A stretch of DNA of 64,000 nt, taken from the IMG/VR virus record IMGVR_UViG_3300035490_000323, positions 13,999 to 77,998 of that record; one strand, given 5' to 3'. The position numbers were made by a program, and so were the translations under genes. Shown here in pieces: positions 1 through 64,000 of the stretch. This stretch comes from a virus. Positions within the stretch are counted from its first letter, which is position 1; every line of letters starts with the position of its first letter. Under the pieces are notes generated by a model that was not told the DNA's origin, made no database searches, and worked only from the letters and a program-made list of their open reading frames with translations.

Positions 1-2
1 GG

Positions 3-1979
3 AAGGGTGCCGGGGGGCAGGAAGGCTGGGAGGACTGGGCAGGGCGGACGTCAAGCAAGGGTGCTGGGAAGTCTGCCGGGAAGCCAGGCAAGGCAGGCCT
101 CCTGTACCACGGCACCACGAAGGCCAACCTCCCGTCCATCATGTCCGAGGGTCTCAAGCCCACGGTGGGGCGCTATGCCGAGCTATGGCATGGCAGGGAC
201 CATAACGACACGAGCAAGTCCAACAACCTGGCCCCCGTGGTGTTTGCCGCCCCCAGGGAGCACCTCGACGACTGCCTGCTGGCCATCTTCGCTGCCCTCA
301 GCAAGGACTTCCCCAGGACCTCCACGGAGCAGTTCTTCGACAATGCCGTCCTCCTGGAGCTTCCCGCCGACCAGTTCACAAGGAACAGGTGGAAGCGCCC
401 GCCGAGAAATATGAAGCATGTGGAGTCGAGGGACTACTACAGCACCAGCCCTGTCAGGCCTATCCGGGCGATAACAGGGGAGGAGCTGCGGGGGTTCGCA
501 GGGTATGCCTACCAGAGCGCCCGCCAGGAGTGGTTCGGGGCATACGACCCGGAGAGCCCTGGGCGCAGGCTCGCGGCGGGGAAGGAATGGCCCCCCTGGA
601 TTGGGGTGGACCTGGACGGCACGCTCGCCGAGGAGCAGAGCCCGTTCGACCCGCTGACCATCGGCAGGCCAGTCCCGGAGATGGTGAGGAAGGTCAGGCA
701 GGCATTGGAGGACGGCGTGGAGGTACGGGTCTTCACCGCCCGGCTTGCAGACAAGGGGCTCAGGGACAGGATTAAGCAGGCCATCAGGGACTATACCAGG
801 GAGCACGTCGGCAGGGAGCTGGACAGCACCAACGAGAAGGACCCTGGCCTCAGGGAGATATGGGACGACAAGGCCAGGAGGGTGAGGAAGGACGAGGGCA
901 CCTTCGCCCTGCGGGGCACCGAGCGCCAGCCCTCCCGGGCCGACAGGTACCTGCGCGAGATGTGGAGCCCCGGCGACGGCGCTTGGTTCGAGTACCACTG
1001 CTGGGAAGACCCCAAGTCCTGCGATGCCAACCTGTGGTACCATTCGCACCAGAGGGTCACCGTGCTCGGCAAGGCGGACGCGGACGGCTGGCACAAGGGC
1101 TGGGATGGCAGCATGATGAAGGACCGTGCGGAGGCGGGTGCCCCGAGGGCGTATACGGTGAGATTCCAGGACGGGTACGAACGCACCGCCGGGGAAGACG
1201 AGCTGATGACCAGCCGGAGGGGATTCTACCGCCCCGACCCGCCAAGGCCGCCCAAGGCGTTCGCCCTGCGGGGGAGCATTATCGTCGAGGAGCCCCTCTA
1301 CCACGTCACCTTCAGGAAGAACCTGAGGAGAATCCTCAGGGAGGGGCTCCGTGGCGACCAGGAGCCTAACTGGCCCTTCGACTCGTCCCCCGGCAACGTG
1401 TACCTGATGACCAGGGACGGGCTGGACTTCTGGATGGACAGGTACGAGGACCTGCTCCGCGAGATGGGGAGCAGGTCAAAGCTGGTGGTTCTGGAGGTAT
1501 CCCCCAAGGGGCTTATGTTCCAGGAGGATATACAGGGCACCGAGGACTCGGGGACAGAGGCATACCGTACCGGCTTCGTCCCTCCGGGGAACATACATGC
1601 CAACTGGCGGAGGACTGCCTCGCTTGGCAAGGCGGCCTTCAGGAGGCGTGCCCCCCTCTACCATGTGACCTTCTCGAAGAGCGTCCCGGCCATCCTGCGG
1701 GATGGCCTGGTGCCGAAGACATACCCCAAGCTCCCCCCCAGCCAGTGGGAGAAAGGGGTATACCTTACCAGCAAGGAGGGCATACCGTTCTGGGAGAACA
1801 TCCTGCGGGATGACATGAAGTGGGGGGGGTTCCACGACCAGCTCTCCGTCCTGGAGGTCTCGCCTGAGGGGCTGGAGCTGGAGTACGACCGGCAGGGGAC
1901 AGGGGACTCTGGCGCGAAGGCGTACATTACCCCAAGGGTCCCGCCAGAGAATATCTCCGTCCTGCGGGGGCCTGTCTAG
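3..1979 (+). CDS. Multi-domain polyvalent protein, 5'-truncated by the window: three Tpt1/KptA-like ART-fold domains, a HAD-like phosphatase domain and an unknown domain
   Basis: The frame of the 141..1979 ORF is open back to nt 3 and reads ...GKAGLLYHGTTKANLPSIMSEGLKP. Two more LYHVT..L..IL..GL domains end in DxxGTxDSGxxAY...VPPxNI. HAD motif WIGVDLDGTLA...VFTAR...WDDKA at about nt 595-880. Confidence 0.75.
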   Translation, partial: KGAGGQEGWEDWAGRTSSKGAGKSAGKPGKAGLLYHGTTKANLPSIMSEGLKPTVGRYAELWHGRDHNDTSKSNNLAPVVFAAPREHLDDCLLAIFAALSKDFPRTSTEQFFDNAVLLELPADQFTRNRWKRPPRNMKHVESRDYYSTSPVRPIRAITGEELRGFAGYAYQSARQEWFGAYDPESPGRRLAAGKEWPPWIGVDLDGTLAEEQSPFDPLTIGRPVPEMVRKVRQALEDGVEVRVFTARLADKGLRDRIKQAIRDYTREHVGRELDSTNEKDPGLREIWDDKARRVRKDEGTFALRGTERQPSRADRYLREMWSPGDGAWFEYHCWEDPKSCDANLWYHSHQRVTVLGKADADGWHKGWDGSMMKDRAEAGAPRAYTVRFQDGYERTAGEDELMTSRRGFYRPDPPRPPKAFALRGSIIVEEPLYHVTFRKNLRRILREGLRGDQEPNWPFDSSPGNVYLMTRDGLDFWMDRYEDLLREMGSRSKLVVLEVSPKGLMFQEDIQGTEDSGTEAYRTGFVPPGNIHANWRRTASLGKAAFRRRAPLYHVTFSKSVPAILRDGLVPKTYPKLPPSQWEKGVYLTSKEGIPFWENILRDDMKWGGFHDQLSVLEVSPEGLELEYDRQGTGDSGAKAYITPRVPPENISVLRGPV

Positions 1980-2001
1980 CCGTTCCCTCTAATAGAGACA
2001 C

Positions 2002-5000
2002 ATGGCGATAGCGGACAAGTTCGACCTGGGCTTCGTGGGGAGGCTGATGCGCTCCCGCAACGGCACCGTTGTCGGCACGCTCGGCGACCTGCTGAAGAGC
2101 CCCAGGGCGAGGGACCTCTACAAGGAGGCCCTGGGCGTGCCCGTCATGGTCCTGGACAGGCCCGTGCAGGGGGGCAAGTTCGTGGACAGCCCCGACCCCA
2201 ACCTCAGGTTCTTCGGGGCCTGCGGCTCCCTCCGTGGCAAGGCATGCATATTCGTCAACCCCCGCTGGGGGGAGGAGGAGACCATAAGGACCCTCCTGGA
2301 GGAGGGGGCGCACGCCCTGCGCAAGCTGAAGGGCAGGCCAGCGACGAAGCAGGACATCACGGCCCTTACCTCGGAGAACATCGGGGAGATGCACGACAGC
2401 CTGCCGGAGGAGGTGTCCGCCAAGCAGATGGCGGAGTATGTCCTGAAGACAGCCGCCCAGCTTCCCTCCGTGGCCTTCCGCCAGGTGTGGCATATCGGCA
2501 GCATGGACCCCGAGGACAAGGGGAAGGATAGCCTGGAGGGGGCGGGGCTCAGCATATCCACCCACCCCGAGGAATGGCAGCAGATAGCCGAGCTGGGCGA
2601 GGGCCCGGTCTGGGAGCTTACGAGGAAGGGCAACAGGTTCCTTGACTTCCACCGCCTCACCAAGGCGCAGCTCGGTGCCATGGCCGACTGGGGGGCGCAG
2701 CAGGGCCTCATAGAGAGGCGGCCCGCCTGGCAGGTCAGGTGGTGGGACAGCGAGGACAACGGGTTCAGGTACGCGGAGACCGAGACCGAGGAGGAGGCGA
2801 AGGAGGAGGCCGGGGCGGTCGGGGGCAAGGTAAGGGCGCTCAGCAGCATAGCCTACCCGACTGACAGGCTGAGGAAGGCCACCAGGAACCCCCGTGCCAA
2901 CTCCGTGGTGGCCATGGACCTGCTGGCGACGGTCTATGCCGACAAGGCCCTGGGCTGGGACGGCGTATGGTGGCAGGATACCCTGGACGTGCCTGGCCTC
3001 AGCGCCCCGAGGGGCGTTATCCTCCCCTCCAGGCTGGCAGGGTGGCAGAGGCGGCAGGTAGGCATGGAGGGGATAGAGGACTACGGTGCCCCCGGCAGGA
3101 GGGTATCCTCGGACAGGAGGTTCATCTGGCAGGGCAGGCATGGCAAGGCCCCGCAGCCCGGCGTCCCCTATTACCATGTCGCCCCGGCCAGCTACCAGGA
3201 GGGCCAGGATATCTACTCCTACGATGCCTACCAGGACGAGTTCGGCGAGGAGCCCGAGTGGAAGTGGGAGGAGGGCCAGATTGGGGATACCGACAAGGTC
3301 TCCCTGCATGACAGCCTGGAGGAGGCAGAGGGCTTCCGGGAGGAGTGGGTCCCCGGTGGCAGGGTCATAGAGGTCGTGTTCCCCTCCCCGCTGGGGCAGC
3401 TAGGCCTGTCCGGAGGGGTGAACGGCGAGGGGTACCCGTTCGTCCGCCATCGTATACCAGGGGGGTTCGTCAGGAAGGTCAGCAGTGGCCGGAAAACACT
3501 GGAGGAGCTTGCCCTGGAGTTCCGTGAGAGGCAGGAGGACTGGTTCGAGTGGCAGGATGACAAGGCGTGCTTCCGGGAACAGTGCCTTGGCATAGCCAGG
3601 GGCCTGGCCAAGTTCCTGACGGAGAACGGCATCCCTGCCGAGCCTTGGCACAGTTACTATTATGACGATGACGGGAAGCCCCATAACCACTGGTGGGTCA
3701 TAGCCGGGGGCAGGGTGGTGGATGTAACGGCCGACCAGTTCCATCCCGAGGACCCCGACAGCTACCGGGTGGTCATAACAAGCCTGGATGACCCTCACTA
3801 CAGGCAGAGGAAGGCCAGGCAGGCCGGGACAGAGTCCTCCCCCCAGTCCGTTCCCGCCATGCAGGGGTGGGGCTATGACGAGCCGTTCCCTGACAGGCAC
3901 TCGGACTTCTTCGAGCTGGTGGAGAACCCCCACACGGACAGGGGCAGGGAGACCAGGGTGCTGGAGACCGGGGCACCGCCGCCCGAGGGCGGCGAGGGCA
4001 AGCCTGCCAGGGGAGAGCCTGGCCAGGAGGGCACGCTGGTCAGGCCGATGGCGTCCTTCAGGAGCGCCCTCCTGCGCAAGAAGGCATACAGTATCCTGGC
4101 GGTGTTCTGGGTCAAGCTCCAGGGGCGCATCCTGCTGTTCCCCAACAGGTTCCTCAACCATGACCAGATTCTACAGGAGACAGGCATCCCTGCGGGCGGC
4201 CCGGAGTACGACAGGATGCTGCGGGGCAGGGTGTTCATAGACCGGGAGAGGCGGCGGGTGAGGTTCACCCGGCACGGTGGGGGCTATACCCCCAACGATG
4301 TGGTGGAGGAGATTGTCAGCCGCTACCACCTCCAGGACTGGGAGATGGAGGACGAGGGCGAGGCCATGGGCAGGTACGGCTCTGTCCAGGGCGGGCCCGT
4401 GGTCGAGAGGCTCGGCCGTGAGGACATCCCCGAGGCCCTGGAGGTCATCGCCCAGTGCTTCCCCCAGTACGCGGACATCGCCGACGTGGTCTCCAGGGAC
4501 GTCCGGGGGGACTTCAGCCTCTCCTATGGGATGAGGCTGGAGGGCAGGATTATAGGCTGCTACCTCCTGGGCCGCGTGCAGCTACCCGAGGAGTACCCCG
4601 GCCGCCCCGAGGCACAGGCATACGCAGGTAAGAGGGGCGTGCGGGGGGTGTGCCTGTGCCTGCTGCCCCAGTACCGTGGCAAGGGGTGGGGGGCAAGGCT
4701 TCGGGCCGTCCCGCTCTCCCTGGGGGCGGACTATGTCTGGGGCGAGCATTACAGCAGCCTGGACAACCTCGGCAAGTGGACGAGCTTCGGACGCAGGCTG
4801 CTGTTCGACACGAAGGATGCCAAGGGGCAGCCCTACCATGTTACCGTCATGGACCTGAGGGGGGGGCCGCCGAAGGCCGCCTCCTCCAGGGACCCCTACC
4901 TCTACCATGTAGCGCAGCCGGGCACCCTCGGGAACATAGCGAGGGACGGGCTCCAGGGCGGCATACTGGGCCCGAAGGTGTTCCTTACCGAGAGGGCCGG

Positions 5001-8000
5001 GGTCGGCTTCTGGCGGGGGTACGATGCGTCCGCCCCCGTCCTTCGCATGCGGCGGGACCTGCTGGAGGACCTGGAGCCGGACGACTACGGGACACAGGAC
5101 TCCGGGTCCCCCTGCTACAGCGCCCAGCCCGTGCCCCCCGCCCGCCTGGAGTTCCGGGTGGACACCCCCCAGGGCGAGGCCTGGAGGCCCGTAAGGTACG
5201 CGCTCGCCAAGGCCGCCTCCCAGGGCATACCCTCCTTCAGGGGCCTCGTGCGGGAGCTTGGGGGCATGAAGTACCTCCTGTCCGAGGTCGATATCGACGA
5301 GTTCGACCTGGAGGGGTCGGGGAAGAAGCCCGAGGAGTACATCAGGGGCAAGTTCAACGAGGTGAGGTCGTTCTTCGCCGGGCTCAGGTACCCCATACCT
5401 GTCTACCGGGCAATAAGCGGGGACCGCAGCGAGCTGAGGACAAAGGGCTTCGGCACCTCGTGGTCGATGAGCGAGGGAGGGATGGGGGAGCAGGGGGCAT
5501 ACCCCTACGAGGGGAACCCGTCCAGCTACCAGGTCTACTCCTCCCACGTGTCGCCCAGGGACATAAACTGGACCAGCACCCTCCTGCTGGCCATGGGGAG
5601 ATGGTGGGACAGGGAGAAGGAGATAGTGGTGCGCAACGGGGCACGGCTCAGGGTCGGCGACGATGACGGCAGGATGTTCGAGGTGACGGCGTCCTTCGGG
5701 AAGACCGCCCTCAATGTCCCCAAGCTGGTCCAGGACTTCGGCGCGAAGCTCGTGGAGAGGTACAAGGCCGACTTCCCGGACGACACAAGGGAAATCGACC
5801 CGGCGGCCCTAATCAACTCCCTTGTCCCGCTCGACCCTACCGGCAACCATGAGTACGTGTCATGGATAGTGGGCAACTATGCCCGTGGGGAGCTTGGCGA
5901 GTACGATGATATCGAGGCCACCGTCATCCCGCTCATCGAGCGCTACCATGCCCTGAAGAAGACCAGGAACCTACAGCCCCAGGACACGAACATCCAGAGG
6001 CTACGCGGGAAGGCCGCCCTGGAGGCACTGCTGGCAAGGTACGCCGAGGTAGAGGCGGAGTCGAGGCGGCAGAGGGCCGTCAGCAGGGAGCAGGCGTTCT
6101 TCAGGAAGGGGGAGGCCGAGCTGGTGCATGACGACCCGGAGATGAAGGTCGTCATCCCCGAGACCTGCGAGGCGGCCAAGTTCTTCGGCGTCAACACGAG
6201 GTGGTGTACGTCGGCCGAGAGCAACAACGCCTTCCAGCAGTACCACGAGGAGGGGCCGCTCTACATCGTCCTGCTCAAGAGGGAGAACAAGAGGTTCCAG
6301 TTCCACTTCCAGACGGCGCAGTTCACGGACGAGGCGGACAGGCCGCTCGACATCGAGGAGTGGCTGGTGGAGCACCCCATGGTGGCCAGGCTGCTCGGGC
6401 CCCTGGCCGAGAAGGCCGATTCCGAGTGCGACGAGTGCGCTGGCCATGGGAGCAGCAGGTGCGGGGAGTGCGACGGCGAGGGGGCCGTGGAGTGCGTGGA
6501 GTGCGGCGGCAGCGGGCACGAGCGCTGCAACGACTGCCAGGGGAGGGGAAGGGTCCCCTGCGGCACATGCAACGGCGTAGGCATGGCGGGCGGGGGGGAG
6601 TGCCCGGCGTGCCACGGCGACCAGTACGAGCAGTGCGGCTCCTGCCATGGGACGGGCAACAAGAAGTGCGAGGAGTGCGACGGGCGAGGGTCCCATGCAT
6701 GCGGGAGCTGCGAGAACGGGAGCATAACGTGCGACAAGTGCGGGGGCACGGGCAAGAACCCCGAGATGAACCAGTTCCTCGAAGGGTGCCAGAGGGCCCT
6801 CGCAGGGCCGCTGTCCGTCCCTGCCCTCCGCAACCTCAGGAAGAAGAAGTGGCCAGCGCTGAAGAAGAGGGTCAAGGACTGGATAGAGCCCAGGAGGACC
6901 CCCGTACACGTCGGCCCCAGGGGCATGGCGTTCCTGCAATGGCTGGAGGGGGTGAAGAGGAGGCTCAAGGGCAAGAGGGGCAGCAAGACGGCAGCGGAGG
7001 GGAGGTGCCAGCACTGCGGGGGCAGCCGCATAGGCATGGCCCTGCACTCTCCCAGCGCTGACACCTACTGGTGCATGGACTGCAACAGGAACACCGACGT
7101 CAGGCGGGAGGGGGTAAGCTGGAGCCTGCGGGACGCTGTATCGAGGTGGGGCGGCAAGACGGCGGCCGGCGAGTGGTGGAGGAGGTGGAGGAAGACCGAG
7201 GTTCTCCCCAAGGGCACGGTCCTCTACCATGGGACGGCACAGGAGTTCCCAGGCATGGACCTTAGCCTGCCTGCCTGGTTCAGCACCTCCAGGTCGGTGG
7301 CGGAGCACTTCCAGTCATGGCACGGGGAGGACGAGGGGAAGCACCGCCTCCTGATGTTCAGGGCGACCAGGCCCATCCGCCTGCCCCGCATAGATGGCAG
7401 GGAGGACCTGGAGAGGATGGAGGACATGTTCGGCCTCCAGACCTCCTACGGGGCCGAGGACATAGTGGACAGCCTCTCCCAGAGCGGGCTGCCCGGCTGG
7501 GTTATCCCCCATAACTACCCGGACGGGGACGACATCCTGCTGGCGGAGACGGACAGCATCGAGTTCACGGGGCAGGAGCCCGAGGCCGCGGACGAGGAGA
7601 GCGGGGAGACGGACGAGTTCGGCCACAGCCTGGAGCTGCCCGGCAAGTGGACGAGGAACGGGGACGGCAACTGGGTCTACCATATGACCCCCGAGGAGAT
7701 AGCCGAGCGGGAGCGCATCGTGGGGAAGAAGGGTGCAGAGGCTAGTGAGGACCCCCCTGTCACCAAGGAGCTGCTCACCACCCGCAACCCCAAGGCGATG
7801 AGGCCCTACCGCCCCAGCCTGGTCACCACCGAGGGCAACCCCAAGATGGAGAAGGGCCTGTCCAGGGGATACCTCACGGGCGTCATGCACCTCATGCCGG
7901 CCGACAAGAGCGGGTACGGGAACGTCTGCCCCTTCAGCTCGGCGGAGTGCCGCCATCACTGCCTGAACACGGCCGGCAACTGGGTGCCGCACAAGCTCCA

Positions 8001-8436
8001 GTCCCGCATCTACAAGACCAAGCTATACTTCACGGACCGCAAGAGGTTCCTGGAGGAGCTGAGGAGGAGCATCGCCAGGCTGGCCAGGAAGGCGGAGGAG
8101 CAGGGGCTCCTGCCCGCCGTGCGCCTGAACGGCACCAGCGACATCCCCAGCCTCGGCCTGATGATGTCCAGGGAGTTCCCGGACATTACCTTCTATGACT
8201 ATACCCGCATACCCAAGCCCTGGCAGAGGATGAGGGGGAACTACCACCTTACCTTCTCCCGCTCTGGAGATGATGATAAGGAAGTAGAGGAGGCCTTGGA
8301 CCATGGGGTTAGCGTAGCCGTGGTCTTCGATACCAAGCCCAATCTTCCGTTACCAGGGGAATGGCCTAAGGGCAAAAGGCAAGGCAAGAGGGAAGGGGAC
8401 AGAGACCGGTTTTGTGCTAAAGAACCCCCTGCTTAA
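2002..8436 (+). CDS. 2144-aa polyvalent protein: degenerate zincin-like, several ART-like, papain/transglutaminase-like, GNAT, PcfJ-like, DnaJ-type Zn-finger, Zn-ribbon and C-terminal GP88-like domains
   Basis: Motifs in order: EEGAH; WHIG..LSISTHP; YYHVAP; C..IA..L...HxW...VDVTADQF; LLPQYRGKGWG; LYHVA...DDYGTQDSG...VPP; YRAI...TSWS...EKEIV; NTRWCTS..GPLYI; repeated CxxCxGxG; LYHGT..AWFST; NVCP...C...CLNTAG...RLNGTSDI...FYDYT...NYHLTFS. Confidence 0.8.
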   Translation: MAIADKFDLGFVGRLMRSRNGTVVGTLGDLLKSPRARDLYKEALGVPVMVLDRPVQGGKFVDSPDPNLRFFGACGSLRGKACIFVNPRWGEEETIRTLLEEGAHALRKLKGRPATKQDITALTSENIGEMHDSLPEEVSAKQMAEYVLKTAAQLPSVAFRQVWHIGSMDPEDKGKDSLEGAGLSISTHPEEWQQIAELGEGPVWELTRKGNRFLDFHRLTKAQLGAMADWGAQQGLIERRPAWQVRWWDSEDNGFRYAETETEEEAKEEAGAVGGKVRALSSIAYPTDRLRKATRNPRANSVVAMDLLATVYADKALGWDGVWWQDTLDVPGLSAPRGVILPSRLAGWQRRQVGMEGIEDYGAPGRRVSSDRRFIWQGRHGKAPQPGVPYYHVAPASYQEGQDIYSYDAYQDEFGEEPEWKWEEGQIGDTDKVSLHDSLEEAEGFREEWVPGGRVIEVVFPSPLGQLGLSGGVNGEGYPFVRHRIPGGFVRKVSSGRKTLEELALEFRERQEDWFEWQDDKACFREQCLGIARGLAKFLTENGIPAEPWHSYYYDDDGKPHNHWWVIAGGRVVDVTADQFHPEDPDSYRVVITSLDDPHYRQRKARQAGTESSPQSVPAMQGWGYDEPFPDRHSDFFELVENPHTDRGRETRVLETGAPPPEGGEGKPARGEPGQEGTLVRPMASFRSALLRKKAYSILAVFWVKLQGRILLFPNRFLNHDQILQETGIPAGGPEYDRMLRGRVFIDRERRRVRFTRHGGGYTPNDVVEEIVSRYHLQDWEMEDEGEAMGRYGSVQGGPVVERLGREDIPEALEVIAQCFPQYADIADVVSRDVRGDFSLSYGMRLEGRIIGCYLLGRVQLPEEYPGRPEAQAYAGKRGVRGVCLCLLPQYRGKGWGARLRAVPLSLGADYVWGEHYSSLDNLGKWTSFGRRLLFDTKDAKGQPYHVTVMDLRGGPPKAASSRDPYLYHVAQPGTLGNIARDGLQGGILGPKVFLTERAGVGFWRGYDASAPVLRMRRDLLEDLEPDDYGTQDSGSPCYSAQPVPPARLEFRVDTPQGEAWRPVRYALAKAASQGIPSFRGLVRELGGMKYLLSEVDIDEFDLEGSGKKPEEYIRGKFNEVRSFFAGLRYPIPVYRAISGDRSELRTKGFGTSWSMSEGGMGEQGAYPYEGNPSSYQVYSSHVSPRDINWTSTLLLAMGRWWDREKEIVVRNGARLRVGDDDGRMFEVTASFGKTALNVPKLVQDFGAKLVERYKADFPDDTREIDPAALINSLVPLDPTGNHEYVSWIVGNYARGELGEYDDIEATVIPLIERYHALKKTRNLQPQDTNIQRLRGKAALEALLARYAEVEAESRRQRAVSREQAFFRKGEAELVHDDPEMKVVIPETCEAAKFFGVNTRWCTSAESNNAFQQYHEEGPLYIVLLKRENKRFQFHFQTAQFTDEADRPLDIEEWLVEHPMVARLLGPLAEKADSECDECAGHGSSRCGECDGEGAVECVECGGSGHERCNDCQGRGRVPCGTCNGVGMAGGGECPACHGDQYEQCGSCHGTGNKKCEECDGRGSHACGSCENGSITCDKCGGTGKNPEMNQFLEGCQRALAGPLSVPALRNLRKKKWPALKKRVKDWIEPRRTPVHVGPRGMAFLQWLEGVKRRLKGKRGSKTAAEGRCQHCGGSRIGMALHSPSADTYWCMDCNRNTDVRREGVSWSLRDAVSRWGGKTAAGEWWRRWRKTEVLPKGTVLYHGTAQEFPGMDLSLPAWFSTSRSVAEHFQSWHGEDEGKHRLLMFRATRPIRLPRIDGREDLERMEDMFGLQTSYGAEDIVDSLSQSGLPGWVIPHNYPDGDDILLAETDSIEFTGQEPEAADEESGETDEFGHSLELPGKWTRNGDGNWVYHMTPEEIAERERIVGKKGAEASEDPPVTKELLTTRNPKAMRPYRPSLVTTEGNPKMEKGLSRGYLTGVMHLMPADKSGYGNVCPFSSAECRHHCLNTAGNWVPHKLQSRIYKTKLYFTDRKRFLEELRRSIARLARKAEEQGLLPAVRLNGTSDIPSLGLMMSREFPDITFYDYTRIPKPWQRMRGNYHLTFSRSGDDDKEVEEALDHGVSVAVVFDTKPNLPLPGEWPKGKRQGKREGDRDRFCAKEPPA

Positions 8437-8438
8437 CC

Positions 8439-8834
8439 CTAGGCAAGGTGCCTATGTGCCAGTGCTTCTAGCATCCTCTCAAAGTCCCCGTCAGGAAACG
8501 CCCCCCGTGCCCGGTTGTATATCCAGCATGTAAGTCTTACATTTTCCGGGGAATAATCCCCTGTCTGGGATATGCGGTCTAAGGAAGGGCTGAACGAGTT
8601 GCTCCTGCTTCCCTTCCCCCCGTTTATATGGAGTTCCAGGGGTATCCCAGTTACCTCGCATACGCCTTTCTTGAGCTTCTCCTCAATCCAGGCCTGGGTG
8701 ATAGAGCACTTCACCTTTGCCTTTGCCGCCCGCTTTCTGGCATTGCAAAGAAGGAAGGATGCACGCCCATTTGTGGTCGTATAGTATTTGGAGAACTTCT
8801 TGTAGTTTAAGACCCTTTGCTTTTCTGTCGGCAT
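8439..8834 (-). CDS. HNH-like endonuclease (free-standing)
   Basis: CEVTG...SPSLDRI...YSPENVRLTCWIYN motif; more AT-rich than its neighbours. Confidence 0.75.
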   Translation of the reverse strand: MPTEKQRVLNYKKFSKYYTTTNGRASFLLCNARKRAAKAKVKCSITQAWIEEKLKKGVCEVTGIPLELHINGGKGSRSNSFSPSLDRISQTGDYSPENVRLTCWIYNRARGAFPDGDFERMLEALAHRHLA

Positions 8835-8869
8835 ATCTACCCCCTATTAGGAGATAGATAGTTTAGAGA

Positions 8870-9919
8870 CTATACCTTCCTCCGGTACCCCCCCATGCAC
8901 ACGAGCTGCACGGCGTCCGGGTTGACGGCGAAGCCAGCCTTCTCAGTGAGGGTAAAGCCCATATGGTCAGGAGGATAGTCGGCTGACAGCACGCTCATCC
9001 TCGCCTCGTCGGCCACGTACCCCGCGTGGACTGCATCGTCTACCCCGTCCACGGCCCTCGTGGCCCTGGTATGCCCGGTGACGTACATCCACCCCTGGGG
9101 CACAGACCGGCTCTGGTAGAACGCGGTACCGTCAATATACCCCAGCAGCCCCGTCTTGAGCGTTACCCTGTCGTGGTTGCGGTAGAGCCTGTCGTCCCTC
9201 AGCCCCAGCAGCTCCGTGGCATCGTGCGGGTGGGCGAAGATGTACTGGGCCTCCTTGACGCCCCGCCCCGAGAGCCTCTCCCTTGCCTCCTCCAGGAAGG
9301 AGGGGCTGAACGGGACGATGTCCCTGGCCACAGAGTCCATCAGGGAGAACATCCACATGTCCTCGGCATCGGTCACCTCCCCCTTTGCCAGGTTGAGGCA
9401 GCGTGCGACCAGGTCGAACCGGCGCTCTGTCACGTGCGAGGCGGGGAACCCGACCTCCGATGTAATCTCGAAGGCCGGGATGTCAGTGCCGTCCCCCGTG
9501 CTGCGGAGCTTGTCGTAATGCACGCCGTTATAGAGGGGCAGGACGCTGTGCAGGCCCAGGCGGCCAAGGCTGGAGACGTGGCTCCCGTCCACCACGCAGA
9601 AGGCCTTGCGGACCAGGCTCTTGTAGTCCCTGCGGCGTCTCAGGGACGGTCCCATGGCCTCCGCCAGCCTCCGGCGGCCATCGGCGTTCTTGAGGAAGCT
9701 GTAGATAAGGTCCTCCTGCTCGGGGGTCGTATGGGGGATGCCCCCAAGGTATACCTGCTCCCTGTCAAGCCAGAAGACGTCCCCCTGGGCAGTATCCCCC
9801 GTATCCTCCTGGGCAAGCGCCACGGCCAGGCTGCTGGCCCTAAGCTGCCGTGCCCCTAGCAGTGCTGCCGTCCCCCCCAGCAGCGACCGGAAGAACCCCC
9901 TGCGCACCATCGTCCCCAT
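8870..9919 (-). CDS. Divergent major capsid protein paralog (HK97-like) with N-terminal twin-arginine-like signal
   Basis: GRRRLAEAMGPSLRRRRDY, FEI...ERRFDLV..AKGEV..AED, LKTGL...SRSVP and VLSAD..GF..E match, from memory, the major capsid protein of large phages. The N-terminus reads MVRRGFFRSLLGGTAALLG. Confidence 0.7.
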   Translation of the reverse strand: MGTMVRRGFFRSLLGGTAALLGARQLRASSLAVALAQEDTGDTAQGDVFWLDREQVYLGGIPHTTPEQEDLIYSFLKNADGRRRLAEAMGPSLRRRRDYKSLVRKAFCVVDGSHVSSLGRLGLHSVLPLYNGVHYDKLRSTGDGTDIPAFEITSEVGFPASHVTERRFDLVARCLNLAKGEVTDAEDMWMFSLMDSVARDIVPFSPSFLEEARERLSGRGVKEAQYIFAHPHDATELLGLRDDRLYRNHDRVTLKTGLLGYIDGTAFYQSRSVPQGWMYVTGHTRATRAVDGVDDAVHAGYVADEARMSVLSADYPPDHMGFTLTEKAGFAVNPDAVQLVCMGGYRRKV

Positions 9920-10370
9920 TGCCGTGCCCCTCCTTTGCCTGCTCTATACAGTACCCCTGGAAGGCCTTGAGCACCCTTGGCCTCTCCCTTACCCATTCCC
10001 ACGCCGTCCTGCCGTCCGGCATGGCTATGATGCCTATTACGTCCCCCAGCGGCCTCTTCTCGCCCCTGGCGGTCATCCTGAGGTCGTACCATAGCCACTC
10101 GTCCGACACGTCCCCGTGGTCGTAGTCCTGGTGCTCCTTGCTCACGGGGTCGTACAGCCCCCTCCTCCTGCCGCTGTGGAAGCTGGCCAGCAGGAAGAGC
10201 ATCTCGAACAGCATCAGGCACCACATGATGGAGTAGACAGCGTACAGCTCCGGTACCCTCGGCGTTATCTGCCCGGTCAGGAACGACCAGTCCCAGAAGG
10301 CCGTCGCCAGCACCACGAATGCGGCGGCCAGGAGGTACCGCAGCTCTTGCTCTTCCCCGAGTATCCTCAT
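9840..10370 (-). CDS. Hypothetical membrane protein
   Basis: Two hydrophobic stretches in the N-terminal half; coupled to neighbouring ORFs. Confidence 0.6.
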   Translation of the reverse strand: MRILGEEQELRYLLAAAFVVLATAFWDWSFLTGQITPRVPELYAVYSIMWCLMLFEMLFLLASFHSGRRRGLYDPVSKEHQDYDHGDVSDEWLWYDLRMTARGEKRPLGDVIGIIAMPDGRTAWEWVRERPRVLKAFQGYCIEQAKEGHGNGDDGAQGVLPVAAGGDGSTARGTAA

Positions 10371-10678
10371 ACCACCACCTCCAGCAGCTCCCTTAGGTCT
10401 ATGCCGTGCTTCCTGGAAAGCTCCAGTATCTTCCCTGCCCTCCCCAGGTACCTTAGCTTCGTGATACCTGCCTGGCCCCAGGACTCGTCGTTATAGGAGC
10501 ACCCGTCTATATGGTTGGAGTTGCAGGTCTTGCGGTGGATGTAGTCCGCTACGTCCCTCGGGTCCCTGTGGTCCAGGGTATGGTCCTCGGCCTCCATCAC
10601 GTTGGTGAAGGTCCTGCTACAGCGCTCGCACTCTATGATGAACCTTATCCCCACCAGCCCCCCGTCCTTGAGCCTCAT
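10367..10678 (-). CDS. Hypothetical protein with C2H2-like motif
   Basis: MRLKDGG...CERC...H..H; start overlaps the upstream stop. Confidence 0.55.
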   Translation of the reverse strand: MRLKDGGLVGIRFIIECERCSRTFTNVMEAEDHTLDHRDPRDVADYIHRKTCNSNHIDGCSYNDESWGQAGITKLRYLGRAGKILELSRKHGIDLRELLEVVV

Positions 10679-11103
10679 CAGTCCCCTGTCCTTCCCTCGG
10701 CCTCGATGGCATCGTTGAGGTTGACCCTGAGGTCCTTCTCGGAGGCGATGACACGGGTGACGCTGGGCATGTCGTCCCCGCCGATGGCCGTCAGCTTCAG
10801 GTTGGTGTTGTTCCATCCGCACCCGTAGGGCTCCTCCTTCGGGGGGAACTTCTCTATCTCCCTGAGCACCTGCTCCCCCACGGGGCTGACGCCCTCCCTC
10901 CTGGCCTTCCGCGAGGCCCTCGGCCCGATGGTGTCCGTCTTGACCGCTGTCGCGCTGCCAGTCAGGCCGGTGGTGTCCATGTTGGTGTCGCTGCTCACGA
11001 TAGAGGACTCAAGCTCGGAGAACCTTACCGCCCCCTTCTTGCGCAGCTCCCGGTTGGGCCGGTCCTTCCCCATCTTCCTTACCCGCTTTACCCTGGCCTT
11101 CAT
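10678..11103 (-). CDS. Hypothetical protein
   Basis: MKARVKRVRK start after a GGAGG Shine-Dalgarno; tiles with neighbours. Confidence 0.55.
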   Translation of the reverse strand: MKARVKRVRKMGKDRPNRELRKKGAVRFSELESSIVSSDTNMDTTGLTGSATAVKTDTIGPRASRKARREGVSPVGEQVLREIEKFPPKEEPYGCGWNNTNLKLTAIGGDDMPSVTRVIASEKDLRVNLNDAIEAEGRTGD

Positions 11104-11273
11104 ACTGCCTCCTTTATGCGCCTGTCGCAGTAGGTACAATACCCCGAGGGCTCTATCGCCTCCTGGCCCCTGCCCCCCATGAACTTGGGGTCCTGTACCC
11201 ACTCCCTGGTGGGGAGGAACCTGTGGCAGAACTTGCACTGGGCCCAGTGCCCCGTCCTGAGCACGGCCCGCAT
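11100..11273 (-). CDS. Small Zn-finger protein
   Basis: MRAVLR...CKFC...CTYC. Confidence 0.5.
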   Translation of the reverse strand: MRAVLRTGHWAQCKFCHRFLPTREWVQDPKFMGGRGQEAIEPSGYCTYCDRRIKEAV

Positions 11274-11281
11274 CAGCCTCC

Positions 11282-11677
11282 CTACCACCTCTTCTCCTCC
11301 GGCACGGCCCCTAGCAGCTTGTCCGTCGCGCTCCTGATTAGGTCCTGCCAGAGCGCCTTGAGGAACAGGAGCACGGTGGCGAGCACCCTCCGGACGGACC
11401 CTAGCCTGCTGCGCCAGCGCTGCCTGAACCTCTCCTGGTGCTCCCTCTCCCTCCTCTTGCGGTGGGAGAGCATGAGGACGTATGTCCCGTCTACCTCGGC
11501 GTTGATGTCCTCCCTCAGCGCCTTCTCGGTCCTGGCGCACATCCAGTCGTCCCATACCCTGGCGGACATGCTGCTGAGGGCCTCGTAGTACAGCCACAGC
11601 AGGAAGCCGCCCACTGCCAGCGCAGGCCACTTCAGGGCCAGGAATGCGGCAAGCGTGCCTATGGCTTTTCTGAGCAC
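11282..11677 (-). CDS. Hypothetical membrane protein
   Basis: GTG start after AAGGAG; N-terminal hydrophobic segments. Confidence 0.5.
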   Translation of the reverse strand: MLRKAIGTLAAFLALKWPALAVGGFLLWLYYEALSSMSARVWDDWMCARTEKALREDINAEVDGTYVLMLSHRKRREREHQERFRQRWRSRLGSVRRVLATVLLFLKALWQDLIRSATDKLLGAVPEEKRW

Positions 11678-11832
11678 GGCGTTCTCCTTGAGGTGATAAG
11701 CTCCACCGAGTCGTTGGCGACATCGAAGGCGATGGCCACCACCGGCTCGTAGTCCCCTGTGTCCGGGTCGAATGCCCTTACCTCCAGGCCAGGGTAGTAC
11801 GACAGCATCCTGACTATGTCCGATGCCGTCAT
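11659..11832 (-). CDS. Hypothetical 57-aa protein (not in the ORF track)
   Basis: MTASDIVRMLSYYPGLEVRAFDPDTGDYEPVVAIAFDV...; ATG overlaps the cca stop. Confidence 0.45.
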   Translation of the reverse strand: MTASDIVRMLSYYPGLEVRAFDPDTGDYEPVVAIAFDVANDSVELITSRRTPCSEKP

Positions 11833-13277
11833 CCCCCCTCCCCTGTAGGGGGGCTAGGAAGGATGGGCCGGACGAGCTGGCCAGGGAAGACATACTCCAC
11901 CCCTTTCCTCAGCCTCTCCATCGCCTCCAGGGCCTCCTCGCGGGTGGATATCGTGCCCTCTAGCTGCATGTCCTCGATGTCCCCCAGGATTAGCTTGAAG
12001 CCCCTTCCCGGCTCCATCCCCATGGCTATCAGGTCGTCCCCCGTGGCCAGCCTCTCCGGGCGTATCTCCTCGGGGGTCAGCGACATGCAGTAGTCCAGCA
12101 TCTCGGTGTACTGCGCTGCCGCGTGGTCCCTGTAGTCCTTGCCCAGCTCCCCCTCCCCGTCCTCCTCGTCCTCCCTGCGCAGGAGGATGTCCTGCCTGGC
12201 CAGGACGACGCCGTTCCTGGCCCCCGGCGTGCGCATCAGCTTCTTGAGGCGGTAGCGGCTGTGGTTCTTGGGGTAGTAGTAGAAGTTCCCGTTGAGGAGC
12301 AGGTCCATGCGCACGTCCAGCGCCCCGCAGATGGCCCTGGCATGCTCCGAGGACAGCTTCAGGACATCCCTGCACAGGTGCTCGCTGTCCGTCTCGCAGG
12401 GGTCGGACCCGGCGAGCAGCATGGCCATCCCTAGGTCCTGGTCCGTGGTGGGGAAGGCTGCCAGCCTGTGCATGGCGTTGGCCAGGGAGGGCTTGACCGC
12501 CTCCCTGAAGGGCAGGTATTCGAGCAGCCCCGATGCCGCCAGGGCGGCCAGCCCGCCCGCAGCATTGGGGGACGCCACGAGCCTGAGCAGCTCCGCCGTG
12601 ACGCGCTCCACCGACACCCTCCTGATAAGGGGGGCGTTCCTCCTGATTGCGCCCAGGGTGCCCTGCTCTATCTGGAACCTGAGCTGGGCAGCGAACCTGC
12701 ACGCCCGCAGCATCCTGAGGGCGTCCTCCATGAACCTCTGCGTCGGGTCGCCGATGCAGCGGACGACCCTGTCCCTGATATCCCTGAGCCCGCCCACATA
12801 GTCCACGACGAGGCTGTCCCCGCCCGGCGCTGGCTGGATGGCAAAGGAGGTGCTCTGCGGCCCGCTGCCTGGGTGCCCCTCCGCCAGGGTCGTGCCGCCG
12901 TACGAGATAAGCAGCCCGTTCATGGTGAAGTCCCGCCTGGAGACGTCCTGCTCGGCGGTGTCGCTGTAGAAGACAATCTCGGGATGGCGGCCGTCCTCGT
13001 ACCTGCCGTCCGACCTGAAGGTGGCCACCTCGGTGTTCACCCCGCCGATGACCACGGTGACCACGCCGAAGGCCGCCCCGATGGGGACGGTCTTCTCGAA
13101 GAGGCCTATGACCTGCTCCGGGCGGGCATTGGTCGTGACATCGTAGTCCTTGGGCTCCCTGCCCAGGACGAGGTCGCGCACGCACCCGCCGACGAGGTAG
13201 GCCTCGAAGCCTGCCTCGCTGAGCGCCCTGATTACCTGCTCGGCCGCCTGCCTTGCCTCAGTAGCCATAGCCGACAT
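11829..13277 (-). CDS. cca: CCA-adding tRNA nucleotidyltransferase (class II, PolyA_pol family)
   Basis: AYLVGGCVRD...KDYDVTT, EVATFR, RRDFTMN and EDALRMLRACRF motifs. Confidence 0.9.
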   Translation of the reverse strand: MSAMATEARQAAEQVIRALSEAGFEAYLVGGCVRDLVLGREPKDYDVTTNARPEQVIGLFEKTVPIGAAFGVVTVVIGGVNTEVATFRSDGRYEDGRHPEIVFYSDTAEQDVSRRDFTMNGLLISYGGTTLAEGHPGSGPQSTSFAIQPAPGGDSLVVDYVGGLRDIRDRVVRCIGDPTQRFMEDALRMLRACRFAAQLRFQIEQGTLGAIRRNAPLIRRVSVERVTAELLRLVASPNAAGGLAALAASGLLEYLPFREAVKPSLANAMHRLAAFPTTDQDLGMAMLLAGSDPCETDSEHLCRDVLKLSSEHARAICGALDVRMDLLLNGNFYYYPKNHSRYRLKKLMRTPGARNGVVLARQDILLRREDEEDGEGELGKDYRDHAAAQYTEMLDYCMSLTPEEIRPERLATGDDLIAMGMEPGRGFKLILGDIEDMQLEGTISTREEALEAMERLRKGVEYVFPGQLVRPILPSPPTGEGG

Positions 13278-13509
13278 CCTCCGCGCTTACCCACGGGCCG
13301 TCATGCCTGCCGCACCCGGTGCATACCCGGATGGTAGCCGGGACCCCGGCCCCCCAGAAGCTAGTGCTGCCGGTCGTCCCGTGCGGCTGTTCGATGACCC
13401 GGTGCTCTATCCCGGCAGCCTTGCAGTCCTTGCAGTCATAGGTGTTTATCTCTCCGGGGCCGTAGCCCCGCATGACGAACGTCCCGAACGTCCCATGCTC
13501 TAGTCCCAC
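13258..13509 (-). CDS. Small Zn-ribbon protein
   Basis: CKDC...CTGC. Confidence 0.5.
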   Translation of the reverse strand: MGLEHGTFGTFVMRGYGPGEINTYDCKDCKAAGIEHRVIEQPHGTTGSTSFWGAGVPATIRVCTGCGRHDGPWVSAEDVGYGY

Positions 13510-13910
13510 CAGAGCCTTACCGCCTTATGGCCTATCGGCTCCTTGTCGGGGACAAAGGCCTCCGTCTCGTCCCGCTCGTCCTCCCCCAGGTCCGGGGCCG
13601 TGCCGGGGAGGGGGACATAGACGCATACGCTCCCCTCGCGGGCAAGGATGACGTCCCCCTTAATCTCCCCGATAAGGTCGTAGGTGAAGCCGTTGTACCC
13701 GTCCGGCACCGCTGCCCTCATTATCTCCATCCCCACGGCCGCCGGGACGGGCCTTGCGGCGTGGTAATGGAGGTTCCGCTGCCCCTCGTGCGGCGTCCCT
13801 TCCATGCAGCAGTCGGCATAGGCGAGCATCGTCTCCCTCGCCACGTCATCGTACTCGGGGGGGACGCCGTCCCCCACGTACATCCGGGGCCTCTTCGCTA
13901 TGAGCCGCAT
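13500..13910 (-). CDS. Hypothetical protein
   Basis: Tiling ORF with LAREGSVCVYV and a terminal LWWD. Confidence 0.6.
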   Translation of the reverse strand: MRLIAKRPRMYVGDGVPPEYDDVARETMLAYADCCMEGTPHEGQRNLHYHAARPVPAAVGMEIMRAAVPDGYNGFTYDLIGEIKGDVILAREGSVCVYVPLPGTAPDLGEDERDETEAFVPDKEPIGHKAVRLWWD

Positions 13911-13919
13911 CGGTCCTCC

Positions 13920-14129
13920 CTACCTTGTCTCCACCTTGTCGCAGCCGCACCTCGGGCATGTGAAGCGGCTGCCTATGGTGTCATGGCCCATGGTCGTCCT
14001 GACCTTGCCCTGCCAGGCGCAGTTCATGCAGTGGGCGTCCTGCACGTACGACTTCTTGCCCCTGCACTCCCCCATGAAGCACTTGTTGTCTATGACCTGC
14101 GGGCCTCTCTTGCCCTTCTTTGCCTTCAT
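13920..14129 (-). CDS. Small Zn-ribbon protein
   Basis: MKAKKGK...CMNC...CPRCG. Confidence 0.5.
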   Translation of the reverse strand: MKAKKGKRGPQVIDNKCFMGECRGKKSYVQDAHCMNCAWQGKVRTTMGHDTIGSRFTCPRCGCDKVETR

Positions 14130-14140
14130 CGACCCCCTCC

Positions 14141-14356
14141 TTAGTCCGTCTCCCCCTCCCAGTCGGGGTCCACGTCGCAGTAGCAGAGCGTGTCCTCGCC
14201 TGCGCACCCCGTGCATCTGACGGACAGGCACTCGGGACAGATGGCAAGGTGCTTCCTGCCGTGCTCCTTGCATGCCTCGGCTGCGCTGAGCATGGACTGC
14301 ATCGTCCGCAGCCCTAGGATGTTGCTCTCGATGCCCAGGTTGTCGAGCGTCTGCAT
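14141..14356 (-). CDS. Small Cys-rich protein
   Basis: MQTLDNLG...CPEC..C.GC...CYC. Confidence 0.45.
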   Translation of the reverse strand: MQTLDNLGIESNILGLRTMQSMLSAAEACKEHGRKHLAICPECLSVRCTGCAGEDTLCYCDVDPDWEGETD

Positions 14357-14357
14357 G

Positions 14358-14669
14358 CTACGCCTCGGGCACGGGCCCCGGCTCGTCAATCAGCTCCCCG
14401 GAAGCCCCCCTGCGTGCTTGCTCGAATGGGGCCTGAGGGGCCTCAGCGGCCGGCGGCTCGATGCGCCACACCCTGACGCCCTGGCCTGCCACCCGCTGCC
14501 TCTTGAAGCGCCTGCCGGTCCTCCGCTGGAGGATGGCTATGGTCTTGGAAAGGCTGGAGCTGCGGGGAACGTTGATTACAGTGCTCTGCCCTACCTCCAG
14601 CTTCTCCAGCACGGCGTACTTCGACTCACGCTTGGGGACCGGTACCCCGTTCTCGATGACCTCGTTCAT
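14358..14669 (-). CDS. Hypothetical protein, possibly DNA-binding
   Basis: IENGVPVP..SKY..LEVGQS...GVRVWRI, a pattern seen in small phage proteins. Confidence 0.6.
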   Translation of the reverse strand: MNEVIENGVPVPKRESKYAVLEKLEVGQSTVINVPRSSSLSKTIAILQRRTGRRFKRQRVAGQGVRVWRIEPPAAEAPQAPFEQARRGASGELIDEPGPVPEA

Positions 14670-14791
14670 TGGCTTCTCTCCTGGTGGACCGCTACTCCTC
14701 CACATGTCTACTATACACAGGAATACTGGTCTATACGGGAAATTTATCCGAGAGAATTCCGTCTTCCGCCCCCCCTTATATGGGAGGAAAC

Positions 14792-15184
14792 ATGAAGAAG
14801 ATTCTCGCTATACTGCTCTTGGCCTGCCTGGTCGCATTCACCTCGCCCGCGATGGCGAAGGGGTCCGACACGGCCACCACGACCTTTACCCTGACCATCA
14901 ACGCACCGCTCGCTATCTCTACCCCGGCAGCGCTCCCCGGAGGGGTGGCGGGAGCGTCCTATGCCGTTACCCTGGCGGCCACAGGCGGCGTGCCGCCCTA
15001 TACCTGGTCCCTCAACAGCGGCTCCACGCTCCCCGCAGGGCTGACCCTGACATCGGCAGGGATACTGAGCGGGACGCCGACCACGGCGGGCACCTATTCC
15101 TTCGGCATTACAGTGACGGACTCCAAGCTGTCGCTGGTCAAGGCGGCCGCGAGCGTGAAGGTACCGGCGTCAGTATTGAAGTAG
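14792..15184 (+). CDS. Secreted putative Ig-domain (He_PIG-like) protein
   Basis: Signal peptide MKKILAILLLACL...AMA; LAATGGVPPYTWS...LPAGLTL...GILSGTPT..GTYSF. Confidence 0.85.
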   Translation: MKKILAILLLACLVAFTSPAMAKGSDTATTTFTLTINAPLAISTPAALPGGVAGASYAVTLAATGGVPPYTWSLNSGSTLPAGLTLTSAGILSGTPTTAGTYSFGITVTDSKLSLVKAAASVKVPASVLK

Positions 15185-15185
15185 C

Positions 15186-15542
15186 ATGAGAGGGCGTAGG
15201 CGTACCATACTCGGCGCTGCACTGCTGCCCCTTGTGGTCATCCTGGCCCCGCTATGGCTGGGCCAGGGATGCCGCCCGGCCCCGCGTGCCCCTGTGCAGG
15301 CCACGGTGCCGGAGGCCAAGACTTTTGGCCCCTACCACCCCTATATAACCACGAAGGCGCTCCCAAAGGGCGTCCAGGGGCAGCCCTACTACTTCCAGCT
15401 CTCCGCATCGGGGTGCCCGCCCAAGGGGTGCATGTGGGTCGTGGTAGGCCTGCCCAGGGGGCTCAGGGCGTCCGCTGCCGGGGTCATCTCCGGGACCCCT
15501 ACCTCCTCGGGAAGCTCTAACGTGACTGTGACTGTGCTATGA
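15186..15542 (+). CDS. Membrane-anchored or secreted He_PIG-like Ig protein
   Basis: Hydrophobic N-terminus; ITTKALPKG..GQPY...LPRGL...GVISGTPT. Confidence 0.8.
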   Translation: MRGRRRTILGAALLPLVVILAPLWLGQGCRPAPRAPVQATVPEAKTFGPYHPYITTKALPKGVQGQPYYFQLSASGCPPKGCMWVVVGLPRGLRASAAGVISGTPTSSGSSNVTVTVL

Positions 15543-15928
15543 AATGGCCTGCCGTCATCCTGCTCCTGCTGTCCCTGGGTATCACGGGGGCCCGGGCCCA
15601 GGATAAAACATCCCAAACCTTCACCATAGCGGTGTCAGCCCATGACGTTACTCTTTCCTGGACCCCGCCCACCCTCCTGGCGAATGGCAATCCCCTCCCT
15701 ACCGGTTCAGTTATAACCTATAATGTCTTCAGGGGGTCAACGCCCGGCGGGGAGGGCCCTACCCCTATCAATCCCGTGCCGGTCAGCACCGCAGGCTACA
15801 AGGACATTAAGGTGATTGGCGGGGCGACCTACTATTACTATGTCGAGGCCATAAACACCCTCGACGGGGTTACCAGCCCCCCGTCCGTGCCGTCCATGGA
15901 GGCGACTGCTACCGTTCCCTCGCCGTAG
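15539..15928 (+). CDS. Secreted fibronectin type III domain protein
   Basis: Signal peptide; VTLSW...YNVFRG...YKD..V..GATYYYYVEA. Confidence 0.85.
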   Translation: MKWPAVILLLLSLGITGARAQDKTSQTFTIAVSAHDVTLSWTPPTLLANGNPLPTGSVITYNVFRGSTPGGEGPTPINPVPVSTAGYKDIKVIGGATYYYYVEAINTLDGVTSPPSVPSMEATATVPSP

Positions 15929-16792
15929 CTAGATATGGCAGTCGCAGGCCACCGCCCAGCAGGCCTTGCTGGCGGACAGGACCTCGGCGACCTTCCTCTT
16001 CCATTCCTCGGGCCGCATCATGCCGCTGGAGCACCCCCACCAGCCCATGGTGGCCCTCTCATGCCACTCCCCGTCCGGGGTGACCAGGGCATAGGGCACG
16101 AAGTCCCTGGGCAGCATGGACACAGGCATCATGTCCCCGTCGTACTTCTTCCAGCCCGTGGGCCACTTTACGGCCCTCCCTGTCCCCTTGCAGCCGTTGC
16201 ACTTGTACTCCGGGTCCTCCCGGCGCATCTGCTCGCCGAGGGCATCGTCCCTCAGCCCCGTGCCGAGGCAGAGGAAGCAGGTCTCGGCGTTGGCCCCGTC
16301 CTTCTCGGGCTCGTAGGCCGTGAACGTCCCCGTCCACCTCCCCCCGACCTGGAACCAGTCCCAGCGGGCCTTGGGGTTGCGGGTGGACCTGAACGTGCCG
16401 CTGCCATGGCAGTCCGTGCAGTCCGGGTCCGCCCTGTCGCAGTCCGGGTGGGCCATCATGGCGGCATGCTGCTCCTGCTCTACGTCCGCCTGGGCGCTGT
16501 CAATCTCGTCGTTGTAGGCCTCCACCTGCTCCTTGGTCCCCTTGCCCTCCTCCCAGAGGCTTACCCCCAGCTTCTCGTACCTCTCGTGGATGGCATCGAA
16601 CCTGGACCTGGCGTCCACCTTCTCCCTGGCCGCGTTCCTGGCCTTCTCCCCGACGCAGTAGCACTTGTGGTCGTACTCCTTTACCTCCAGGTTCTCGTTA
16701 TAGGGGGCCAGCAGCACCCCCGCCATCGCCTCGGCGTTCTCACGCGATATCGGCTGCTTGTCCAGCAGCACCGTCACCAGGAAGTGCGACAT
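15929..16792 (-). CDS. Conserved phage protein with inserted DnaJ-like CxxCxGxG motifs
   Basis: MSHFLVTV...NPKARWDWFQVGGRW...TPDGEWHE..MGWWG...DCHI. Confidence 0.7.
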   Translation of the reverse strand: MSHFLVTVLLDKQPISRENAEAMAGVLLAPYNENLEVKEYDHKCYCVGEKARNAAREKVDARSRFDAIHERYEKLGVSLWEEGKGTKEQVEAYNDEIDSAQADVEQEQHAAMMAHPDCDRADPDCTDCHGSGTFRSTRNPKARWDWFQVGGRWTGTFTAYEPEKDGANAETCFLCLGTGLRDDALGEQMRREDPEYKCNGCKGTGRAVKWPTGWKKYDGDMMPVSMLPRDFVPYALVTPDGEWHERATMGWWGCSSGMMRPEEWKRKVAEVLSASKACWAVACDCHI

Positions 16793-17006
16793 CCGTCCTC
16801 CTATAGCCCCTTCCGGGGCACCCTTGCAGGTGCCCCAGGGGCCTCTTGCGGCAGAGATGGCCGGGGTGCCTTCTTCCCTCCCCCGCCACCTGCTAATACT
16901 ACCGGCCTGAGCCATACAGTGCTCTGGGTGGCCAGTGTAGGGGTGCCGTCCAGGCGGCCCAGGCGGCCCAGCCTTGTCCATCCGTCCCTGCTTTTCCTGC
17001 CCATGC

Positions 17007-17351
17007 CTAGTAGTCCGTCCTGAACAGCTCCCTCGGGTCGTTCGGGATATCGGGGCCCTCGTCTGCCGGGGCCTCCCCCCAGGCCGGAGGGCTGTTGATG
17101 TCGAACGGCAGGTTGACGGGTATCGCTGCCGCCAGCCCTGCCTCCGCCGCCTCGCTCTCCCCCATAGGCGGGCAGAGGCTTACCCCCGCCCCCACGAGCT
17201 TACCCGTCTCCCTCTCCCACTGCCAGTCACGGTCCCCCACCTGGAGATACACGTACTTCTCCTCCACCCTCACCTCTACCGGGCAGGGGCTTGGTATCCT
17301 CCCCTTGCTTGCCAGGAGGGGCACTACCAGGTCCTTGTGCTGATACCTCAT
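17007..17351 (-). CDS. Hypothetical protein
   Basis: Tiling ORF with Shine-Dalgarno. Confidence 0.55.
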   Translation of the reverse strand: MRYQHKDLVVPLLASKGRIPSPCPVEVRVEEKYVYLQVGDRDWQWERETGKLVGAGVSLCPPMGESEAAEAGLAAAIPVNLPFDINSPPAWGEAPADEGPDIPNDPRELFRTDY

Positions 17352-18015
17352 TGCTCTTCTCCTTTTCCCTTTCCTCTGCCTCGGCCGCCAGCCTGGCGGC
17401 CTCGGCCTTCTCCTTCTCGTAGTCGAACCCCAGCAGCAGAAGCTCCGCCTTGATGTTGGCCCTGGCTATCTCCGCCAGGGCCCCCTCGAACCCCTGCGAC
17501 TGGAACATGGGGCTCTTCTGCACCAGCATGATAAGCCCCATGGTCCTGCCTATCTCCCATGCCCTGCTCCCCAGGTGCCCCCACCTCTCCCTTGCCCTGC
17601 GGGCGGACACCAGGTACGCTATCCTCGGGCGACCGTACGGGGAGAGGGCCATGTCTATGACTGTGGAGTAGCCGTGGGTAAGGTTCCAGCACCCGGAGAT
17701 GAGGGGGACTATGTGCCTCTCCGCCTCCTCCAGGGAGAACCCCAGGCTGCGGCAGTCGCGCAGGAAGGCCACGGAGGAGATGCCCTCGTCGCCAGGCTCC
17801 CAGTCGTGGTAGAGCCATGCCGCCATGGCGTAGCGGCCGGGCAGGCGGCCCTCTATCCTCCTGTGCTCGTGGAGCCCGTACGCCAGGTAGGCGGCGTCCT
17901 TGGCCCTGGTGCGCCCCTGGTACCTTGCCAGGACGCCGGCCAGGATATGCCTCCTGCCCTCCTCCCCCTCGGGGTCGAGGACAGGCATGACCATCTCCTC
18001 CAGGGTGGGCCTCAT
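17227..18015 (-). CDS. Hypothetical protein
   Basis: Long ORF directly after a GTATTA promoter-like box. Confidence 0.6.
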   Translation of the reverse strand: MRPTLEEMVMPVLDPEGEEGRRHILAGVLARYQGRTRAKDAAYLAYGLHEHRRIEGRLPGRYAMAAWLYHDWEPGDEGISSVAFLRDCRSLGFSLEEAERHIVPLISGCWNLTHGYSTVIDMALSPYGRPRIAYLVSARRARERWGHLGSRAWEIGRTMGLIMLVQKSPMFQSQGFEGALAEIARANIKAELLLLGFDYEKEKAEAARLAAEAEEREKEKSNEVSAQGPGSAPPGKQGEDTKPLPGRGEGGGEVRVSPGGGP

Positions 18016-18113
18016 GCGGGGTAATACTGGGAGGGGGCGCTTCCGTATGGTCGTTCTTCTACATGCTCATAGAGTACGTCACCAGCGCCTCCAACCCTGG
18101 GACGATGCCGATC

Positions 18114-19337
18114 TTACCACGTCTCCACTACCATAGTTCCCACGAAGTTCGTGGCCTGACCGCTGGTAGCAGACGCAAGGTTTCCGACGTAAACATAGAA
18201 CGTGCCCGAAGACATGTCTATGTTCGTGTCCCTGGTGGCGGCATTGTATGAGCTTCCAGCAAACGGCGTGCCGTTGACTACCATGGACACTATGTTGGAG
18301 CTGGAGCCCAGGACGTCGATAATAAACTCGAAGTAGTTTTCCCCAGCCCATAGGCCAGGCCCCGTGTTCGAAGCACCTAGTATAGTGGTGTAGGTCGTAT
18401 TGTTATTGTACTGGCTGTAGGCGTAGAACTCCCCGCTGCTGGGTATAGTCATCCCTAAGGTATAGCCATGCCCGGACGTGGACGTGGCGTCCTTGGATAC
18501 GTATAGGTCGTAATAAACGTAGGTGGCATTATAGACCATGTTCCAAGTCCACCTGATGCGGATGCGCTTGAACCCCGTGAAGCCCTGTACCGACTGATAC
18601 AGGTTCGTGCCGGAGAAGAAAGTTGCCGGGGAGTTCCAGGTTATAGCAGTCTCGGTGTAGCCTGATACGTGGCCGCTAGGTCCAGTGTATCCGGTATAAC
18701 CAGTGTAACCTGTGTATCCGCTATACCCCGTGGCCCCGTACCCGGTATAGCCTGTGAAGCTCCCTGGGCCTGTGTAGCCGGTGTACCCCGTCCCTCCTGG
18801 CCCCTGCTGGCCAGTGTAGCCTGTGAACCCTGTGTAGCCGGTATAGCCTGTGCCCCCAGGGCTTGCAGGGCCTGTGTAGCCGGTGTATCCTGAATATCCG
18901 GTGTAGCCAGTGTATCCCGGTCCTGTGTAGCCCGTGTAGCCGGTAGCGCCAGGACCGGTATATCCTGTGTAGCCTGAGTACCCTGTGTAGCCGCTACCAC
19001 CGATGTAGCCGGTGTATCCAGAGTAGCCTGTGAAGTTCCCAGGTCCCGTGTATCCTGTGTAGCCTGTGTAGCCTGAGTAGCCAGTGTAGCCGGAATAGCC
19101 CGTGAAGTTCCCTGGTCCCGTGTAGCCCGTGAACCCAGAATAGCCAGTGTAGCCAGAATAGCCGCTGTATCCGGTGTAGGCCCCGGTCCCCGTGTACCCT
19201 GTGTAGCCTGAGTATCCAGTGAAGTTGCCCGGACCTGTGTAGCCTGTGTAGCCAGAGTACCCCGTGTAGCCTGAATACCCCGTGTAGCCGGAATATCCGG
19301 TAGGGCCTCCGGGAGTGATAACGACGTTCTTGGCCAT
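18114..19337 (-). CDS. Collagen-like Gly-Tyr-Thr/Ser repeat fibre protein with a beta-rich C-terminal head
   Basis: About 210 aa of G-X-Y triplets (GYT/GYS/GFT), then an aromatic/Asn/Thr-rich globular domain. Confidence 0.8.
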   Translation of the reverse strand: MAKNVVITPGGPTGYSGYTGYSGYTGYSGYTGYTGPGNFTGYSGYTGYTGTGAYTGYSGYSGYTGYSGFTGYTGPGNFTGYSGYTGYSGYTGYTGYTGPGNFTGYSGYTGYIGGSGYTGYSGYTGYTGPGATGYTGYTGPGYTGYTGYSGYTGYTGPASPGGTGYTGYTGFTGYTGQQGPGGTGYTGYTGPGSFTGYTGYGATGYSGYTGYTGYTGYTGPSGHVSGYTETAITWNSPATFFSGTNLYQSVQGFTGFKRIRIRWTWNMVYNATYVYYDLYVSKDATSTSGHGYTLGMTIPSSGEFYAYSQYNNNTTYTTILGASNTGPGLWAGENYFEFIIDVLGSSSNIVSMVVNGTPFAGSSYNAATRDTNIDMSSGTFYVYVGNLASATSGQATNFVGTMVVETW

Positions 19338-19354
19338 CTCTGCTTAGGGCCCCC

Positions 19355-20098
19355 CTATTTGCTTATCACGAACATCCCCTGCCCGTACGTGCTCGTGCCG
19401 CCAGAGTTGTTCCTAATATAGGTCTGGATTTGCCCGACCTCGCTGGCCAAGGACTGCGCGTAGCACAGCCCGCTCGGGGTATCCTTCCCACCTATGCCGC
19501 TCTCGTTGGGCAGGGCGGTGAACAGGCTCGTAAGGCCGCCGAAGGACGACGGGGTCCACGAGGGGTTGCTAAACCCGCCGTTGAAGTACCATTCCGTGGT
19601 GATTATGTAGTATGCGGGGCTCGGGTAGCTGACGTTCGCCCAGTACAGCGTCCCGTAGGCATAGGCGGCCAGGGTGGGGAAGGCTGCCGGGGTCCAGCTA
19701 TAGACGGCCGACGTCCCCTGAATCTCAATCACCGCGCCCACGTTCCAACCGTACCCGCCGACGTTATAGGGGTAGGGCCAGGCCGCGGACGGGAACACCC
19801 ATGCCTTGCCGTCGCCCGCCTGCACTATCCTGGTGCCGAGGTTGCACCCGGTGCTGGCCCCCGTGCCGTACGAGGGGGTCGAGGCCGTTACCGTCACGCC
19901 GCTGGGGAGCGGCGTCGTCGTCAGGGCAAGGCCGCTCCATATCGCTATGAAGAGGAGCGTGTCGCCCACTGTCGGGGTGCTGCCGAGGTTGACCGTGATG
20001 TTGCCGTTGAAGTTGAGAGCGCCAGCGGACTGGACCAGGACTGGCGTGGTCACATGCCTCCCGTACATCCCTGCGAGGATATGGGGCGCGTATGGCAT
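19355..20098 (-). CDS. Putative fibre-associated beta-rich protein
   Basis: Lies between two fibre genes; TP.LVQS...TPTVGDTLL pattern. Confidence 0.55.
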   Translation of the reverse strand: MPYAPHILAGMYGRHVTTPVLVQSAGALNFNGNITVNLGSTPTVGDTLLFIAIWSGLALTTTPLPSGVTVTASTPSYGTGASTGCNLGTRIVQAGDGKAWVFPSAAWPYPYNVGGYGWNVGAVIEIQGTSAVYSWTPAAFPTLAAYAYGTLYWANVSYPSPAYYIITTEWYFNGGFSNPSWTPSSFGGLTSLFTALPNESGIGGKDTPSGLCYAQSLASEVGQIQTYIRNNSGGTSTYGQGMFVISK

Positions 20099-22458
20099 TA
20101 TGTCTTGGACCAGCTCCCCGACAGCACGAACGCCGTCCAGTGGTTCGATGCATCGCAGACTATGCCGATGGCATCGCCGGCCGCCCCGGCCGAGGCGAGC
20201 GTCCCGGCAGAGGAGCCGTTCACGCCGTACAGGGCGGCGGTATTGGAGGCCGCCATCTGGATGGTCATCGCCGACGTGATTCCCGCGTAGTTGGCATAAA
20301 TCCTCTGCATCCCCGCCGTGCCCGCAGGGGCATCGAAGGTGATGGTGCCGTAGTTGTTGAAGATGTAGTAGTCCACCCCGCCAGGGTCCGCCACCGGCCC
20401 TGCCGTGCCCTGGACGAGGGTAGGGACGGCGGATATGGAGGCACCGACAGGGCCAGTATAGCCGGTATAGCCTGAATATCCCGTGTAGCCTGAATAACCT
20501 GTGTAGCCTGAGTATCCTGTGTAGGCTGTGTAGCCAGTGTAGCCAGTGAAGCCCGTGAAGTTCCCAAGGCCGGTGTATCCCGTGTAGCCTGAGTAGCCCG
20601 AATACCCTGTTATGCCTGGACCTGTGTAGCCTGTGTAGCCTGTGTAGCCTGAATAGCCTGTGTAGCCTGAGTAACCTGTGTAGCCTGTACGCCCTGTGTA
20701 GCCCGTATATCCAGAGTATCCGGTGTAAGCTCCCGGTCCTGTGTAGCCTGTGTAGCCTGTGTATCCTGAATAGCCAGAGTAACCTGTGTAGCCCGTGATA
20801 TTAGGACCAGTGTAGCCCGTGTATCCAGAGTATCCTGTAAAGTTCCCCGGCCCCGTATAGCCTGTGAACCCAGAATAGCCCGTGTAGCCTGAGTATCCGC
20901 TGTAGCCTGTATCACCCGTATAGCCGGTAGAGCCCATCCCCCCGACCATGAACAGCCCGAAGTGCCCGTCATAGACCGTGAAGACCGCGTCTGCGGTGCT
21001 GCTGGTGACCCGTAGGTCAAAGACGTCCCCGAGGCTGGCGTTGATGATATCGGCCATGGCGGCGGCCTTGTACTCGCCGCTGCCCAGGCCGCTTACCACC
21101 GCCTCGTCACCGGCAATCTCCAGGCTGTTCTGGAAGAAGGCGATACGGAAGTCCGCTCCCAGGTCCCCTATGGTCGAGAGGACGGCGAAGAGCTTGTAGC
21201 TCCCCGGCTGGAGGACGGTAAGGCTGCTCCCGTCTACGCCGACACCCACCCTGTCGATGGTGCCTATCGTCCAGATGCCGCTTATCTGATAGAACTGGTT
21301 GGCATTGACGACTGTGGTCCCGGAGACGTTGGACTGGGTGTAAAGCTCCCCGAAAGCGCTGCCGGGCTGGAACCCCGTATACCCCGTGGACCCAGTGAAG
21401 TTGCCTGGGCCAGTATAGCCGGTGTAGCCTGAGTATCCAGTGTAGCCTGAGTATCCGCTGTATCCTGAGTAGCCCGTATAGCCGCTGTCGCCTGTAAACC
21501 CCGTGTATCCCGAGTAGCCTGTGAACCCGGTGAAGTTCCCCGGCCCGGTGTAGCCCGTGTAGCCTGTTATGCTGGGCCCAGTATAGCCTGTGTATCCAGA
21601 GTAGCCTGTGGCTCCTGTAGATGCCGCCTGGCCCGCAGGGCCGGTATCCCCGGAGTACCCCGTGTACCCGCTGTAGCCCGTGAACGCTCCGGGCCCGGTG
21701 TAGCCTGTATCCCCGTAGCCTGTGTATCCAGTGTAGCCAGTATCACCAGTGTAGCCAGTGTAGCCGCTATAGCCGGTAATGTTCGGGCCTGTATAGCCCG
21801 TGAAGCCCGTGAAGTTCCCCGGTCCAGTGTAGCCGGTGTAGCCCGAGTATCCAGTGTAGCCAGAATAGCCGCTGGGCCCGGTAAAGTTCCCCGGTCCAGT
21901 GTATCCCGTGTAGCCGCTGAAGCCCGTAAAGTTCCCTGGCCCGGTAGGGCCGGTATGCCCCGTGTAGCCTGAATACCCCGTGTATCCAGAATAGCCCGTG
22001 AACCCGGAATAGCCCGTAAAGTTGCCGGGACCGGTATCACCAGTGTAGCCCGTGTATCCCGTATATCCAGAGTAGCCGGAATAGCCCGTGTATCCCGAAT
22101 ACCCTGTGAAGTTCCCTAGCCCCGTGTATCCAGTGTAGCCCGTGATGTTCGGGCCGGTGTAGCCCGTGAACCCTGTGCCCCCCGTGTAGCCCGTGAAGCC
22201 CAGCCCGGTGTATCCCGAGTACCCCGTGGCCCCCATTATCCCCTGGGACAGGAAGCCCCACCAGGGGGAGTTCACCTGCGGGACGTTGCCGGTGTTGCCC
22301 GGCTTCAGGGATATCCAGGAGTTGCCGTTCCAGGTGGCCACATGGTACTGCGGGTAGGTCTTGCTGGCGTTCCAGGGCGTGATGAAGGTCACCACCACCC
22401 CGCTGCTGCTCACGGTCGTCACGGAGGGGATAGACGGGTTGATTATGCCCTGTGCCAT
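20098..22458 (-). CDS. Collagen-like GYT-repeat fibre with N-terminal CBM5/12-like module and internal C1q/BclA-like domain
   Basis: WNASKTY...V.WNGNSW.S...GNVP...WW; two long G-X-Y tracts flanking SAFGELY...PGSYKL...GDVFDLRV. Confidence 0.75.
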   Translation of the reverse strand: MAQGIINPSIPSVTTVSSSGVVVTFITPWNASKTYPQYHVATWNGNSWISLKPGNTGNVPQVNSPWWGFLSQGIMGATGYSGYTGLGFTGYTGGTGFTGYTGPNITGYTGYTGLGNFTGYSGYTGYSGYSGYTGYTGYTGDTGPGNFTGYSGFTGYSGYTGYSGYTGHTGPTGPGNFTGFSGYTGYTGPGNFTGPSGYSGYTGYSGYTGYTGPGNFTGFTGYTGPNITGYSGYTGYTGDTGYTGYTGYGDTGYTGPGAFTGYSGYTGYSGDTGPAGQAASTGATGYSGYTGYTGPSITGYTGYTGPGNFTGFTGYSGYTGFTGDSGYTGYSGYSGYSGYTGYSGYTGYTGPGNFTGSTGYTGFQPGSAFGELYTQSNVSGTTVVNANQFYQISGIWTIGTIDRVGVGVDGSSLTVLQPGSYKLFAVLSTIGDLGADFRIAFFQNSLEIAGDEAVVSGLGSGEYKAAAMADIINASLGDVFDLRVTSSTADAVFTVYDGHFGLFMVGGMGSTGYTGDTGYSGYSGYTGYSGFTGYTGPGNFTGYSGYTGYTGPNITGYTGYSGYSGYTGYTGYTGPGAYTGYSGYTGYTGRTGYTGYSGYTGYSGYTGYTGYTGPGITGYSGYSGYTGYTGLGNFTGFTGYTGYTAYTGYSGYTGYSGYTGYSGYTGYTGPVGASISAVPTLVQGTAGPVADPGGVDYYIFNNYGTITFDAPAGTAGMQRIYANYAGITSAMTIQMAASNTAALYGVNGSSAGTLASAGAAGDAIGIVCDASNHWTAFVLSGSWSKT

Positions 22459-22459
22459 G

Positions 22460-23059
22460 CTACCTCAGCCTCGGCGGCCAGTGTACCCTCCTGCTCTTGC
22501 GCTCTGCCAGCAACGGGTAGTCCCTCTCCGCCAGGTAGTCGCGGGTCACGTTGGCGGGGTTGGGGGTGGTCTCGTGCTGCTCGAAGGGCTGGGCCGTGTC
22601 GTCGATGTTCTTCTGGTTCTCCTGGTTGGCAAGGTCCTCGGTGCCGTGCCATACCTCGCCGACCTCGCCGGAGATGTCGTAGCCGTAGGCGACCTTCCCC
22701 TGCCGCAGGGCGGCGAGGATGCCGCTAATCTTGAGGGCCGCATAGTACTGGCACTGCACCGCCATGGCATGGCTGCCGGACAGGGCGTACTCGTCGGCGT
22801 TGCCGAGGTCCCACTTGGCGTAGCGTGCCTCGGCGATGAGCCTGCGGGCATTGCGCGGGAGGGCCTGAAGGGTGCCCCGGTACAGCTCCCTCAGCTTGTG
22901 GCGGGCGGACTCGTATACCTCCCTATGCTCCTCGGGGGCCTTGCCGGTACCGATGTTCTTCCTGAAGTCCACTATCCCCAGGACGGTCTGGCACAGGGCA
23001 CCGAGGTCCCCCTGGCGGGCCGGGGAGACGGACTTCTTGCGCAGGAGCGGGCTCCGCAT
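22460..23059 (-). CDS. Hypothetical protein, possibly virion-internal
   Basis: Starts MRSPLLRKKS, similar to the FRSALLRKKA linker in the 2144-aa protein. Confidence 0.6.
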   Translation of the reverse strand: MRSPLLRKKSVSPARQGDLGALCQTVLGIVDFRKNIGTGKAPEEHREVYESARHKLRELYRGTLQALPRNARRLIAEARYAKWDLGNADEYALSGSHAMAVQCQYYAALKISGILAALRQGKVAYGYDISGEVGEVWHGTEDLANQENQKNIDDTAQPFEQHETTPNPANVTRDYLAERDYPLLAERKSRRVHWPPRLR

Positions 23060-23097
23060 AGTTCCCTCTAGCTAGGGAACGGATAGACGGAAACTCG

Positions 23098-23367
23098 CTA
23101 GACTGTCCTGGGGCTCAGCTCGGGGAGGGGTATGTCCTGGATGGGGACGCCCATGGCGTCCGTGGTAGTGGAGGTTATGTCTATGACAGTAGGCCGGGGG
23201 GAGAGGCGGACGACGAGGGCCTGGCGCGAGGGGTCGAGGTGCATGAGCACGCGGCTGCCCTGGGGGATGCTGAGGACCTCCGCCTGGGGCACCAGAAGCT
23301 CCCAGTCGCCCCCAGGGAGGCGGGTGCCGTGCCTCCTGACTATGGCCGCGATGGCCGCTGCGTTCAT
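23098..23367 (-). CDS. Hypothetical protein
   Basis: MNAAAIAAIVRRHG...; overlaps the upstream stop. Confidence 0.5.
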   Translation of the reverse strand: MNAAAIAAIVRRHGTRLPGGDWELLVPQAEVLSIPQGSRVLMHLDPSRQALVVRLSPRPTVIDITSTTTDAMGVPIQDIPLPELSPRTV

Positions 23368-24104
23368 AGCTCTGCCACGACAGGGGGGTACGGCTGCTGC
23401 CTCCACCTCTCGTGCGGGTATCCGTACGGGTTGCAGAGCAGCCTGGCCTCCCCTACCCTCAGGTCGGCTGGCGTGTGGGTATGCCCGAACACCCAGAGCC
23501 TCGGCTGCCTCTCCCTGATAAGCCACCCCATGTCGGAGACGAAGAAGCGGTTGAGCTTGTCCCCCCTGTACTGGGGGGCTATGGCCTCCGTGGCGGGGAT
23601 ATGGTGGGAGAGCACCACGGTGCTGTCCCTGACAAGCCTGACGGCCTGGCTGACGAACTCACGGTTCTCCTGGTACACCCAGTCCCGGAACCCCCTGATG
23701 AGGCCGAAGTCGTTGAGCTGGCGGGAGTACTTCTCGTTGTCGGGGTCGTCAGGGAACCAGAGGGGGCCGCCGAAGAACTCCACCCCGTCTATCTCCTCGG
23801 CGCTGTTCCTGAGCCAGTGGAAGTTGCCGGGCATATTGGCTGCCAGGGTATCCTCCGTCTGCTGCCTGCCGCCCGGGCCGTTGTGGTAGTACTCGTGGTT
23901 GCCCACCGTGTAGACGACGTGCCTGGCCTTGGAGGAGAGCGCCTGGAGGACGCCCCGGACACTGGACGGGGGCTGCCCGGAGGTCACCACGTCCCCAGGC
24001 ACCAGGAGGAAGTCGAGCCCCGGCTCGAAGGCCAGGGACTCCACGAACATCACGGGGTCCGGGTAGAACTCCGTGTGGAGGTCGGATACTAGCTGTAGCC
24101 TCAC
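23364..24104 (-). CDS. Calcineurin-like metallophosphoesterase
   Basis: SDLH, GD, GNHEYY, SHH and GHTH motifs; NPYGYP. Confidence 0.9.
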   Translation of the reverse strand: MRLQLVSDLHTEFYPDPVMFVESLAFEPGLDFLLVPGDVVTSGQPPSSVRGVLQALSSKARHVVYTVGNHEYYHNGPGGRQQTEDTLAANMPGNFHWLRNSAEEIDGVEFFGGPLWFPDDPDNEKYSRQLNDFGLIRGFRDWVYQENREFVSQAVRLVRDSTVVLSHHIPATEAIAPQYRGDKLNRFFVSDMGWLIRERQPRLWVFGHTHTPADLRVGEARLLCNPYGYPHERWRQQPYPPVVAEL

Positions 24105-24331
24105 CTGCCCTCCGGGGCCTTGTAGTAGGGGGCGGGCCTCCTCCTCACCCCGCTGCGGCTGGCGATGGAGAAGACGGTATGGTACCTGAAGCCCAGCTTA
24201 CGGGCGATGCGGGCATAGCTCATGGAGGGATGGCGGAGCCACCTCAGGACCCTCTCCCCCTCGGTATACCCGCCCAGGCCGATAACCACGAAGCGCTTCC
24301 TCATCTCCCGGCCGCACTTGCAGGTCCTCAT
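24101..24331 (-). CDS. Small HTH protein
   Basis: MSYARIARKLGFRYHTV. Confidence 0.55.
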   Translation of the reverse strand: MRTCKCGREMRKRFVVIGLGGYTEGERVLRWLRHPSMSYARIARKLGFRYHTVFSIASRSGVRRRPAPYYKAPEGR

Positions 24332-24573
24332 CAGACGTTGTCCCCCGAGATGTCGCACTTGGGTGCCCCGCAGGGGCACATGACCGCAACGAACGTGCCT
24401 ATCCCCGTGGGGCAGACATGGAAGAAGTACAGGTCGCCGCACGTGCCCGGCTTGAATTTACACGTGCCGTGGCAGTCCTTCCGGCTGGCATAGCCCTCAA
24501 CCGGGGCATAGTGCTCCTTCTTCCAGGCCTCCAGCCTTTCCTTCTCGTCTGGCTCCAGCGTAAGGGTGGCCAT
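24331..24573 (-). CDS. Small Cys-rich hypothetical protein
   Basis: PTGIG...CPCG. Confidence 0.55.
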   Translation of the reverse strand: MATLTLEPDEKERLEAWKKEHYAPVEGYASRKDCHGTCKFKPGTCGDLYFFHVCPTGIGTFVAVMCPCGAPKCDISGDNV

Positions 24574-24590
24574 GCTTAGGATAATACCAG

Positions 24591-24900
24591 CCTGCGGGCC
24601 TGTAAGCCGAATTTTGTGCCCGGCCAGGGCCAGGCGACAGCCATTCGTCTAGGGCGGCCGTTGCCGGACGCCTCAAGCTCGCTACCCGAGGGTCGTGGCG
24701 GCCCGAGCAGGGCCTCCCCTCCTATTTGCGATTGCTCCCCGTAGAGATTGCCCGTTTCACACCGGACCTAACCGGCTCGTCTCTGTTGCTCTAATCGTCA
24801 CGCCCGGAGGGCATGCCGGGGCGTTACCCCGTACGGCGCTCTATGGAGTTCGGACTTTCCTCCCCCCCGTTGCCGGGGCGGCGGCTGTCCGGCCCGCAGG
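24591..24900 (-). ncRNA. rnpB: RNase P RNA (about 310 nt)
   Basis: Minus strand carries GAGGAAAGUCCG (CR-I), AGAGCAACAGA, GUGAAAC, AUGGCUGUC and ACAAAAUUCGGCUUA (CR-V); ends CCUGCGGGCC / GGCCCGCAGG form P1. Confidence 0.95.
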
Positions 24901-24923
24901 CCGGTACGCTATGGTTGGAAAAG

Positions 24924-25076
24924 CTAATATCCAGGCTTGACTACTACCGTGCCGACCGAGGGCCAGTATGCCGTGCCCGCAGGTACAGCAATGGGCCTAC
25001 CGTTCGACTCGTTCACTGCCTTGAGGACATCGCCGACAGCACAACTGGCGGCAAGGACGGGCCTATGCTTCTCCAT
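24924..25076 (-). CDS. 50-aa hypothetical protein
   Basis: AGGAGG-acc-ATG; MEKHRPVLAASC... Confidence 0.4.
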   Translation of the reverse strand: MEKHRPVLAASCAVGDVLKAVNESNGRPIAVPAGTAYWPSVGTVVVKPGY

Positions 25077-25236
25077 GGTCCTCCTGAGCTGGCAGAAGCC
25101 GCTTCTTCCACCTCCGCCAGTACCTCTTCCAGAAGCCCTTGACCTGCTCCGAGGGATACCGGCCATCGCCGTTATAGTCCCAGAGGATTCCCCTGCGCCT
25201 CCATCCCCTGCGTACCTTGCGGGCCCTCGCGTGCAT
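25063..25236 (-). CDS. 57-aa Arg/Trp-rich basic protein (not in the ORF track)
   Basis: MHARARKVRRGWRRRGILWDYNGDGRYPSEQVKGFWKRYWRRWKKRLLPAQEDHGEA. Confidence 0.4.
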   Translation of the reverse strand: MHARARKVRRGWRRRGILWDYNGDGRYPSEQVKGFWKRYWRRWKKRLLPAQEDHGEA

Positions 25237-25328
25237 GCCGTATGTGCGTGCCCGGATGGACCGAGTGGAGCCCCTTGCGGGGCCAGTACGGGTTGCCGGA
25301 GGTTGCTTCTACGGCGCACGCACAAGAG

Positions 25329-25682
25329 TGGTGGAGGCGTCGGGAGTTGAACCCGAGTCCGAAGAGTTCCACGACCAGGAGACTACACGCTTGTCCGGTT
25401 CCTTCTCGCCTTGCTCCAGGCCCCTATGGACTCCGGCAATCACAGGGCCCGTCCGCATGCCTTGTCTCGCCACGGGAGCGGCAAGCATCCCCTGGCCAGC
25501 CTCCCAATCGACGCCTGGCCCCCGCCCGAAAGGCGGAAGCGGGGCAGGCGGCCTAACCCTAAAGGTTAAGCAAACGCATACTGCATGTTGGCAGTTGCTA
25601 ATCCCATCCCTGTTACGGTCGGCATGGGGCCACCGGCGTGCCTCCTAGCTATGGGCGCTCCCGTCGATTCCGATACGCCCCC
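25329..25682 (-). ncRNA. ssrA: tmRNA, tag peptide (A)ANMQYAFA*
   Basis: 5' GGGGGCG...GAAUCGAC; 3' CUCGGGUUCAACUCCCGACGCCUCCACCA with G3:U; resume codon GCC at 25592, stop at 25568-25566. Confidence 0.95.
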
Positions 25683-25847
25683 GGAGACTGACTACTGCTG
25701 CTGCAAGCTGTAGGGCCGCCTCTAAGCCGCCACATCGCGCTGAGCCATTCTTCCATGGGCCCCTCGACTTTAGGCAGCGTGGTTGAGCAGCGGCCCCACT
25801 ACTACGAGAGGGGACGGGGGCTCGGACCCCGAATGCTTCCCCCCTGC

Positions 25848-25857
25848 TATATAATAC
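25848..25857 (-). promoter_or_regulatory. Putative -10 box GTATTATATA driving the tmRNA/RNase P unit
   Basis: Identical to the box at 28988-28997. Confidence 0.55.
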
Positions 25858-25866
25858 ACTGGAAAT

Positions 25867-25959
25867 TGGTCCCGGTGCTGGGAGTCGGACCCAGTCCATT
25901 CCCTAATCTGGGGATTCACGGTTTATAAGACCGCTCGTTCGGCCGCAAACTTCACCGGG
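25867..25959 (-). tRNA. Atypical tRNA, UAU anticodon (Ile, AUA) with long variable arm
   Basis: Acceptor CCCGGUG/CACCGGG-A-CCA; anticodon arm GCGGU-CUUAUAA-ACCGU; extra arm UCCC-CAGAUUA-GGGA; T-arm CUGGG-UCCGACU-CCCAG. Confidence 0.75.
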
Positions 25960-25965
25960 AAGGAA

Positions 25966-26042
25966 TGGCAGCGTAGACCGGGCTTGAACCGGCTATTGCC
26001 CTGGTTGAAGGCCAGGGGACTCGACTCTTCGTCTTCTACGCC
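25966..26042 (-). tRNA. tRNA-Glu(UUC), atypical D-arm, C33
   Basis: CCUGG-CCUUCAA-CCAGG; T-loop UUCAAGC; CCA encoded. Confidence 0.85.
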
Positions 26043-26205
26043 AAAAATTTAAGGCCGGATGGCATCCACGTTTGGGCCCATGCAGGCATGGCAAGGGCTG
26101 GCACCGGCCTCGGTTTGCCAGCTCCCACTACGTGGCCCGGTTAAGACCGCCGTCCCGATGCGACCACCAATCAGACCTGCGGTCAAGGTATATGGTGGCC
26201 TCGCT

Positions 26206-26280
26206 TGGAGGCGCAGGGGAGAATCGAACTCCCGCTTAAAGGTTTTGCAGACCTCTCCCTTCCCACTTGGGTACTGCGCC
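26206..26280 (-). tRNA. tRNA-Cys(GCA)
   Basis: Cloverleaf, loop CUGCAAA, U73, CCA. Confidence 0.95.
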
Positions 26281-26286
26281 GAATCC

Positions 26287-26361
26287 TGGAGGCCCGAGAG
26301 GGAATCGAACCCTCGCGTAGCGGTTTTGCAGACCGCCGCCTTGCCACTTGGCTACCGGGCC
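26287..26361 (-). tRNA. tRNA-Cys(GCA)
   Basis: Cloverleaf, loop CUGCAAA, U73, CCA. Confidence 0.95.
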
Positions 26362-26666
26362 AATACCTTCCTGGACCCGCCCTGCTCCCGCTCGAAGCCG
26401 TGCTCCCAGAGCCGGTGCGAGTCCTCCCCGAGCATCTCGGGGGTATAGTCGTTGTCGAAGAACCAGCGGACCAGGTGCGTCCTCGGGTACCGCTTGAACA
26501 GCTCCTCGAAGCACTCGAAGGTCAGGCGGTCCAGGAACTCCTCCGGCACGTAGCAGTGCTCCTTGTCCCAGGCCTTCCCAATCTCCTTCGTCCACCAGTC
26601 CCAGTTGAGCTTCCCGCGCAGGTACCGCATGAGAAGCTCGGGCTCCCGGCAGCCCTCCTCGGGCAT
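26352..26666 (-). CDS. Hypothetical protein inside the tRNA array (true start may be further upstream)
   Basis: 104-aa ORF; the frame stays open upstream past 26800. Confidence 0.5.
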   Translation of the reverse strand: MPEEGCREPELLMRYLRGKLNWDWWTKEIGKAWDKEHCYVPEEFLDRLTFECFEELFKRYPRTHLVRWFFDNDYTPEMLGEDSHRLWEHGFEREQGGSRKVLAR

Positions 26667-26855
26667 CCTCCCGTGGGTCTCGCAGCTAAAGCAGCACTCG
26701 CCGCCGCTGAGCCCGCCCTCCCTTAGCGGGGGAGGGGTCGTGTTGGTCCGGTCCCACTGCTGGCCTGTCCATGGGGTGGAGCACCTGCTCCACCTTAGGT
26801 AGCTTCCAGCAGTTCTAGGTACCTCTTGGTCAGCCTCATACGGGCCTCACGGGCT

Positions 26856-26931
26856 TGGTAGGGTAGGCGGGAATCGAACCCGCAATCTCCTGGTTGAGGG
26901 CCAGGTGACTTAACCGTTCGTCTACTACCCC
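26856..26931 (-). tRNA. tRNA-Glu(CUC), C33
   Basis: CCUGG-CCCUCAA-CCAGG; CCA. Confidence 0.9.
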
Positions 26932-26938
26932 GGAAACT

Positions 26939-27015
26939 TGGTAGCGTCGGTGGGATTTGAACCCACGGTTTGAGCCTTGAGGGGGCCCCGTCCTAGGCCG
27001 CTAGACGACGACGCC
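26939..27015 (-). tRNA. tRNA-Glu(CUC), C33
   Basis: GGGCC-CCCUCAA-GGCUC; CCA. Confidence 0.9.
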
Positions 27016-27196
27016 ACAATCCCTGCGGCAATGGGCAGCGGCCTCGCATCGGGAAGGCACCTTCCGGTGGACCAGTATGGCGTAGCCGCATGGCGGCATC
27101 CCGTTCCCTTCGCCTGCAAGTCCTTCGCATCCGCTGCCAGCTTGCAGCCTCCGCAGAGCTTGGTGGCCTCGGGGGTTTCCCCCTCCGGCCGCAGCT

Positions 27197-27272
27197 TGGT
27201 GGAACCGGTGGGAGTTGAACCCACAACCCCTAGACTGCCAGCCTAGTGCTCTCCCAGTTGAGCTACGGTCCC
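27197..27272 (-). tRNA. tRNA-Ala(GGC)
   Basis: G3:U70; loop CUGGCAG; CCA. Confidence 0.95.
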
Positions 27273-27407
27273 GAATTTCGCCCCAGGGGGACTTGAACCC
27301 CTCTCCCACGGTCGCCTGCAAGCTCGCATGGTTGCCCCCCCGCTAGCGCCTGCTCGGCACAGGGAGGAGGTTGCAGCCCCCTCCCCAGCCTCGGGGGCTG
27401 AGGAACT

Positions 27408-27482
27408 TGGTGCGTCCTACAGGAGTCGAACCTGTCGCTCCTTCTGTGTCAGAGAAGGCGTCTACCGCTGGCATAAGGACGC
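27408..27482 (-). tRNA. tRNA-Val(GAC)
   Basis: CUUCU-CUGACAC-AGAAG; CCA. Confidence 0.9.
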
Positions 27483-27488
27483 TGAACT

Positions 27489-27566
27489 TGGCGGGTACGA
27501 CGAGATTTGAACTCGCGGTCTCCTCCGTGACAGGGAGGCGAGCACTCCGGGCTGCTCCACGTACCC
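27489..27566 (-). tRNA. tRNA-Asp(GUC)
   Basis: Loop CUGUCAC; G73; CCA. Confidence 0.95.
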
Positions 27567-27573
27567 GTGAACT

Positions 27574-27647
27574 TGGCGGTCCTAGCGAGACTCGAACTCG
27601 CTTTTCATCCGTGACAGGGATGCGTAATACCCATATACCATAGAACC
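27574..27647 (-). tRNA. tRNA-Asp(GUC)
   Basis: Loop CUGUCAC; G73; CCA. Confidence 0.9.
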
Positions 27648-27653
27648 GAAAAA

Positions 27654-27791
27654 CTAATTGGGGGCCTTCTTGCCCCCCTGCTTTGCCTTGCGGGCACCCT
27701 TCTTATGACCGGCCGGGTAGGGCTTGACCCGCCTCTGGCACATCTCACACCCTGCAACATGGCCATGCCGGTTGGCATGAGCGTTCCCCAT
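27654..27791 (-). CDS. 45-aa basic peptide inside the tRNA array
   Basis: GGAG Shine-Dalgarno; MGNAHANRHGHVAGCEMCQRRVKPYPAGHKKGARKAKQGGKKAPN. Confidence 0.45.
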   Translation of the reverse strand: MGNAHANRHGHVAGCEMCQRRVKPYPAGHKKGARKAKQGGKKAPN

Positions 27792-27810
27792 CAGGGTCTC
27801 CGATAAAACT

Positions 27811-27886
27811 TGGTGGAACCGATGGGAGTCGAACCCACAACCTCAGCATTGCGAATGCTGCGCTCTCCCAGTTGAGCTACGGTCCC
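27811..27886 (-). tRNA. tRNA-Ala(CGC)
   Basis: G3:U70; loop UUCGCAA; CCA. Confidence 0.95.
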
Positions 27887-28001
27887 GTTCGGGGACTCCG
27901 GGCGGTTACTCCATCGTCCCACAGGTCCAGTCTCTTAGGCCCCGGTCGGGGTAGGCCACCGCAGCCCCCCCTACAGGGGGCCTAGAGGGCTGAACCGTTC
28001 T

Positions 28002-28076
28002 TGGAGCGGGTAGCCGGACTCGGACCGGTCTTCTCTGGCTTGGAGGGCCAGGGCACACCCCTTATACCATACCCGC
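28002..28076 (-). tRNA. tRNA-Gly(UCC), C33
   Basis: CUGGC-CCUCCAA-GCCAG; U73; CCA. Confidence 0.9.
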
Positions 28077-28193
28077 AATCTCTCCAGGATAGCCTTGCCA
28101 CGGCCAGAAAGTAGCGGACTGCACGCCGGTTGCTACGCCTGCGCCCAGCCGGTAGCAACTACCCCCTGACCTTCGCAGGGCTACCCTGAAACT

Positions 28194-28267
28194 TGGAGCG
28201 GGCAGCCGGACTCGGACCGGCTTCGCTGGCTTGGGAAGCCAGGGCACAGCCCATATACCATGCCCGC
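28194..28267 (-). tRNA. tRNA-Gly(CCC)
   Basis: CUGGC-UUCCCAA-GCCAG; U73; CCA. Confidence 0.9.
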
Positions 28268-28336
28268 AAATACCAATGGGTGCCTATTTGGAAAGTGTGA
28301 CCCGCAGGTCAGCCATTAAGTCATGACACCCAATCT

Positions 28337-28415
28337 TGGTGGACCATGTGGGGATTGAACCCACCTGCTATCTGCATTGCAAGTGCAGCGACCACCCCGT
28401 GCAGTCCCATGGCCC
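28337..28415 (-). tRNA. tRNA-Ala(UGC)
   Basis: G3:U70; CUGCA-CUUGCAA-UGCAG; CCA. Confidence 0.9.
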
Positions 28416-28493
28416 ACGAGGCCATGCCCGATGCCAGGGGCTTTTGCGGCACTAAGCCATTTCGCCTTTGGGCACCAGCATGGTCCCGGAACT

Positions 28494-28570
28494 TGGAGCG
28501 GCTGGAGGGATTCGGACCCTCGACCTCTTCCTTGGCAAGGAAGCATTCTACCGGGCTGAACTACAGCCGC
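28494..28570 (-). tRNA. tRNA-Gly(GCC)
   Basis: CUUCC-UUGCCAA-GGAAG; U73; CCA. Confidence 0.95.
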
Positions 28571-28653
28571 TCAAAAACTAATGTGGCAAGCAGGACTCCC
28601 ACCTGCCGTGGCTGTGACCCTCAAGCCTCCCTTTCCATTGCCACAAGCTAGCT

Positions 28654-28729
28654 TGGTGCCCTCGGCAGGGTTCGGACCTGCGCCCTCTCGCGTGTGAAGC
28701 GAGCGCTCTAACCGCTGAGCTACAAGGGC
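28654..28729 (-). tRNA. tRNA-Val(CAC)
   Basis: CUCGC-UUCACAC-GCGAG; CCA. Confidence 0.95.
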
Positions 28730-28735
28730 CAATCT

Positions 28736-28813
28736 TGGTACTCCGGGAGGGACTCGAACCCCCGAGTTGGTTGCTTGTAGGGCAACTGGCTTAGCCGCTC
28801 GCCGCACCGGAGT
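28736..28813 (-). tRNA. tRNA-Val(UAC), C33
   Basis: GUUGC-CCUACAA-GCAAC; CCA. Confidence 0.9.
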
Positions 28814-28825
28814 AAAACTCTCTGG

Positions 28826-28853
28826 AAACAAAAATGGCACCCTTTCGGGTGCC
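28826..28853 (-). terminator. Intrinsic terminator of the tRNA-array leader (attenuator terminator)
   Basis: GGCACCC-GAAA-GGGUGCC followed by AUUUUUGUUU, 13 nt before the first tRNA. Confidence 0.85.
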
Positions 28854-28875
28854 TCCGGGAGCCAAAAGCTGGGTT

Positions 28876-28971
28876 TTACTGCCCAGCGCCTCCCGAAGGC
28901 GAAGTATCGCCCTCACACCCGGCGGCCACTGCCGCTATGACATCGACTTCCGTTATGTGTAGGGCCAGCAT
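28876..28971 (-). CDS. 31-aa leader (sensor) peptide MLALHITEVDVIAAVAAGCEGDTSPSGGAGQ
   Basis: GGAG Shine-Dalgarno; sits between promoter and terminator; codons 8-22 all match tRNAs of the array. Confidence 0.8.
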   Translation of the reverse strand: MLALHITEVDVIAAVAAGCEGDTSPSGGAGQ

Positions 28972-28987
28972 CTTCGCTCTCTCCACC

Positions 28988-28997
28988 TATATAATAC
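28988..28997 (-). promoter_or_regulatory. Putative -10 box GTATTATATA of the tRNA operon
   Basis: TATTAT hexamer upstream of the leader Shine-Dalgarno; same box at 25848-25857. Confidence 0.6.
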
Positions 28998-29099
28998 CTC
29001 CGGTAGTCAAAGTTCTCAGGATTTTTTTGCAGCGCCTACCTCAGGAGCAGGCCAAGCACAAGGATATAGGCCAGCACCGCCGCCACGAACGCTATCCCC

Positions 29100-29423
29100 T
29101 TAGCCCTTTCCTTCCACATCGGCCCTTCCATAGACCAGCCTGAGCCTCTCATTGCTGGCAAGCAGCTTCTCTGCCCTGTCGCACTGGGCGCACCCGCAGC
29201 CCTCCAGGTACGGGGGAGGAGAGTAGTCAAAGCTGCTGAAGAACACCCTGTGGCCCTGGCCGTCGTACCTGTTCAGGTCATTCGTCGTCCTGCCGCCCTT
29301 GAGCGGAATCTCATGGAACAGCACGTCCAGGCGGTGGGGGCCGCACAGCACGATGGCCTCCCTGTCGAACCATACGTGGTGCAGGCCGTCCGTCCTCTCG
29401 CAGCCCAGCTCCTCGCAGACCAT
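29100..29423 (-). CDS. Hypothetical protein
   Basis: Tiling ORF with Cys/His pairs. Confidence 0.5.
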   Translation of the reverse strand: MVCEELGCERTDGLHHVWFDREAIVLCGPHRLDVLFHEIPLKGGRTTNDLNRYDGQGHRVFFSSFDYSPPPYLEGCGCAQCDRAEKLLASNERLRLVYGRADVEGKG

Positions 29424-29435
29424 CCTCGTTGCCTC

Positions 29436-29726
29436 CTATGCCGTTGGCGTATCGTGGTTCGGGGGCCTCTGCGGCTTCCCGGCGTCCTTGGTATGCTGCC
29501 TTAGCTCGTCGATGGTGAAGGTCCTGGTCATCCACAGGATGCCCTGGATGAACCCTATCCACCTGCTGGCCTTGGCCCTGTCGGGCTGCTTGCCGCCGAG
29601 GTGGAGGAGCATCTCGTCCGCCATCCAGGCAGCGTGCAGCAGGGGGGGGCCTCCCTTGAAGGACCCGCATACCCTCTCCCCCAGGGCCTTACGGTAGAAC
29701 TCCAGCAGCCTGCGCTCCCTGTCCAT
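29436..29726 (-). CDS. Hypothetical protein
   Basis: H..WM...KASRWIGFIQG.LW motif seen in small phage proteins. Confidence 0.6.
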   Translation of the reverse strand: MDRERRLLEFYRKALGERVCGSFKGGPPLLHAAWMADEMLLHLGGKQPDRAKASRWIGFIQGILWMTRTFTIDELRQHTKDAGKPQRPPNHDTPTA

Positions 29727-30192
29727 GCCTGGCCTCCCCGCGTACCTTCATGAGAATCCTGCCTAGGTGGTTGTGCTTCTCCCTGCCCTCGCACTTGCGG
29801 CACGAGCATGCGCCCCAGAAGTTGTCGTGCCAGTAGTTGCCCTCCACCAGCTCCTCCTCGCCGGTCGCCAGGAGCTTCTCCCGGAGGGTGGGGTAGAGGC
29901 TGAACTTCTGCCTGACGAGGTCCTCCATGATGCCGAGGCTGGCCTGCTCCCAGTCCTTGCGGAGGTGCCCCTGCGCCGTGAGCTTCCTGGCCAGCTTCTT
30001 GGCCTCGCCAGGGGTAGTCCCTATCCCGTCCGCCGACCTGAACAGTATCCTGAGGCCTGGGGCCAGGAACTTTGCCGCCTGGTAGGCATGCTCCACGGAG
30101 TCGTACGCCTCCCCGTCCAGCCGGACAGGGAAGGGCCAGTAGAAGTTCGAGCAGAAGTCCAGCCTCCCCCGGAACGTGGCCTCACGACTCAT
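29689..30192 (-). CDS. NADAR (YbiA-like) family protein
   Basis: SNFY...SVEHAYQAAKF...KF....LLATG..ELVEGN.W.D.FWG...NHLGRILM.VR. Confidence 0.92.
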   Translation of the reverse strand: MSREATFRGRLDFCSNFYWPFPVRLDGEAYDSVEHAYQAAKFLAPGLRILFRSADGIGTTPGEAKKLARKLTAQGHLRKDWEQASLGIMEDLVRQKFSLYPTLREKLLATGEEELVEGNYWHDNFWGACSCRKCEGREKHNHLGRILMKVRGEARHGQGAQAAGVLP

Positions 30193-30748
30193 AGTGCTGG
30201 CTCTCTCCCTCGCTGCTCATGATTAAGTAAGGGGGCCTGACGTGGGCGGCAAAGCTGGCCGAGACGGCAAGCGCCATGCGTACCTTTTCCTTGGCATGCA
30301 TCACCGGAAGGGTCGCCAGTGCCCCCAGGGCATAGGGGCTGCCGCACCCTACGGCCTCGTAGCCCCCCTTCCTCTCGAACACCTGGAGGTCGTTCTCGAA
30401 CCGGAATATCCTGCCCTGGATGCCTGCCAGGAATATGCCTCCGCTGGCGGGGTCCTCCTGGGTGACGGTATACCCCCCTGCCCCGAACGCCTTCCTGATG
30501 GCGTCCACGAGGTCCACGGTCATGTACCGCATGATGTGCTTGTCGCTGCCCCAGTCCGGCTTCGGAACCTCAAGGCGGTGCTGGAGGAGCTGGGTCATCC
30601 TCAGCGAGCCCACGGCCCCTATGAGCAGGGGGCCGTTTATGAACACCTTCGGGTTCTGGAGGACTACGATGTCCTCGCCGTCCGATGCTGCGCTGTCGGC
30701 CCCCATCCATATGACATCGCCCCTCGCTACCGCTACGACACAGGACAT
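30182..30748 (-). CDS. HslV/proteasome-like Ntn peptidase
   Basis: M-SCVVAV...MGADS...KVF...AVGCGSPYALGAL; Ser takes the place of the usual N-terminal Thr nucleophile. Confidence 0.75.
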   Translation of the reverse strand: MSCVVAVARGDVIWMGADSAASDGEDIVVLQNPKVFINGPLLIGAVGSLRMTQLLQHRLEVPKPDWGSDKHIMRYMTVDLVDAIRKAFGAGGYTVTQEDPASGGIFLAGIQGRIFRFENDLQVFERKGGYEAVGCGSPYALGALATLPVMHAKEKVRMALAVSASFAAHVRPPYLIMSSEGESQHYES

Positions 30749-31230
30749 CCTTCCTCCTTCTTGGGCACGCCCAGGAGGGCAACCTGCCTGGCTATCCTCC
30801 TGGGGGGCCACTCTAGCTCAATACCGACCCTGCGCAGGGTGGCCGTCACGTCCACGCCGCCTGCCTCCGGGTTATAGTCTGCGGTATAGCCCTCGTGCCC
30901 CGGCTGCAAGAAGAACGCTACCACCCTGTTCCTGAGCTGCTTCCTGGCCCGGGGCTGCCAGTACCGGCAGTTCCTTAGCTGGCGGTCCGTCCACTTAGGG
31001 TGCCGTAGGCGCATCCTGAGGACATGCGATGCGAGGTCGAACTCGTTGACGACAGCGTAGACGGGCCTGGAGAGGTCGAGCCTGTCGGCAAGGGAGGGGC
31101 ACGGGGGGCATCCAGGCTTCCTGCCAAGGTTAGGGCACCCCCTGGGATGGCCTGGGTAAGGCAGCCTGCACAGCTTGGCGGGGGAGTCGAAGAAGGCTAT
31201 CCCCCTCAGCTCTGCCACGGTAAAGCCCAT
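30733..31230 (-). CDS. DUF2284-like metal-binding protein
   Basis: C..PYP....GCPN.G....CPP...PEAGGVDV..T. Confidence 0.6.
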   Translation of the reverse strand: MGFTVAELRGIAFFDSPAKLCRLPYPGHPRGCPNLGRKPGCPPCPSLADRLDLSRPVYAVVNEFDLASHVLRMRLRHPKWTDRQLRNCRYWQPRARKQLRNRVVAFFLQPGHEGYTADYNPEAGGVDVTATLRRVGIELEWPPRRIARQVALLGVPKKEEGCPVS

Positions 31231-31610
31231 CAGTAGTCCTCTTCCCCTACTTCCATCCCCTGGCCGGGGCTGCTCTTGCAGCCACGGGAGTGGGGGTAGC
31301 CCGGCGTGCCCTTGGCACCGCACTCCAGGCACACCCCTGCTGCCCTGCGCCTTGCCTTCTCCCTGCTATACTGGGTAGGCTGCGGCCTGAGCCTTGGGAA
31401 CTCAATCTCATACAGGTCGTCAATGGAGTCAAGCTGGTGTGCGACCACTACATCGTGGGGGCACTGGAGCGTAAGGCCGAACCAGACCCGGTGGAACTGG
31501 CCGACCCTCCACCCGAAGATGGTGTGGGCAAGGTACCAACTGCTGCCCACTGAGATGTCCTTGTTGTCACAGGTCCCGTCGAGCCTTATACGCCTTGACT
31601 TGATGGCCAT
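31230..31610 (-). CDS. Hypothetical protein
   Basis: Tiling ORF with C-terminal CLEC...H...C. Confidence 0.5.
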   Translation of the reverse strand: MAIKSRRIRLDGTCDNKDISVGSSWYLAHTIFGWRVGQFHRVWFGLTLQCPHDVVVAHQLDSIDDLYEIEFPRLRPQPTQYSREKARRRAAGVCLECGAKGTPGYPHSRGCKSSPGQGMEVGEEDY

Positions 31611-31846
31611 TCCCCTGACTCCTTGACCCTTACCCCTGGCATCGTATGCAGGAGCGCCGAGAGGTGGGAGGGCCCGGTGCCGGGAAGCCCCATCAGGACG
31701 GACATGGAGAAGGATTCCCCGTGGTCCTCAAGGACCAGCCTCCTGACCAGTGCCCCCTTGCGCCGGAGGGTGTTGAGCACCCGGCAGGGGAGTATGGGGT
31801 CCCTGTCGGTCTCCAGGGACACATGCCATGTCCTGTCGGCCTCCAC
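31586..31846 (-). CDS. Stand-alone ACT-like domain protein
   Basis: DRDP.L..RV...LRRKG..V..L...L.....GV.V pattern of IlvM/IlvH-type ACT domains. Confidence 0.55.
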   Translation of the reverse strand: MEADRTWHVSLETDRDPILPCRVLNTLRRKGALVRRLVLEDHGESFSMSVLMGLPGTGPSHLSALLHTMPGVRVKESGEWPSSQGV

Positions 31847-31954
31847 AGCCCCTCCCCTACACTATACCTCGTGCGGGCTGGGTGCCAGGGCAATGCCTGC
31901 TCGGGCACCCATGCGGTTGGCGGGCTCGGTAAGGAAGGATGCTGGCGGGGCTTG

Positions 31955-32245
31955 TCATAGGGTGATAGGAAAGCTGCCCCCGACCTTGAGCGCGTTTGCG
32001 TCCGCGCCCGAGGCGATGGCTATGGAGGGGATGTCAACCTCCACCTTGGCGACACGGTTGGCCGGGACGTATACCCACTTGTTTTCCTTTTCCAGCTTCC
32101 TGAGCACGCCGAGGGTACCGAAGGAGGACATGGCCTTCAGGACCTCCAGGTCTATGGACTCACGGGTGGGGGCATTGGTCCTGAACTCCTGCACCTCGCC
32201 GGTGCCGTCATTGTAGGTGATGTTAAACCTGAGAAGGGTCTCCAT
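31955..32245 (-). CDS. Hypothetical protein
   Basis: Tiling ORF. Confidence 0.55.
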   Translation of the reverse strand: METLLRFNITYNDGTGEVQEFRTNAPTRESIDLEVLKAMSSFGTLGVLRKLEKENKWVYVPANRVAKVEVDIPSIAIASGADANALKVGGSFPITL

Positions 32246-32615
32246 GCTGCTCCTTTGCCTCCGGTAGGAGGGCTGGGTCGGTATAGGGCCCGACAGCCCC
32301 GGTCTTCAACCACTGGTCAAGGACGGGCAGGAGCCTTGACGTCAGGTCCGGGTGGGTGGGGTTGCACCAGCGGTCCGGTCCGATGTTGACCCATACCGTC
32401 TTGGGGTATACGTCATGGGGGAGAAGCTCGAACAGCTCCCGCTCCCCTACGACGACCACGACATCGGCCCAGTCGAAGAGCATCCTCTTGGTCGGCTCAG
32501 AGGTATGCCCCAGGCCTACCGCCAGGACATCCCGCTGCCCGTGGTTAATCTTGAGCAGCATCGCCAGCGATACCGACCTGCTGTTGCCGCCGTAGCAGCA
32601 GCAAAGAATCTTCAT
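32223..32615 (-). CDS. Low-molecular-weight protein tyrosine phosphatase-like protein
   Basis: N-terminal C(x5)RS loop CYGGNSRS; WADVV; downstream Asp. Confidence 0.75.
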   Translation of the reverse strand: MKILCCCYGGNSRSVSLAMLLKINHGQRDVLAVGLGHTSEPTKRMLFDWADVVVVVGERELFELLPHDVYPKTVWVNIGPDRWCNPTHPDLTSRLLPVLDQWLKTGAVGPYTDPALLPEAKEQHGDPSQV

Positions 32616-32619
32616 AGGG

Positions 32620-32832
32620 CTAGTAGTCCCTGATGGGGAGCCCGAGCATCTCTATGGCCTCGTGCAGGCCGTATGCCTCCCCCCTGCGGTACATGCGGTT
32701 CTCTGCGGTCTCCCCGCCGCCGTCGGCCGCCTTGACCCTTGCGTCCACGGAGCGGTAGGTGTCCTGTAGCTCCAGCACGGCCCCCAGGCTGACGAACACT
32801 TTCTGGTTTTGGACAGCTTTGTCCGTTCCCAT
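32620..32832 (-). CDS. Hypothetical protein
   Basis: GGAGG Shine-Dalgarno; MGTDKAVQ... Confidence 0.5.
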   Translation of the reverse strand: MGTDKAVQNQKVFVSLGAVLELQDTYRSVDARVKAADGGGETAENRMYRRGEAYGLHEAIEMLGLPIRDY

Positions 32833-32861
32833 TTTCGTGTCCTCCTGCCCCTTAATACTGC

Positions 32862-34775
32862 CTAGAGGTCGCACTGCCCGTTGGAGCAGGCAATCTCCTT
32901 CATGGCCGTGGTCTGGTCGTCCTTCTCGAAGTCCGTGAGCCTGGACCAGTCGAGGGGCGGCATCTTGGCCGCCGCCTCCCTGTACTGCTCCTCGGTTATC
33001 TCCGTGTAGGGGGCCTGCTGGTAGACGTGGTTGGTGTGCGGCAGGAACGCCACGCCCCCGACCTGGTCGAAGTGCTTGTGGACCCATGCCCCGACCTCCA
33101 GCCACTCGCTGTCCCGGACATAGATGGTGCAGCTCGGGTTATGCTCCGTCCAGTGCAGGCGGTAGGTGAGGTACATCTCTAGCTGCTCCACGGCGGTCAT
33201 GGAGTCCTTCATCCTGGACCCCCTCGGGGAGGAGAGCGGGAAGAAGAACACGTCCACGTCGTTCGGCTTGGTCACGTCCGGCTCGTTCGGGACGCCCATG
33301 GCCTTCATAAACGCCCCCACGGGGTTCTTCCTGTCCTCCCGGATGGCCCGCATGTAGTGCTTCGAGTGCCCCCCGTGTATGCCTGGGGAGCAGCGGACAA
33401 GCTGGCTGACCGTGCCGCTCGGCTTGTTGCAGGTGACGGCGGCGGCGGGCGCTATGCCTATCTTCTCCGCCCACTCGGCGTTCACGGCCACGGAGTACTC
33501 CCTGAGCCTGTCGAGCATCCCCGCAAGCTCCGGGCCGTTCGTGGAGGTCAGCGGGTTGTCCATGACGCCGGAGAGGCTGACGCCCAGGAGGCGCTCCTCC
33601 TCGGCGTTCTTCTGCCAGTCCTTGCGCAGGTAGCGGAAGTTGGTCAGCGTGGCCTGGAAGGTGCCCAGGATGCTGGCGATGCGCACCTTGCGCCTCAGGC
33701 TCTCCTCGTCGTCCTCGGGGCGGGTGATGACCTCCGTGAGGTTGCACAGCCCCTTGGAGCGCAGGATAATCTCCCCGCAGGGGTTGAGCCCGAAGTCTAT
33801 GTCCTTGGACTTCCTGCGGCCGCCGAGGGACGCCACCTTCTTGGTGGCCGCCTCGCGGTTGTATATCCCCCGCTCCCCGGAGCGGGACTCGCAGAGGGAG
33901 AGCCACTCCCGCATGAACATGACCATCTCGGGCTTCTCGGTGTAGACGGCGCTGTTGTTGGCGAGGGCACGCTGCTGGTTCTCGTTCTGCCACTGCCCGG
34001 TCTTGGCGTTGCGCATGCGGTCGTCGGAGAGGTTGCTAAGGCTTATCATGGCGGAGCGCCGGACCCCGCCGCTCACCACGATGTCGGCGACCATGCACAT
34101 GAGGTCGTGGCACTCGATGCTGGTCAGCTTGCGGCCCGCCGCGTTCCTGAACATCTCGACGGTGAACTTGAACAGGCGGTTGAGGGGCCCCGGGCCGGAC
34201 GCCCGGCCGCCGAAGGTCTTGAGGATGGAGCCCGCCGGCCGCACCAGGGAGAGGTCCCACCTGGGGATAAGCCCCCCGTACAGGAGGGCGATGAGCTGCC
34301 TGAACCCCGTCGCCCAGCCTATCTTGGAGTCACGGACCTTGATGACGGTGTCCTCGTCGTAGAAGCTCTCTGCTATGGTCGGCAGGCACTTGATATACTG
34401 GCGCTCCACGGAGAAGCCGAGGCCGACGCCGCACATGCTGATGTACATCGCCTCGTCGAAGCAGCGGGGGTCGTCGATGGCCATGTAGGCGCAGTTGTAG
34501 GCGGCAATCTCGTCCTTCTCCAGGGCCTTGCCCGCCGTCATCATGGCACGCATGGAGGGCATGACCTCCATTGCCAGGATAGCGGCCTCCAGCTCCGGCC
34601 CTATGCCACGGTGCTCCTCCGGGATGCGCCCCAGGATGAACCCCATGTACCTGCGGACGGTCTCGGGCCAGTCCTCCCTGCGGCCCTCCTCGGGGAGCCA
34701 CCTGGCGTAGCGCGACTTGAATATGTAGGACTGGAACGGTGTCATCTCGGCGCTCTGCGGCGTCGTCACGGGCAT
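32862..34775 (-). CDS. nrdJ: Class II (adenosylcobalamin-dependent) ribonucleotide reductase
   Basis: SRYARW, PSMR, YNC, GGVRRSA, NPCGEI, CNLTE, KPSGTVSQL, EHNPSCT and C-terminal ACSNGQC; no beta subunit gene nearby. Confidence 0.92.
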   Translation of the reverse strand: MPVTTPQSAEMTPFQSYIFKSRYARWLPEEGRREDWPETVRRYMGFILGRIPEEHRGIGPELEAAILAMEVMPSMRAMMTAGKALEKDEIAAYNCAYMAIDDPRCFDEAMYISMCGVGLGFSVERQYIKCLPTIAESFYDEDTVIKVRDSKIGWATGFRQLIALLYGGLIPRWDLSLVRPAGSILKTFGGRASGPGPLNRLFKFTVEMFRNAAGRKLTSIECHDLMCMVADIVVSGGVRRSAMISLSNLSDDRMRNAKTGQWQNENQQRALANNSAVYTEKPEMVMFMREWLSLCESRSGERGIYNREAATKKVASLGGRRKSKDIDFGLNPCGEIILRSKGLCNLTEVITRPEDDEESLRRKVRIASILGTFQATLTNFRYLRKDWQKNAEEERLLGVSLSGVMDNPLTSTNGPELAGMLDRLREYSVAVNAEWAEKIGIAPAAAVTCNKPSGTVSQLVRCSPGIHGGHSKHYMRAIREDRKNPVGAFMKAMGVPNEPDVTKPNDVDVFFFPLSSPRGSRMKDSMTAVEQLEMYLTYRLHWTEHNPSCTIYVRDSEWLEVGAWVHKHFDQVGGVAFLPHTNHVYQQAPYTEITEEQYREAAAKMPPLDWSRLTDFEKDDQTTAMKEIACSNGQCDL

Positions 34776-35014
34776 AGGCCTCTCCCTCTCGCTTACCCTG
34801 CTGGGCTCTTCCGGTAGGGCATCTTCGTGCGGCTGATTAAGGGGGCGGTATTGGCGGAACGGTGTAACTGGCAGGTATACCGGACAAGCGGGTTTTGGCT
34901 AGCCTCTGGCAGATTTCAATGATGCGCTGGGTAAAGAGTTCGGGCATGGGCGGAAAAATAATTCCTGGGGGTATGGGGTCGTGCCTCCTGGGCTCGTCTT
35001 GCCCCTGACAATAC

Positions 35015-35746
35015 TCACTTCTTCTCAAAGCGGTCGCCTCCCTTGACGACAACAAACTGCGAGCCGACGAAGGACGCTGGCCTGGGGGCGGGCACGGCGG
35101 GGGGGGCGGCCTGCACGGGCTTCTCGGCGGGGGAGGGAGGAGGGACGGACAGCCCCGCCCTGGACACCACCCTCTCCTGGCGGGCCCTCTTGCAGGGGCA
35201 GACGGTAAACCTCCACACGGGGTACTGCTCCGTGCGGGAGCCCTCCCCGTGGCACAGGGGGCAGCCCTCGATGCCCTGGGTGAGCTGGGGGACGGGGAAC
35301 CAGGGGTGCTTCCTGGGGTCGTACCCCTGCGGGACGCCCTCTGCTATCTCCCTGGCGTGCCTCCTCACTGTCTTCAGCGACATGCCACGGGAGGCAAAGA
35401 ACCGCTCCTTCTGGACATCAGGGTCGGGGTGGAAGGCGAAGTGCATGCTGTAGCGCATCCGGGCGGCGGATATCTTCCCCTTGTCGTCCTCGATGTCCTC
35501 GTCCCACGTCTCCCACAGGACAGGCTTGCGTGGCGGGGGAAGGGGGGTATCCTGGCCCAGGCGGGTGGCGGCCTCGATAAGGGCGCTCGCGGCGGCTACA
35601 GCATCCGGGGATGCCTCCGCAGGGACGGGCCGCCTGGAGACGAGCAGCCATGCGATGGCGGTGGGGCTGCACCCCATCGGGGCCTTGCTCCAGTCCCCCT
35701 CCCAGGACCTTGCTGTCCCGCTGCTAGGCATCTGCCGTGCCTCCAT
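35015..35746 (-). CDS. Hypothetical protein, possible helicase loader/replication accessory
   Basis: CPLC.G.G...CPC Zn motif; follows the initiator and helicase genes. Confidence 0.5.
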   Translation of the reverse strand: MEARQMPSSGTARSWEGDWSKAPMGCSPTAIAWLLVSRRPVPAEASPDAVAAASALIEAATRLGQDTPLPPPRKPVLWETWDEDIEDDKGKISAARMRYSMHFAFHPDPDVQKERFFASRGMSLKTVRRHAREIAEGVPQGYDPRKHPWFPVPQLTQGIEGCPLCHGEGSRTEQYPVWRFTVCPCKRARQERVVSRAGLSVPPPSPAEKPVQAAPPAVPAPRPASFVGSQFVVVKGGDRFEKK

Positions 35747-36401
35747 CGCTTCCCTCTCCTGTCACGCCTGCCTCCTCTGTTTTCTCCGGGCAGGGGGGGG
35801 CGCTTCCCTTAAGGGTTCTCTTAAGGGTTGATTGAAGGTGTTCTATTAAGGGTTTAGGTGGTTTAGGACCACTACCCCAGGGGTTTATAACCCCTACCCC
35901 AGTGGTCCTAAACCACCACCCCAGTGGTCCTAAGCCACTACCTGGGTGGTCCATAACCCCTACGTGGTGGTCTATAGCCCCCACCTCGCCTGCCGCCCAG
36001 GCGGGGTGGGCGAAGAGCAGCGTCCTGCCCGGCACCCTCTGGGTCCAGCCCTCGAACGCCTTGACCCCCTGCCTGTACTCTGCCTGTGCCTCCGGTATGT
36101 CCACCACTCCCCGCAGGGAGTACCTGTTGCTCCCCTGCCACCCAGGGCGGCTGCTGTTGCACTGCCCCTCCGCCGTGGTCACGAGGTCGAGCGCCCACAG
36201 CCACCTCATGGCCCTGATGACCGCCTTCCTGTCTATCCCCCCCAGCCTGTCCGCCAGGTCGCGGTAGGACGGCCAGCAGGCGTTCTCCGTGCTGGCCGTC
36301 CAGCACAGCTCCCAGGCCACGGCCCTCAGGGTGCCCAGGTCAACCCCAGGCACGGGGGGCAGCAGGGTGTAGTGCAGGGCGTCTGTGTGTCTGTTGCTCA
36401 T
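35724..36401 (-). CDS. Winged-HTH replication initiator-like protein
   Basis: CWPSYRDLADRLGG.DRKAVIRAMRWL...SNRY; internal DNA repeats; next to the helicase. Confidence 0.7.
   Translation of the reverse strand: MSNRHTDALHYTLLPPVPGVDLGTLRAVAWELCWTASTENACWPSYRDLADRLGGIDRKAVIRAMRWLWALDLVTTAEGQCNSSRPGWQGSNRYSLRGVVDIPEAQAEYRQGVKAFEGWTQRVPGRTLLFAHPAWAAGEVGAIDHHVGVMDHPGSGLGPLGWWFRTTGVGVINPWGSGPKPPKPLIEHLQSTLKRTLKGSAPPCPEKTEEAGVTGEGSDGGTADA
35808..35965. repeat. Iteron-like direct and inverted repeats (candidate replication origin)
   Basis: ACCCCAGTGGTCCTAARCCACYACC twice in tandem plus a degenerate third copy; inverted copy GTGGTTTAGGACCACT; three TTAAGGGTT repeats in an AT-richer flank. Confidence 0.65.
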
Positions 36402-36406
36402 CTTGC

Positions 36407-37987
36407 CTAGTATTGCGGCATGTCGTCCGCCAGGTCCCCGAAGACGCGCACCTCCGCCACGGCCTGGGCCGAGGCGGCTATCCTCTCGCCGGATGCGTCC
36501 TCGTCCTTCAGGGTGAACGCCCCGGTCGGCTGTAGCGTCATGGTGACGGCCGGCGGCTGCCTCCCCTCGCGCTTCTTGATGCACGCGACCTCAATCTGCC
36601 CGCTGGTCTTCATGTCGCTGTCGGACCAGACCGTCAGGATGAGGTCCATGTCGTCCTTAAGCTCGCTGTAGGTCCTGATGGCCTCAAGGGTATAGTGCCC
36701 CTGCCCCTCCTTGAAGTCCCCCTTCATGGCCTCCTTGTACGACTCCTTGGTAATCTGCACGGGGCTCACCACCATCAGGCCCCTGGCCTCGTCGAAGTTC
36801 CTGGTCATCTTCTGGATGCGGTGGATGAGGTCCCTCATCCCCTGGTCCTTCCAGCGGGGGTCGCCCGGTATCTCCATGCGGGTGATGTAGTCCAGCACCA
36901 GGAAGTCGTACCTGTTCTTGCCGTTGTAGACGGCCATCCAGTCGGCGATGGTGTCCCAGTCCCGCGAGGGGAACTCCTTCACCTCCAGCTTCCCCGGCAG
37001 GTTCCTGCGGTTCTCCAGGTCGAAGGTGACCTGCCGCATGAACTCGATGTCCGCCGGGGTCACCCGCTTGTCGTCCCAGGCCTTGGGGATGGGCAGTATC
37101 CTGCCCTCGTACTCGGGGCGGGTCGAGTGCAGGTAGGTCATGGCGTCCCATACCTGCCTGGGCGTGTGCTCGGTGGAGACATAGAGGCCGTTGGCCCCCT
37201 GCTTCAGCCAGTTATAGGCTATGAAGTTAGCCAGGGACGTCTTGCCGTCCCCGGCCTGCCCCACTATCCCTATGAACCTTAGCGCCTGCCTGCCGACCAT
37301 GAGGCTGCTGTCCAGGTGCTCTATCCCCAGGGCGAAGCGCCCCGTCGCCGCCTTCTCGTCCATCCTGTCCGAGAACCCCTCGCGCACCGCCTGCATGTTC
37401 TCGTGCAGGAAGCCGTCCACGGGCGGGGACTCGTCGGCGAAGTCCTTTGTCCACTGCATCCTCAGCCACTTCATGGCGGCGGCAGGGCCACGCTCCTCCT
37501 TCTTGTCCTTCCCCTCGCGCCACTCGAACGCCGCCAGCCCGTTGGCAATCCTCCCGGCCTTGTCGTACAGGGCGGAGTGCCAGGTGCCCCGCACCTTGGA
37601 GAAGGTCTTCTCCAGCAGGACCAGGGTGTCCATGCCCCTCAGGGACCCCACCGGGGGCTCCCATCCCCCCTTCAGCAGGTCAAGCTGCTCCGTCACCCTG
37701 GCCGAGTCACCCCTCCCCTCGTCCCCCTGGGAGAACTCCTGGAGGTAGTCGGGGTTGCTGATTACGTAGTCCTTTACCCCCCCTGCCCCGGCGGGCAGGG
37801 AGCCGAACTTCTCGATGTACTTCCACACCGCCCTGAGGGTGGCGCTGGTCACTACCTCGTCGCTCCCCGGCACCCAGTCGCATATGCCGGAGAAGTGTAC
37901 CGTCCAGGCCAGCTTCTTCTTGTTCTGGAGCACGAAGGGGTATAGGTCCTGCGTGCAGAGACGCCGGGTAAGCTCAGAGATATACAT
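36407..37987 (-). CDS. DnaB-like replicative helicase
   Basis: Walker A GQAGDGKTS, YVSTE, LVLDY, SPVQ, D.DLIL and K.REG motifs. Confidence 0.85.
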   Translation of the reverse strand: MYISELTRRLCTQDLYPFVLQNKKKLAWTVHFSGICDWVPGSDEVVTSATLRAVWKYIEKFGSLPAGAGGVKDYVISNPDYLQEFSQGDEGRGDSARVTEQLDLLKGGWEPPVGSLRGMDTLVLLEKTFSKVRGTWHSALYDKAGRIANGLAAFEWREGKDKKEERGPAAAMKWLRMQWTKDFADESPPVDGFLHENMQAVREGFSDRMDEKAATGRFALGIEHLDSSLMVGRQALRFIGIVGQAGDGKTSLANFIAYNWLKQGANGLYVSTEHTPRQVWDAMTYLHSTRPEYEGRILPIPKAWDDKRVTPADIEFMRQVTFDLENRRNLPGKLEVKEFPSRDWDTIADWMAVYNGKNRYDFLVLDYITRMEIPGDPRWKDQGMRDLIHRIQKMTRNFDEARGLMVVSPVQITKESYKEAMKGDFKEGQGHYTLEAIRTYSELKDDMDLILTVWSDSDMKTSGQIEVACIKKREGRQPPAVTMTLQPTGAFTLKDEDASGERIAASAQAVAEVRVFGDLADDMPQY

Positions 37988-38017
37988 CCGACCCCTTCCT
38001 GGCTTTGGCGGGATTCA

Positions 38018-38581
38018 TTGGCATATACTAAATACCCTTCCGCACGGCAATCCCCCGCATCGGGGCTTCCAGGGCCTTCTTGTATGGCGTCCGATACCGT
38101 GGTGGAGGTCAGCCTTCTCCACTACAGGTTCCGATTCAGGAGGCTGGACTGGAAGGAGGAGGCCGCAGTCGGCCTTGACAAGAGCCCCCTCCGGGCCCTC
38201 CTCTCCCTCGCCCTCCGCGAGGTGTCCGGCCTTGCCCCCTCCTCCCTCGCAGAGGCACGCAGGGTGATAGACGCCATCCCCGAGGCCATCGCCGTCCGTG
38301 TATGGAAGGTGTACCGTGGCTCCCTGCCGCCCTCCCGCAGGTTCTCTACCTCCAACCTGTACCAGGCACCCGAGCCTGCGGCCTATGCGGAGCGTATCGT
38401 GGAGGAGGAGCCGCTGGAGGACAGGGCACACGACCGTGCTGTAAGGGAGATGGAGAGCCGCTTCGGCAGGCAGGAGGTGGCAGAGGAGGCGGAGCTTAGC
38501 AGGAGGATTCTGGAGTCGGCCAGGAAGGAGGGGGTCAGGATAGCGAGGGCCACCCCCGAGAGGAGGGGCGATGGACGTTAG
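38018..38581 (+). CDS. Hypothetical protein of the tail module
   Basis: First gene of the + strand structural cluster. Confidence 0.55.
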   Translation: MAYTKYPSARQSPASGLPGPSCMASDTVVEVSLLHYRFRFRRLDWKEEAAVGLDKSPLRALLSLALREVSGLAPSSLAEARRVIDAIPEAIAVRVWKVYRGSLPPSRRFSTSNLYQAPEPAAYAERIVEEEPLEDRAHDRAVREMESRFGRQEVAEEAELSRRILESARKEGVRIARATPERRGDGR

Positions 38582-39722
38582 GCCCAGGACATCCCCCGAG
38601 GTCCTCGGTACCTCCCCCTCCGGCCGCTGGCTGGGGGCATCCCCGTCCGCCGACTCCAGGCTCACGCCTGGGGCAGAGCTTGCCCGCAGCCTCAGCGAGG
38701 GGGTCGTCAACCGGGTCCCCCCGAAGTACATCCAGGAGGTAAGGGGCAGGGTGACCGAGGCATGCAGCGAGATTATAGGCATAGGGGCGAGGATACGCCC
38801 GCTCATGGTAGACGGCACCCAGCGGGGGTGGGTAAGGGGGTTCTTCAATACCGAGAGGCGTATCCTCCTCAGGTGGGTGCCGGACCCCCTCGACTTCGTG
38901 TACCGCTGCCTGCTGCTCTCCACCTCCCTGGCGGAGGAGGAGGTGACTGCCCTCTCCTCCCTGGAGGTCGTCAGGCTGGTAAGGCTGGTCACGGCCATGG
39001 GCGAGAGGGACTCCTCCCTCTATCCCTACCTGTCCGCCTTCTCTACCACCAGGGACTCGGAGTGCCTCTGGCACAGCGGGGGGCAGTATGCCTCCTTCGA
39101 GAACCGCAGGGTCGCCATGCCGGACGGGAAGCACATATCCATCCTTTGCCCCTCCGACCATGCCCGCCTCTGGGCCTCCCTCTGCACCTACCGCGAGCAG
39201 GCCAAGAAGCGCCTGGACGAGAACTGGAACGCCGTGCTGATAATACGCCCGTGGGCAGGCAAGTCCGTGGACGGCCTCGTGGCGGAGCTGAAGGGCGTCA
39301 CCAAGCAGATGAAGGCGGATGCCCTGGAGCCGTGGGAGGGCATAGTCTCCGCCCCCCCGGACAAGTCCCTTGACGACGGGTGGGCGCACATAGAGAACAT
39401 GGAGACCAAGGAGGGCATGCTCAGGGAGCTTCACGGGATGCTCAGCAACGACCGCCACGAGCAGCTAATGGCCGAGTTCGAGAGGCAGCAGATTGAGGCC
39501 GCAGAGCAGCGCAAGAGGCAGCTAGAGCGCATCGCGGCAGGGCGCGGCGGCCCTGGTATCAACAGGGAGGTCATCAGGGTGGAGACAGAGGTGGGGGCCT
39601 TCAAGAAGGAGAGGGAACTCAGGAAGGGGAGGATAGCCCCCCCTCCCGTGGCGGACAGGTATGCCGCAGACAGGAGCACCGGCACGGACATAGGGGAGAG
39701 AATAAAGAGGTACCAGCAGTAG
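38571..39722 (+). CDS. Hypothetical protein of the tail module
   Basis: 383-aa ORF with genome-typical codon usage. Confidence 0.65.
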   Translation: MDVRPRTSPEVLGTSPSGRWLGASPSADSRLTPGAELARSLSEGVVNRVPPKYIQEVRGRVTEACSEIIGIGARIRPLMVDGTQRGWVRGFFNTERRILLRWVPDPLDFVYRCLLLSTSLAEEEVTALSSLEVVRLVRLVTAMGERDSSLYPYLSAFSTTRDSECLWHSGGQYASFENRRVAMPDGKHISILCPSDHARLWASLCTYREQAKKRLDENWNAVLIIRPWAGKSVDGLVAELKGVTKQMKADALEPWEGIVSAPPDKSLDDGWAHIENMETKEGMLRELHGMLSNDRHEQLMAEFERQQIEAAEQRKRQLERIAAGRGGPGINREVIRVETEVGAFKKERELRKGRIAPPPVADRYAADRSTGTDIGERIKRYQQ

Positions 39723-39723
39723 G

Positions 39724-40470
39724 CTACTTCTTCCCGGAGAAGTAGGAGCCGATGCCCATTGCCGCTGCTGTCCCAAGGCATGTTGCCGCAACGGCATAGG
39801 GGTGGTTGTAGAGGGGGTGGCCGGGCTCCCCCGACCTCCTCTCTTGCTCCCACCTGGAGGCATGCTGTAGGCTGCGCCAGGCGGGGTAGGCGAACCACGC
39901 CAGGGCCCAGCATACCGGCCACGCCATGGGCGTGTTGGGGGCAGGGCAGACCAGGCAGGTGACCGCTGCATAGAGGAGCCAGAAGGGCACCATCCCCACC
40001 ACTATCCACAGGGCAGCGAACACCGACATATAGAGCATCCCGAGGAACATGACAGGCAGCGACCAGTCCAGCATCCACCTGTTCCCCGTCATGACGGCGC
40101 ACAGGGGGAATGCCAGGAAGAAGGCAGTCAAGACCATCACTGCCTTGTTCCTTATGTACTTAAGGGTGTTCTTAAACCCGTTGGGCATCCTGAGCTTGTA
40201 TACTATGTCTAGCGCCGAGTCTTTCAGCCTTTCCATCGCCCCCCCTGGGAAGGGCAGGTCGTACCTATAGAGTGTTTTCCATAGCTCGGGGTTTACCTCT
40301 ACCTCCCATTCCGTCCACTCGTCAGGGTGTACCCCTTCCAGTACTTGCCAGGGCCGGAGGGGCTCCCTGGCGGCCACCAGCCTGCGCCACTGCCAGCTTT
40401 CCCTATACTCCAGTGTATCCCCGTAAATCTCCCTGTTCTTTGCCATGGTAACCCTTTCCTCCATTATCAT
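39724..40470 (-). CDS. Multi-pass membrane protein
   Basis: Several hydrophobic helices; own TGTATAAT box; opposes the structural operon. Confidence 0.65.
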   Translation of the reverse strand: MIMEERVTMAKNREIYGDTLEYRESWQWRRLVAAREPLRPWQVLEGVHPDEWTEWEVEVNPELWKTLYRYDLPFPGGAMERLKDSALDIVYKLRMPNGFKNTLKYIRNKAVMVLTAFFLAFPLCAVMTGNRWMLDWSLPVMFLGMLYMSVFAALWIVVGMVPFWLLYAAVTCLVCPAPNTPMAWPVCWALAWFAYPAWRSLQHASRWEQERRSGEPGHPLYNHPYAVAATCLGTAAAMGIGSYFSGKK

Positions 40471-40552
40471 TATACACCAGTCTACACGCCATGGCCCAGG
40501 ATTCTGGCAATTCTGACATAAACAACTGCCACCTCACTAAGTAGGAGGGCAC

Positions 40553-41176
40553 ATGAGCGAGGAGACCAAGCAGAGCGCCGAGGCACAGCCGACGGCCCCC
40601 AAGTCCCTGGAGGAGGTCATCCTTGGCCTCAAGGGGTTCGGGATAGAGGAGAACGAGGAGATTCTCAACTTCGAGGCGTCCGAGAGGAAAATCAGCCTCA
40701 GGATATCCAACATCCCCACGGAGCAGGAGATGAAGGCCCTGGTGGCCACCGAGGAGTTCAAGGGGTATGCCTGGGTCCAGCGCATCCGGTGCGAGATGCT
40801 CTCCAGGGCAGTGACCTGGATTAACGGCATAAGCATCAAGGACCTTGCCCCCGAGCAGAGGATAGTCACCGACCCCACTACCCCTGACAAGGCAAGGTGT
40901 GACGTGCAGGTCGCCCTGCGCAACATACTCCTGGGATGGGGCCAGGAGGTCGTTCAGACCCTCTGGAAGATGCTCATGGTACACTCCGACAGGATTGAGA
41001 AGCGCATGCAGGCCAGCTTCCCCGACTCGACGCTTATGACCGACGTGGAGAAGCGCCTGTTCGAGGCCGCCCTCAGGGAGATACACGATGCCAGCAGGGA
41101 GGTCATAGAGGACACGGTGGCCAAGGTCACAGAGGGGCTCCTGCCCGCTGAGCAGGGCAAGGAAGGCACGGAGTAG
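40553..41176 (+). CDS. Putative tail assembly chaperone
   Basis: Acidic helical protein just before the tape-measure-like gene. Confidence 0.5.
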   Translation: MSEETKQSAEAQPTAPKSLEEVILGLKGFGIEENEEILNFEASERKISLRISNIPTEQEMKALVATEEFKGYAWVQRIRCEMLSRAVTWINGISIKDLAPEQRIVTDPTTPDKARCDVQVALRNILLGWGQEVVQTLWKMLMVHSDRIEKRMQASFPDSTLMTDVEKRLFEAALREIHDASREVIEDTVAKVTEGLLPAEQGKEGTE

Positions 41177-41190
41177 CCAGGGGATAGCCA

Positions 41191-44100
41191 ATGCCCGACA
41201 TCAACGACCAGCAGAGGACGCTACAGGGCCTCCTCAACACGATGAACGATTTCTCGGTCACCATGGCCGCCACGATGGACATGATGAACGAGAAGACCCG
41301 CCAGTTCATCGAGGTCTCGGACAAGCTCGTTGAGAGGTGGGGCACCATGGCGGACGATGCCAAGTCGTTCGTTGCCCACGTGGACCAGATGGAGAAGGGG
41401 TTCACCGAGGTCCTCCGCATGGTCGGCAAGCTCAAGGGCGGCATATTCAACCAGCGGGAGGTAAGGTACGTCAGGGAGGACTTCGAGAAGATAGCCAAGG
41501 CGGCCAAGCAAATCCTGGACGACGAGGGCCGCACTGCTAACGAGCGCCACCGGGCGAGGCAGACGCTCGATGCCATGACCAGGAGCCTTGAGAAGCTCAG
41601 GGATGTTACCGCTGTAACCCCTAAGCTAGCGGGAGAACTCAGGAAAGAGCTGGAAGGGGTAGAGGGCACCCTTGGCTCAATCCGCAGGGAGATGGAGAAG
41701 ACCCGCAGTGCATTCGATGCCGTGGGCTCGGCCCTGCGGGATACCTTCGGGAATGTAAGGCTGTTCGAGCCGTTTACTCGGTTCTTTGACAAGTATCGCA
41801 GGCTGAAGGAGACTGGCGAGAGCATCAAGAAGACAGCCGAGGAGAACATAAAGAGGAGGGTAGAGGCATACCAGGTGAAGGCTGCCGGGAGGGAGGACCC
41901 CCTCCAGGAGCTACTCCATCGTATCCCGGTCACCCCGAGGGGCAAGATAGACAAGAAGGCCCTCCAGTCTATGGGGGCAGAGCAGAGGGCAGAGGTTGTC
42001 AGGGCTGCTCAGGAGGTAGAAGCCTTAAGGCCCAAAGTCCTGGAGGGCATGGTCGAAAGGTTCAGAGGAACCCCCAAGGGCCGCCAGAGGTTGGCACAGG
42101 GCATAAGGGAGGCCGCCGGGCAGCTTGTCCGGGAGGGGGGGCCGGTAGGCCCGCTCCCAGCGCCTCCAGGTCCAGCGAGGGAGGTCATAGACTTCAGGGA
42201 GGGAGCCCCGGTAGGAGAGAGGTTCGCGGATGCTGCCCGGGCCTCCGAGACCGCCGCAGGCAAGGCGGCTGAGGCGGCCGCAACAGGTGCCTCTGCCGTA
42301 GCCGAGGCAGCGGAGACTGCTTCCGCAGTAGCGGCAGCCCCTACTGCCGGAGCAGGGGAAGGGTTGGCGGGCGGTATAGCCGCAGGGGCAGCAGCACCCG
42401 TTGCCAGGGCGCTTACAGGGGAGGGGCTGGCGGGCGTAGAGGCGGTGGCAGGTGCAGGGGCAGGAGGAGAGGCCGCCGCTGCAACGATAGGCGGGACGGT
42501 GGCAGCGGTCGCAGCCCCCGTGGCGGCCATCGCAGGCGTCCTGATAGCGCTCAAGGAGGCCTTCGACGGGATGGCGGAGGACAACAAGAAGATGTTCTCT
42601 GCCATAGGCGCGGGCGGCATCGCTGGCGGCGGCTACATGGCGATGCAGCAGGCACGCAGCCTGCTCAGGATGCCGGGCGAGCTGGGCTTCAAGTACGGCC
42701 AGACGGAGCCGAGGAACCTGGAGATGATTCAGGAGATGATTAAGTACGGGATGGGCACCCCCGAGCTGTTCAGGCCCGGCGCTGTCAAGTCTCTGAAGAA
42801 CACCTTCCTCGGCGAGGCGGGGGTCAGCGGCCTGGCAGGGGTTGCGTTCGGGCCTGCGATGGTGGCAGGGATGGACACCCGGCAGGCGAGCGAGGAGACG
42901 ATGAAGCTCATCGTCCAGTACGGTAAGTCCATGGAGTCCGTCCATAAGTTCTTCGTGATGCTGTCCGCCGACGTGGACGCCTCCGGGATATCCACCTCCA
43001 AGTACCTTGAGATTATCGACGACGTCAACAGCCACTTTAGCCTGCTTACCAAGAGCCTGGGGGATGTCGTCTCGGTGCTCCGCACCCTGGGGAGCACCGG
43101 GATGCTGACAGGCGAGTCCCTCAAGGAGTTCTCCCAGGCCTTCATGGTCCCCAAGGGGGCCCCCCTCCCGTGGAGGGCCTACCTGCTGGCCACTGCCCCC
43201 CAGGCACTAAAGACAGGCATGCTGAGGGGGATGGAGGCGAACGTCAGGACCCTGGGCGGGGATGTCTATAACAGCCTGGTGGATGCCCTGAAGACGACGG
43301 GCATGACCGAGAATGCAGCGCAGAAGGAGCTGAGCGATAAGTATGGTATAAAGTCCGGCGCAGACATAGAGAGCCAGGACGCATCGTATATGACCGGGGT
43401 TATAAGCGACATCTCCGGCCGTGCGGGCGAGAAGGGCCAGGAGTATACCCAGGCGGCAGGGACCACCCTAGAGACACTGACCACGCAGGTCGCCCAGGTT
43501 ATAAAGGGCAGGAGGGCGCTTGCCCCTGGCGGGAGCATGAAGGACATCCTGGAGTTCCTCCCCGGCCCCCAGACGCCGGGGAACGAGATGACCATCAACC
43601 TGCTCAACGCGCTCAAGGCCGTCGCCGGGACCGGCTCCGACGAGGAGGCATACCGCAGGCTGATTGCCCCCCGCCAGGGGGAGGAGAGGATTACGAACCA
43701 ACTCCTGGCGTCCCAACTGGCACCGCTGGGGAACCAGAAGGTAGAGGAGATTATGAAGCTGGTCGGGAAGCCCCTGAAGACCGCAGGCGACCTGGTCAGG
43801 CAGGCGGCCGAGGGCAGGCTCTCGCCGATACTGGCAAAGGACTACCTTCCGGGGATAGCCGAGTCCATAAACAAGGTCAGCAAGAACACGGAGCAGATAG
43901 ACGTCAGCCAGAACATAGATGACCTGGGGAAGGCGGTAAAGAGCCGCCTTGAGAAGAACTTTGCCCTCCGGGGAGAGGCTACACGCGGTATGGCCGTAAG
44001 GCTGGACCTCCTGTCGGACATAGCAAACCAGGACTCCGACCTGAACCAGAGCAATGCCAAGGACGCCGAGGACCGAGGCAATGTCTTGCAACGGCACAAC

Positions 44101-44985
44101 CTGGAGCAGGCGATAGGCATGAGGGATACCAACGACTGGCTGGAGGCCATCTGGTCGGTGCTGACTAACCAGATTTACTGGCTGCTGTCGAACACCCTCG
44201 GCAGGGCGCTCAAGCTGTTCGGCATAACGCCCCCGGAGATGGGCGTGGACAGGGACACGGGGCGGGTTGTGCCCAAGGAGATGGGAGGCCCCCACTGGGA
44301 GCCCCTGAGCAAGGACTTTGCCGTGGCATCCGGCTTTTACAGTGCAGGCGGCCCCGGCGCAGGCAAGGCAGGCGCAGGAGAGGCAGGAGAGGCAGGCGGC
44401 ATTAGCACAGGCGGGGCAGGCTGGTGGGCCCTCAAGAACCTCAGTGGCCCCGGTGCATTGTGGAATACCCTCCGCTTTGCTGCCGGGCTCGCTGGGATTG
44501 GGGGCGCTGGGGCCGCCCCTACGCCCGGAATCGCCCCCGCGCCCGGTGCCCCCGAGCCTGGGGCCCTTGTCCCCGGCACAGGCAACAGCTTTGTCGATAC
44601 CCTGCTGTACATACTGTCCGATGACTTCGAGGAGGCAGTATACAAGGCCCTCTGGGACAACCGGGACACCCTCTGGAAGGATGCCTGGCTCCCCAGCGTC
44701 CATCCTGGGGGCATCCCTGCTGGCCAGGCGGCCCAGCAGATGGGAGGCATGGACAAGGATGTCTTCAGTAAGGTGTTCAACGTTGACGTGAGGAACTACC
44801 AGACCAAGACGGACTACCATATGTCCGACCTAAGGACCCCCAACGGCTCGGACATAGGCACAAGCACGGAGATTACCCCCGACAAGGCCAAGAAGCTCGC
44901 TGTAGAACTGTCGAACACAGCGATAGGCCAGGCCTCTCAGAGGGGGCTGCTGCCCTCGGGCTTCAGCCCTGTCACCCAGCACTAG
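41191..44985 (+). CDS. Tape-measure-like protein
   Basis: 1264 aa, helical and Ala/Gly-rich with a hydrophobic central segment; position in the tail cluster. Confidence 0.65.
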   Translation: MPDINDQQRTLQGLLNTMNDFSVTMAATMDMMNEKTRQFIEVSDKLVERWGTMADDAKSFVAHVDQMEKGFTEVLRMVGKLKGGIFNQREVRYVREDFEKIAKAAKQILDDEGRTANERHRARQTLDAMTRSLEKLRDVTAVTPKLAGELRKELEGVEGTLGSIRREMEKTRSAFDAVGSALRDTFGNVRLFEPFTRFFDKYRRLKETGESIKKTAEENIKRRVEAYQVKAAGREDPLQELLHRIPVTPRGKIDKKALQSMGAEQRAEVVRAAQEVEALRPKVLEGMVERFRGTPKGRQRLAQGIREAAGQLVREGGPVGPLPAPPGPAREVIDFREGAPVGERFADAARASETAAGKAAEAAATGASAVAEAAETASAVAAAPTAGAGEGLAGGIAAGAAAPVARALTGEGLAGVEAVAGAGAGGEAAAATIGGTVAAVAAPVAAIAGVLIALKEAFDGMAEDNKKMFSAIGAGGIAGGGYMAMQQARSLLRMPGELGFKYGQTEPRNLEMIQEMIKYGMGTPELFRPGAVKSLKNTFLGEAGVSGLAGVAFGPAMVAGMDTRQASEETMKLIVQYGKSMESVHKFFVMLSADVDASGISTSKYLEIIDDVNSHFSLLTKSLGDVVSVLRTLGSTGMLTGESLKEFSQAFMVPKGAPLPWRAYLLATAPQALKTGMLRGMEANVRTLGGDVYNSLVDALKTTGMTENAAQKELSDKYGIKSGADIESQDASYMTGVISDISGRAGEKGQEYTQAAGTTLETLTTQVAQVIKGRRALAPGGSMKDILEFLPGPQTPGNEMTINLLNALKAVAGTGSDEEAYRRLIAPRQGEERITNQLLASQLAPLGNQKVEEIMKLVGKPLKTAGDLVRQAAEGRLSPILAKDYLPGIAESINKVSKNTEQIDVSQNIDDLGKAVKSRLEKNFALRGEATRGMAVRLDLLSDIANQDSDLNQSNAKDAEDRGNVLQRHNLEQAIGMRDTNDWLEAIWSVLTNQIYWLLSNTLGRALKLFGITPPEMGVDRDTGRVVPKEMGGPHWEPLSKDFAVASGFYSAGGPGAGKAGAGEAGEAGGISTGGAGWWALKNLSGPGALWNTLRFAAGLAGIGGAGAAPTPGIAPAPGAPEPGALVPGTGNSFVDTLLYILSDDFEEAVYKALWDNRDTLWKDAWLPSVHPGGIPAGQAAQQMGGMDKDVFSKVFNVDVRNYQTKTDYHMSDLRTPNGSDIGTSTEITPDKAKKLAVELSNTAIGQASQRGLLPSGFSPVTQH

Positions 44986-45001
44986 GAGACTTTAACCGTT
45001 T

Positions 45002-46573
45002 ATGGGAAGCGGCCTAACCAATGTCGGCAATGCCATCGCAGGGGCGGAGGGGTACGGGGTAAGCCCGAGCAACAACCCCACCCGCAACAACAACCCTGGG
45101 GATATCAGCTCCAATGGAAGCGTAGTCTCCTACCCTACCATCGAGGCGGGCCAGGCTGCCTTGAACAACCAGATAAACCTGATAGCCAGCGGCACCAGCC
45201 CTGTCTACAATGCCTATGCCCAGTCCTTGGGCTTGTCCGACAGCTCGCAGCTCTCCATACAGCAGGTAGGCAGCAAGTGGGCGGAAGACTCCCAGAACTG
45301 GGTCAACAACGTCTCTACCTCCCTCGGCGTGGACCCCTCCACCAAGTTCTCGGACGTAGTCAACGGGACAACGCCCACCTCTGCCCCCGGCTCCCCCAAC
45401 TACCAGACGGTCAACCCCCCCGGCTCGGTGGTGAACATAGGCAGCGGGGACAGCGGCCTTGCCCCCCCTACAAGCTCCCTCTATAACAGGCAGGCCTCGC
45501 AGGCGAACTCGGTCACCTCCGACAACCCTACGGTAGGCTATGGCTCCCTGTTCCCTGACGTCGTAATCCAGACCGGCCTAGACGAGACCCCCTGGTACGC
45601 GGACAAGGACCTGGTGACCGGCAACCCCAAGGTACGGGGGTCCGTGGACCCGGTAGTGTTCGAGCTTGTGCTCAGGGGCAGGGAGGACTACACCCTTTCC
45701 AACAGCCAGCAGGTGCCCATCCAGATACAGCTCAACGCCTCGCTCAAGAGCATGACCACTACCATGAAGCACGTCTTCACCCCCAAGCGCACCAGGACGG
45801 GGTGGCATGTCACCATGTGGGGGATGCAGGCGGACACCATAGAGGGGACATGCACGACCGGCGTGTTCATGAACCAGCTCGGGCTGACGGACTTCTTCAG
45901 CACCTCCACCCTGAGCAATGACCTCATACAGGCGATGACCAGCGGGTTCAAGTCCGTCTCCCAGGGGGCCGGCAACTTCCCCCTCGTGGGCATCCCCATC
46001 CCCCAGACCTTCACGGACGTGTACACCGACCCGGCCACCGGCCGGACCTATACCGGCTCTACCCAGCTCTACACCAACTACCGCCTCGGCAACCAGCAGT
46101 CGCCGTCCGTGCAGAGTTCCATCGTCACCCAGCAGAACGCCGACGAGGTCAACAAGTACCTGTCCTCGGGGGGGCACGACCCCGCCAAGGCATTCAGGGT
46201 AGCGGCCCAGGACGCCTTCCAGGAGTTCCTGTCCCTGTTCAAGAACAACGGCATGGTCTGGTTCAACACCCAGCAGGCGCTAGGGCCCAACCCCTCCGGC
46301 AACAACGAAGTACAGGTTGACGTGGACCAGTGGTCCCCCCAGACGGCCCTGTCTGCCACCAGCATGAACGCCCGCAACAACGATGTCATGACGAGGGGCT
46401 CCGTGGTGATGAGGGTCAAGGGCACCACCTACCTCGGGTACTTCAAGAGCCTCAACTGGCAGATGTCGGCTATGAAACCCTTTAGCTGGGACTTCAGTTT
46501 TGTTTTCCAAGTGGAAAAGACGCTAGGGTATATATTTACCCCAGCCTTTGCCAGCGTATCATCGAATATATGA
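45002..46573 (+). CDS. Virion protein: N-terminal lysozyme-like domain plus baseplate/tube-initiator-like domain
   Basis: AIAGAEG...RNNNPGDI...YPTIEAG; C-terminal YLGYFKSL...PFSWDFSFVF. Confidence 0.6.
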   Translation: MGSGLTNVGNAIAGAEGYGVSPSNNPTRNNNPGDISSNGSVVSYPTIEAGQAALNNQINLIASGTSPVYNAYAQSLGLSDSSQLSIQQVGSKWAEDSQNWVNNVSTSLGVDPSTKFSDVVNGTTPTSAPGSPNYQTVNPPGSVVNIGSGDSGLAPPTSSLYNRQASQANSVTSDNPTVGYGSLFPDVVIQTGLDETPWYADKDLVTGNPKVRGSVDPVVFELVLRGREDYTLSNSQQVPIQIQLNASLKSMTTTMKHVFTPKRTRTGWHVTMWGMQADTIEGTCTTGVFMNQLGLTDFFSTSTLSNDLIQAMTSGFKSVSQGAGNFPLVGIPIPQTFTDVYTDPATGRTYTGSTQLYTNYRLGNQQSPSVQSSIVTQQNADEVNKYLSSGGHDPAKAFRVAAQDAFQEFLSLFKNNGMVWFNTQQALGPNPSGNNEVQVDVDQWSPQTALSATSMNARNNDVMTRGSVVMRVKGTTYLGYFKSLNWQMSAMKPFSWDFSFVFQVEKTLGYIFTPAFASVSSNI

Positions 46574-47223
46574 GATATCCAAGAAAAAGCGAGGCCCTGA
46601 GGAACTGCTGGAAGGCCATGAGCCAGGAAGACCGTGACAAGAGGGCCGCTGGCCTTAGAAAGCTGGGGATAAAGCGTGCTATCAACCGGGTTGGGATGCC
46701 GTACGGGGACCTTACGGTCGTATCCTCGGCGGGAAAGAACAAGCATGGCCACTATATGTGGAACTGCTCCTGTGCCTGTGGGGGCGTCCGAGTAGTTTCT
46801 GGCCATCAGCTTAGGGACAAGAGGGTTACAAGCTGTAGGGCCTGTGCCTTGAGGAGAATATCCGAATTCCATAAGACGCACGGTAAAACCTGTAGCCCAG
46901 AATATGCAATGCTTATGAGAGCGAAGTCCCGTGCAGCCCGCAGTGGCGCTAAGTTTGACCTGACTTTGGACGATGTGGTCATCCCTGCATTATGCCCCGT
47001 GTTTGGGACTCCATTAGCTCTCGGGACGGTTAAGGATAACGATAATAGCCCGTCTTTGGATAGAGTTAACAATGAAGGGGGATATGTGCGGGGGAATGTC
47101 TGGGTCATAAGCAAGAAAGCGAACCTGATAAAGAACAGCAGCACCCTTCCCGAGCTTAAGATGCTGGTCTCAGCCCTTGAGCACAGGCGGCAGCCAGTAA
47201 CGAGTGTGTCGTCAAATGTCTAG
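46570..47223 (+). CDS. HNH-like homing endonuclease
   Basis: YGDLTV...WNCSCACG...SC; CPVFG...SPSLDRV...GYVRGNVWVIS..AN..K; AT-richer. Confidence 0.8.
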   Translation: MRYPRKSEALRNCWKAMSQEDRDKRAAGLRKLGIKRAINRVGMPYGDLTVVSSAGKNKHGHYMWNCSCACGGVRVVSGHQLRDKRVTSCRACALRRISEFHKTHGKTCSPEYAMLMRAKSRAARSGAKFDLTLDDVVIPALCPVFGTPLALGTVKDNDNSPSLDRVNNEGGYVRGNVWVISKKANLIKNSSTLPELKMLVSALEHRRQPVTSVSSNV

Positions 47224-48505
47224 CAGCCCTGTCCAGGCCATCAACCCCTCTACGGTGACGGTCACCGCCACGCCGGAGCCCGTGTCTTATGTTGTAGACA
47301 ACTCCAACACCAAGGATGTCAATGACCTAAGCGACATCCAGGTATCCAGGCCCTCGAACTCCCCCGTGCAGCCCATCCTCCTTCCTATCCGGGGAGAGAA
47401 GCGCTTCATCCCCGAGGACCCCCTGGCCCTGCTGGGGCAGTCGGCCCAGACATCGAGCGCCTTCGGCCCCTACGCCCAGAACGGGGCGGCGAACGCCTCC
47501 TTCTTCACCACGGCGGCCACGGAGCCGTTCACGGACTGGGTCACGGTACGGGTCCCCCACCGTGGGGTATCCTCCAGCTACAGCACCTCCTCCCCGGCAT
47601 ACGACCCGCACCTGACGGCCACCTACAGGTTCCTCATCAACCCGAACACCGCCCAGATATCCAGGAACACCGAGGACTCCCAGGCATTCGCCCGTGGGGG
47701 ATGGCAGTTCGGGGTATGGGGGGAGGGGCTTATCCATGTCGCTATGGCAGGCCACACCCCCGGCTACTACTGGGCGAAGGGGCTGACGGACGAGTATGCC
47801 TACTTCACCGAGTCATGGAGGAACCTCCAGCAGCTAGTCATCGTCTTCGAGAACAACGGCTACTGGTTCGAGGGCGAGGAGGCCAACGAGGGGCCGCTTG
47901 CCCCAGGGTTCACCCGCAGGCGCATAAAGAAGCACCAGGATATCCAGCTCGTGGCCGCCAACTACATCTGGTACGGGATGTTCGACAACCTTACCGTCAC
48001 CCTGGACGCCGAGCACCCCTACCGGGCGGAGTTCAGCCTCTCCTTCCTGGCATGGAAGGAGCGCACCAGGCAGGGCTCCCCCTATAGCCAGTGGGGGATA
48101 CAGAACAGCACGGAGAGGGGGCACTCCTACAGTGCGGTCTCCTCCCCCGGCGCAGTCCTGGTACCGCCGAGCAATGCAGGGCAGCTAACGGCGCTGCCTC
48201 TCTCCCTGTCCCCCAGCGGCCTGTCCTCCCTCTCCTCCACCACGCCCTCGGTCATCATGGACTCGGGCCCCCAGATTCCTCCGGCCAGCGGCAGGCCAGC
48301 ATCCTCTCCCCTTAGCGGCCTGTCTTCCCTTCTCTCTACCGTATCCTCGGTCGTCAAGGGCTCGCGCTCCCTGGCGCTCCCGTCCGCCCTCTCGCTATCC
48401 CCTGCCGTGGCATCCGAGGGGGCATCCCAGTACCTTGTCTCCGGGGGCAGCGGCAGTGCTACCCCCAACCTGGGCCTGTTCTCCCCTAGCGAGGTGTTTG
48501 CATAA
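47216..48505 (+). CDS. Putative baseplate/tail tube initiator-like protein
   Basis: FLINP...WGE....I..AG.T...YGMFD.L....DAEHPY...FS.F. Confidence 0.55.
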   Translation: MSSSPVQAINPSTVTVTATPEPVSYVVDNSNTKDVNDLSDIQVSRPSNSPVQPILLPIRGEKRFIPEDPLALLGQSAQTSSAFGPYAQNGAANASFFTTAATEPFTDWVTVRVPHRGVSSSYSTSSPAYDPHLTATYRFLINPNTAQISRNTEDSQAFARGGWQFGVWGEGLIHVAMAGHTPGYYWAKGLTDEYAYFTESWRNLQQLVIVFENNGYWFEGEEANEGPLAPGFTRRRIKKHQDIQLVAANYIWYGMFDNLTVTLDAEHPYRAEFSLSFLAWKERTRQGSPYSQWGIQNSTERGHSYSAVSSPGAVLVPPSNAGQLTALPLSLSPSGLSSLSSTTPSVIMDSGPQIPPASGRPASSPLSGLSSLLSTVSSVVKGSRSLALPSALSLSPAVASEGASQYLVSGGSGSATPNLGLFSPSEVFA

Positions 48506-51375
48506 TGGGAGACTTCCTCGGCATCGAGACCCCGAGCACCGTCCGGCAGCCCGAGCAGGTGGAGCCCCCCATGGCTTCTTCCCCTGCCTCTTCCAACAGC
48601 ATCAGGAACATAGCCCAGACGGTGCAGGAGAGGGAGATAGTCAAGACCTGCCCGGACGTGGTGGTGTACATCGAGGGCAAGCCCTATATCACCAACCCCT
48701 TCATAAACCTCAACGACTCCAGGAACCAGTCCAACTCCCAGTCCACGTCCGTGCCGTTCAACGACTACATAGACTCGTTCTCGGTGTCCTACCAGGTTGA
48801 CAACCTTGTCCCGACCGCCAGCTTCAGCCTCAACATCCCGGCCAGCCGCAAGTACCTGTTCCAGGCACCGGGGGGCAACAATATCCTGGAGCCTATGATG
48901 CAGGTCCAGGTGTTCGCCAAGGGGTACTTCTTTGCCCAGAACGGCAATACCCTCTACTACCGTGTGTTCAAGGGCCTTATAACCAGCGTCTCCTATACGG
49001 ACACGGGCACCGCCCTCCAGGTAGCGGTCAGTTGCAAGGGGACCATGCACTTCCTCGACCTGATGTACGTGGACCTCCAGACCTCGCAGATTACCAACTC
49101 CCCCACGCCCGTCACGCCCTTCAACAGCAACCAGTACTTGATGAGCCCCTACCAGATGCTCGCCGACATATTCACAAGGTCCGTCACCTTCGAGGGCTTC
49201 CAGCTAACCTCCATACAGCAGGACAGCCTGAAGGCCGGCACCTCCGACTGGAAGGACTCTGTCAAGGCCCAGTTCATCAGCAGGTGGCAGACAATCCTCA
49301 CCAACGTGACAAGGGACGTCCGCATCCTGGGCTACGGCTACCAGGACATCACCGGCCTCCAGGACAGCCAGGCCCAGGTGGGGGTACTCTATGATACGTT
49401 CACCGCCGAGCCTAAGGACGCCGTGGGGCAGATGGCGTATAACATGCGTGCGAGCACCAACAGCCGTGTCCCCCAGAAGTCCATCATAGCCCAGGCCAGC
49501 GACAAGGACCTGTATATCAACATCATGCGCACCTACCTCCCCGACTTCCAGGTGGCCGCCGTCCAGCAGCTTGGGGGCAAGACAGTGCCCCGCTCGGAGA
49601 GGATAAGGTTCATAGCCAACCTCATAGGCTACGAGGGGTACCAGGACCTTGACGGGGCCATCGTCTTTAAGCCCCCCTACTACAACCTGGACGTCACCAA
49701 CCTGGGGACGGACCCCGCTGCGCAGGGGCAGGGCGGCAGCTTTACCAGCAGTGCGACGAGCGCTGCCAGCTACATAAGGGCCAATGCCAACCCCTTCGTG
49801 GTGTACCTGAGCGAGATAGAGACGGAGACGGAGGTGGAGGACGAGGCCAATGTCAGGGCCACCCGCATGTGCGTCCAGCCAGACTTCATGAGCAACCTCC
49901 ACTTTCCCTCGGCCGAGGGCCCCCAGGTGCTCCCTGTCGCCGACCATATCGACATCGCCAAGCTGGCCAAGTTCGGCCTGCGCGAGCAGCCCCTCCGCAA
50001 CCTCAACTACCTCGGCCAGAACGACCTCATAGCCCTGTATACCTATGCGGTCAGCGAGCTTAACCGGGCCAACAGGGGGTACCGCACCTATACCTTCTCC
50101 ATCCCCCTGCGCCCCGAGATACGGCTGGGGTTCCCCATGTACATCCCCCATAGGGACATGTACGGGTACATCAACAGCGTCAGCATATCCTACCAGCAGG
50201 GGCAGTCGGCCACCATGCAGGTAACCCTGGACACTATCCGCAGGCGTCCTCTCCTGCCTACCTACACCACTGTCACGGACGCAGGCGGCAACCAGAGGCA
50301 GGTGACCACCTATGTAAGCCAGAAGGACCTGGTGCTCGAATGGACGGTCCCCCCATCCCCCTCCGATGCCTCCTCCTCCCCTGCCCAGACTGCGCCGTCC
50401 TCGTCCGGCAGCGGCGGGAGCGCCCCCGCAGGCTCCGGGAGCACCGGGGGAGGGAGCCCTTCCACCAGCCCCCTGGTCAACCTGCCGGGCACCCCTGCCA
50501 CCCTCACGCAGCCCCCCGATGCCCCGTTCCACCCGCAGGAGTGGGAGTACCTCATGTACAAGAAGGAAAAGATTGGCAACCTGTATGCCACGAGGTTCGA
50601 CACCAAGGGCAAGAGCTTCCGCTTCCAGAATGATGTCGTGACCGCCGCTGACCTCAACATGGCCGCCGATGACGGCTCAACGTTCCCCAACTCCCCACCG
50701 CTTTCCCTTGGCAAGCCTTTCTTCAGCGGGGATACCTGGGGGACAGGCAGCGGCATAGACATGCGCTACTACAAGAAAATCCAGACGTGCCAGCCCTATA
50801 CGGACGACAAGGGGTACGAGGTGGTAAGCCCCTTCCCGTGGGGGAGATGGATAGACGTCAACACCGCCATCCGCCACTCCAGGCAGGGCATCCTCTCGCA
50901 GAGCGCCAACCTCCAGGGGGCAGGGCAGGTGCAAAACCTGAACGTGTTCCTGTTCGCTGGCATAGCCTCCCCCGGCCAGGGCGACATCAGCTCTACCCTG
51001 AGCAAGTCGCTCAGCTCCGACCTCAGCCTCAGCTCGAACGGGCAGGCGTCCGCCTCCGGGAGCGGCTATGACTCGGTGGAGCTGGACTCGGTCATAGAGC
51101 TTGAGACGCCGCAGGCTAACTCAGTAGGCAATGATGACCTCCTGACCCAGCTTGCCCAGCCGGACATGCAGAGCAAGAGCCCCCAGTCCGGCATCAACGA
51201 CATAGCGAACCGCCTCGGCGTGTTCGTCACCGGCGGGGTGTCCCTGCCAAACGTGCAGACGGTACAGGGGACGGCAAGCAAGGTGACCCCTAACCCGGCC
51301 CCGCAGTCCCCCCAGGGGACGGGGGCCCCGTTCAGCATCCCGCTCCTTACCGAGGGTACCCCCCTGGCAGGGTAA
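48505..51375 (+). CDS. Putative baseplate hub protein
   Basis: VFKGLIT.VS; E.YQD.DG.IVFKPP.YN; IPLRPEIRLGFP.Y...YI.SVS. Confidence 0.6.
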   Translation: MGDFLGIETPSTVRQPEQVEPPMASSPASSNSIRNIAQTVQEREIVKTCPDVVVYIEGKPYITNPFINLNDSRNQSNSQSTSVPFNDYIDSFSVSYQVDNLVPTASFSLNIPASRKYLFQAPGGNNILEPMMQVQVFAKGYFFAQNGNTLYYRVFKGLITSVSYTDTGTALQVAVSCKGTMHFLDLMYVDLQTSQITNSPTPVTPFNSNQYLMSPYQMLADIFTRSVTFEGFQLTSIQQDSLKAGTSDWKDSVKAQFISRWQTILTNVTRDVRILGYGYQDITGLQDSQAQVGVLYDTFTAEPKDAVGQMAYNMRASTNSRVPQKSIIAQASDKDLYINIMRTYLPDFQVAAVQQLGGKTVPRSERIRFIANLIGYEGYQDLDGAIVFKPPYYNLDVTNLGTDPAAQGQGGSFTSSATSAASYIRANANPFVVYLSEIETETEVEDEANVRATRMCVQPDFMSNLHFPSAEGPQVLPVADHIDIAKLAKFGLREQPLRNLNYLGQNDLIALYTYAVSELNRANRGYRTYTFSIPLRPEIRLGFPMYIPHRDMYGYINSVSISYQQGQSATMQVTLDTIRRRPLLPTYTTVTDAGGNQRQVTTYVSQKDLVLEWTVPPSPSDASSSPAQTAPSSSGSGGSAPAGSGSTGGGSPSTSPLVNLPGTPATLTQPPDAPFHPQEWEYLMYKKEKIGNLYATRFDTKGKSFRFQNDVVTAADLNMAADDGSTFPNSPPLSLGKPFFSGDTWGTGSGIDMRYYKKIQTCQPYTDDKGYEVVSPFPWGRWIDVNTAIRHSRQGILSQSANLQGAGQVQNLNVFLFAGIASPGQGDISSTLSKSLSSDLSLSSNGQASASGSGYDSVELDSVIELETPQANSVGNDDLLTQLAQPDMQSKSPQSGINDIANRLGVFVTGGVSLPNVQTVQGTASKVTPNPAPQSPQGTGAPFSIPLLTEGTPLAG

Positions 51376-51384
51376 TAGGTAACC

Positions 51385-53760
51385 ATGGGCGACTACAGGC
51401 TGCCGATGTCCGAGTACACGAGGGAGATGGAGCAGTTCTCCGTCTTCGTGGGCACGGTAGCGTCCGTGGACTGGGAGCGCCATGTCTGCTCCGTGGAGGA
51501 CCTCCGCTCCAAGTACGTCTACCGCGAGGTCGGGCTCATCCCCTGCTCGCACAGCTCCTACGAGTCTACCGACATACGGATGCCCGAGGAGGGGGCCCTG
51601 TGCCTGTGCGCCCCCGTGGCGCACTTCGGGGGGCACTCGCAGGTGGCCATCCTGACCTGGGTAGTGTCCCAGACCAAGCAGGCGGTGGACTCCATAGCCC
51701 GCAAGGACTTCGACACCATCCCCGGCCTCAACGAGCGCAAGCGGGGCAACTACCGCAAGGCCTGGGCAGGGGACCAGGCATCCTCGTTCGTGGGCGGGTA
51801 CTCCGAGAGGACAGGCTCCGGCTGGGACAGGTCGTCGGGGGGCTTCGACAGAGAGGACGTGGACGCCGACAGGCGCACCTGGACTACCCTCACCTCCCGC
51901 CACGTGGACTACTCGGACGCCGGGCTGGGGTTCGAGGGCCCCGCAGTCCGCCTGGACGCCACGACCGTCAACCCAGCGTCCGGTGTCATCCCCACCACCA
52001 TGCCTGACGGCTCCAGGGAGTATACCGTCTTCCTCCAGCCTGGGGCCAGGCTGTCCGACAGGTACCTGAAGGGCAAGCAGGACATCCTCCCGTTCACGGA
52101 GCGCGTGTCCCGCGTGCAGGAGTTCGCCCTCGACTACCCCCTGCCTCCCGAGGTCATGCAGACCGACCTCCTGGACTATGTCCTCGGCACTACCCAGGAC
52201 CCGTGGAAGAGGACTACCCTCTCCTCCCAGGGCCCGTTCCAGGTGGACAGCGCGACCTACTTCGCCAGCCAGGCCTTCGACCACCCGACCGACACCTCCA
52301 AGCAGCCTGTCGGCCCGACCCTTGGCGAGGGGGCGACCCCGGCCCGCAAGGGCTTCATCCTGGAGCGGGCCGAGGGCACCCTTATAGGCTGGAACAGGTT
52401 CGACCAGGGCACCTATGGCCTGGCGCTCAAGCCTGTCCTCTCCGCCCTTACCACCAACCAGGACACCAACGGCGGCGGCCGCTTCGGGGCGGACTTCCAG
52501 AGCGGGTACAACCCCGTGAAGGACTCTACCGACCATGACGAGGCCCGCCTGGCCGCGTCATGCTACTCCGTGCGCTTCCCCAGCGAGTACAACACCACCC
52601 GCTGGGACGTGACCAAGGAGGGCATGCTGACCTTCGAGGTCGGCAGCACCATCCCCAGGGAGAATACCAACTTCCCTGCCAACCCTGCCCCCAACGGCAT
52701 CTACGAGCACCCGCATGGGGCCGGGAGGAGCGTGGAGGGGCACATGGTCGGCTCCCTCAAGCTGGTCGTGGGCAAGAACAGGGACGAGGAGGACTCGATA
52801 GACCTCCAGGCGCTCGGGCAGAGCGTGCTGCGCCTCGGCTGCGACGATGCTACCCTGCCGGACTCCGGGCGCAAGGTCCTGACCCAGAACAGGCAGAACA
52901 GCGATGCCGTCCAGAGGAGGGCCCTCCAGTACTGGGATGCCAGCCACCGCAAGCTGAAGGGCATCGGGGACGCAGGGACGCTTGAGAACAAGCTCATGGC
53001 GGAGGCCATCAGCCTGAGGATGGCGACGGACGGCGGCGTGGTGGCGAGGCTCGGCGCACGGCGGGACAGCGAGAGCCCCGTGGTGATGCGCAAGCACCTT
53101 ATGAACGGCTACTCGGACGGGCCGGGGAAGAACTTCAGCCCCACGGAGAAGAACTCCCATAGCCCCGGCCGCCCGGTCTACCCCTCGCCTGGCGACAAGA
53201 CCTACCGGTTCCACGACCTGACCGTGGCGGGGCAGCCTACGGGCAGGGGGTTCTCGCCCTACAACTCCTGGCTGGGTAACCCCGTGTCGCCGGGCATGGA
53301 CCTGCACGGCAAGTCGCTCGACCTGCACGCCGTGCGGGACGTGCTCCTCCGCATCGGCAAGAACCCGGCCTCCTGGCAGTCGCTCATGCTGGACCTGGAC
53401 GGCGGCGTCGTGCTGGCGGCGGGGAAGGACCAGCAGGGCAGGTCGCTCACCGGGGCGCTGGACGGCGGCGTGGAGATGACCATCGGGCAGTCGAGCGCCA
53501 AGAAGGGGCTGCGCCTGGAGATTACCGGCGACGTGGACATGATGGTCTACGGGAACTATCACCTGAACGTCACCGGGGACATCATCATGGAGGCCACCAA
53601 CTTCCGTAAGATTACCAAGATAGCCGACATCAAGACAGCGCAGACTATCCATGAGGTGGCGCTGAGCCTGCACACGACGGAGGCCCCGGACATCCAGAAC
53701 AACGGGATAAGCTACCCGTACCAGGTGTCGCCTGACCCTGGAATCGACCCGGCGATATAG
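51385..53760 (+). CDS. Putative baseplate spike (gp5/gpV-like)
   Basis: N-terminal OB-like GTV.SVD...MPEEG; C-terminal beta repeats ITGDVDMMVYGNYHLNVTGD. Confidence 0.6.
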   Translation: MGDYRLPMSEYTREMEQFSVFVGTVASVDWERHVCSVEDLRSKYVYREVGLIPCSHSSYESTDIRMPEEGALCLCAPVAHFGGHSQVAILTWVVSQTKQAVDSIARKDFDTIPGLNERKRGNYRKAWAGDQASSFVGGYSERTGSGWDRSSGGFDREDVDADRRTWTTLTSRHVDYSDAGLGFEGPAVRLDATTVNPASGVIPTTMPDGSREYTVFLQPGARLSDRYLKGKQDILPFTERVSRVQEFALDYPLPPEVMQTDLLDYVLGTTQDPWKRTTLSSQGPFQVDSATYFASQAFDHPTDTSKQPVGPTLGEGATPARKGFILERAEGTLIGWNRFDQGTYGLALKPVLSALTTNQDTNGGGRFGADFQSGYNPVKDSTDHDEARLAASCYSVRFPSEYNTTRWDVTKEGMLTFEVGSTIPRENTNFPANPAPNGIYEHPHGAGRSVEGHMVGSLKLVVGKNRDEEDSIDLQALGQSVLRLGCDDATLPDSGRKVLTQNRQNSDAVQRRALQYWDASHRKLKGIGDAGTLENKLMAEAISLRMATDGGVVARLGARRDSESPVVMRKHLMNGYSDGPGKNFSPTEKNSHSPGRPVYPSPGDKTYRFHDLTVAGQPTGRGFSPYNSWLGNPVSPGMDLHGKSLDLHAVRDVLLRIGKNPASWQSLMLDLDGGVVLAAGKDQQGRSLTGALDGGVEMTIGQSSAKKGLRLEITGDVDMMVYGNYHLNVTGDIIMEATNFRKITKIADIKTAQTIHEVALSLHTTEAPDIQNNGISYPYQVSPDPGIDPAI

Positions 53761-53766
53761 GAGAGT

Positions 53767-56700
53767 ATGGGAGGCGGATTCAACCAAGCACTGGCGAGCG
53801 CCGAGCTTTGGCCCATCAAGGCCAAGAAGAAGGTCGTCAACTGGAACCCCCTGGGCGACCCGACCGTGGAGAAGTTCTACCACAAGGCCATGGAGGACGG
53901 CCGTGCCCTGGAGACCAGCATCACGGACGCCAACCACTGGCTCATCCAGCGCCGTAACCAGCTCATCAACAAGGATATCCCCCACGCCATCAACTATATC
54001 GCCTCGGCCACCCATGCCGAGCCCGACAACCCGATAAAGGCCATCCTGCTCGCCAAGGACGTTATCACCTTCATGAAGTTCCTGGTGAAGATGCAGCAGG
54101 AGGTCGTGCAGCTCATCCAGGCGATGGTGCAGAACATCGGCATTATCGAGTCCATGCTCCAGAACATCGTGCAGAACATCCAGGCGAACCTGAACGCCAT
54201 CGCCAGCCTGCTGCACGACATCTGCAATTGGGCGCTCCCGGACCTGCCCAGCATCCCGAACCTGTTCGCGGACACCATCTGGCACTGGAACGGGTTCAAC
54301 TTCTTCCCGCTCTCCTCCTTCGTGCCGCACATCAAGTTCGATGCGAACTTCGCCTTCGGGCAGTGCCAGCTCCACGTGCCTAACGTCAACATCCTCAGGA
54401 ACTTCCCCAGTAACCTGTCCAACTACAACGGGCTGACGTTCGGCACGCCTGTCTTTGTCCCCCCTCTGGGCGGGATTATCCCCAACACGGGCACCAACCT
54501 GAGCGACCCGGCGTTCATCCAGAAGATGCAGTCCACCCCGACCCCCCCTTACCTGACCGGCGACCATACGTACAGCCTGCCCTTCAACCCCCTGAACACC
54601 TCTGCCAACACAGGGGGCACGACGGGCCCCGGGCCCGGGGGCCTGAGCAACGTGGACGGCTCCGCAGCCGCCAACCCTAACGGGACGGTCCCCTCCATGC
54701 TCGGGAGCCTCCCCAACCCGAACATGGTCATCTCGGCATACCAGATGCCCCCGTCCGAGTACCAGGGCAATATCGTCAGCATCGTGCCGTCCGTGCAGAC
54801 GCCTGCCGTGCCCGCCACGCCTGCCACACCCACCACCCCCGCTGCCCCCGCTGTCCCCCCGTCCCTCCAGTCAGGGGCGCTCGGCAGGGACGTGGTCGAG
54901 CCTACCGACCCAGACTACTCCAGCCCCGACCTCGTCACCCGCCAGGCGAACCTGCGGGCGGACCTCGTGCGCTACGTGACCCTGGGCAACGTGGTGGACA
55001 GCGGCTACGACCCCATCCTGACCTCCGCCTGGCTGTTCTATGTCGGCGGGGCAAGGGCAGGGAGGATGGGGCAGTGGATTGCCAGCTTCCAGGCGGCCTA
55101 CCAGCAGTACGTGCAGCCCTCCCTGGACTACCTGGCCAGCGGCCCCGTGCCCTGGAACAGGGTGCTCTCCGGCACCGGCCTCAGTGCTGGCCCGCAGGCA
55201 ATCCCCCTCATAGCGGCCATTGCTGCCATGGGCCCCATCGCCCAGGGCAACGCCCTGTGGAGGCTGTCCTATATCGAGGCTGCCATACTAGGCTACCCGC
55301 GCAACACCCGCTGGGATGCCTATGCCGACCTCAACTATACCGGCAGCTTCACGGGCACGGACCTCGACTACTCCTCCGTGGCCATCGACTACACCTCCAC
55401 CACTACCGTCACGCTGGGGGAGGGGGAGGCGGCCTACCCCGTGCAGTGTACCTTCCCCTCGGCGATAGGGAAGGTCCTCCAGCAGGTTATCGCCATAGCC
55501 GACAGCAGGATACGGCTGGACGCCTCCTACCAGAGCGTCTACCCCCAGTGGCGCTATACCTACAACCAGTTCGCCATCGCCGCCCCCGTGGACAGGTTCA
55601 CCCAGTTCTGGAGGACGTTCAACGGCAGCCTCCAGAGCCTCCTCCTGACGGACCCCTATGTCGTCCAGTTCGTGTGCGCCTACGAGGCGTCCCTGGACTC
55701 CGCCATAGACCCGCTCGGGGACCTTGCTATCTACAGCACCGTCAGGACGGACGCCAACAGCAGGAGCCGCTCGTGGGTGCCGGGCTCCCCCCTGCTCGCC
55801 GTCCCGGTCGCCCCGGTAGTGGTGTACTCCAGCGATGCCACGGAGGCAGACCCGGACAACAACGGGTGGCCGGGGGGGGTGCTCAACCCTGTCGCCTACC
55901 TTGCCCGCCCGGACATCCAGGGGCAGCCTATCCCCGTGCAGGCGGCCATGCTAGGGTGCAACGAGGCGGCAAGTAACCTGATGGCGCTCAAGGGCAGCAT
56001 GATGTCGCTGGCCGCCACGGCCATCGACAGCGTCCAGCAGCAGATTCAAGGCCTGTCCAACTTCGGCTTCCAGGTGGAGAGCGCCAGCGCGGTGACCGAG
56101 GTGCCCCCCGGCACGGGCGGGGCGCTTGTCCAGTTCGACTCCATAGACTTCGACCTGACCGGCTATGTGACCAGCGAGACGAGCTTTACCATCACGTCGG
56201 CAGGGGCGTACGTCATTACCGGGCAGCTCATGTGGGGCAGCGGGGGCGTAGGGGTAAGGACAGTCAATGTCTATGATACCTCGGGCTCCCCCCCGGCCAC
56301 CACGGTCGTGGCCACTGCCTCCACCCAGCCCAGCCAGGCAGGGCCGGTCACCCTGCCCTTCAGCGCCCAGCTAAACCTCGGCCTGGGGGACGTCCTCACG
56401 GTGGTCGCCACCCATAGCCTGCCGGTGGCCCAGGACATAGAGGCGGGCAGCATCCTGAGCTGTGTCCTGTACTCCTCCTCCGAGCCTGTCCCCACGCCCC
56501 CCTCTCCCTCCACGGCCGGCACGCAGGTCTTTACCGCCGATGCCGACCTGGGGGCGCTCACGGCGGTATACGTGGCCCCTGACGGGGGGGTAATGCCCGT
56601 GGACCCGACCTCCGTGTCCCAGGGTAGCCCTCCCTTCTCCTCCGATGCCTACCCCTTCGTGGACGGCATCACCCTCAACTCCGCCACGGCAGGGAGCCCC

Positions 56701-56946
56701 GTTACCGTGGCGACAGGCTACGGCTCCCCCTTCCAGGTCCCTGGGGCAGGGTTCGTGCAGGGCGGCCTGCTCTATGCCGGGCCGGGGAGCGCCAGCCCCC
56801 CTGCGGGGGTAGGCACGGTCACCCAGGACTACCAGGGCACCGTACTTCCTAACTGCTCATGGGTAATATGTGTGGGAAGGGCACTGGACTCGGAGGACTT
56901 TGTCTACGAACCACATTTGCCAACTCGTGTTGTAATGTCTTTCTAA
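53767..56946 (+). CDS. Large virion structural protein with a C1q-like domain
   Basis: VQFDSIDFD...FTITSAGAYVITGQ...LGLGDVL. Confidence 0.6.
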   Translation: MGGGFNQALASAELWPIKAKKKVVNWNPLGDPTVEKFYHKAMEDGRALETSITDANHWLIQRRNQLINKDIPHAINYIASATHAEPDNPIKAILLAKDVITFMKFLVKMQQEVVQLIQAMVQNIGIIESMLQNIVQNIQANLNAIASLLHDICNWALPDLPSIPNLFADTIWHWNGFNFFPLSSFVPHIKFDANFAFGQCQLHVPNVNILRNFPSNLSNYNGLTFGTPVFVPPLGGIIPNTGTNLSDPAFIQKMQSTPTPPYLTGDHTYSLPFNPLNTSANTGGTTGPGPGGLSNVDGSAAANPNGTVPSMLGSLPNPNMVISAYQMPPSEYQGNIVSIVPSVQTPAVPATPATPTTPAAPAVPPSLQSGALGRDVVEPTDPDYSSPDLVTRQANLRADLVRYVTLGNVVDSGYDPILTSAWLFYVGGARAGRMGQWIASFQAAYQQYVQPSLDYLASGPVPWNRVLSGTGLSAGPQAIPLIAAIAAMGPIAQGNALWRLSYIEAAILGYPRNTRWDAYADLNYTGSFTGTDLDYSSVAIDYTSTTTVTLGEGEAAYPVQCTFPSAIGKVLQQVIAIADSRIRLDASYQSVYPQWRYTYNQFAIAAPVDRFTQFWRTFNGSLQSLLLTDPYVVQFVCAYEASLDSAIDPLGDLAIYSTVRTDANSRSRSWVPGSPLLAVPVAPVVVYSSDATEADPDNNGWPGGVLNPVAYLARPDIQGQPIPVQAAMLGCNEAASNLMALKGSMMSLAATAIDSVQQQIQGLSNFGFQVESASAVTEVPPGTGGALVQFDSIDFDLTGYVTSETSFTITSAGAYVITGQLMWGSGGVGVRTVNVYDTSGSPPATTVVATASTQPSQAGPVTLPFSAQLNLGLGDVLTVVATHSLPVAQDIEAGSILSCVLYSSSEPVPTPPSPSTAGTQVFTADADLGALTAVYVAPDGGVMPVDPTSVSQGSPPFSSDAYPFVDGITLNSATAGSPVTVATGYGSPFQVPGAGFVQGGLLYAGPGSASPPAGVGTVTQDYQGTVLPNCSWVICVGRALDSEDFVYEPHLPTRVVMSF

Positions 56947-56956
56947 CCTCTTAATT

Positions 56957-57697
56957 ATGAGAGCAGTAGCCTTCTACCGTTATCCTCATCCCATGGTCCC
57001 CAAGAAATGGGTCTATACGGGCCAGACTGTTGACCCTGCTAGGCGGGACATTACTCACCGCCTTGGGAGGGACGGCTTTGGCCGTAGGTTCAAAAGGCTG
57101 TTTCCAGGCATCAAGCTGCCCGAGATGGAGGTCGGATGGCATGAGCCCGTGACGGATAGGCTAAAGGCCAAGCTAATAGAGACCGAGGGGATGTTCCGGT
57201 TCCATACCTGGCGGGGGTATCCTGGCGGCATGAATCTGACCTTGCCGGGACTTGTTGACTATGAGAGCCTAGGTAAGCTCGGGGGCAGCATCAGTGGCCA
57301 TATTACGGGTCTTGCCCAAGGCAAGAAGAATGTCGAAACTGGGCATATAGTGAGACTTGGGCGTTCCCAGGGCCGTAAGAATGTCGATACTGGCCTTCTA
57401 GCCAGGGTAGCACCGCTCGGGGGACATATAGGCGGGCATATCTCGGGGAGAATGAATGTGGAGAGAGGTCACCTCGCCAGCCTTAGGACACCTGAGCACC
57501 AGAGAGAGGCTGCCCACCAAGCAGGCCTCAAGACAGTCGCTCTTGGTATTGGTATCCATGCTCCAGGGGTGGCTGCAAAAGGCGGAAAGACCACTGGTCC
57601 AACTAATGGTCACAAACTTGGCAAAAGTGGCATCGGTAACTGCCTCCGCTGGAACGTCCGCCGTGGCAAGCCCTGCACCTGCGGGCACCACTCCTAA
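56957..57697 (+). CDS. Putative GIY-YIG-like endonuclease with basic Gly-rich repeats
   Basis: FY...YTGQT....R...H...E...GMNLT; repeated G.KNV.TG; AT-richer. Confidence 0.55.
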   Translation: MRAVAFYRYPHPMVPKKWVYTGQTVDPARRDITHRLGRDGFGRRFKRLFPGIKLPEMEVGWHEPVTDRLKAKLIETEGMFRFHTWRGYPGGMNLTLPGLVDYESLGKLGGSISGHITGLAQGKKNVETGHIVRLGRSQGRKNVDTGLLARVAPLGGHIGGHISGRMNVERGHLASLRTPEHQREAAHQAGLKTVALGIGIHAPGVAAKGGKTTGPTNGHKLGKSGIGNCLRWNVRRGKPCTCGHHS

Positions 57698-57819
57698 TTT
57701 CAGAAGTGCTGATATGTAGTCCTTCTAGGACAAAACTACTGATATCTTCCAGTTTTCTCCAGGTTTCCCCCCCGCAAGCCCCCTTTGCGGGGTATACTAC
57801 TTGAAGGAGGACGCACAGG

Positions 57820-58503
57820 TTGGACAGGCTTAGGACCACCATTGCCGCCCTGGTATTATCCGGCACGGCCCTGGTCTCTGCCGGGTCCCCGGCCCAGGTA
57901 GTGTGGGAGTCCAGGGGCAAGGCCTCCTCCTATGGCAGGGAGAGAGCGGGGCACAGGACCTCCAGCGGGGAGGTGTTCAACCCCCGCAGGCTTACCGCCG
58001 CCCACCGTACCCTTCCCTTCGGCAGCATCGTCCTGGTCACCAACCTGCGGAACGGCAGGCAGGTGGAGGTCAGGATAAACGACCGGGGGCCGGGGTACCC
58101 TAACCGCATCATCGACGTCTCCTCCGCCGCAGCCCGGAGGCTGGGGTTCGACGGCCTTACGGACGCCTCAATCCAGGTATTATACTACGGGGAGACGGCG
58201 GGCTACAGCTACCTTGCCCTGCTCTGCCGTGCGGGGGAGGGCAGGACGCTGCCGTGCTCCTCCTACTTCGTCGCCCCCGGCCATGAGGAGGAAGCCTATG
58301 AGGCTCATTATCTTGCAGGAAGAGCTTTACGAGTATCTATGCTACGTCGTAGAGTCGTACGCCAAGAGAGGCATAGACCCAAGGGAAGGGCTCTCGCTCT
58401 ATCATCTGCACAGGGCGGTGAGGAGTACCCCCGAAGTGGACGAGCGGCAGGCGGCCAAGCTGGCCATCGGCGCGGACGGCAACGCCTCCCTGTCGGTGGA
58501 TAG
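57820..58503 (+). CDS. rlpA: RlpA-like lytic transglycosylase (DPBB)
   Basis: GKASSYG...TSSGEVF...TAAHRTLPFG..V.VTN..NG..V.VRINDRGP...RIIDVS..AA..LG; signal peptide. Confidence 0.85.
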   Translation: MDRLRTTIAALVLSGTALVSAGSPAQVVWESRGKASSYGRERAGHRTSSGEVFNPRRLTAAHRTLPFGSIVLVTNLRNGRQVEVRINDRGPGYPNRIIDVSSAAARRLGFDGLTDASIQVLYYGETAGYSYLALLCRAGEGRTLPCSSYFVAPGHEEEAYEAHYLAGRALRVSMLRRRVVRQERHRPKGRALALSSAQGGEEYPRSGRAAGGQAGHRRGRQRLPVGG

Positions 58504-58606
58504 CCAAGCTAATCCCCCACAGCAGCCTCCTCCGCAGGAGCCTCCTTCTCCTCCTCCTTCCGAAGGCAAGGAACTGAACAGCGGGGACCTTATTAAGGGC
58601 TGGTAA
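58298..58606 (+). CDS. Hypothetical protein
   Basis: GAGGAG Shine-Dalgarno, MRLIILQEELYEY; overlaps the tail of rlpA. Confidence 0.5.
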   Translation: MRLIILQEELYEYLCYVVESYAKRGIDPREGLSLYHLHRAVRSTPEVDERQAAKLAIGADGNASLSVDSQANPPQQPPPQEPPSPPPSEGKELNSGDLIKGW

Positions 58607-59023
58607 ATGGGAGAGATAAAGTACCCTATCACCGTAAGGAAAATCAAGTACTCTGAGCCTGTCCAGACATCGTACCGCAGGGTCGGCATGTGGGTCAAGG
58701 TGCGCCCCTGCGCCGAGGACTGCAAGGGGAAGACCTTCCTGGGCGTCTACCTCGGGGACCTGACCCTGTCGAGCTTAGTGCTGTACTACCCGAAGACCAA
58801 GGTGCTGGAGGTATGCCCGCACCAGAACCCTGCTATCTTCGTTCCCGACCTGGGGCGTATCGTGTGGGGGTGCGAGTCGTGGTGGGGGGAGGTCGAGGGC
58901 CCGGAGGACCTCCGCCAGATTACCGATGCCGACATCCAGAACGTGTGGTATGTCAGGGCCCTAAAAGAGCTGTCAAAGGCGGGCTCCCCAGGAACTCCGC
59001 CTCCTCCGCCAGCCTCCGCCTGA
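58607..59023 (+). CDS. Hypothetical phage protein
   Basis: VKVRPC...KTFLGVYLGD...NPAIFVP...WGCESWW. Confidence 0.65.
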   Translation: MGEIKYPITVRKIKYSEPVQTSYRRVGMWVKVRPCAEDCKGKTFLGVYLGDLTLSSLVLYYPKTKVLEVCPHQNPAIFVPDLGRIVWGCESWWGEVEGPEDLRQITDADIQNVWYVRALKELSKAGSPGTPPPPPASA

Positions 59024-59426
59024 GCAGCCCGGCGACCACCTTACCGCCTACCTTGTCCCACCGCTCGAACTGCCTTGCCGCGTCCGGAAGGTCGCCCTCG
59101 TTGACCAGCCTGAGCAGTGTCGAGTGGTCGAAGTTCCACCTGCCGCAGTTGAAGGTAAAGTCGGTCAGGGCATCGAACTCCCCCTGGGTGGGCTGTATGC
59201 CCACCATCGCGTTGACTTCCCCCTCTGCCCAGGCATAGTCCTGCTCTAGCCACTGCTCCGCCTGTGCCTGCGTGCAGGCCATGCCGGGCCCTACCCCGCT
59301 CCCTGTATGCCCGTACCCTATCGTCCAGATGCCTCCCAAGTCCTGGTATGACTCCAGGCTCAGGCCCTCGAAGCTCTCGGTTAGCTGTATCCCTTTCCTG
59401 GAGTAGGTCATAGGCGGGACTATCAT
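58953..59426 (-). CDS. GH24 lysozyme (endolysin)
   Basis: FEG....Y.D..G.WTIGYGHT...FDAL..F.FN.G...STLL...GL.RRR.AE. Confidence 0.92.
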   Translation of the reverse strand: MIVPPMTYSRKGIQLTESFEGLSLESYQDLGGIWTIGYGHTGSGVGPGMACTQAQAEQWLEQDYAWAEGEVNAMVGIQPTQGEFDALTDFTFNCGRWNFDHSTLLRLVNEGDLPDAARQFERWDKVGGKVVAGLLRRRLAEEAEFLGSPPLTALLGP

Positions 59427-59435
59427 ATGCCCTCC

Positions 59436-59972
59436 CTATACCGCCACGTCCAGGTAGGCGGTGTCCCTGCCAAAGTCCACGCTCACCACCATGCTGCTGG
59501 TGACGTCCTCCGAGCCAGGGTCCGGCGTGTATATGACGGATACCACCCCGTTGGCGTATGACAGCCCGGCCGGCAGGAAGCCTACCAGGCTGGTGGGATA
59601 GTTGGGGTTGCCCAGGGCATAGTTGTCCGCCAGCATCAGGCCATCCTGGAGGAGGAAGGTCATCCATAGCGCCAGCTCCGGGGTGCTCTCGTCCAGTATG
59701 GCCATGGACGCCCTCCCGAGCAGAACCAGCCCGTAGGCAGGGAAGGCCGGGGAGGTGCCCCTGTACGGCCCGGGCGGCTCCGTGTACCAGGAGGCCACGG
59801 AGGGGGGGGAGTCCTCTACCCCTGACGTGTAGCGGGAGCCGTTGGCTGCGAACCCCGTATGCCCATTGTCCTCAGGGAAGTAGAAGCTGTCCTCCCCTGA
59901 CTGCTGGATGAGGGCCGTGGCGGTTATCGGCTGGTTGCCGTAGGCGTAGGGCTGGGCTTGAAGGATTGCCAT
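59436..59972 (-). CDS. Hypothetical protein
   Basis: Co-oriented with the lysozyme gene. Confidence 0.55.
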   Translation of the reverse strand: MAILQAQPYAYGNQPITATALIQQSGEDSFYFPEDNGHTGFAANGSRYTSGVEDSPPSVASWYTEPPGPYRGTSPAFPAYGLVLLGRASMAILDESTPELALWMTFLLQDGLMLADNYALGNPNYPTSLVGFLPAGLSYANGVVSVIYTPDPGSEDVTSSMVVSVDFGRDTAYLDVAV

Positions 59973-60028
59973 CTCTAATCCTCTGACTTTGCTCCTACTA
60001 ATTAGATGCGAAGTCAAGGCGGAGAACT

Positions 60029-63000
60029 ATGCTTGAGTATCCCTCGGTAGTTTCCAGGACGCTTGACCCGGCCGGCAAGAGCCTGCTGACCGTCGTGGCC
60101 CTGCACGACCATGAGATTTCCGATGCGGACGTCAACCTCATCCAGGACCTCCAGGGCTACAAGCGGCACCAGGTGCTCAAGGACGGCCCGGCGACCTCCG
60201 GCTGCCTGACCTGGAGCCCCCTTGCCTTCAGCACCTCTGTCCCCAACACTTTTACCGTCCCCTCCTTCGACGTCCTGTTCAGCGGCGAGGAGGTCACGGT
60301 GACTGGCTACCTCTCTGCCGACCAGGCACTTAACCAGGTCGTCCTTCCCCCTCCGGCCCCCTGGCCCTCGTCCGACGAGCCAGCCAGGGTATACGTCGTC
60401 TTCCTGGAGCTTTGGTACCAGGCGCTAGACCCTACCACCGGGGCGGGGTACTACTCCGTCACCGACCCCGTGACCGGGGCCATCTCCAACTTCTTCTGGC
60501 CCTACGGCTGCATCAACCCCGACCCGAGCCTCTACGAGTCCATGCCTGACGACTCGGTGGACATCTTCGGCAGCCTTACCGCAGGCGGGGGCCTCTACAC
60601 CACCCAGCGTGCCCAGATACAGTGGAGCATGAACGTCCAGCGCGTGGGCCTGAGCTACGACTTTACCAGGTACCGCTACGGCCTTGACCCGGTCGGGACC
60701 GGCCCCCTCCAGGCAGTCTACTCGCAGGCCGCCCAGCCCTCCCCCATCACGCTGGACGCCACCTACCAGTTCCAGAACCTCGGGCCCGTCACGGGGGACA
60801 CCGGGCTATGGAGGGCGGGCAACGGCAGCCCCACCAACTCCCTGGGCACCCTGGACGGGTACAGCTATGCCATGCCGGTCGCCGTGGTCTTCCAGCGCAA
60901 CAGCGGCATCTTCAGCCTGGGCTCCAACATCTTCGGGTGCGCCAGCGCCGGGACCTCCGACTCCGGCACGCTCGCCACGGGCATATCCGGGCGCTTCGAC
61001 CTCCGCCTGGCCGACCAGGTGTTCCCGGACGACACGGTGGACACGAGGCAGTCCGTGAGCCTGGACGGCTGGGACTACGAGAAGCTGTCCGGGGAGGGGT
61101 TCACGGACATCATAACCGGCAGCCTCAGGTCGGCTATCGGGCGCGGGAAGCCCCCCGGCATGAGCCCGTACGACCTCGGCTCGGCGCTCGACTACTATGT
61201 CTCGGTAGCCCCGGCCATTATCCCCAACACCAACACGGTAGGGGCGTTTGACGGGTTTATGAACGGCTTCAGCTCCGACCAGAGGACCTTCTACGTCACC
61301 AAGCAGGTCAGCATCTACGGCACTCCCAGCACGCCCCAGAACCCTGACGGCACCTCGGGCACGATAGGGAAGTCCGTGGGCACCGCAGGGGCGTCCTGGT
61401 CCCAGAACGATGCCTTCACCATCTGCCTGCCCTCGGCATCGACCACCGTCTCCGCCTCCGCTACCATCACCTCCGCCTTCGTGCAGGGGCTCAATACCCC
61501 GGTGGGGGGAGGGGCCAAGGTCCCCGTCAGCCTCCTGTCCGGCGCACAGGTGCTAGTGCAGGGCCTCAACTCCCGCACCATCGTGGTGTCCTTCCCGCAG
61601 AACCTCTACGGCACGCTCTATGACCCAGGGGCCAGCAACATCTATGTCACCCTCGGCATCACCTACCCGGCAGGCGGCAGCGCCAGCCTGGTCAACATCC
61701 CTGCCGCCGTGGACGGGGGCTCCCTCTACGACGGCATCACAGGCAAGGCCCTGCCGGTCTCCGGCGTCTCCGAGTATGCCATCCAGGCACAGCAGATAGC
61801 CCCGCTGGCCTACCAGGTGTGGTCCTACAACCCCGAGTACTCCAGCGTCCAGTTCGGCACCAGGGTATGGGTCCGGGTGGCAGGCTCCAGCGGGGTCCAG
61901 CAGACGGTCGCAGGGGGGGTCACTACCACCTTCGTAGTCCCCACCCAGGGCATCAGCGGGCAGGTCAACGGCCTGTACGTGGTCGGGGCCTGGGACCTTG
62001 CCACCGGCAGCCCCTACGCCATAGCCTCCAGGACGATAAGCGGCACCAACTGCATCGTCACCATCCAGGCACCCGTGGCCTCCGCGTCCACGGTGGTCAT
62101 GTCGTTCATGGCCCAGGACACCGCCCAGATAGCCTATAACCCCTCCGTCATGGGGGTAACCCAGATAGAGGAGACGGTGCTCTTCGGAACCTATGCCCAT
62201 ACCCCTAGCTCCCCTGCCAACTCCCCTAGCCTATGGACAGACAGCAGGGTCGTGGTGGAGTCCGTCTCCTATGACAGCGCCTCGGGCGCGAGCACCGTGG
62301 TCCTGGCAGGCAACCGCTGCACCATCAAGGGCATATCCGGCAACGACATCGGCAGGCTGGTATGGGTCCAGGACCAGCTAGGCAACCTCAATGCCGTGCC
62401 TGTCTCCACGGCCAGCTTCAGCAACGGCTATGCCATAGTCGTGGTGCCGGGCACCAACCTCGACCAGGCGCAGGGGGGCAGTGCCTTCCTGTTCGTGGGC
62501 TCCATCCTCCCGGCCCTCTCCCCGTCCTCTGTCCTTACGGTAGAGGAGCGCTATGTCCCCTACCAGGGCGAGGGGGTCGAGGGCCATACCTACGAGGTCC
62601 TGTATGCCTCCGACAATGCCCTGATTACCACCAACGGCACCGGGACGGCCCCGGTCATAGGGCTGGCGGACGTGTTCCCCTACAACCGCCAGGTCCCCAT
62701 CTCCACCACCCTCCCCTCCCAGGTGGGGTGGTCGGACGCCACGCTCGCCAACACCCCGCTGGCCACCCTGTTCGACTCCAACTACGTGGCGATGCGGCAG
62801 GGCAACGTGGAGACGGTGTTCGAGGCACCGCTGCACACCAATGACTTTATCCTGCCCGTCAACCGGGACATCAGGAAGCAGATACAGCTCCTCCAGGGCG
62901 GGAGCGGGGGCAGGGGCTTTGCCAAGGCCCTCCCGCATGTCGGCTTCGCCATCGAGCCGCCTGTCCCCAGGACCGTGCTGGGGCAGAACCTACAGTCCAC

Positions 63001-63901
63001 TACCGCCCCCATCGTCCTGTACGTGAACAACGTCGGGGGCAACGACAGCAACAACGGGCTCACCCCCCAGGCTGCCAAGCTCACCATCACCGGGGCGGTC
63101 AATGCCCTTCCCCCTGTGCTCCGCCACCCCTGCTCTATCCAGCTTGTCACCACCGGGGTGCCCTACACCATCGCCAATATCTCGTCCTCCCTCCAGATTA
63201 TAGCCCTGGGAGACGGGACGATAAGGACGGCAAAGTGGTACGCGCTCGCCAACCTGGCCTTCAGCATCCAGGAGGAGGGCAGGGTCGTAATCACCAGCAC
63301 GGCCAACGCTACCCTCCCCATCACTATCGACGCTACGACCTGGGCAGGGTTCGGGGACGGCCCGACCTCGGCCTTCTTCGTCAACAACAGCCGGGTGCTG
63401 TTCAATAATATCCTGTTCCAGGGCTTCGTCAGCCCTGCCGTGTACGGCATAGACTCGGACATCGAGTTCGTAGGCTGTTTCTTCAGCAACAATGCCCAGG
63501 CAGGGGGGTTCGAGCAGGGCAGCGGCGTGATAATGACAGGGGGGAGCATATCCCTGCCCATGGGAGGCACCGGGTTCGTGCTCTCCCAGTCGGAGCTGAC
63601 CGTCTCCGGGGCACTCCTGGCAGTGGCCATCGGGGCAATCCCCGGGGCCTTCTTCACGGCGGAGCGCTCCTCCTGCGTCAACCTGTCCCAGCACCAGGCA
63701 TCGCAGGAGACGGGCGTGCTCCCCACCACGGTGATAGCCTATGCCCAGCTCAATTCCAGCATCGTGGCGGACAGCACCTTCCAGAGCGCAGGGGAGGCGG
63801 TCCTGACGGCCAACTCGATACTGGCACGCTCCGTGAGCATAGACCCGTTCCTAGGAGGAGTCAACGCCGACAGCACGTCTGCCGTGGTGACACAGATATA
63901 G
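60029..63901 (+). CDS. Large tail/baseplate structural protein with C-terminal beta-helix-like region
   Basis: 1290 aa, S/T/G/V-rich; LYVN...GNDSNNGL...AKLTI..AV motif of tailspike-type domains. Confidence 0.65.
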   Translation: MLEYPSVVSRTLDPAGKSLLTVVALHDHEISDADVNLIQDLQGYKRHQVLKDGPATSGCLTWSPLAFSTSVPNTFTVPSFDVLFSGEEVTVTGYLSADQALNQVVLPPPAPWPSSDEPARVYVVFLELWYQALDPTTGAGYYSVTDPVTGAISNFFWPYGCINPDPSLYESMPDDSVDIFGSLTAGGGLYTTQRAQIQWSMNVQRVGLSYDFTRYRYGLDPVGTGPLQAVYSQAAQPSPITLDATYQFQNLGPVTGDTGLWRAGNGSPTNSLGTLDGYSYAMPVAVVFQRNSGIFSLGSNIFGCASAGTSDSGTLATGISGRFDLRLADQVFPDDTVDTRQSVSLDGWDYEKLSGEGFTDIITGSLRSAIGRGKPPGMSPYDLGSALDYYVSVAPAIIPNTNTVGAFDGFMNGFSSDQRTFYVTKQVSIYGTPSTPQNPDGTSGTIGKSVGTAGASWSQNDAFTICLPSASTTVSASATITSAFVQGLNTPVGGGAKVPVSLLSGAQVLVQGLNSRTIVVSFPQNLYGTLYDPGASNIYVTLGITYPAGGSASLVNIPAAVDGGSLYDGITGKALPVSGVSEYAIQAQQIAPLAYQVWSYNPEYSSVQFGTRVWVRVAGSSGVQQTVAGGVTTTFVVPTQGISGQVNGLYVVGAWDLATGSPYAIASRTISGTNCIVTIQAPVASASTVVMSFMAQDTAQIAYNPSVMGVTQIEETVLFGTYAHTPSSPANSPSLWTDSRVVVESVSYDSASGASTVVLAGNRCTIKGISGNDIGRLVWVQDQLGNLNAVPVSTASFSNGYAIVVVPGTNLDQAQGGSAFLFVGSILPALSPSSVLTVEERYVPYQGEGVEGHTYEVLYASDNALITTNGTGTAPVIGLADVFPYNRQVPISTTLPSQVGWSDATLANTPLATLFDSNYVAMRQGNVETVFEAPLHTNDFILPVNRDIRKQIQLLQGGSGGRGFAKALPHVGFAIEPPVPRTVLGQNLQSTTAPIVLYVNNVGGNDSNNGLTPQAAKLTITGAVNALPPVLRHPCSIQLVTTGVPYTIANISSSLQIIALGDGTIRTAKWYALANLAFSIQEEGRVVITSTANATLPITIDATTWAGFGDGPTSAFFVNNSRVLFNNILFQGFVSPAVYGIDSDIEFVGCFFSNNAQAGGFEQGSGVIMTGGSISLPMGGTGFVLSQSELTVSGALLAVAIGAIPGAFFTAERSSCVNLSQHQASQETGVLPTTVIAYAQLNSSIVADSTFQSAGEAVLTANSILARSVSIDPFLGGVNADSTSAVVTQI

Positions 63902-63910
63902 GAAAAAGCT

Positions 63911-64000
63911 ATGAGCCTACCCCTGCTTCCGGTATCCCCGACTGTTGCCAATATCGACGAGAGCTTCAACCTGGCGGTCAACTGGACCCCGCATGCCATC
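63911..64000 (+). CDS. Start of the next structural gene (truncated)
   Basis: MSLPLLPVSPTVANIDESFNLAVNWTPHAI, open to the window end. Confidence 0.45.
   Translation, partial: MSLPLLPVSPTVANIDESFNLAVNWTPHAI

Follow-up and report, generated by a model that had tools for sequence, protein, structure and literature searches.

A Diverged HK97-Fold Capsid Protein with a Conserved, Predicted Tat-Type Leader in Huge Soil and Peat Phages

Proteins of the HK97 fold are known as the shells of virions and as cytoplasmic encapsulins. The closest described relatives of the protein considered here (P0001) are the major capsid proteins (MCPs) of huge phages, represented by phage G gp27 (PDB 6wkk), PF25209 (Phage_capsid_4), PHROG 2522 and NCBIfam NF042927; the homology extends over residues 66–345, fold and motifs are shared, and in the tree P0001 derives from the MCP group. 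It differs from these proteins by a predicted Tat-type leader plus linker, by a deletion of 11–19 residues and an insertion of about 18 residues, by branches 10–100 times longer, and by scores against the family models that lie far below the cut-offs. The Tat-type gene is moreover sporadic in its clade, and it lies outside the head module in the related complete genome G002.

Three other groups of proteins offer a comparison. Phage T4 gp24 is likewise a diverged second copy of gp23, the HK97-fold shell protein of the same phage, but paralogs of the gp24 type are core virion genes without an export signal, whereas genes of the P0001 type are missing from most relatives and carry a leader. Encapsulins are a precedent for the use of the HK97 fold outside the virion; they are cellular, cytoplasmic, devoid of a signal peptide and paired with cargo, whereas P0001 is phage-encoded and related in sequence to phage MCPs and not to encapsulins. 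The superinfection-exclusion lipoproteins Llp of phage T5 and Ltp of phage TP-J34 are accessory phage products that reach the envelope by means of Sec/lipoprotein signals; the analogy with P0001 is functional only, and there is no relation in sequence or fold.

No description of a signal-bearing or exported capsid paralog was found in the literature searched, including a comparison of jumbo phages (PMC7824862), and none is described in a 2026 review of the Tat pathway (PMC13673990) or in a 2026 preprint that deals with huge-phage proteins associated with the envelope. P0001 would combine a re-used HK97 capsid protein with an unusual type of predicted Tat substrate. The reading preferred here, to which we assign a probability of about 0.55, is that it represents an accessory lineage of duplicated MCPs, exported by the Tat system and acting at the cell envelope instead of in the virion. 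The phages concerned belong to a clade of huge (300–460 kb) soil and peat phages.

Gene Neighbourhood and Selection

The gene was found in the IMG/VR record IMGVR_UViG_3300035490_000323, with a length of 77,998 bp and a completeness of about 25% (CheckV), from which the genome of the phage can be estimated at roughly 300 kb. The window, i.e., the whole stretch of DNA analysed, comprises 64,000 nucleotides of this record, and the coordinates below are counted from its first letter. The sequence is present in peat, wetland and soil metagenomes from 19 studies; no RNA data set is listed among the public runs that contain it. The genes of the locus are as follows.

8439–8834, minus strand: HNH/endonuclease VII-type gene (phrog_3322, E 2e-24), directly downstream of the P0001 gene
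8870–9919, minus strand: P0001 gene, 349-amino-acid Tat-type capsid-protein paralog (ORF list and translation, GC3, dN/dS)
9840–10370, minus strand: gene for a 176-amino-acid protein with two hydrophobic segments, adjoining the P0001 gene upstream (GC3 0.87–1.0)
10367–11238, minus strand: two small co-oriented genes (about 10367–10678 and 10678–11238), whose order is kept in loci L088–L091

The P0001 gene lies within a run of co-oriented genes, each of which shows a GC3 of 0.8–1.0 in its coding frame. Its own frame is intact over 349 codons (ORF list and translation), with GC3 values of 0.73–0.97 from about position 9950 down to 8915. The last 80 nt of the gene for the 176-amino-acid protein overlap the start of the P0001 gene. 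Loci L088–L091, from a phage of the type encoding P0004, are syntenic with the window over about 20 kb; they share with it the three small genes on the upstream side and, beyond these, the tRNA nucleotidyltransferase gene. In these loci the gene for the 176-amino-acid protein is kept beside the P0001 orthologue, with 67% identity and unchanged order. For the two small genes at 10367–11238 no Pfam or PHROG family was found.

The HNH gene has a lower GC content and is missing from the equivalent place in L088–L091. Since these loci are otherwise syntenic, it is regarded as an insertion, probably of a homing endonuclease, and as separate from the feature under study. On the far side, the locus is bordered by the end of a gene for a 2144-amino-acid polyvalent-type protein. 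As the neighbouring genes encode the polyvalent and HNH proteins, the tRNA nucleotidyltransferase and small products without assignment, the placement of the gene among accessory genes, proposed in an initial sequence-only reading, holds. No cargo-like gene was found beside P0001, its neighbours being small ORFs, the HNH endonuclease and the polyvalent protein, and no recognisable head genes were found in the 78-kb record, which represents about 25% of the genome.

Comparison of the P0001 gene with its 98%-identical copies gave dN/dS values of 0.32–0.38, and comparison with the orthologues in L088 and L091 values of 0.52–0.55. The dN of P0001 was 0.32, as compared with 0.17–0.22 for the neighbouring genes. 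These substitution rates indicate a functional gene under purifying selection, the fastest-evolving one in the block. A pseudogene was rejected on account of the intact frame and of dN/dS values below 1.

HK97 Fold and Relationship to the Major Capsid Proteins

The part of P0001 that is related to capsid proteins, and on which the comparisons in this section are based, is the following.

8885–9724, minus strand: HK97-fold core, residues 66–345 (PDB and PHROG matches, structural model, structure alignments)

In a phmmer search against the PDB, residues 66–283 of P0001 matched gp27 (6wkk_A), the MCP of phage G, with an E value of 1.5e-11. A match to PHROG 2522 (major head protein) was obtained with E 3e-5, and tblastn comparison with about 80 canonical MCPs showed 30–37% identity (E 1e-35 to 1e-40). 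The score against NCBIfam NF042927 (HK97-fold major capsid protein) was 16.7 bits, the cut-off being 80, and no match to Pfam-A was found at E ≤ 1. Since the former score is under the cut-off and the latter search gave no match, P0001 is considered a strongly diverged derivative and an atypical member of the family. Both the gp27 match and the low family score thus agree with the diverged similarity to large-phage major capsid proteins that had been noticed by eye.

An AlphaFold model built from a 71-sequence alignment, which replaced a model from seven sequences (pLDDT 61), had a pLDDT of 85.8 and a pTM of 0.80, with residues 61–345 confident and residues 1–60 low. Foldseek aligned this model with HK97 proheads and encapsulins at a probability of 1.0, and VIA-align gave Z scores of 14–16 with an rmsd of 3–4 Å over 205–225 aligned residues. 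The comparison with HK97 folds by AlphaFold that had been proposed as a check therefore speaks for the capsid assignment, and the predicted structure of P0001 is that of an HK97 capsid fold. Among the structural matches were T4 gp24 (1yue, Z 14.2) and, at the top, encapsulins (Z 16 for EncA of M. xanthus). Identification of P0001 as an encapsulin was nevertheless rejected: the protein comes from a phage, lacks a cargo gene, is related to MCPs and carries a leader.

The N-arm motifs of the family, GRxxLA, RRRDY and ERRFDL, are retained in P0001. Two differences set the Tat-type proteins apart from canonical MCPs: a deletion of 11–19 residues after the motif RKA, in a stretch that is presumed to be the E-loop, and an insertion of about 18 residues in the GHTRATRAVDGVDDAVHA region, before the long strands of the P-domain. 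Judged from what is known of the HK97 fold, both changes touch parts that make lattice contacts in capsids.

Scans of IMG/VR and of metagenomes revealed about 150 loci that encode relatives at 30–37% identity, many of them on contigs of 150–463 kb. Searching 1.84 billion representative proteins with a profile yielded 352 family members. No relative of P0001 was found in a scan of 185,579 prokaryote genomes, so that prophages give no clue to the host, and a scan of viral contigs with P0005 found nothing.

The most informative relative is G002, a complete IMG/VR genome of 455,708 bp. It is colinear with the window from 36.4 to 63.9 kb, with protein identities of 30–52%, and its ribonucleotide reductase (RNR) is 66–67% identical to that of the window. 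Owing to this 27-kb colinearity and to the RNR identity, G002 and the source phage are placed in one clade of huge phages. G002 has a canonical MCP gene (PHROG 2522, E 7e-42), 4 kb downstream of the head maturation protease gene, and a second gene of the MCP family 157 kb away from it, whose product is closer to P0001 (42% identity, E 6e-48). The N-terminus of this second protein reads M-Q-R-R-N-F-L-R-G-L-L-L-A-P-L-A-G-L-F-P-T-F-T-W-A / E-V, and no other ORF in the entire genome of G002 is convincingly Tat-like. Between the P0001 locus and the locus of the G002 paralog no synteny was found beyond the gene itself, and no homology was detected between the neighbours of P0001 and those of canonical MCPs.

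Among the large relatives, the canonical gene is present in 14 of 14 and the Tat-type copy in one of 14, which marks the Tat-type copy as accessory. The 13 large related records with only the canonical gene include three complete genomes of 300–463 kb.

A careful maximum-likelihood tree, restricted to the core columns, unites the leader-bearing proteins in one clade beside the canonical MCPs (UFboot 92, SH-aLRT 96), within which P0001 and the G002 copy share a subclade (97/89). The stem of the leader-bearing clade measures 0.49 and its tips 0.12–2.9, as compared with 0.007–0.15 for the canonical MCPs. One leader-bearing protein, P0126, falls into a different subfamily in a quick tree of 104 rows, and this placement suggests a second, independent fusion of a leader. 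From the sporadic distribution, the long branches and the presence of two genes in G002, the Tat-type gene is seen to be an old, sporadically kept and fast-evolving duplicate.

P0001 is the only gene of the MCP family in the 78-kb record, and as this record is only about 25% complete, its status as a paralog derives from its relatives. By far the most likely location of the canonical MCP gene of the source phage would be the unsampled three quarters of the genome. The description of P0001 as a paralog outside the head module can therefore be upheld for the lineage, which is paralogous and has both genes in G002, and it extends less far for the record itself, where a single copy was found. The same holds for the objection, raised in advance, that P0001 could be the phage's only capsid gene: it is the only one in this quarter of the genome, but its counterpart in G002 stands beside a canonical MCP.

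A role of P0001 in the virion was considered in this context, either as the sole MCP or as a vertex subunit like T4 gp24, the N-terminal 60 residues being a propeptide or scaffold removed by a protease and the likeness to a Tat signal being incidental. Such a role would fit the absence of a second MCP-family gene from the 78-kb record, the complete fold with its N-arm motifs and the purifying selection, and cleaved N-terminal segments are frequent in phage capsid proteins. Nevertheless, the record is only about 25% complete, and in the colinear genome G002 the head module lies at a great distance from the shared block. As both genes occur in G002, and as heads are formed in three further complete relatives that lack a Tat-type copy, the protein is probably not what forms the shell in this clade, nor is it an essential vertex subunit there; the latter was rejected also on the sporadic occurrence of the gene, which is missing from 13 of the 14 large records, three of them complete. 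In addition, the presumed E-loop stretch is shortened, the protein evolves far faster than canonical MCPs, and the conserved part of its extension corresponds exactly to the Tat consensus while the remainder varies. A virion protein is thus an improbable interpretation, and an accessory duplicate with an exported product is preferred.

The Conserved Leader and the Translation Start

The N-terminal part of P0001 and the sequence preceding its gene contain the following features.

9725–9811, minus strand: acidic linker, residues 37–65, variable among relatives
9812–9820, minus strand: A-L-A, residues 34–36, candidate AxA-type site of signal peptidase I before QED (translation)
9812–9919, minus strand: leader, residues 1–36, with n-region, RR motif, h-region, basic c-region and ALA site (translation, alignments)
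9890–9904, minus strand: RRGFF, residues 6–10, the R-R-x-Phi-Phi of the Tat consensus, with R6 and R7 invariant
9929–9935, minus strand: Shine-Dalgarno-like motif (AAGGAGG), 9 nt upstream of the ATG at 9919

The canonical relatives (about 80; the start was read in 73 IMG/VR loci) begin with M(A)NLSR at a position corresponding to residue 60–65 or so of P0001, and directly upstream of their starts stop codons or non-coding sequence are found. From this position of the canonical starts it follows that P0001 has about 60 extra residues. These are, in order, an n-region MGTMV, the motif RRGFF, the stretch SLLGGTAALLGA, a basic RQLR, the segment ASSLAVALA followed by QED, and the acidic linker. The added N-terminus with RRGFF, a hydrophobic stretch and ALA-QED, as it had been read from the DNA, is thus present in full and has no equivalent in canonical MCPs. 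The linker differs in length and sequence between relatives, and the pLDDT of residues 34–60 was below 50.

The consensus of Tat signals, Z-R-R-x-Phi-Phi, and the AxA rule for cleavage are those of the 2026 review (PMC13673990); the h-region and the AxA site of P0001 were judged by simple rules. The arginine pair (R6, R7) is invariant in a six-sequence alignment (A2), and relatives with 23–57% identity read ERRSFF, ERRNFF, QRRNFL, ERRNFI, ERRNFL, DRRRFF and SRRGFL in this position. The motif is followed in the relatives by 12–17, mostly 16–17, uncharged residues, and where P0001 has ALA they have AMA, TWA, GWG or ATA. A leader is retained in relatives down to 38% identity. The nearest homologues, P0004 (57% identity), P0005 (49%) and P0006 (47%), share the pattern M-x-R-R-x-F-F-x-x-L-L-G-G-T-A-A-x-L-G-A, and further leader-bearing members are P0008 (ERRNFI), P0018 (ERRNFL), P0054 (SRRGFLR), P0062 (DRRRFF) and P0126 (SRRNFLR).

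With class I Tat signal peptides P0001 shares the RR pair followed by x-F-F (also x-F-L in relatives), a mildly hydrophobic h-region rich in Gly, Ala and Thr, basic residues and an AxA-type site. It differs from them by the capsid-fold passenger, a sub-threshold profile score, a valine in the Z position and a short h-region. Residues 5–10 read V-R-R-G-F-F, the non-polar Val standing where relatives have E, Q, D or S; the h-region comprises 12 uncharged residues with a Kyte-Doolittle value of 1.49 and is followed by the basic RQLR and then by a second hydrophobic stretch. The Pfam model TAT_signal (PF10518) gave no match to P0001 at E ≤ 10, short models being weak tests, and scored 16.0 bits for the G002 copy, 17.4 for P0018 and 17.5 for P0054, with a cut-off of 22.7 bits. 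No match to the P0001 leader was found among the NCBIfam models, including TIGR01409. Taken together, the alignments support a leader that is conserved and of the Tat type.

This assignment presupposes that translation begins upstream of the RR motif. The Shine-Dalgarno-like AAGGAGG is found with the same bases in L086 and L087, and the GC3 signal changes from the frame of the upstream gene to that of P0001 at about 9950–9995. In L086 and L087, which are 98%-identical copies, the first 60 residues are identical and all 7–8 substitutions fall in the mature part. In L088/L091, which encode a 56%-identical orthologue, the frame opens just three codons before MMRRRRFF, and GGAGG stands 7 nt before the ATG.

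A start further downstream, at the GTG of Val33, would give a cytoplasmic capsid copy without a leader, which could serve as a decoy or regulator of a capsid-sensing defence or of assembly. One database gene call (P0002) does begin at this GTG, and the annotated start of P0001 overlaps the upstream gene by 80 nt; because of this very overlap, the P0002 start is regarded as an artefact of the gene caller. Against the GTG stand the GC3 signal, which is already in the P0001 frame from about 9950, the strong Shine-Dalgarno sequence before the first ATG, with none seen before the GTG, the conservation of the leader in relatives that have no overlapping gene, and its 100% identity in L086 and L087, in contrast to a variable mature part. 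The leaderless form is accordingly given very little credence. By GC3, AAGGAGG and the homologues alike, translation begins before the RR motif is reached, and not downstream of it, the case that the first description of the gene had named as one that would speak against it; the product is accordingly taken to carry the leader.

Known capsid sensors are cytoplasmic. A decoy for such sensors, as had been suggested, fits poorly with the preferred reading of an exported protein, since export would take it out of the compartment of the sensor, and this function was rejected.

The leader might also act as an uncleaved or stalled membrane handle, which would tether the capsid-like protein, perhaps in the form of a capsomer-like oligomer, at the membrane or at the Tat translocase, where it could serve as an assembly anchor or as a block of Tat. 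The evidence for a conserved leader fits this possibility equally well. The 12-residue h-region of P0001, the RQLR and the second hydrophobic stretch are unusual and could delay or block translocation; proteins with the HK97 fold commonly assemble into oligomers; and the product of the conserved upstream gene has two hydrophobic segments. On the other hand, arginines at positions 11, 24 and 27 interrupt the hydrophobic stretch and would make it a poor stable anchor, a plain AxA-type site closely follows an h-region of 16–17 residues in most relatives, and the neighbour with two hydrophobic segments is absent beside the G002 copy. Tethering is considered unlikely, if less so than a virion role, and release of the protein after export is favoured.

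Predicted Export and Possible Function

According to the preferred reading, an MCP duplicate kept the whole HK97 fold and gained some 40–60 N-terminal residues, which would consist of a class I Tat signal peptide and a linker. P0001 would be made in the infected cell and folded in the cytoplasm, and the need to fold first would explain the choice of a Tat instead of a Sec leader. The TatABC proteins of the host, which is assumed to have a Tat system, would recognise RRGFF and carry the protein across the cytoplasmic membrane, where signal peptidase I would free it after ALA36. No gene for TatA was found in the phage genomes G000, G002 and G006. The mature HK97-fold domain may then work in the periplasm or cell envelope, outside the virion. 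Our best guess is that contacts once used in the capsid now form a binding module, by means of which the protein could associate with itself or with a partner in the virion or the envelope; in this way it could alter the envelope of the infected cell, for example in the exclusion of related phages. Export, cleavage and a role outside the virion are predictions from sequence.

A wider generalisation is more speculative, and we hold it only tentatively, as something that may well prove wrong. Phages of several unrelated groups could repeatedly have fused a Tat signal to copies of their own HK97 capsid proteins and could export the folded copy, which would form capsomer-like assemblies or bind partners in the virion or the envelope. 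Such proteins would make up an undescribed class that acts at the envelope, for example in excluding related phages, of which the window would hold a full-length huge-phage example of a single origin.

If export is real, a capsid fold would have been put to use in the bacterial envelope, phages would employ the export route of folded proteins for this fold, and huge phages would remodel the host envelope with components that stem from the virion itself. The Tat-type capsid proteins form a small but clearly defined family of single origin, with at least 10 clusters at 50% identity, that is under purifying selection and widespread in peat and wetland metagenomes. Their genes are open to annotation as the MCP of a phage, an error that would mislead capsid-based taxonomy and predictions of capsid size.

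Other secreted proteins are encoded in the same record. The only other leader of the RR type belongs to a small protein with a He_PIG Ig domain (15186–15542), which is not a copy of a virion protein and whose leader is far more hydrophobic than that of P0001 (Kyte-Doolittle values of 2.34 and 1.49, respectively). Three small secreted proteins encoded about 5 kb from P0001, two of them with He_PIG Ig domains, have ordinary, more hydrophobic leaders, and given these, the occurrence of a predicted Tat leader in place of a Sec leader on P0001 is notable.

Coding context of the P0001 leader

The start of P0001, the Tat-type paralog of the major capsid protein (MCP), overlaps the upstream gene:

9840-9919, 80-nt overlap of a 176-aa membrane-type gene with the start of P0001

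An overlap of about 58 nt is retained in the 56% identical relative from L088, so the region coding for the leader is partly dual-coding in this lineage. Another conserved N-terminal extension was found outside the window in 32 MCP-family representatives (among P0017-P0145, members recovered by profile search), in which a Lys/Pro-rich tract comes after the motif M-[DN]-R-[YF]-x-I-x-L-G-K-x-P-P-P; these 32 form a separate, monophyletic group.

Other protein-coding genes

The following genes were annotated in the window and, for the second, in L082:

2002-8436, giant polyvalent-type protein, 2144 aa
L082:7288-12756 (genome 7288-12756), giant polyvalent-type protein, 1822 aa
8439-8834, HNH/endonuclease VII-type gene, phrog_3322
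46570-47223, HNH/endonuclease VII-type gene, phrog_3322
14792-15928, three small adjoining genes with N-terminal signal-type leaders
18114-22458, collagen-like tail-fibre-type proteins, 407 and 786 aa

The 2144-aa protein has a Pfam GP88 domain at its C-terminal end (E 1e-29), and in a neighbouring 411-aa protein an InPase domain is fused to a nucleotidyltransferase. The two phrog_3322 genes are related to each other. Since the gene at 8439-8834 has a lower GC content and is missing from the corresponding position in the syntenic phage L088/L091, it is consistent with a mobile homing endonuclease. Two of the three genes at 14792-15928 encode putative Ig domains (He_PIG; E 9e-13 and 2e-6). The middle gene of the three has an RRR-type leader that terminates in LGQGC; the trio is predicted to be a phage cluster of secreted Ig-like proteins, and it varies in L088/L091. 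A 247-aa ORF separates the two tail-fibre-type proteins, which contain Gly-X-Y repeats and have matches to PHROGs 5073 and 6320 with E-values as low as 5e-55.

RNA genes and the block shared with G002

25329-28813, tmRNA and tRNA array (tRNAs on the minus strand)
36407-63901, 27-kb block colinear with positions 83-57 kb of G002

The phage-encoded tmRNA specifies the tag peptide ANMQYAFA and is followed by 16 tRNA genes, those for Cys, Glu and Asp each being duplicated. Two overlapping calls on opposite strands at 35852-35971 appear doubtful. Within the block colinear with G002, a complete 455-kb phage genome of the same huge-phage clade, four proteins of 791-1290 aa share 39-52% identity with G002 and belong to no Pfam or PHROG family; they are conserved core genes of the clade.

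Follow-up and report, generated by a model that had tools for sequence, protein, structure and literature searches.

The 93-nt gene at positions 25867..25959, on the minus strand of the 64,000-nt stretch of viral DNA analysed here (the window), encodes a real and conserved tRNA. This tRNA has a UAU anticodon, a compact D arm and, in its variable region, a second hairpin with GAU at the centre of the loop; judged from its structure and from the codon use of the phage, it most likely reads the heavily used AUA codon as isoleucine. To our knowledge, AUA is the only sense codon that needs a dedicated essential enzyme, TilS, in bacteria. The reason is that IleRS accepts a plain UAU anticodon poorly and that such an anticodon may misread AUG. 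UAU is charged poorly by E. coli IleRS, in which Trp890/905 stacks on the wobble base, and unmodified UAU is known to misread AUG (PMC3575796).

ARAGORN calls a tRNA-Ile(tat) at exactly 25867-25959 on the minus strand, encoded CCA included, and our own covariance model R1 scores the gene at 117 bits. All features below are on the same strand. The 5' strand of the acceptor stem, CCCGGUG (25953..25959), forms 7 bp with CACCGGG (25871-25877), which is followed by A73 at 25870 and CCA at 25867-25869. A8 and A9 (25951-25952) lie between the acceptor stem and the D arm, GUUUG-CGGC-CGAAC (25937..25950), which has 5 bp including one G.U pair, contains U12-A23 and keeps GG in its 4-nt loop. The anticodon arm, GCGGU-CUUAUAA-ACCGU (25918..25934), carries UAU at 25925-25927 and the canonical U33, A37 and A38. 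The 23 nt between the anticodon stem and the T stem hold the extra arm, UCCC-CAGAUUA-GGGA (25900..25914), with GAU at 25906-25908 in the centre of its 7-nt loop, and the 5-nt linker AUGGA (25895..25899), which is as long as a class I variable loop. The T arm is CUGGG-UCCGACU-CCCAG (25878..25894), with C55 replacing U55. An initial annotation had listed the acceptor stem, A8, the D arm, the UAU anticodon, an extra region of about 23 nt, the T loop UCCGACU and A73, and each of these was confirmed on the minus strand; the D arm also has the Sec-like shape ascribed to it.

The helices of a canonical elongator tRNA (RF00005) are present, namely a 7-bp acceptor stem, a 5-bp anticodon stem and a 5-bp T stem with G53-C61, and so is the 7-nt anticodon loop with U33 and a purine at 37. 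U8, a 3-4-bp D stem with a 7-11-nt loop, and U54-U55-C56 are absent. No Rfam family reports the gene at gathering thresholds; at relaxed thresholds the best match in the tRNA clan is tRNA-Sec (RF01852), with 37.5 bits against a cut-off of 47.

Conservation was assessed in four distinct orthologues (the window, L246, L017 and L238) from related peat and soil jumbo phages. All helix cells are paired (100%), and both partners have changed in 8 of 26 pairs, compared with 0-1 in slid controls. These compensatory changes fall in all five helices. Acceptor pair 6:67 goes from U-A to C-G in L017, U12-A23 becomes G-C in L238, and the D stem and the T stem each have two pairs with compensatory changes. 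Covariation of C-G to U-A at 49:65, the outermost T-stem pair, is evidence for a T stem of 5 bp, and a hypothetical eighth acceptor pair would be A.G here and A.A in L017; an 8/4 fold and an 8/5 Sec fold are ruled out by pairing and covariation. In a wider family of 41 members, whose alignment was fitted to the covariance model, pairing extends to 97.6% of cells, and a covariation score of 0.825 compares with 0.145 or less in slid controls. A73 is found in 67 of 68 family members, some of which occur in the Synechococcus phages S-SRM01 and S-SKS1 and in the Sinorhizobium phage Phosso.

The gene has no differences in three peat or wetland DNA assemblies, though the surrounding spacers differ. 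When the RNA island was compared with GenBank phages by blastn, it gave short generic tRNA matches only, and the metallophosphatase neighbour, used as a probe for related loci, found two distant loci only. The closest homologues of the phage ribonucleotide reductase (RNR) are 96%, 91% and 89% identical. One metatranscriptome assembly has exact contigs over the tmRNA (25339-25736, 398 nt) and over 26931-27193 and none over 25867-25959, a gap that proves nothing about expression, and DNA carry-over is possible in that assembly.

The gene is the last of an apparent tRNA operon. Fifteen canonical tRNAs, for all GNN codons and with Cys twice, lie at 26206..28813 (ARAGORN, Rfam), and their order is syntenic in three related loci (L017, L243 and L244). 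Directly upstream of the UAU gene is a tRNA-like Glu(UUC) gene with C33 (25969..26042), which scores 33.9 bits with the Rfam tRNA model and is not called by ARAGORN. The motif GTATTATATAG stands 9 nt past the UAU gene and before the tmRNA (25847..25857), where it probably serves as a promoter element for the transcription unit that follows; the window has two copies, against 0.11 expected, and the second (28987..28997) precedes a leader ORF and the tRNA array, with a related motif at the same place in L017. The leader ORF (28876..28971) has 31 codons, with two ATA and one TGT within a run of GNN codons, and its counterpart in L017 has two ATA and two TGC codons. Between it and the first tRNA lies a terminator-like hairpin, GGCACCC-GAAA-GGGUGCC, with a U-run (28826..28853), and L017 has a comparable hairpin and U-run. 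An attenuator leader with two ATA codons had been put forward as a sign that the tRNA is functional, and a leader ORF with two ATA codons does precede the array in both phages; we regard it as circumstantial support that may point to a functional tRNA, with attenuation itself only a putative role. The window also encodes a tmRNA with the tag ANMQYAFA (25329..25682; ARAGORN, Rfam 116.9 bits), a bacterial class A RNase P RNA (24587..24900; RF00010, 187.7 bits), also present in L017, and a gene of the CCA-adding enzyme / poly(A) polymerase family (11829..13277; PF01743, PF12627). A second ARAGORN call of Ile(tat)/Leu(tag), at 35852-35971, falls within an array of 22-nt iterons and is a false positive.

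ATA accounts for 14.7 per 1000 codons of the phage and for 39% of its isoleucine codons, with GC3 at about 88% and an A-ending share of 1-16% in other codon boxes. The relative L017 follows the same ATA trend. Acidobacteriota loci use ATA at 2.3 per 1000, so that the codon is about six times more frequent in the phage than in its candidate hosts. Eleven ATA sites in RNR were compared with 113 homologues, and 8 of them align to columns with a majority of Ile and none to Ser; of five ATA sites in the CCA-adding enzyme, three have a majority of Ile. Pooled over sites, Ile reaches a fraction of 0.51 at ATA and 0.42 at ATC, and the ATA sites show no Ser and no excess of Leu. By these alignments, which carry out a check that the initial annotation had proposed, ATA means isoleucine in the proteins of the phage. 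The covariation among orthologues, the 39% share of ATA and the alignment of ATA to Ile together argue for an AUA/Ile decoder and against a class II tRNA of the Leu or Ser type, and of the two roles first suggested for the gene, that of a TilS-independent AUA reader is the most likely.

The extra arm differs from the variable arm of class II tRNAs. Its stem covaries among orthologues (UCCC/GGGA, GCCC/GGGC, GCUC/GAGC), but C-G is kept at the third pair counted from the loop. A 7-nt-loop hairpin with central GAU is found in about 43 of 62 distinct long-armed UAU tRNAs among the matches listed, in a scan that had no constraint on the variable region and was limited to one anticodon-arm sequence, and the loop positions flanking GAU vary. 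The converse scan placed no constraint on the anticodon arm and used one T-loop sequence only; among the matches listed it gave 129 distinct sequences with a GAU arm, of which 107 were scored automatically as UAU and about 125 when those judged by eye are included, and in none of the 129 was another anticodon found in a good hairpin. The extra arm thus occurs almost only with a UAU anticodon, and it marks a large and widespread group of phage tRNAs. A separate set of 83 loci was picked with CAGATTA in the search pattern, and the invariance of the loop in that set is by construction. The 3' linker is 5-6 nt in all 39 GAU-arm members among the matches listed, whereas 150 Ser, Leu and Tyr tRNAs from the same loci have variable-arm loops of 3-5 nt, 3' linkers of 1-3 nt and no conserved loop sequence. 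With its 7-nt loop, covarying stem and 5-nt 3' linker, the extra arm cannot be classed as the variable arm of a class II tRNA.

The pair equivalent to 29:41 of an anticodon stem is C-G in 32 of 39 members among the matches listed (37 of 39 in the covariance-model alignment), in 14 of 28 anticodon arms of phage tRNA-Ile(GAU) and in 94 of 918 other tRNAs. Among the matches listed, 37 of the 39 members have A33 in the extra loop, and just one has A37. It is therefore no faithful copy of an isoleucine anticodon loop, which counts against the idea that IleRS reads this arm. About one third of the long-armed UAU tRNAs among the matches listed have no GAU loop, one set of them having CUNRCAA instead, and the identical anticodon arm also occurs in class I tRNA-Ile(UAU) genes that lack any extra arm, so that the extra arm is not universally required. 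Because the GAU arm is also found on tRNAs with normal D arms, it does not compensate for a compact one. The idea that it was recently copied from the arm of a co-resident tRNA-Ile(GAU) was rejected, with stem identity mostly 2-5 of 10 and no consistent similarity. That the extra arm might be a spliced intron, as had been allowed for, is unlikely: it sits at the variable-region site and is only about 15 nt long, and the covariation of its stem fits a retained structural element better.

We compared the tRNA with the bacterial set of isoleucine identity elements compiled in PMC9976931. A73 and U12-A23 are present, while C4-G69 (here G4-C69) and G16, U20 and U21 are absent, the D loop being only CGGC. 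For the anticodon arm the bacterial set is G34 or lysidine34, A35, U36, A37, A38 and C29-G41 (PMC9976931). The decoding arm matches it with A35, U36, A37 and A38 and departs from it with U34 and G29-C41. In the extra arm the equivalent positions hold G, A, U, A38 and C29-G41, but also A33 and U37. The modified base t6A37 is a determinant for bacterial IleRS, and A73 is a discriminator for Leu, Val and Tyr as well (PMC9976931). From its place in the variable region, the extra arm reaches the anticodon-binding part of IleRS only if two arms swap places, and this too counts against recognition of the arm.

The hosts look like Acidobacteriota of the class Terriglobia, from the habitat, the distribution of the motif in bacteria, one binned 1.6-kb contig and the nearest named homologue of the CCA-adding enzyme. 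The sequences of this tRNA come from peat and soil runs, and a UAU arm together with the CAGAUUA motif in bacterial genomes gives at least 21 of 25 matches in Acidobacteriota. In these likely hosts ATA is rare and is served by TilS and lysidine. TilS is present in Acidobacteriota genomes, and an Acidobacteriota IleRS keeps the R-C-W motif; neither IleRS nor TilS was found in the phage contig, which covers about 25% of the genome.

We consider it probable that the gene is a working elongator tRNA of a peat or soil jumbo phage, decoding AUA as isoleucine with a UAU anticodon that TilS cannot modify. The phage would need such a tRNA, as ATA is one of its major codons while its apparent hosts use it rarely. 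The RNA is a five-way junction (7-bp acceptor stem, compact D arm, UAU arm, anticodon-arm look-alike and 5-nt linker, 5-bp T arm) with A73-CCA; it would be transcribed at the end of the tRNA operon and be charged by host IleRS. As to how it would be charged, we tentatively suggest, with considerable doubt, that identity is split from decoding: the ribosome would read the UAU arm and IleRS the second, non-decodable GAU look-alike. With its GAU centre, its C-G pair equivalent to 29:41 and its purine at 38, the second arm may supply those anticodon-arm identity elements that, on a U34 anticodon, would be read poorly by an IleRS that contacts the wobble base through Trp. IleRS would reach the look-alike (GAU, C29-G41, A33, non-A37) through an exchange of arms on the D stem.

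A working AUA/Ile tRNA whose GAU arm is unconnected with IleRS is a serious contender, though short of probable. The arm might then stabilise a five-way core with a reduced D arm, tune ribosomal accommodation against misreading of AUG by U34 (a known fault of unmodified UAU; PMC3575796), be recognised by a phage protein or by an enzyme that modifies the tRNA, or shield the tRNA from an anticodon nuclease of the host. Such roles agree with a loop that retains A33 and avoids A37, unlike a real isoleucine anticodon loop, with the class I UAU tRNAs that share the anticodon arm and lack the extra arm, and with the CUNRCAA and other loops in about a third of long-armed UAU tRNAs among the matches listed. 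A structural or kinetic role leaves unexplained, however, why GAU is invariant amid varying neighbours and why the 29:41-equivalent C-G is constant, and the presence of the arm beside normal D arms speaks against its making up for a compact one. It is rather improbable that the RNA is a tRNA-like molecule without a part in translation, whether regulatory, linked to a mobile element or a toxin-antitoxin system, or a decoy for IleRS or a defence nuclease that never enters the ribosome. A non-translational role was proposed by Mukai et al. for the related allo-tRNA(UAU), six of whose amber variants (UAU to CUA) did not rescue Ser146 in E. coli, two of them being lethal (PMC5389517); in the acidobacterial chromosomal copies, which ARAGORN misses, the T loop is the non-canonical GGCAGCA and the D loop lacks GG, and no contig covers the phage gene in the one RNA assembly. 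The published assay scored insertion of Ser at a site that required Ser, however, so that a tRNA inserting isoleucine would appear inactive in it. The phage copy also keeps what a ribosomal substrate needs (a 7/5 branch, U33, A37, G53-C61, A73 and an encoded CCA), lies within an operon of ordinary tRNAs and belongs to a phage with some six times the ATA use of its candidate hosts.

The initial annotation had further proposed that A73 and the long arm are Leu-like and that the tRNA may be charged with another amino acid. As a substrate of LeuRS, or of SerRS, TyrRS or ValRS, it would give AUA another meaning. A73 does serve as a discriminator for Leu, Val and Tyr, and the total length is that of a class II tRNA, but we find recoding of this kind very unlikely. 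In homologues, the columns where ATA occurs are 80-98% Ile; Ser accounts for 0% and Leu for 13-16%, no different from ATC sites. Since ATA makes up about 1.5% of codons, another amino acid would damage the phage's own proteome. The usual Ser discriminator G73 is absent, the D loop lacks the tertiary elements of Leu tRNAs, the 7-nt loop and 5-nt linker depart from the geometry of the 150 Ser, Leu and Tyr tRNAs, and the GAU hairpin is tied to UAU. U55 and U8 are nearly universal in tRNAs, and a gene with C55, A8 and a shrunken D loop next to a Glu(UUC)-like gene with C33 might be taken for a decaying copy. This is scarcely credible, given that C55 is shared with L246, on a contig of 53% rather than 64% GC (the T loop is UUCGACU in L017 and L238), that A8 and the compact D arm are common to all four orthologues with compensatory changes, and that environmental populations do not vary within the gene while their spacers do.

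A working tRNA of this kind would account for a GC-rich phage using ATA at about six times the frequency of its likely hosts. Genes of this family are missed or mislabelled by standard finders and are unannotated in the Synechococcus phages S-SRM01 and S-SKS1, so that phage tRNA inventories and codon-usage analyses are incomplete. If the split between identity and decoding holds, UAU combined with a conserved decoy of the normal isoleucine arm would be a third natural solution to AUA, after lysidine or agmatidine and the enzyme change of Mycoplasma mobile; phages and some Acidobacteriota would decode AUA without TilS or an adapted IleRS, and the published allo-tRNA(UAU) RNAs would gain a translational explanation. 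Isoleucylation of the scaffold would then be independent of the anticodon, and a scaffold charged independently of its decoding anticodon would be directly relevant to the reassignment of sense codons.

The closest published relative of the phage tRNA is the acidobacterial allo-tRNA(UAU) (Mukai et al. 2017, NAR 45:2776, PMC5389517; review PMC7609411). Set against the 2017 description, the phage tRNA shows the traits of this subgroup: a UAU anticodon, a sub-threshold resemblance to tRNA-Sec, a long D stem with a tetraloop, an extra arm that makes a five-stem junction, and a soil or peat, Acidobacteria context. Allo-tRNAs have a 12-bp branch arranged as 8/4 or 9/3 and mostly G73 or U73, with Ser identity, whereas the phage tRNA has a 7/5 branch and A73. 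The main text of the 2017 paper (PMC5389517) mentions neither a GAU loop nor isoleucine identity, and the phage tRNA carries a GAU arm; unlike allo-tRNA(UAU), it also has a near-canonical T loop and lies in the tRNA operon of an ATA-rich phage. The tRNA-Ile2(UAU) of M. mobile likewise reads AUA as isoleucine with a UAU that TilS cannot modify and faces the same problem of U34 at IleRS. There it is an ordinary class I cloverleaf, whereas the phage tRNA has the added GAU arm, and in the M. mobile IleRS Arg865 replaces the conserved Trp, which the candidate-host IleRS keeps (Taniguchi et al. 2013, PMC3575796). Phage class I tRNA-Ile(UAU) shares the anticodon arm, an identical 18 nt in nine IMG/VR tRNAs of 74-96 nt, and likewise sits in phage tRNA arrays, but has a normal D arm and no extra arm. 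Bacterial tRNA-Sec (RF01852) is similar in its length of about 90 nt, its compact D arm with a 4-nt loop and its extra helix, and differs in its 8/5 branch, UCA anticodon and G73, where the phage tRNA has 7/5, UAU and A73 and falls below the Rfam cut-off. The class II tRNAs for Leu, Ser and Tyr are also about 90 nt long with an extra helix between the anticodon and T arms, but their loops of 3-5 nt and linkers of 1-3 nt contrast with the 7-nt loop and 5-nt linker of the phage tRNA, which has UAU as its anticodon and no G73.

ARAGORN predicts a tRNA-Ile(tat) of 93 nt whose boundaries on the minus strand are exactly 25867-25959. Read on that strand, the sequence gives an acceptor CCCGGUG/CACCGGG followed by A8 and A9, a D arm GUUUG-CGGC-CGAAC, an anticodon arm GCGGU-CUUAUAA-ACCGU, an extra region of 23 nt ahead of the T stem, and a T arm CUGGG-UCCGACU-CCCAG followed by A73 and an encoded CCA. 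All structural features listed for this gene in the initial annotation, including its compact D arm and long variable region, are therefore correct. At gathering thresholds Rfam reports no family for tRNA(UAU), and at relaxed thresholds the best tRNA-clan match is tRNA-Sec, whose score of 37.5 bits falls short of the cut-off of 47.

The gene is also present in related phages. In locus L017, whose RNR is 72% identical, the gene order is as in the window (GNN tRNAs, Cys, tRNA(UAU), tmRNA, RNase P RNA), and pattern scans located further orthologues in L246, a peat contig, and in L238, plus copies identical to that of L017. Among the four distinct orthologues, standard pairs fill 104 of 104 pair cells, and 8 of 26 pairs, spread across all five helices, have changed on both sides, compared with 0-1 in slid-partner controls. 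C55 in the T loop is common to the window and L246, a contig of 53% GC; it is a trait of the lineage and not a sign of decay. Every difference between the window and three DNA assemblies falls in spacers, with 0 inside tRNA(UAU). On these comparisons of sequence, tRNA(UAU) is a conserved gene.

The tRNA array at 25867-28813 (minus strand) covers every GNN box (Val, Ala, Asp, Glu, Gly), Cys twice and tRNA(UAU), and nothing else; several of its tRNAs are near-duplicate pairs, and its order is kept in L017 and in two further related loci, L243 and L244. A Glu(UUC) tRNA-like gene at 25969-26042 (minus strand) has C33 in place of U33, scores 33.9 bits in Rfam and receives no ARAGORN call, and its L017 counterpart has U33. 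Two copies of GTATTATATAG occur in the window versus 0.11 expected, one within 28826-28997 (minus strand), in front of the 31-codon leader ORF and terminator-like hairpin by which the array is preceded, and one at 25847-25857 (minus strand), 9 nt past tRNA(UAU) and ahead of the tmRNA; each heads an RNA-gene unit. The leader ORF contains a run of GNN codons interspersed with two ATA and one TGT, codons 8-22 all being GNN, ATA or TGT. The two leader ATA codons, which had been taken as a sign that the tRNA is functional, are indeed present, and the L017 leader likewise has two, along with two TGC codons; the fit is circumstantial.

The window comprises bases 13999-77998 of a 77,998-bp IMG/VR virus contig of 64% GC, which CheckV estimates to be about 25% complete and which thus represents part of a jumbo phage genome of about 300 kb. 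Of the words sampled from its RNA-gene island, half or more were present in each of 19 metagenome runs from peat, wetland and soil. Beside the tRNA array the phage encodes a tmRNA (25329-25682, minus strand) and a full RNase P RNA of bacterial class A (24587-24900, minus strand, 187.7 bits), and it has a CCA-adding enzyme gene at 11829-13277 (minus strand); L017 carries the same set. A literature search for RNase P RNA encoded by phages yielded no paper on one. Elsewhere, a DnaB-like helicase gene (36407-37987) is adjoined at 35803-35963 by four tandem iterons of 22 nt and by GTTCTNTTAAGGGTT in three copies, which may form a replication origin; ARAGORN tRNA calls at 35852-35971 were rejected as false positives arising from these repeats. 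Two ORFs with collagen triple-helix repeats (Pfam PF01391), at 18114-19337 and 20098-22458 (minus strand), probably encode fibre proteins.

The extra region of tRNA(UAU) forms a hairpin between the anticodon and T arms with the loop CAGAUUA, in which GAU is central. A comparison set of 150 Ser, Leu and Tyr tRNAs, taken from the loci retrieved, has a variable-arm loop of mostly 4 nt and a 3' linker of 1-3 nt, with GAU in the loop of 3, whereas long UAU tRNAs have a 7-nt loop and a 3' linker of 5-6 nt, as long as the variable loop of class I tRNAs. Judged by these dimensions the extra arm does not belong among class II variable arms, and the most fitting description of the layout is two tandem anticodon-type arms followed by an ordinary variable loop, that is, a five-way junction.

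A forward scan, requiring one fixed anticodon-arm pattern and a long variable region of free content, returned at least 62 distinct variable regions, and a 7-nt-loop hairpin with central GAU was parsed automatically in 39 of these and by eye in about 4 more. Among the matches listed, the 39 parsed loops have the consensus Y-A-G-A-U-N-R, with A at position 33 in 37 of 39, a purine at 38, and U (24), G (9), C (5) or A (1) at 37. The stem covaries, yet C-G is kept at the third pair counted from the loop in 32 of the 39 (37 of 39 in an alignment of 41 members fitted to the model); phage tRNA-Ile(GAU) anticodon arms have C-G at this pair in 14 of 28 cases, and other tRNAs in 94 of 918. The reverse scan specified CAGAUUA, a spacer and a single common T-loop sequence and nothing else, leaving the anticodon arm unconstrained, and gave at least 129 distinct sequences. 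Among those listed, 107 were scored as UAU automatically and about 125 of 129 with additions by eye, the rest matching by chance, and no other anticodon stands in a proper hairpin; the arm is thus tied to UAU, these counts being of phylogenetically related members and thus not of independent events. The GAU arm is found with both compact and normal D arms, and A73 is present in 67 of 68 family members. Members occur without annotation in Synechococcus phages S-SRM01 and S-SKS1, and Sinorhizobium phage Phosso carries one annotated as tRNA-Ile.

In a second group of UAU tRNAs with long arms, 87-90 nt in length (L205, L218, L181, L211, L216, L222), the extra hairpin has a loop C-U-N-R-C-A-A whose central triplet is AAC, CAC, GAC or CGC, resembling a Val-type anticodon loop and not GAU. 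Some arrays with a GAU-arm tRNA(UAU) also hold a 'tRNA-Ile(GAU)' of class I length (L238:5364-5437, L251:4090-4165, L271:3292-3367, L145:5218-5291, L190:11659-11732, L376:1900-1974, L112:5424-5497), the sole anticodon loop of which, C-(U/C)-G-A-U-U-A, has U37 and sometimes C33 and resembles the extra-arm loop.

The meaning of ATA was read from 52 ORFs (22,025 codons) called with a third-position GC (GC3) filter. These contain 323 ATA (14.7 per 1000), 449 ATC and 86 ATT codons, and when ORFs of 200 aa or more are taken, ATA makes up 39% of Ile codons, compared with an A-ending share of 1-16% in other boxes; L017 has the same tendency. For a GC3 of 88% the codon usage of the contig is unusual: AGG accounts for 56% of Arg codons, at 37 per 1000, and GTA and GCA show a moderate increase. 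In the class II RNR, 11 ATA codons align to mostly-Ile columns in 113 homologues (8 of 11 majority Ile), the remaining sites being Val, Thr or Leu and none Ser, a pattern equal to that of ATC sites; in the CCA-adding enzyme 3 of 5 ATA sites fall in columns of 73-80% Ile. ATA is therefore treated as Ile. Of the two possibilities raised initially, an AUA-reading Ile tRNA agrees with these alignments, and charging with another amino acid does not; a translationally active tRNA(UAU) with a non-Ile charge would corrupt 1.5% of all codons.

We infer that tRNA(UAU) would be charged by the host IleRS and would give the phage TilS-independent AUA decoding, its demand for ATA being far above the host's. 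Bacterial Ile identity comprises A73, C4-G69, U12-A23, D-loop bases and C29-G41, with G or L at 34, A35, U36, t6A37 and A38 in the anticodon loop (PMC9976931). Another study describes a UAU anticodon as poorly charged by E. coli IleRS, with the wobble base stacked on by Trp905 (Trp890 in S. aureus), where M. mobile has Arg (PMC3575796). A GAU arm with C-G at its 29:41-equivalent pair might itself be the part read by IleRS, but we hold this to be rather unlikely: the extra loop has A33 and avoids A37, it is absent from one third of the long-armed UAU tRNAs among the matches listed, class I versions exist, the arm stems are unlike those of co-resident tRNA-Ile(GAU), and the geometry would need the two arms to swap places. 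Nine phage tRNA-Ile(UAU) genes, 74-96 nt long, carry an exact copy of the 18-nt anticodon arm itself. Charging of tRNA(UAU) by IleRS, by whichever arm, would remain the preferred reading.

The UAU arm plus CAGAUUA motif matched 25 contigs from bacterial genomes, of which 21 or more are Acidobacteriota (Terriglobia, Bryobacterales) and several from the same peat habitat. Two Bryobacterales contigs have a phage-like copy within a large tRNA array, and the L017 gene has a nearly identical counterpart on a 1.6-kb contig that was binned into a Terriglobia MAG. Among named cellular homologues of the phage CCA enzyme, the nearest comes from an Acidobacteriia MAG, and we infer an Acidobacteriota-type host. 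TilS is present in five of these Acidobacteriota genomes, and the R-C-W motif is kept in one Acidobacteriota IleRS examined. Codon usage near the Acidobacteriota loci is 2.3 ATA and 3.7 AGG per 1000, versus 14.7 and 37 in the phage.

Most chromosomal copies have aberrant T and D loops and are invisible to ARAGORN, which found 0 of those in L248, L253, L260, L263 and about 15 other Acidobacteriota contigs; they have in common a conserved flank on the upstream side, the T-loop sequence GGCAGCA and a D loop lacking GG. These RNAs are probably the acidobacterial allo-tRNA(UAU) of Mukai et al. (PMC5389517), who pointed to possible junctions of five stems, saw no activity for six UAU-to-CUA variants (two of which were lethal) in a Ser146 CAT assay, and suggested a role outside translation. 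Neither GAU nor IleRS is named in their main text, and Ile insertion would score as inactive in that assay. The allo-tRNAs were also detected as sub-threshold Sec look-alikes, like tRNA(UAU) of the window.

Follow-up and report, generated by a model that had tools for sequence, protein, structure and literature searches.

It is likely that the locus described here is a ribosome-mediated (leader-peptide) transcription attenuator of a phage tRNA operon, although there are no experimental data. The phage probably makes these tRNAs only when the codons of a short leader are decoded slowly. The reading rests on sequence elements, their conservation, a coding signature, covariation in a terminator and a match between leader codons and tRNA array, all of which are observed.

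The window, by which we mean the whole 64,000-nucleotide stretch of DNA that was analysed, spans positions 13,999 to 77,998 of IMGVR_UViG_3300035490_000323, a 78-kb IMG/VR virus record with an estimated completeness of 25% and a GC content of ~64%. The source is a giant phage of peat soil. Metagenomes of 19 studies, sampled from peat, wetland and soil, contain the stretch, and the runs listed as holding it comprise 20 DNA sequencing runs of these habitats and no RNA runs. On the minus strand, an RNA island (24587-28813) consists of RNase P RNA, tmRNA and 17 tRNAs, 16 of them found by ARAGORN and one added by Rfam (25969-26042), whose anticodon loop, CCUUCAA, is read as Glu-UUC. The array is made up of three Val (GAC, CAC, UAC), three Ala (GGC, CGC, UGC), three Gly (GCC, CCC, UCC), two Asp (both GUC), three Glu (two CUC, one UUC), two Cys and Ile-UAU, and covers the complete GNN column plus Cys and Ile-UAU with 14 distinct anticodons. 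The order of the tRNAs is identical in relatives.

Table 1. Features of the attenuator-like leader and its tRNA array (positions in the window)
Feature	Position	Strand	Basis or remark
Promoter-like motif, ACTACCG-N3-GTATTATATAG	28987..29007	-	Recurs in related cassettes; homology starts here
-10 box, TATTAT	28996-28991	-	Within the promoter-like motif
Shine-Dalgarno, GGAG	28981..28984	-	9 nt 5' of the ATG; read from sequence
Leader ORF, MLALHITEVDVIAAVAAGCEGDTSPSGGAGQ, 31 codons plus TAA	28876..28971	-	Frame retained in 7 distinct homologues; ATG at 28971, TAA at 28878-28876
15 consecutive array-cognate codons (codons 8-22)	28906..28950	-	Run of at least 15, p = 3e-6
Segment 1, GAGGGCGA, putative anti-antiterminator arm inside the ORF	28907..28914	-	Pairs with UCGCCUUC
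Segment 2, UCGCCUUCGGGAG, common to 1:2 hairpin and 2:3 antiterminator	28890..28902	-	Conservation
Inner hairpin, GCUGGG-CAGUAAAA-CCCAGC, leader stop codon in loop	28868..28887	-	Loop stop kept
Segment 3, CUCCCGGAGGC, antiterminator 3' arm	28851..28861	-	Last GGC is the base of the terminator 5' arm
Intrinsic terminator, GGCACCC-GAAA-GGGUGCC plus AUUUUUGUUU	28826..28853	-	Covariation
17 tRNA genes (putatively regulated)	25867..28813	-	ARAGORN and Rfam

The leader and its homologues

Between the promoter-like motif and the tRNAs lies a short ORF, with a Shine-Dalgarno sequence, an ATG and 31 codons, whose translation is inferred from sequence. A preliminary description of this DNA had listed a -10 box, a Shine-Dalgarno sequence, this ORF (28971-28876) with its codons 8-22, a 1:2 helix, an 11-bp antiterminator, a terminator and 17 tRNAs; each of these parts was recovered where it had been placed, and the ORF and the helices exactly as written. 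Transcription is inferred to start near 28984.

Close relatives came from an exact-pattern scan of JGI metagenomes, which returned seven contigs with the same array; contigs of other runs belong to more abundant strains with a slightly different leader. IMG/VR scans for close relatives with single proteins (107-aa, 209-aa and 104-aa ORFs) or exact DNA (the 5' half of tRNA-Ala; the leader core) gave no matches, and phages in GenBank matched at the tRNA level only. Across three strain types, 60 nt (28941-28882) and 38 nt (28873-28836) are identical; in the same strains, identity elsewhere is 80-95% for tRNAs, 92% for tmRNA, 93.5% for RNase P RNA and 80-87% for protein genes. The leaders differ by ACG to TCG, GTC to GTG or GCG, and GAT to GAC, and the loop of the inner hairpin is rewritten with the in-frame stop still there (CAG-TAA, TAA or TAG).

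Distant relatives were reached via the syntenic HslV-like gene (30182-30811), whose homologues, at 50-55% identity, lie on long contigs. A profile scan of IMG/VR with this gene gave nine loci from four further lineages, and all nine have a GNN array starting with Val-UAC and a homologous leader (peptides MNMKTAITNPVDLIEAVAAVCEGGDTSPSGGLG, MNMKTVITNPVDTIEAVAAVCEGGDTSPSGGLG, MNMATHITLGDIEAVGIAEAAVVCEGGDTSPSGGLG and MNMATHITLGDIEAVGIAEAAVVCEGGDTSPSGVIG, each ending at a stop codon). The ATG start, too, is retained in these lineages. Among the 7 distinct homologues, indels of 1, 1, 2 and 5 codons are all in frame, and the inserted codons GGT ATA GCC GAA GCC again specify Gly, Ile, Ala and Glu. The leaders of L017 and L018 are separated by 8 synonymous and 2 non-synonymous codon changes, which fall 1/1/9 by codon position. 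Together with the whole-codon indels, this distribution indicates that the frame of the leader is under coding selection. In-frame indels and third-position bias thus support translation of the putative leader ORF, which was not directly observed.

Homology to the relatives starts at the promoter motif, upstream of which the flanks diverge. The motif ACTACCG-N3-GTATTAT has one occurrence in the leader-bearing loci of the GNN cassettes and of the A and D cassettes described below; the GNN leader of L016/L017 has the GTATTAT part only, and GTATTATATAG has just two occurrences in the 78-kb record. The GGAG is retained in close variants, and L017 and L018 have GGGAG or GAGAG at a similar spacing.

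One relative, G001 (which contains L011), is a 316,945-bp record (~317 kb) that is 99% complete and has 62 tRNA matches and four arrays. Array A holds Tyr, six Leu and three Ser tRNAs; array B holds His, Arg, Asn, Lys, Phe, Met, Pro, Gln-CUG and Trp; array C is the GNN set plus Cys; and array D holds Ile-GAU, four Thr and Gln-UUG. Jointly they cover all sense codons but ATA. Each array is preceded by the promoter motif (in full in cassettes A, C and D, as GTATTAT only in B), a mini-ORF, a hairpin with a stop in its loop and a terminator. The leader peptides are MKNLSSNSLSSLSYSSSLLSGLVLPDGWDG in A, MRNRKPNPMQWQPKRHFSRPSFGGLPFAP in B and MLTITMPHTQTQTTISSGGGACLA in D, each again followed by a stop, whereas C has the GNN leader. 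Another relative, G003, has a homologous D leader. No further cassette was seen within array B of G001, where the sequence following Trp and that preceding Arg-UCU were inspected.

Competing helices and modelled stalls

The leader RNA can form three helices that would compete with one another in an attenuator. The 1:2 helix (GAGGGCGA/UCGCCUUC) has 8 bp, including one G.U, and sits at codons 20-25. It is retained in all lineages, even across a one-codon insertion, with a loop of UACN in which N takes all four bases. The antiterminator helix (GCCUUCGGGAG/CUCCCGGAGGC) has 11 bp, including one G.U, and overlaps the terminator by GGC only, that is, by three of the seven terminator pairs. Within segment 2, UCGCCUUCGGG is unchanged in 7 of 7 distinct leaders. 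The GGC is unvarying in all lineages, as are the two GCC triplets with which it can pair (28898-28900 and 28836-28838), and the rest of the terminator stem is variable. This invariance fits a base triplet held by two alternative partners, which would be the switch point put forward in the preliminary description.

All seven terminator pairs are 100% paired in the 7 distinct sequences, four of them show compensatory changes, and a U-rich tail is found in all. The 5' arm reads GGCACCC, GGCGGCU, GGCGCUC or GGCACCUA…, and the U-tract of the most common strain type contains a break (UUUCGUGUUUU). The compensatory changes support a putative intrinsic terminator before the tRNAs; its function in the unknown host is inferred. 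The loop of the inner hairpin has changed among the GNN lineages, yet it always contains an in-frame stop (TAA or TAG), and G001 leaders A, B and D likewise have theirs in a hairpin loop. Leader A of G001, like the GNN leader, has a helix ending in the terminator's first GGC, and the ORFs of leaders B and D each repeat the terminator 3' arm exactly or almost exactly (CGGUGGG, GGCGGC). Rfam identified no known family in the leader, and across 24500-29500, at E<=1, neither an RF00230-type T-box nor any other cis-regulatory family matched.

We propose the following mechanism. A phage promoter would start a transcript ~13 nt 5' of the 31-codon ORF, and RNA polymerase would then reach the intrinsic terminator, whose U-tract ends 13 nt short of the first tRNA gene. 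If the leader is untranslated, or is read fast to its stop, segment 2 would be unavailable, either paired with segment 1 or under the ribosome; the terminator would form in full and little tRNA would be made. A ribosome stalled in the cognate block would instead cover segment 1, so that segment 2 could pair with segment 3 and take the basal three pairs of the terminator; with the foot of the terminator lost, polymerase would read into the 17 tRNA genes. As the tRNA products would speed leader translation, the circuit would constitute a supply-on-demand feedback on the decoding of GNN, Cys and possibly AUA codons.

Without a ribosome, the leader RNA folds at -84 kcal/mol (z = -5.7). The AUG region is sequestered in a long hairpin with the 3' half of the ORF, and an 8-bp 2:3 helix coexists with the full terminator; in nascent RNA, too, the 2:3 helix forms even without a ribosome. 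The AUG-burying hairpin falls where the ORFs of the lineages diverge and is not counted among the conserved elements. The burial of the AUG in the free fold, an inferred 5' UTR of only ~13 nt and the broken U-tract of the most common strain type count against an attenuator.

Folding with ribosome constraints, a check put forward in the preliminary description, was carried out by stepping a 29-nt ribosome mask along the ORF and computing equilibrium folds. The bottom three pairs of the terminator drop to p = 0.09-0.43 only with the A site on about codons 17-20 (GCC GGG UGU GAG), where in the models the mask covers segment 1 and frees segment 2; at codon 21 and beyond they are back at 0.98. The terminator base behaves likewise in all GNN lineages, falling to 0.01-0.26 only with the A site on …GUG UGU GAG GGA and returning to 0.98 one codon further. 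The upper four terminator pairs of the GNN leader persist in every model. The models thus do show a conserved switch, but one that is partial and confined to a narrow stall window. Of the 15 cognate codons in the OR-gate proposed earlier, only about 4 (the last three or four) give a switch in these models, and stalls at codons 8-16 are predicted to be without effect at equilibrium. Which stalls are effective in the phage is inferred, and because equilibrium folds are a poor guide to a kinetic switch, we treat the direction, from stall to read-through, as inferred as well.

The other leaders of G001 behave in different ways. Leader B switches at codons 2-14, 17 and 18, with the terminator at 0.06-0.36 versus 0.92 without a ribosome. 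Leader A shows the classical behaviour only partly and is predicted to be largely unterminated without a ribosome, and leader D showed no switch in the footprint models. In the window, CGGGUGU (28921-28915) can also pair with GCACCCG (28852-28846), with p ~0.8 in nascent RNA for stalls at codons 4-10. As a second antiterminator this pairing was rejected, being inconsistent in other GNN lineages and losing to the terminator at equilibrium; it remains, on the strength of the models, a possible lineage-specific addition only.

In an improbable alternative, the ORF is translated and codon-matched but the logic differs from that proposed. The terminator could be a fixed, leaky dam, with the mini-ORF acting on precursor stability or processing, Rho access or ribosome loading, or the switch could be reversed, so that smooth translation gives read-through and stalling gives termination. 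The persistence of the upper four pairs in all models, the change confined to a narrow stall window, the 2:3 helix in ribosome-free nascent RNA and the non-classical models of leaders A and D would all be at home in such a scheme. Against it, a ribosome at the leader stop ends ~12 nt short of the terminator stem, so direct melting of the terminator is impossible. Moreover, the invariant GGC/GCC triple pairing and the copies of the terminator 3' arm in leaders B and D are hallmarks of stall-induced antitermination, and leader B switches in the classical direction.

Leader codons and array content

Codons 8-22 of the leader read GAA GTC GAT GTC ATA GCG GCA GTG GCC GCC GGG TGT GAG GGC GAT, all of them array-cognate when cognate codons are defined as GNN, UGY and AUA. 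As had been counted in the preliminary description, exact matches within this block sample 12 of the 14 anticodons, GGA adds a thirteenth (UCC), and the reading of GUG by UAC completes the set, giving 14 of 14 under standard wobble rules. The equivalent blocks in relatives likewise use V, A, G, D, E, C and I. Array-cognate codons account for 21 of the 30 sense codons of the leader versus 39% of phage gene codons (p = 6.7e-4), and the chance of sampling all 14 anticodons is 2e-3. Among 229 small ORFs of 25-45 codons in all frames of the window, the leader alone has a run of at least 10 cognate codons and alone samples all 14 anticodons. Its use of rare synonymous codons (GAA, GAT, TGT, GCA, ATA) lowers GC3, counted from the codons, to ~61%, compared with 82% in genes.

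Tracking of the array by the leader is imperfect in one respect. The preliminary description had noted that Ile-AUA is represented, and ATA does occur in the leader, but it does not follow tRNA-Ile-UAU in relatives: one strain type that has a small secreted-protein gene instead of this tRNA still has both ATA codons, and the GNN leader of G001 has ATA though no UAU tRNA was detected.

A comparison of leader codons with array content had also been suggested as a check, with a failure of homologous leaders to follow their arrays named as a refutation. This outcome did not occur: the four cassettes of G001 and the cultured phage phiCbK each match their own arrays. In G001, own-array cognate codons number 18 of 29 in leader A (5.5 expected), 22 of 28 in B (9.7 expected), 17 of 32 in C (11.1 expected) and 10 of 23 in D (2.9 expected), and the leaders sample 9 of 9, 16 of 16, 13 of 13 and 5 of 5 anticodons, with chance probabilities of 4e-3, 4e-5, 4e-3 and 4e-2, respectively. 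Counts for the other arrays are no higher than expectation. The true pairing of leaders and arrays gives 67 matched codons, the other 23 pairings give at most 50, and none of 200,000 random draws reached 67. Even the Gln codon follows the array: leader B, whose array has tRNA-Gln-CUG, uses CAG, and leader D, with tRNA-Gln-UUG in its array, uses CAA.

The Caulobacter phage phiCbK is unrelated to the window phage. Its gp335, a hypothetical protein of 45 aa in the annotation, precedes an annotated rho-independent terminator, after which comes a tRNA block of two Pro, two Lys, three Leu, one Ala and two Ser. Twenty-three of the 44 gp335 codons are cognate to this block and one to each other block, and all 10 of its 10 anticodons are sampled. 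The next terminator likewise has an ORF before it (…YRQFVRQIQVV…), and this ORF samples 8 of 8 anticodons of the Phe/Val/Ile/Gln block that follows it. Since the same design is found in a cultured phage, it can be tested at the bench, beyond metagenomic sequence.

It is quite improbable that the ORF is a functional micropeptide gene with its own terminator, the tRNAs arising by read-through, even if the peptide is conserved (…CEGGDTSPSGG) with synonymous changes and phiCbK gp335 is annotated as a protein. Such a gene gives no account of four G001 peptides that spell out their own arrays and sample every anticodon, and it leaves unexplained both the conserved competing helices and 20 codons without synonymous change in strains whose genes differ by 13-20%. 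Scarcely tenable is the view that the ORF is incidental to a structured RNA that works without translation, whether as an sRNA, as a riboswitch-like leader or as an element of processing or stability. The great stability of the fold, the paired AUG and a nucleotide conservation above that of the tRNAs would suit it, but it has to contend with the in-frame indels, the in-frame stop in a variable loop, the 1/1/9 pattern between L017 and L018 and the lack of any Rfam match, T-box included, and the codon-array match has no RNA-only explanation. Chance, with GNN codons merely common at 64% GC, can be set aside almost completely: 39% of gene codons are array-cognate and two runs of at least 15 occur in 17,255 gene codons, but the p values extend from 1e-3 to below 5e-6 and the match is replicated in four cassettes and phiCbK.

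A further claim would take the attenuator reading beyond a single operon. The cassettes might be per-array, per-isoacceptor sensors, in which the loss of any one sampled tRNA stalls the leader ribosome and releases a burst of replacements; we consider this doubtful on present evidence. Possible triggers, which are speculation, are an anticodon nuclease of the host that cuts the tRNA, or charging that collapses in the infected cell, and a defence trigger is untested. If the cassettes were such sensors, large phages would possess a modular, self-tuning counter-defence, with the whole genetic code divided among a few independently gated arrays.

Relation to known systems

Phage tRNA arrays are commonly viewed as supplements to codon usage or as substitutes for host tRNAs destroyed in infection. 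To our knowledge, the control of their expression is largely unknown. If correct, the attenuator reading would extend a textbook principle to a new class of target, tRNA genes, and would tie tRNA supply directly, by feedback, to the speed of decoding. The sorting of arrays into blocks would also be explained, each block being a unit of regulation with a sensor of its own, and the leaders would serve as natural, compact sensors of how available individual isoacceptors are.

The anatomy of the locus is that of the trp, his, thr and ilv leader-peptide attenuators. Amino-acid operons of this type in E. coli and Salmonella are governed by trpL, hisL, leuL and pheL, and by the multivalent thrL and, at ilvGMEDA, ilvL. 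The phage locus has in common with them a promoter-proximal short ORF rich in the sensed codons, 1:2, 2:3 and 3:4 helices that compete over shared segments, and an intrinsic terminator just 5' of the regulated genes; in the textbook scheme, a stall selects the antiterminator. There are also differences. The targets here are tRNAs rather than biosynthetic enzymes, and the phage leaders sample up to 14-16 isoacceptors, mostly once, whereas amino-acid leaders repeat the codons of one to three amino acids. The phage product, tRNA, would act directly on the sensor by speeding leader translation. Only 3 nt are common to antiterminator and terminator in the GNN leader, which also has an additional hairpin, with the stop codon in its loop, separating segment 2 from segment 3.

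The pheM leader of pheST and the other attenuators and T-boxes of aminoacyl-tRNA synthetase genes similarly couple the supply of charged tRNA to a component of translation through a terminator and an antiterminator. However, T-boxes bind one uncharged tRNA directly and independently of the ribosome, and pheM senses one amino acid; we know of neither pheM-type attenuators nor T-boxes that control tRNA genes.

The tRNA clusters of T4 and T5 are, like the present one, co-transcribed phage tRNA arrays, thought to supplement or replace host tRNAs. Literature searches found no leader-peptide control of such clusters and no relevant work on attenuation or leader peptides at tRNA genes or in phage tRNA arrays, so that the preliminary statement that no such system is described for phage tRNA arrays has met with no contrary paper.

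The nearest regulated tRNA array in print is the trn operon of Anabaena sp. PCC 7120, a 26-tRNA array induced under translational stress (PMC8421152, PMC10272220). Like the phage array as we interpret it, it is an accessory tRNA array, normally silent and turned on when translation is impaired, but it resides on a bacterial megaplasmid rather than in a phage and is reported to be controlled by a protein repressor, TrcR, with no codon-matched mini-ORF described (PMC8421152, PMC10272220). What is new in the phage system, relative to the attenuators and arrays considered here, is the use of tRNA genes as the target, a set of sensor codons that represent up to 16 isoacceptors by one or a few codons each, and direct feedback by the product.

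RNA genes and insertions around the array

Besides a class A bacterial-type RNase P RNA (188 bits), the phage encodes a tmRNA whose tag is ANMQYAFA. Both are retained in related strains, where their identity is 92-93%; L012 and L017, two distant relatives with a homologous leader, likewise carry tmRNA. The two ORF-bearing stretches that are missing from one related strain look like insertions, the RNA island being otherwise conserved, and the hairpins lying between tRNAs may serve as processing signals or as terminators within the array. In every relative found, synteny links the HslV-like gene to both the leader and the GNN array.

Features in and near the tRNA array and in phiCbK
Feature	Coordinates	Strand	Remarks
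RNase P RNA and tmRNA	24587-24900 and 25329-25682	-	directly downstream of tRNA array
Promoter-like motif, ACTACCG-N3-GTATTAT; shorter form GTATTATATAG	28987-29007; 25847-25857	-	
tRNA-Ile-UAU	25867-25959	-	long extra arm
Glu tRNAs (all three)	26856-27015 and 25969-26042	-	anticodon loops CC-CUC/UUC-AA
104-aa ORF	26352-26666	-	within array; missing in strain of L004 type (metagenome contig)
Hairpins, then T-rich tail (…TTAGTTTT)	28585-28607 and 27660-27677	-	between tRNAs within array
107-aa ORF and small hydrophobic ORF	29036-29423	-	directly upstream of leader; missing in L004-type strain
HslV-like Ntn-hydrolase gene	30182-30811	-	50-85% identity across relatives
phiCbK gp335	NC_019405.1 49540-49677 (L056:2541-2678)		annotated as hypothetical protein
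Second phiCbK leader	L056:4342-4440		unannotated; upstream of Phe/Val/Ile/Gln block

Unusual tRNAs

The top Rfam model for tRNA-Ile-UAU is Sec. In the commonest related strain, its place is taken by a small gene (L004:2950-3230) whose N terminus resembles a signal peptide. The frequency of ATA is 13.6 per 1000 codons, despite a GC3 of 82%. The base directly 5′ of the anticodon is C in all three Glu tRNAs, not the U that is near-universal at this position, and the Glu-UUC copy was not detected by ARAGORN.

Cassettes and arrays in relatives and in phiCbK

Most cassettes of relatives, in which a promoter motif, mini-ORF and terminator precede a tRNA array, bear ACTACCG-N3-GTATTAT, and the shorter form is also found upstream of the tmRNA. 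Since there is no canonical -35, these sites may belong to a class of promoters that is specific to the phage and drives stable RNAs.

In G001, a 317-kb, 99%-complete relative with four arrays (L049-L052), each behind its own leader cassette, the arrays jointly cover all sense codons but ATA. Array A consists of exactly the long-arm tRNAs (Leu, Ser and Tyr) and array C contains the GNN column; thus, the arrays look like regulatory units that sort by tRNA class or codon column.

Two apparent leaders also occur in the cultured Caulobacter phage phiCbK, where gp335 looks like the leader peptide for the Pro/Lys/Leu/Ala/Ser tRNA block beyond an annotated terminator.
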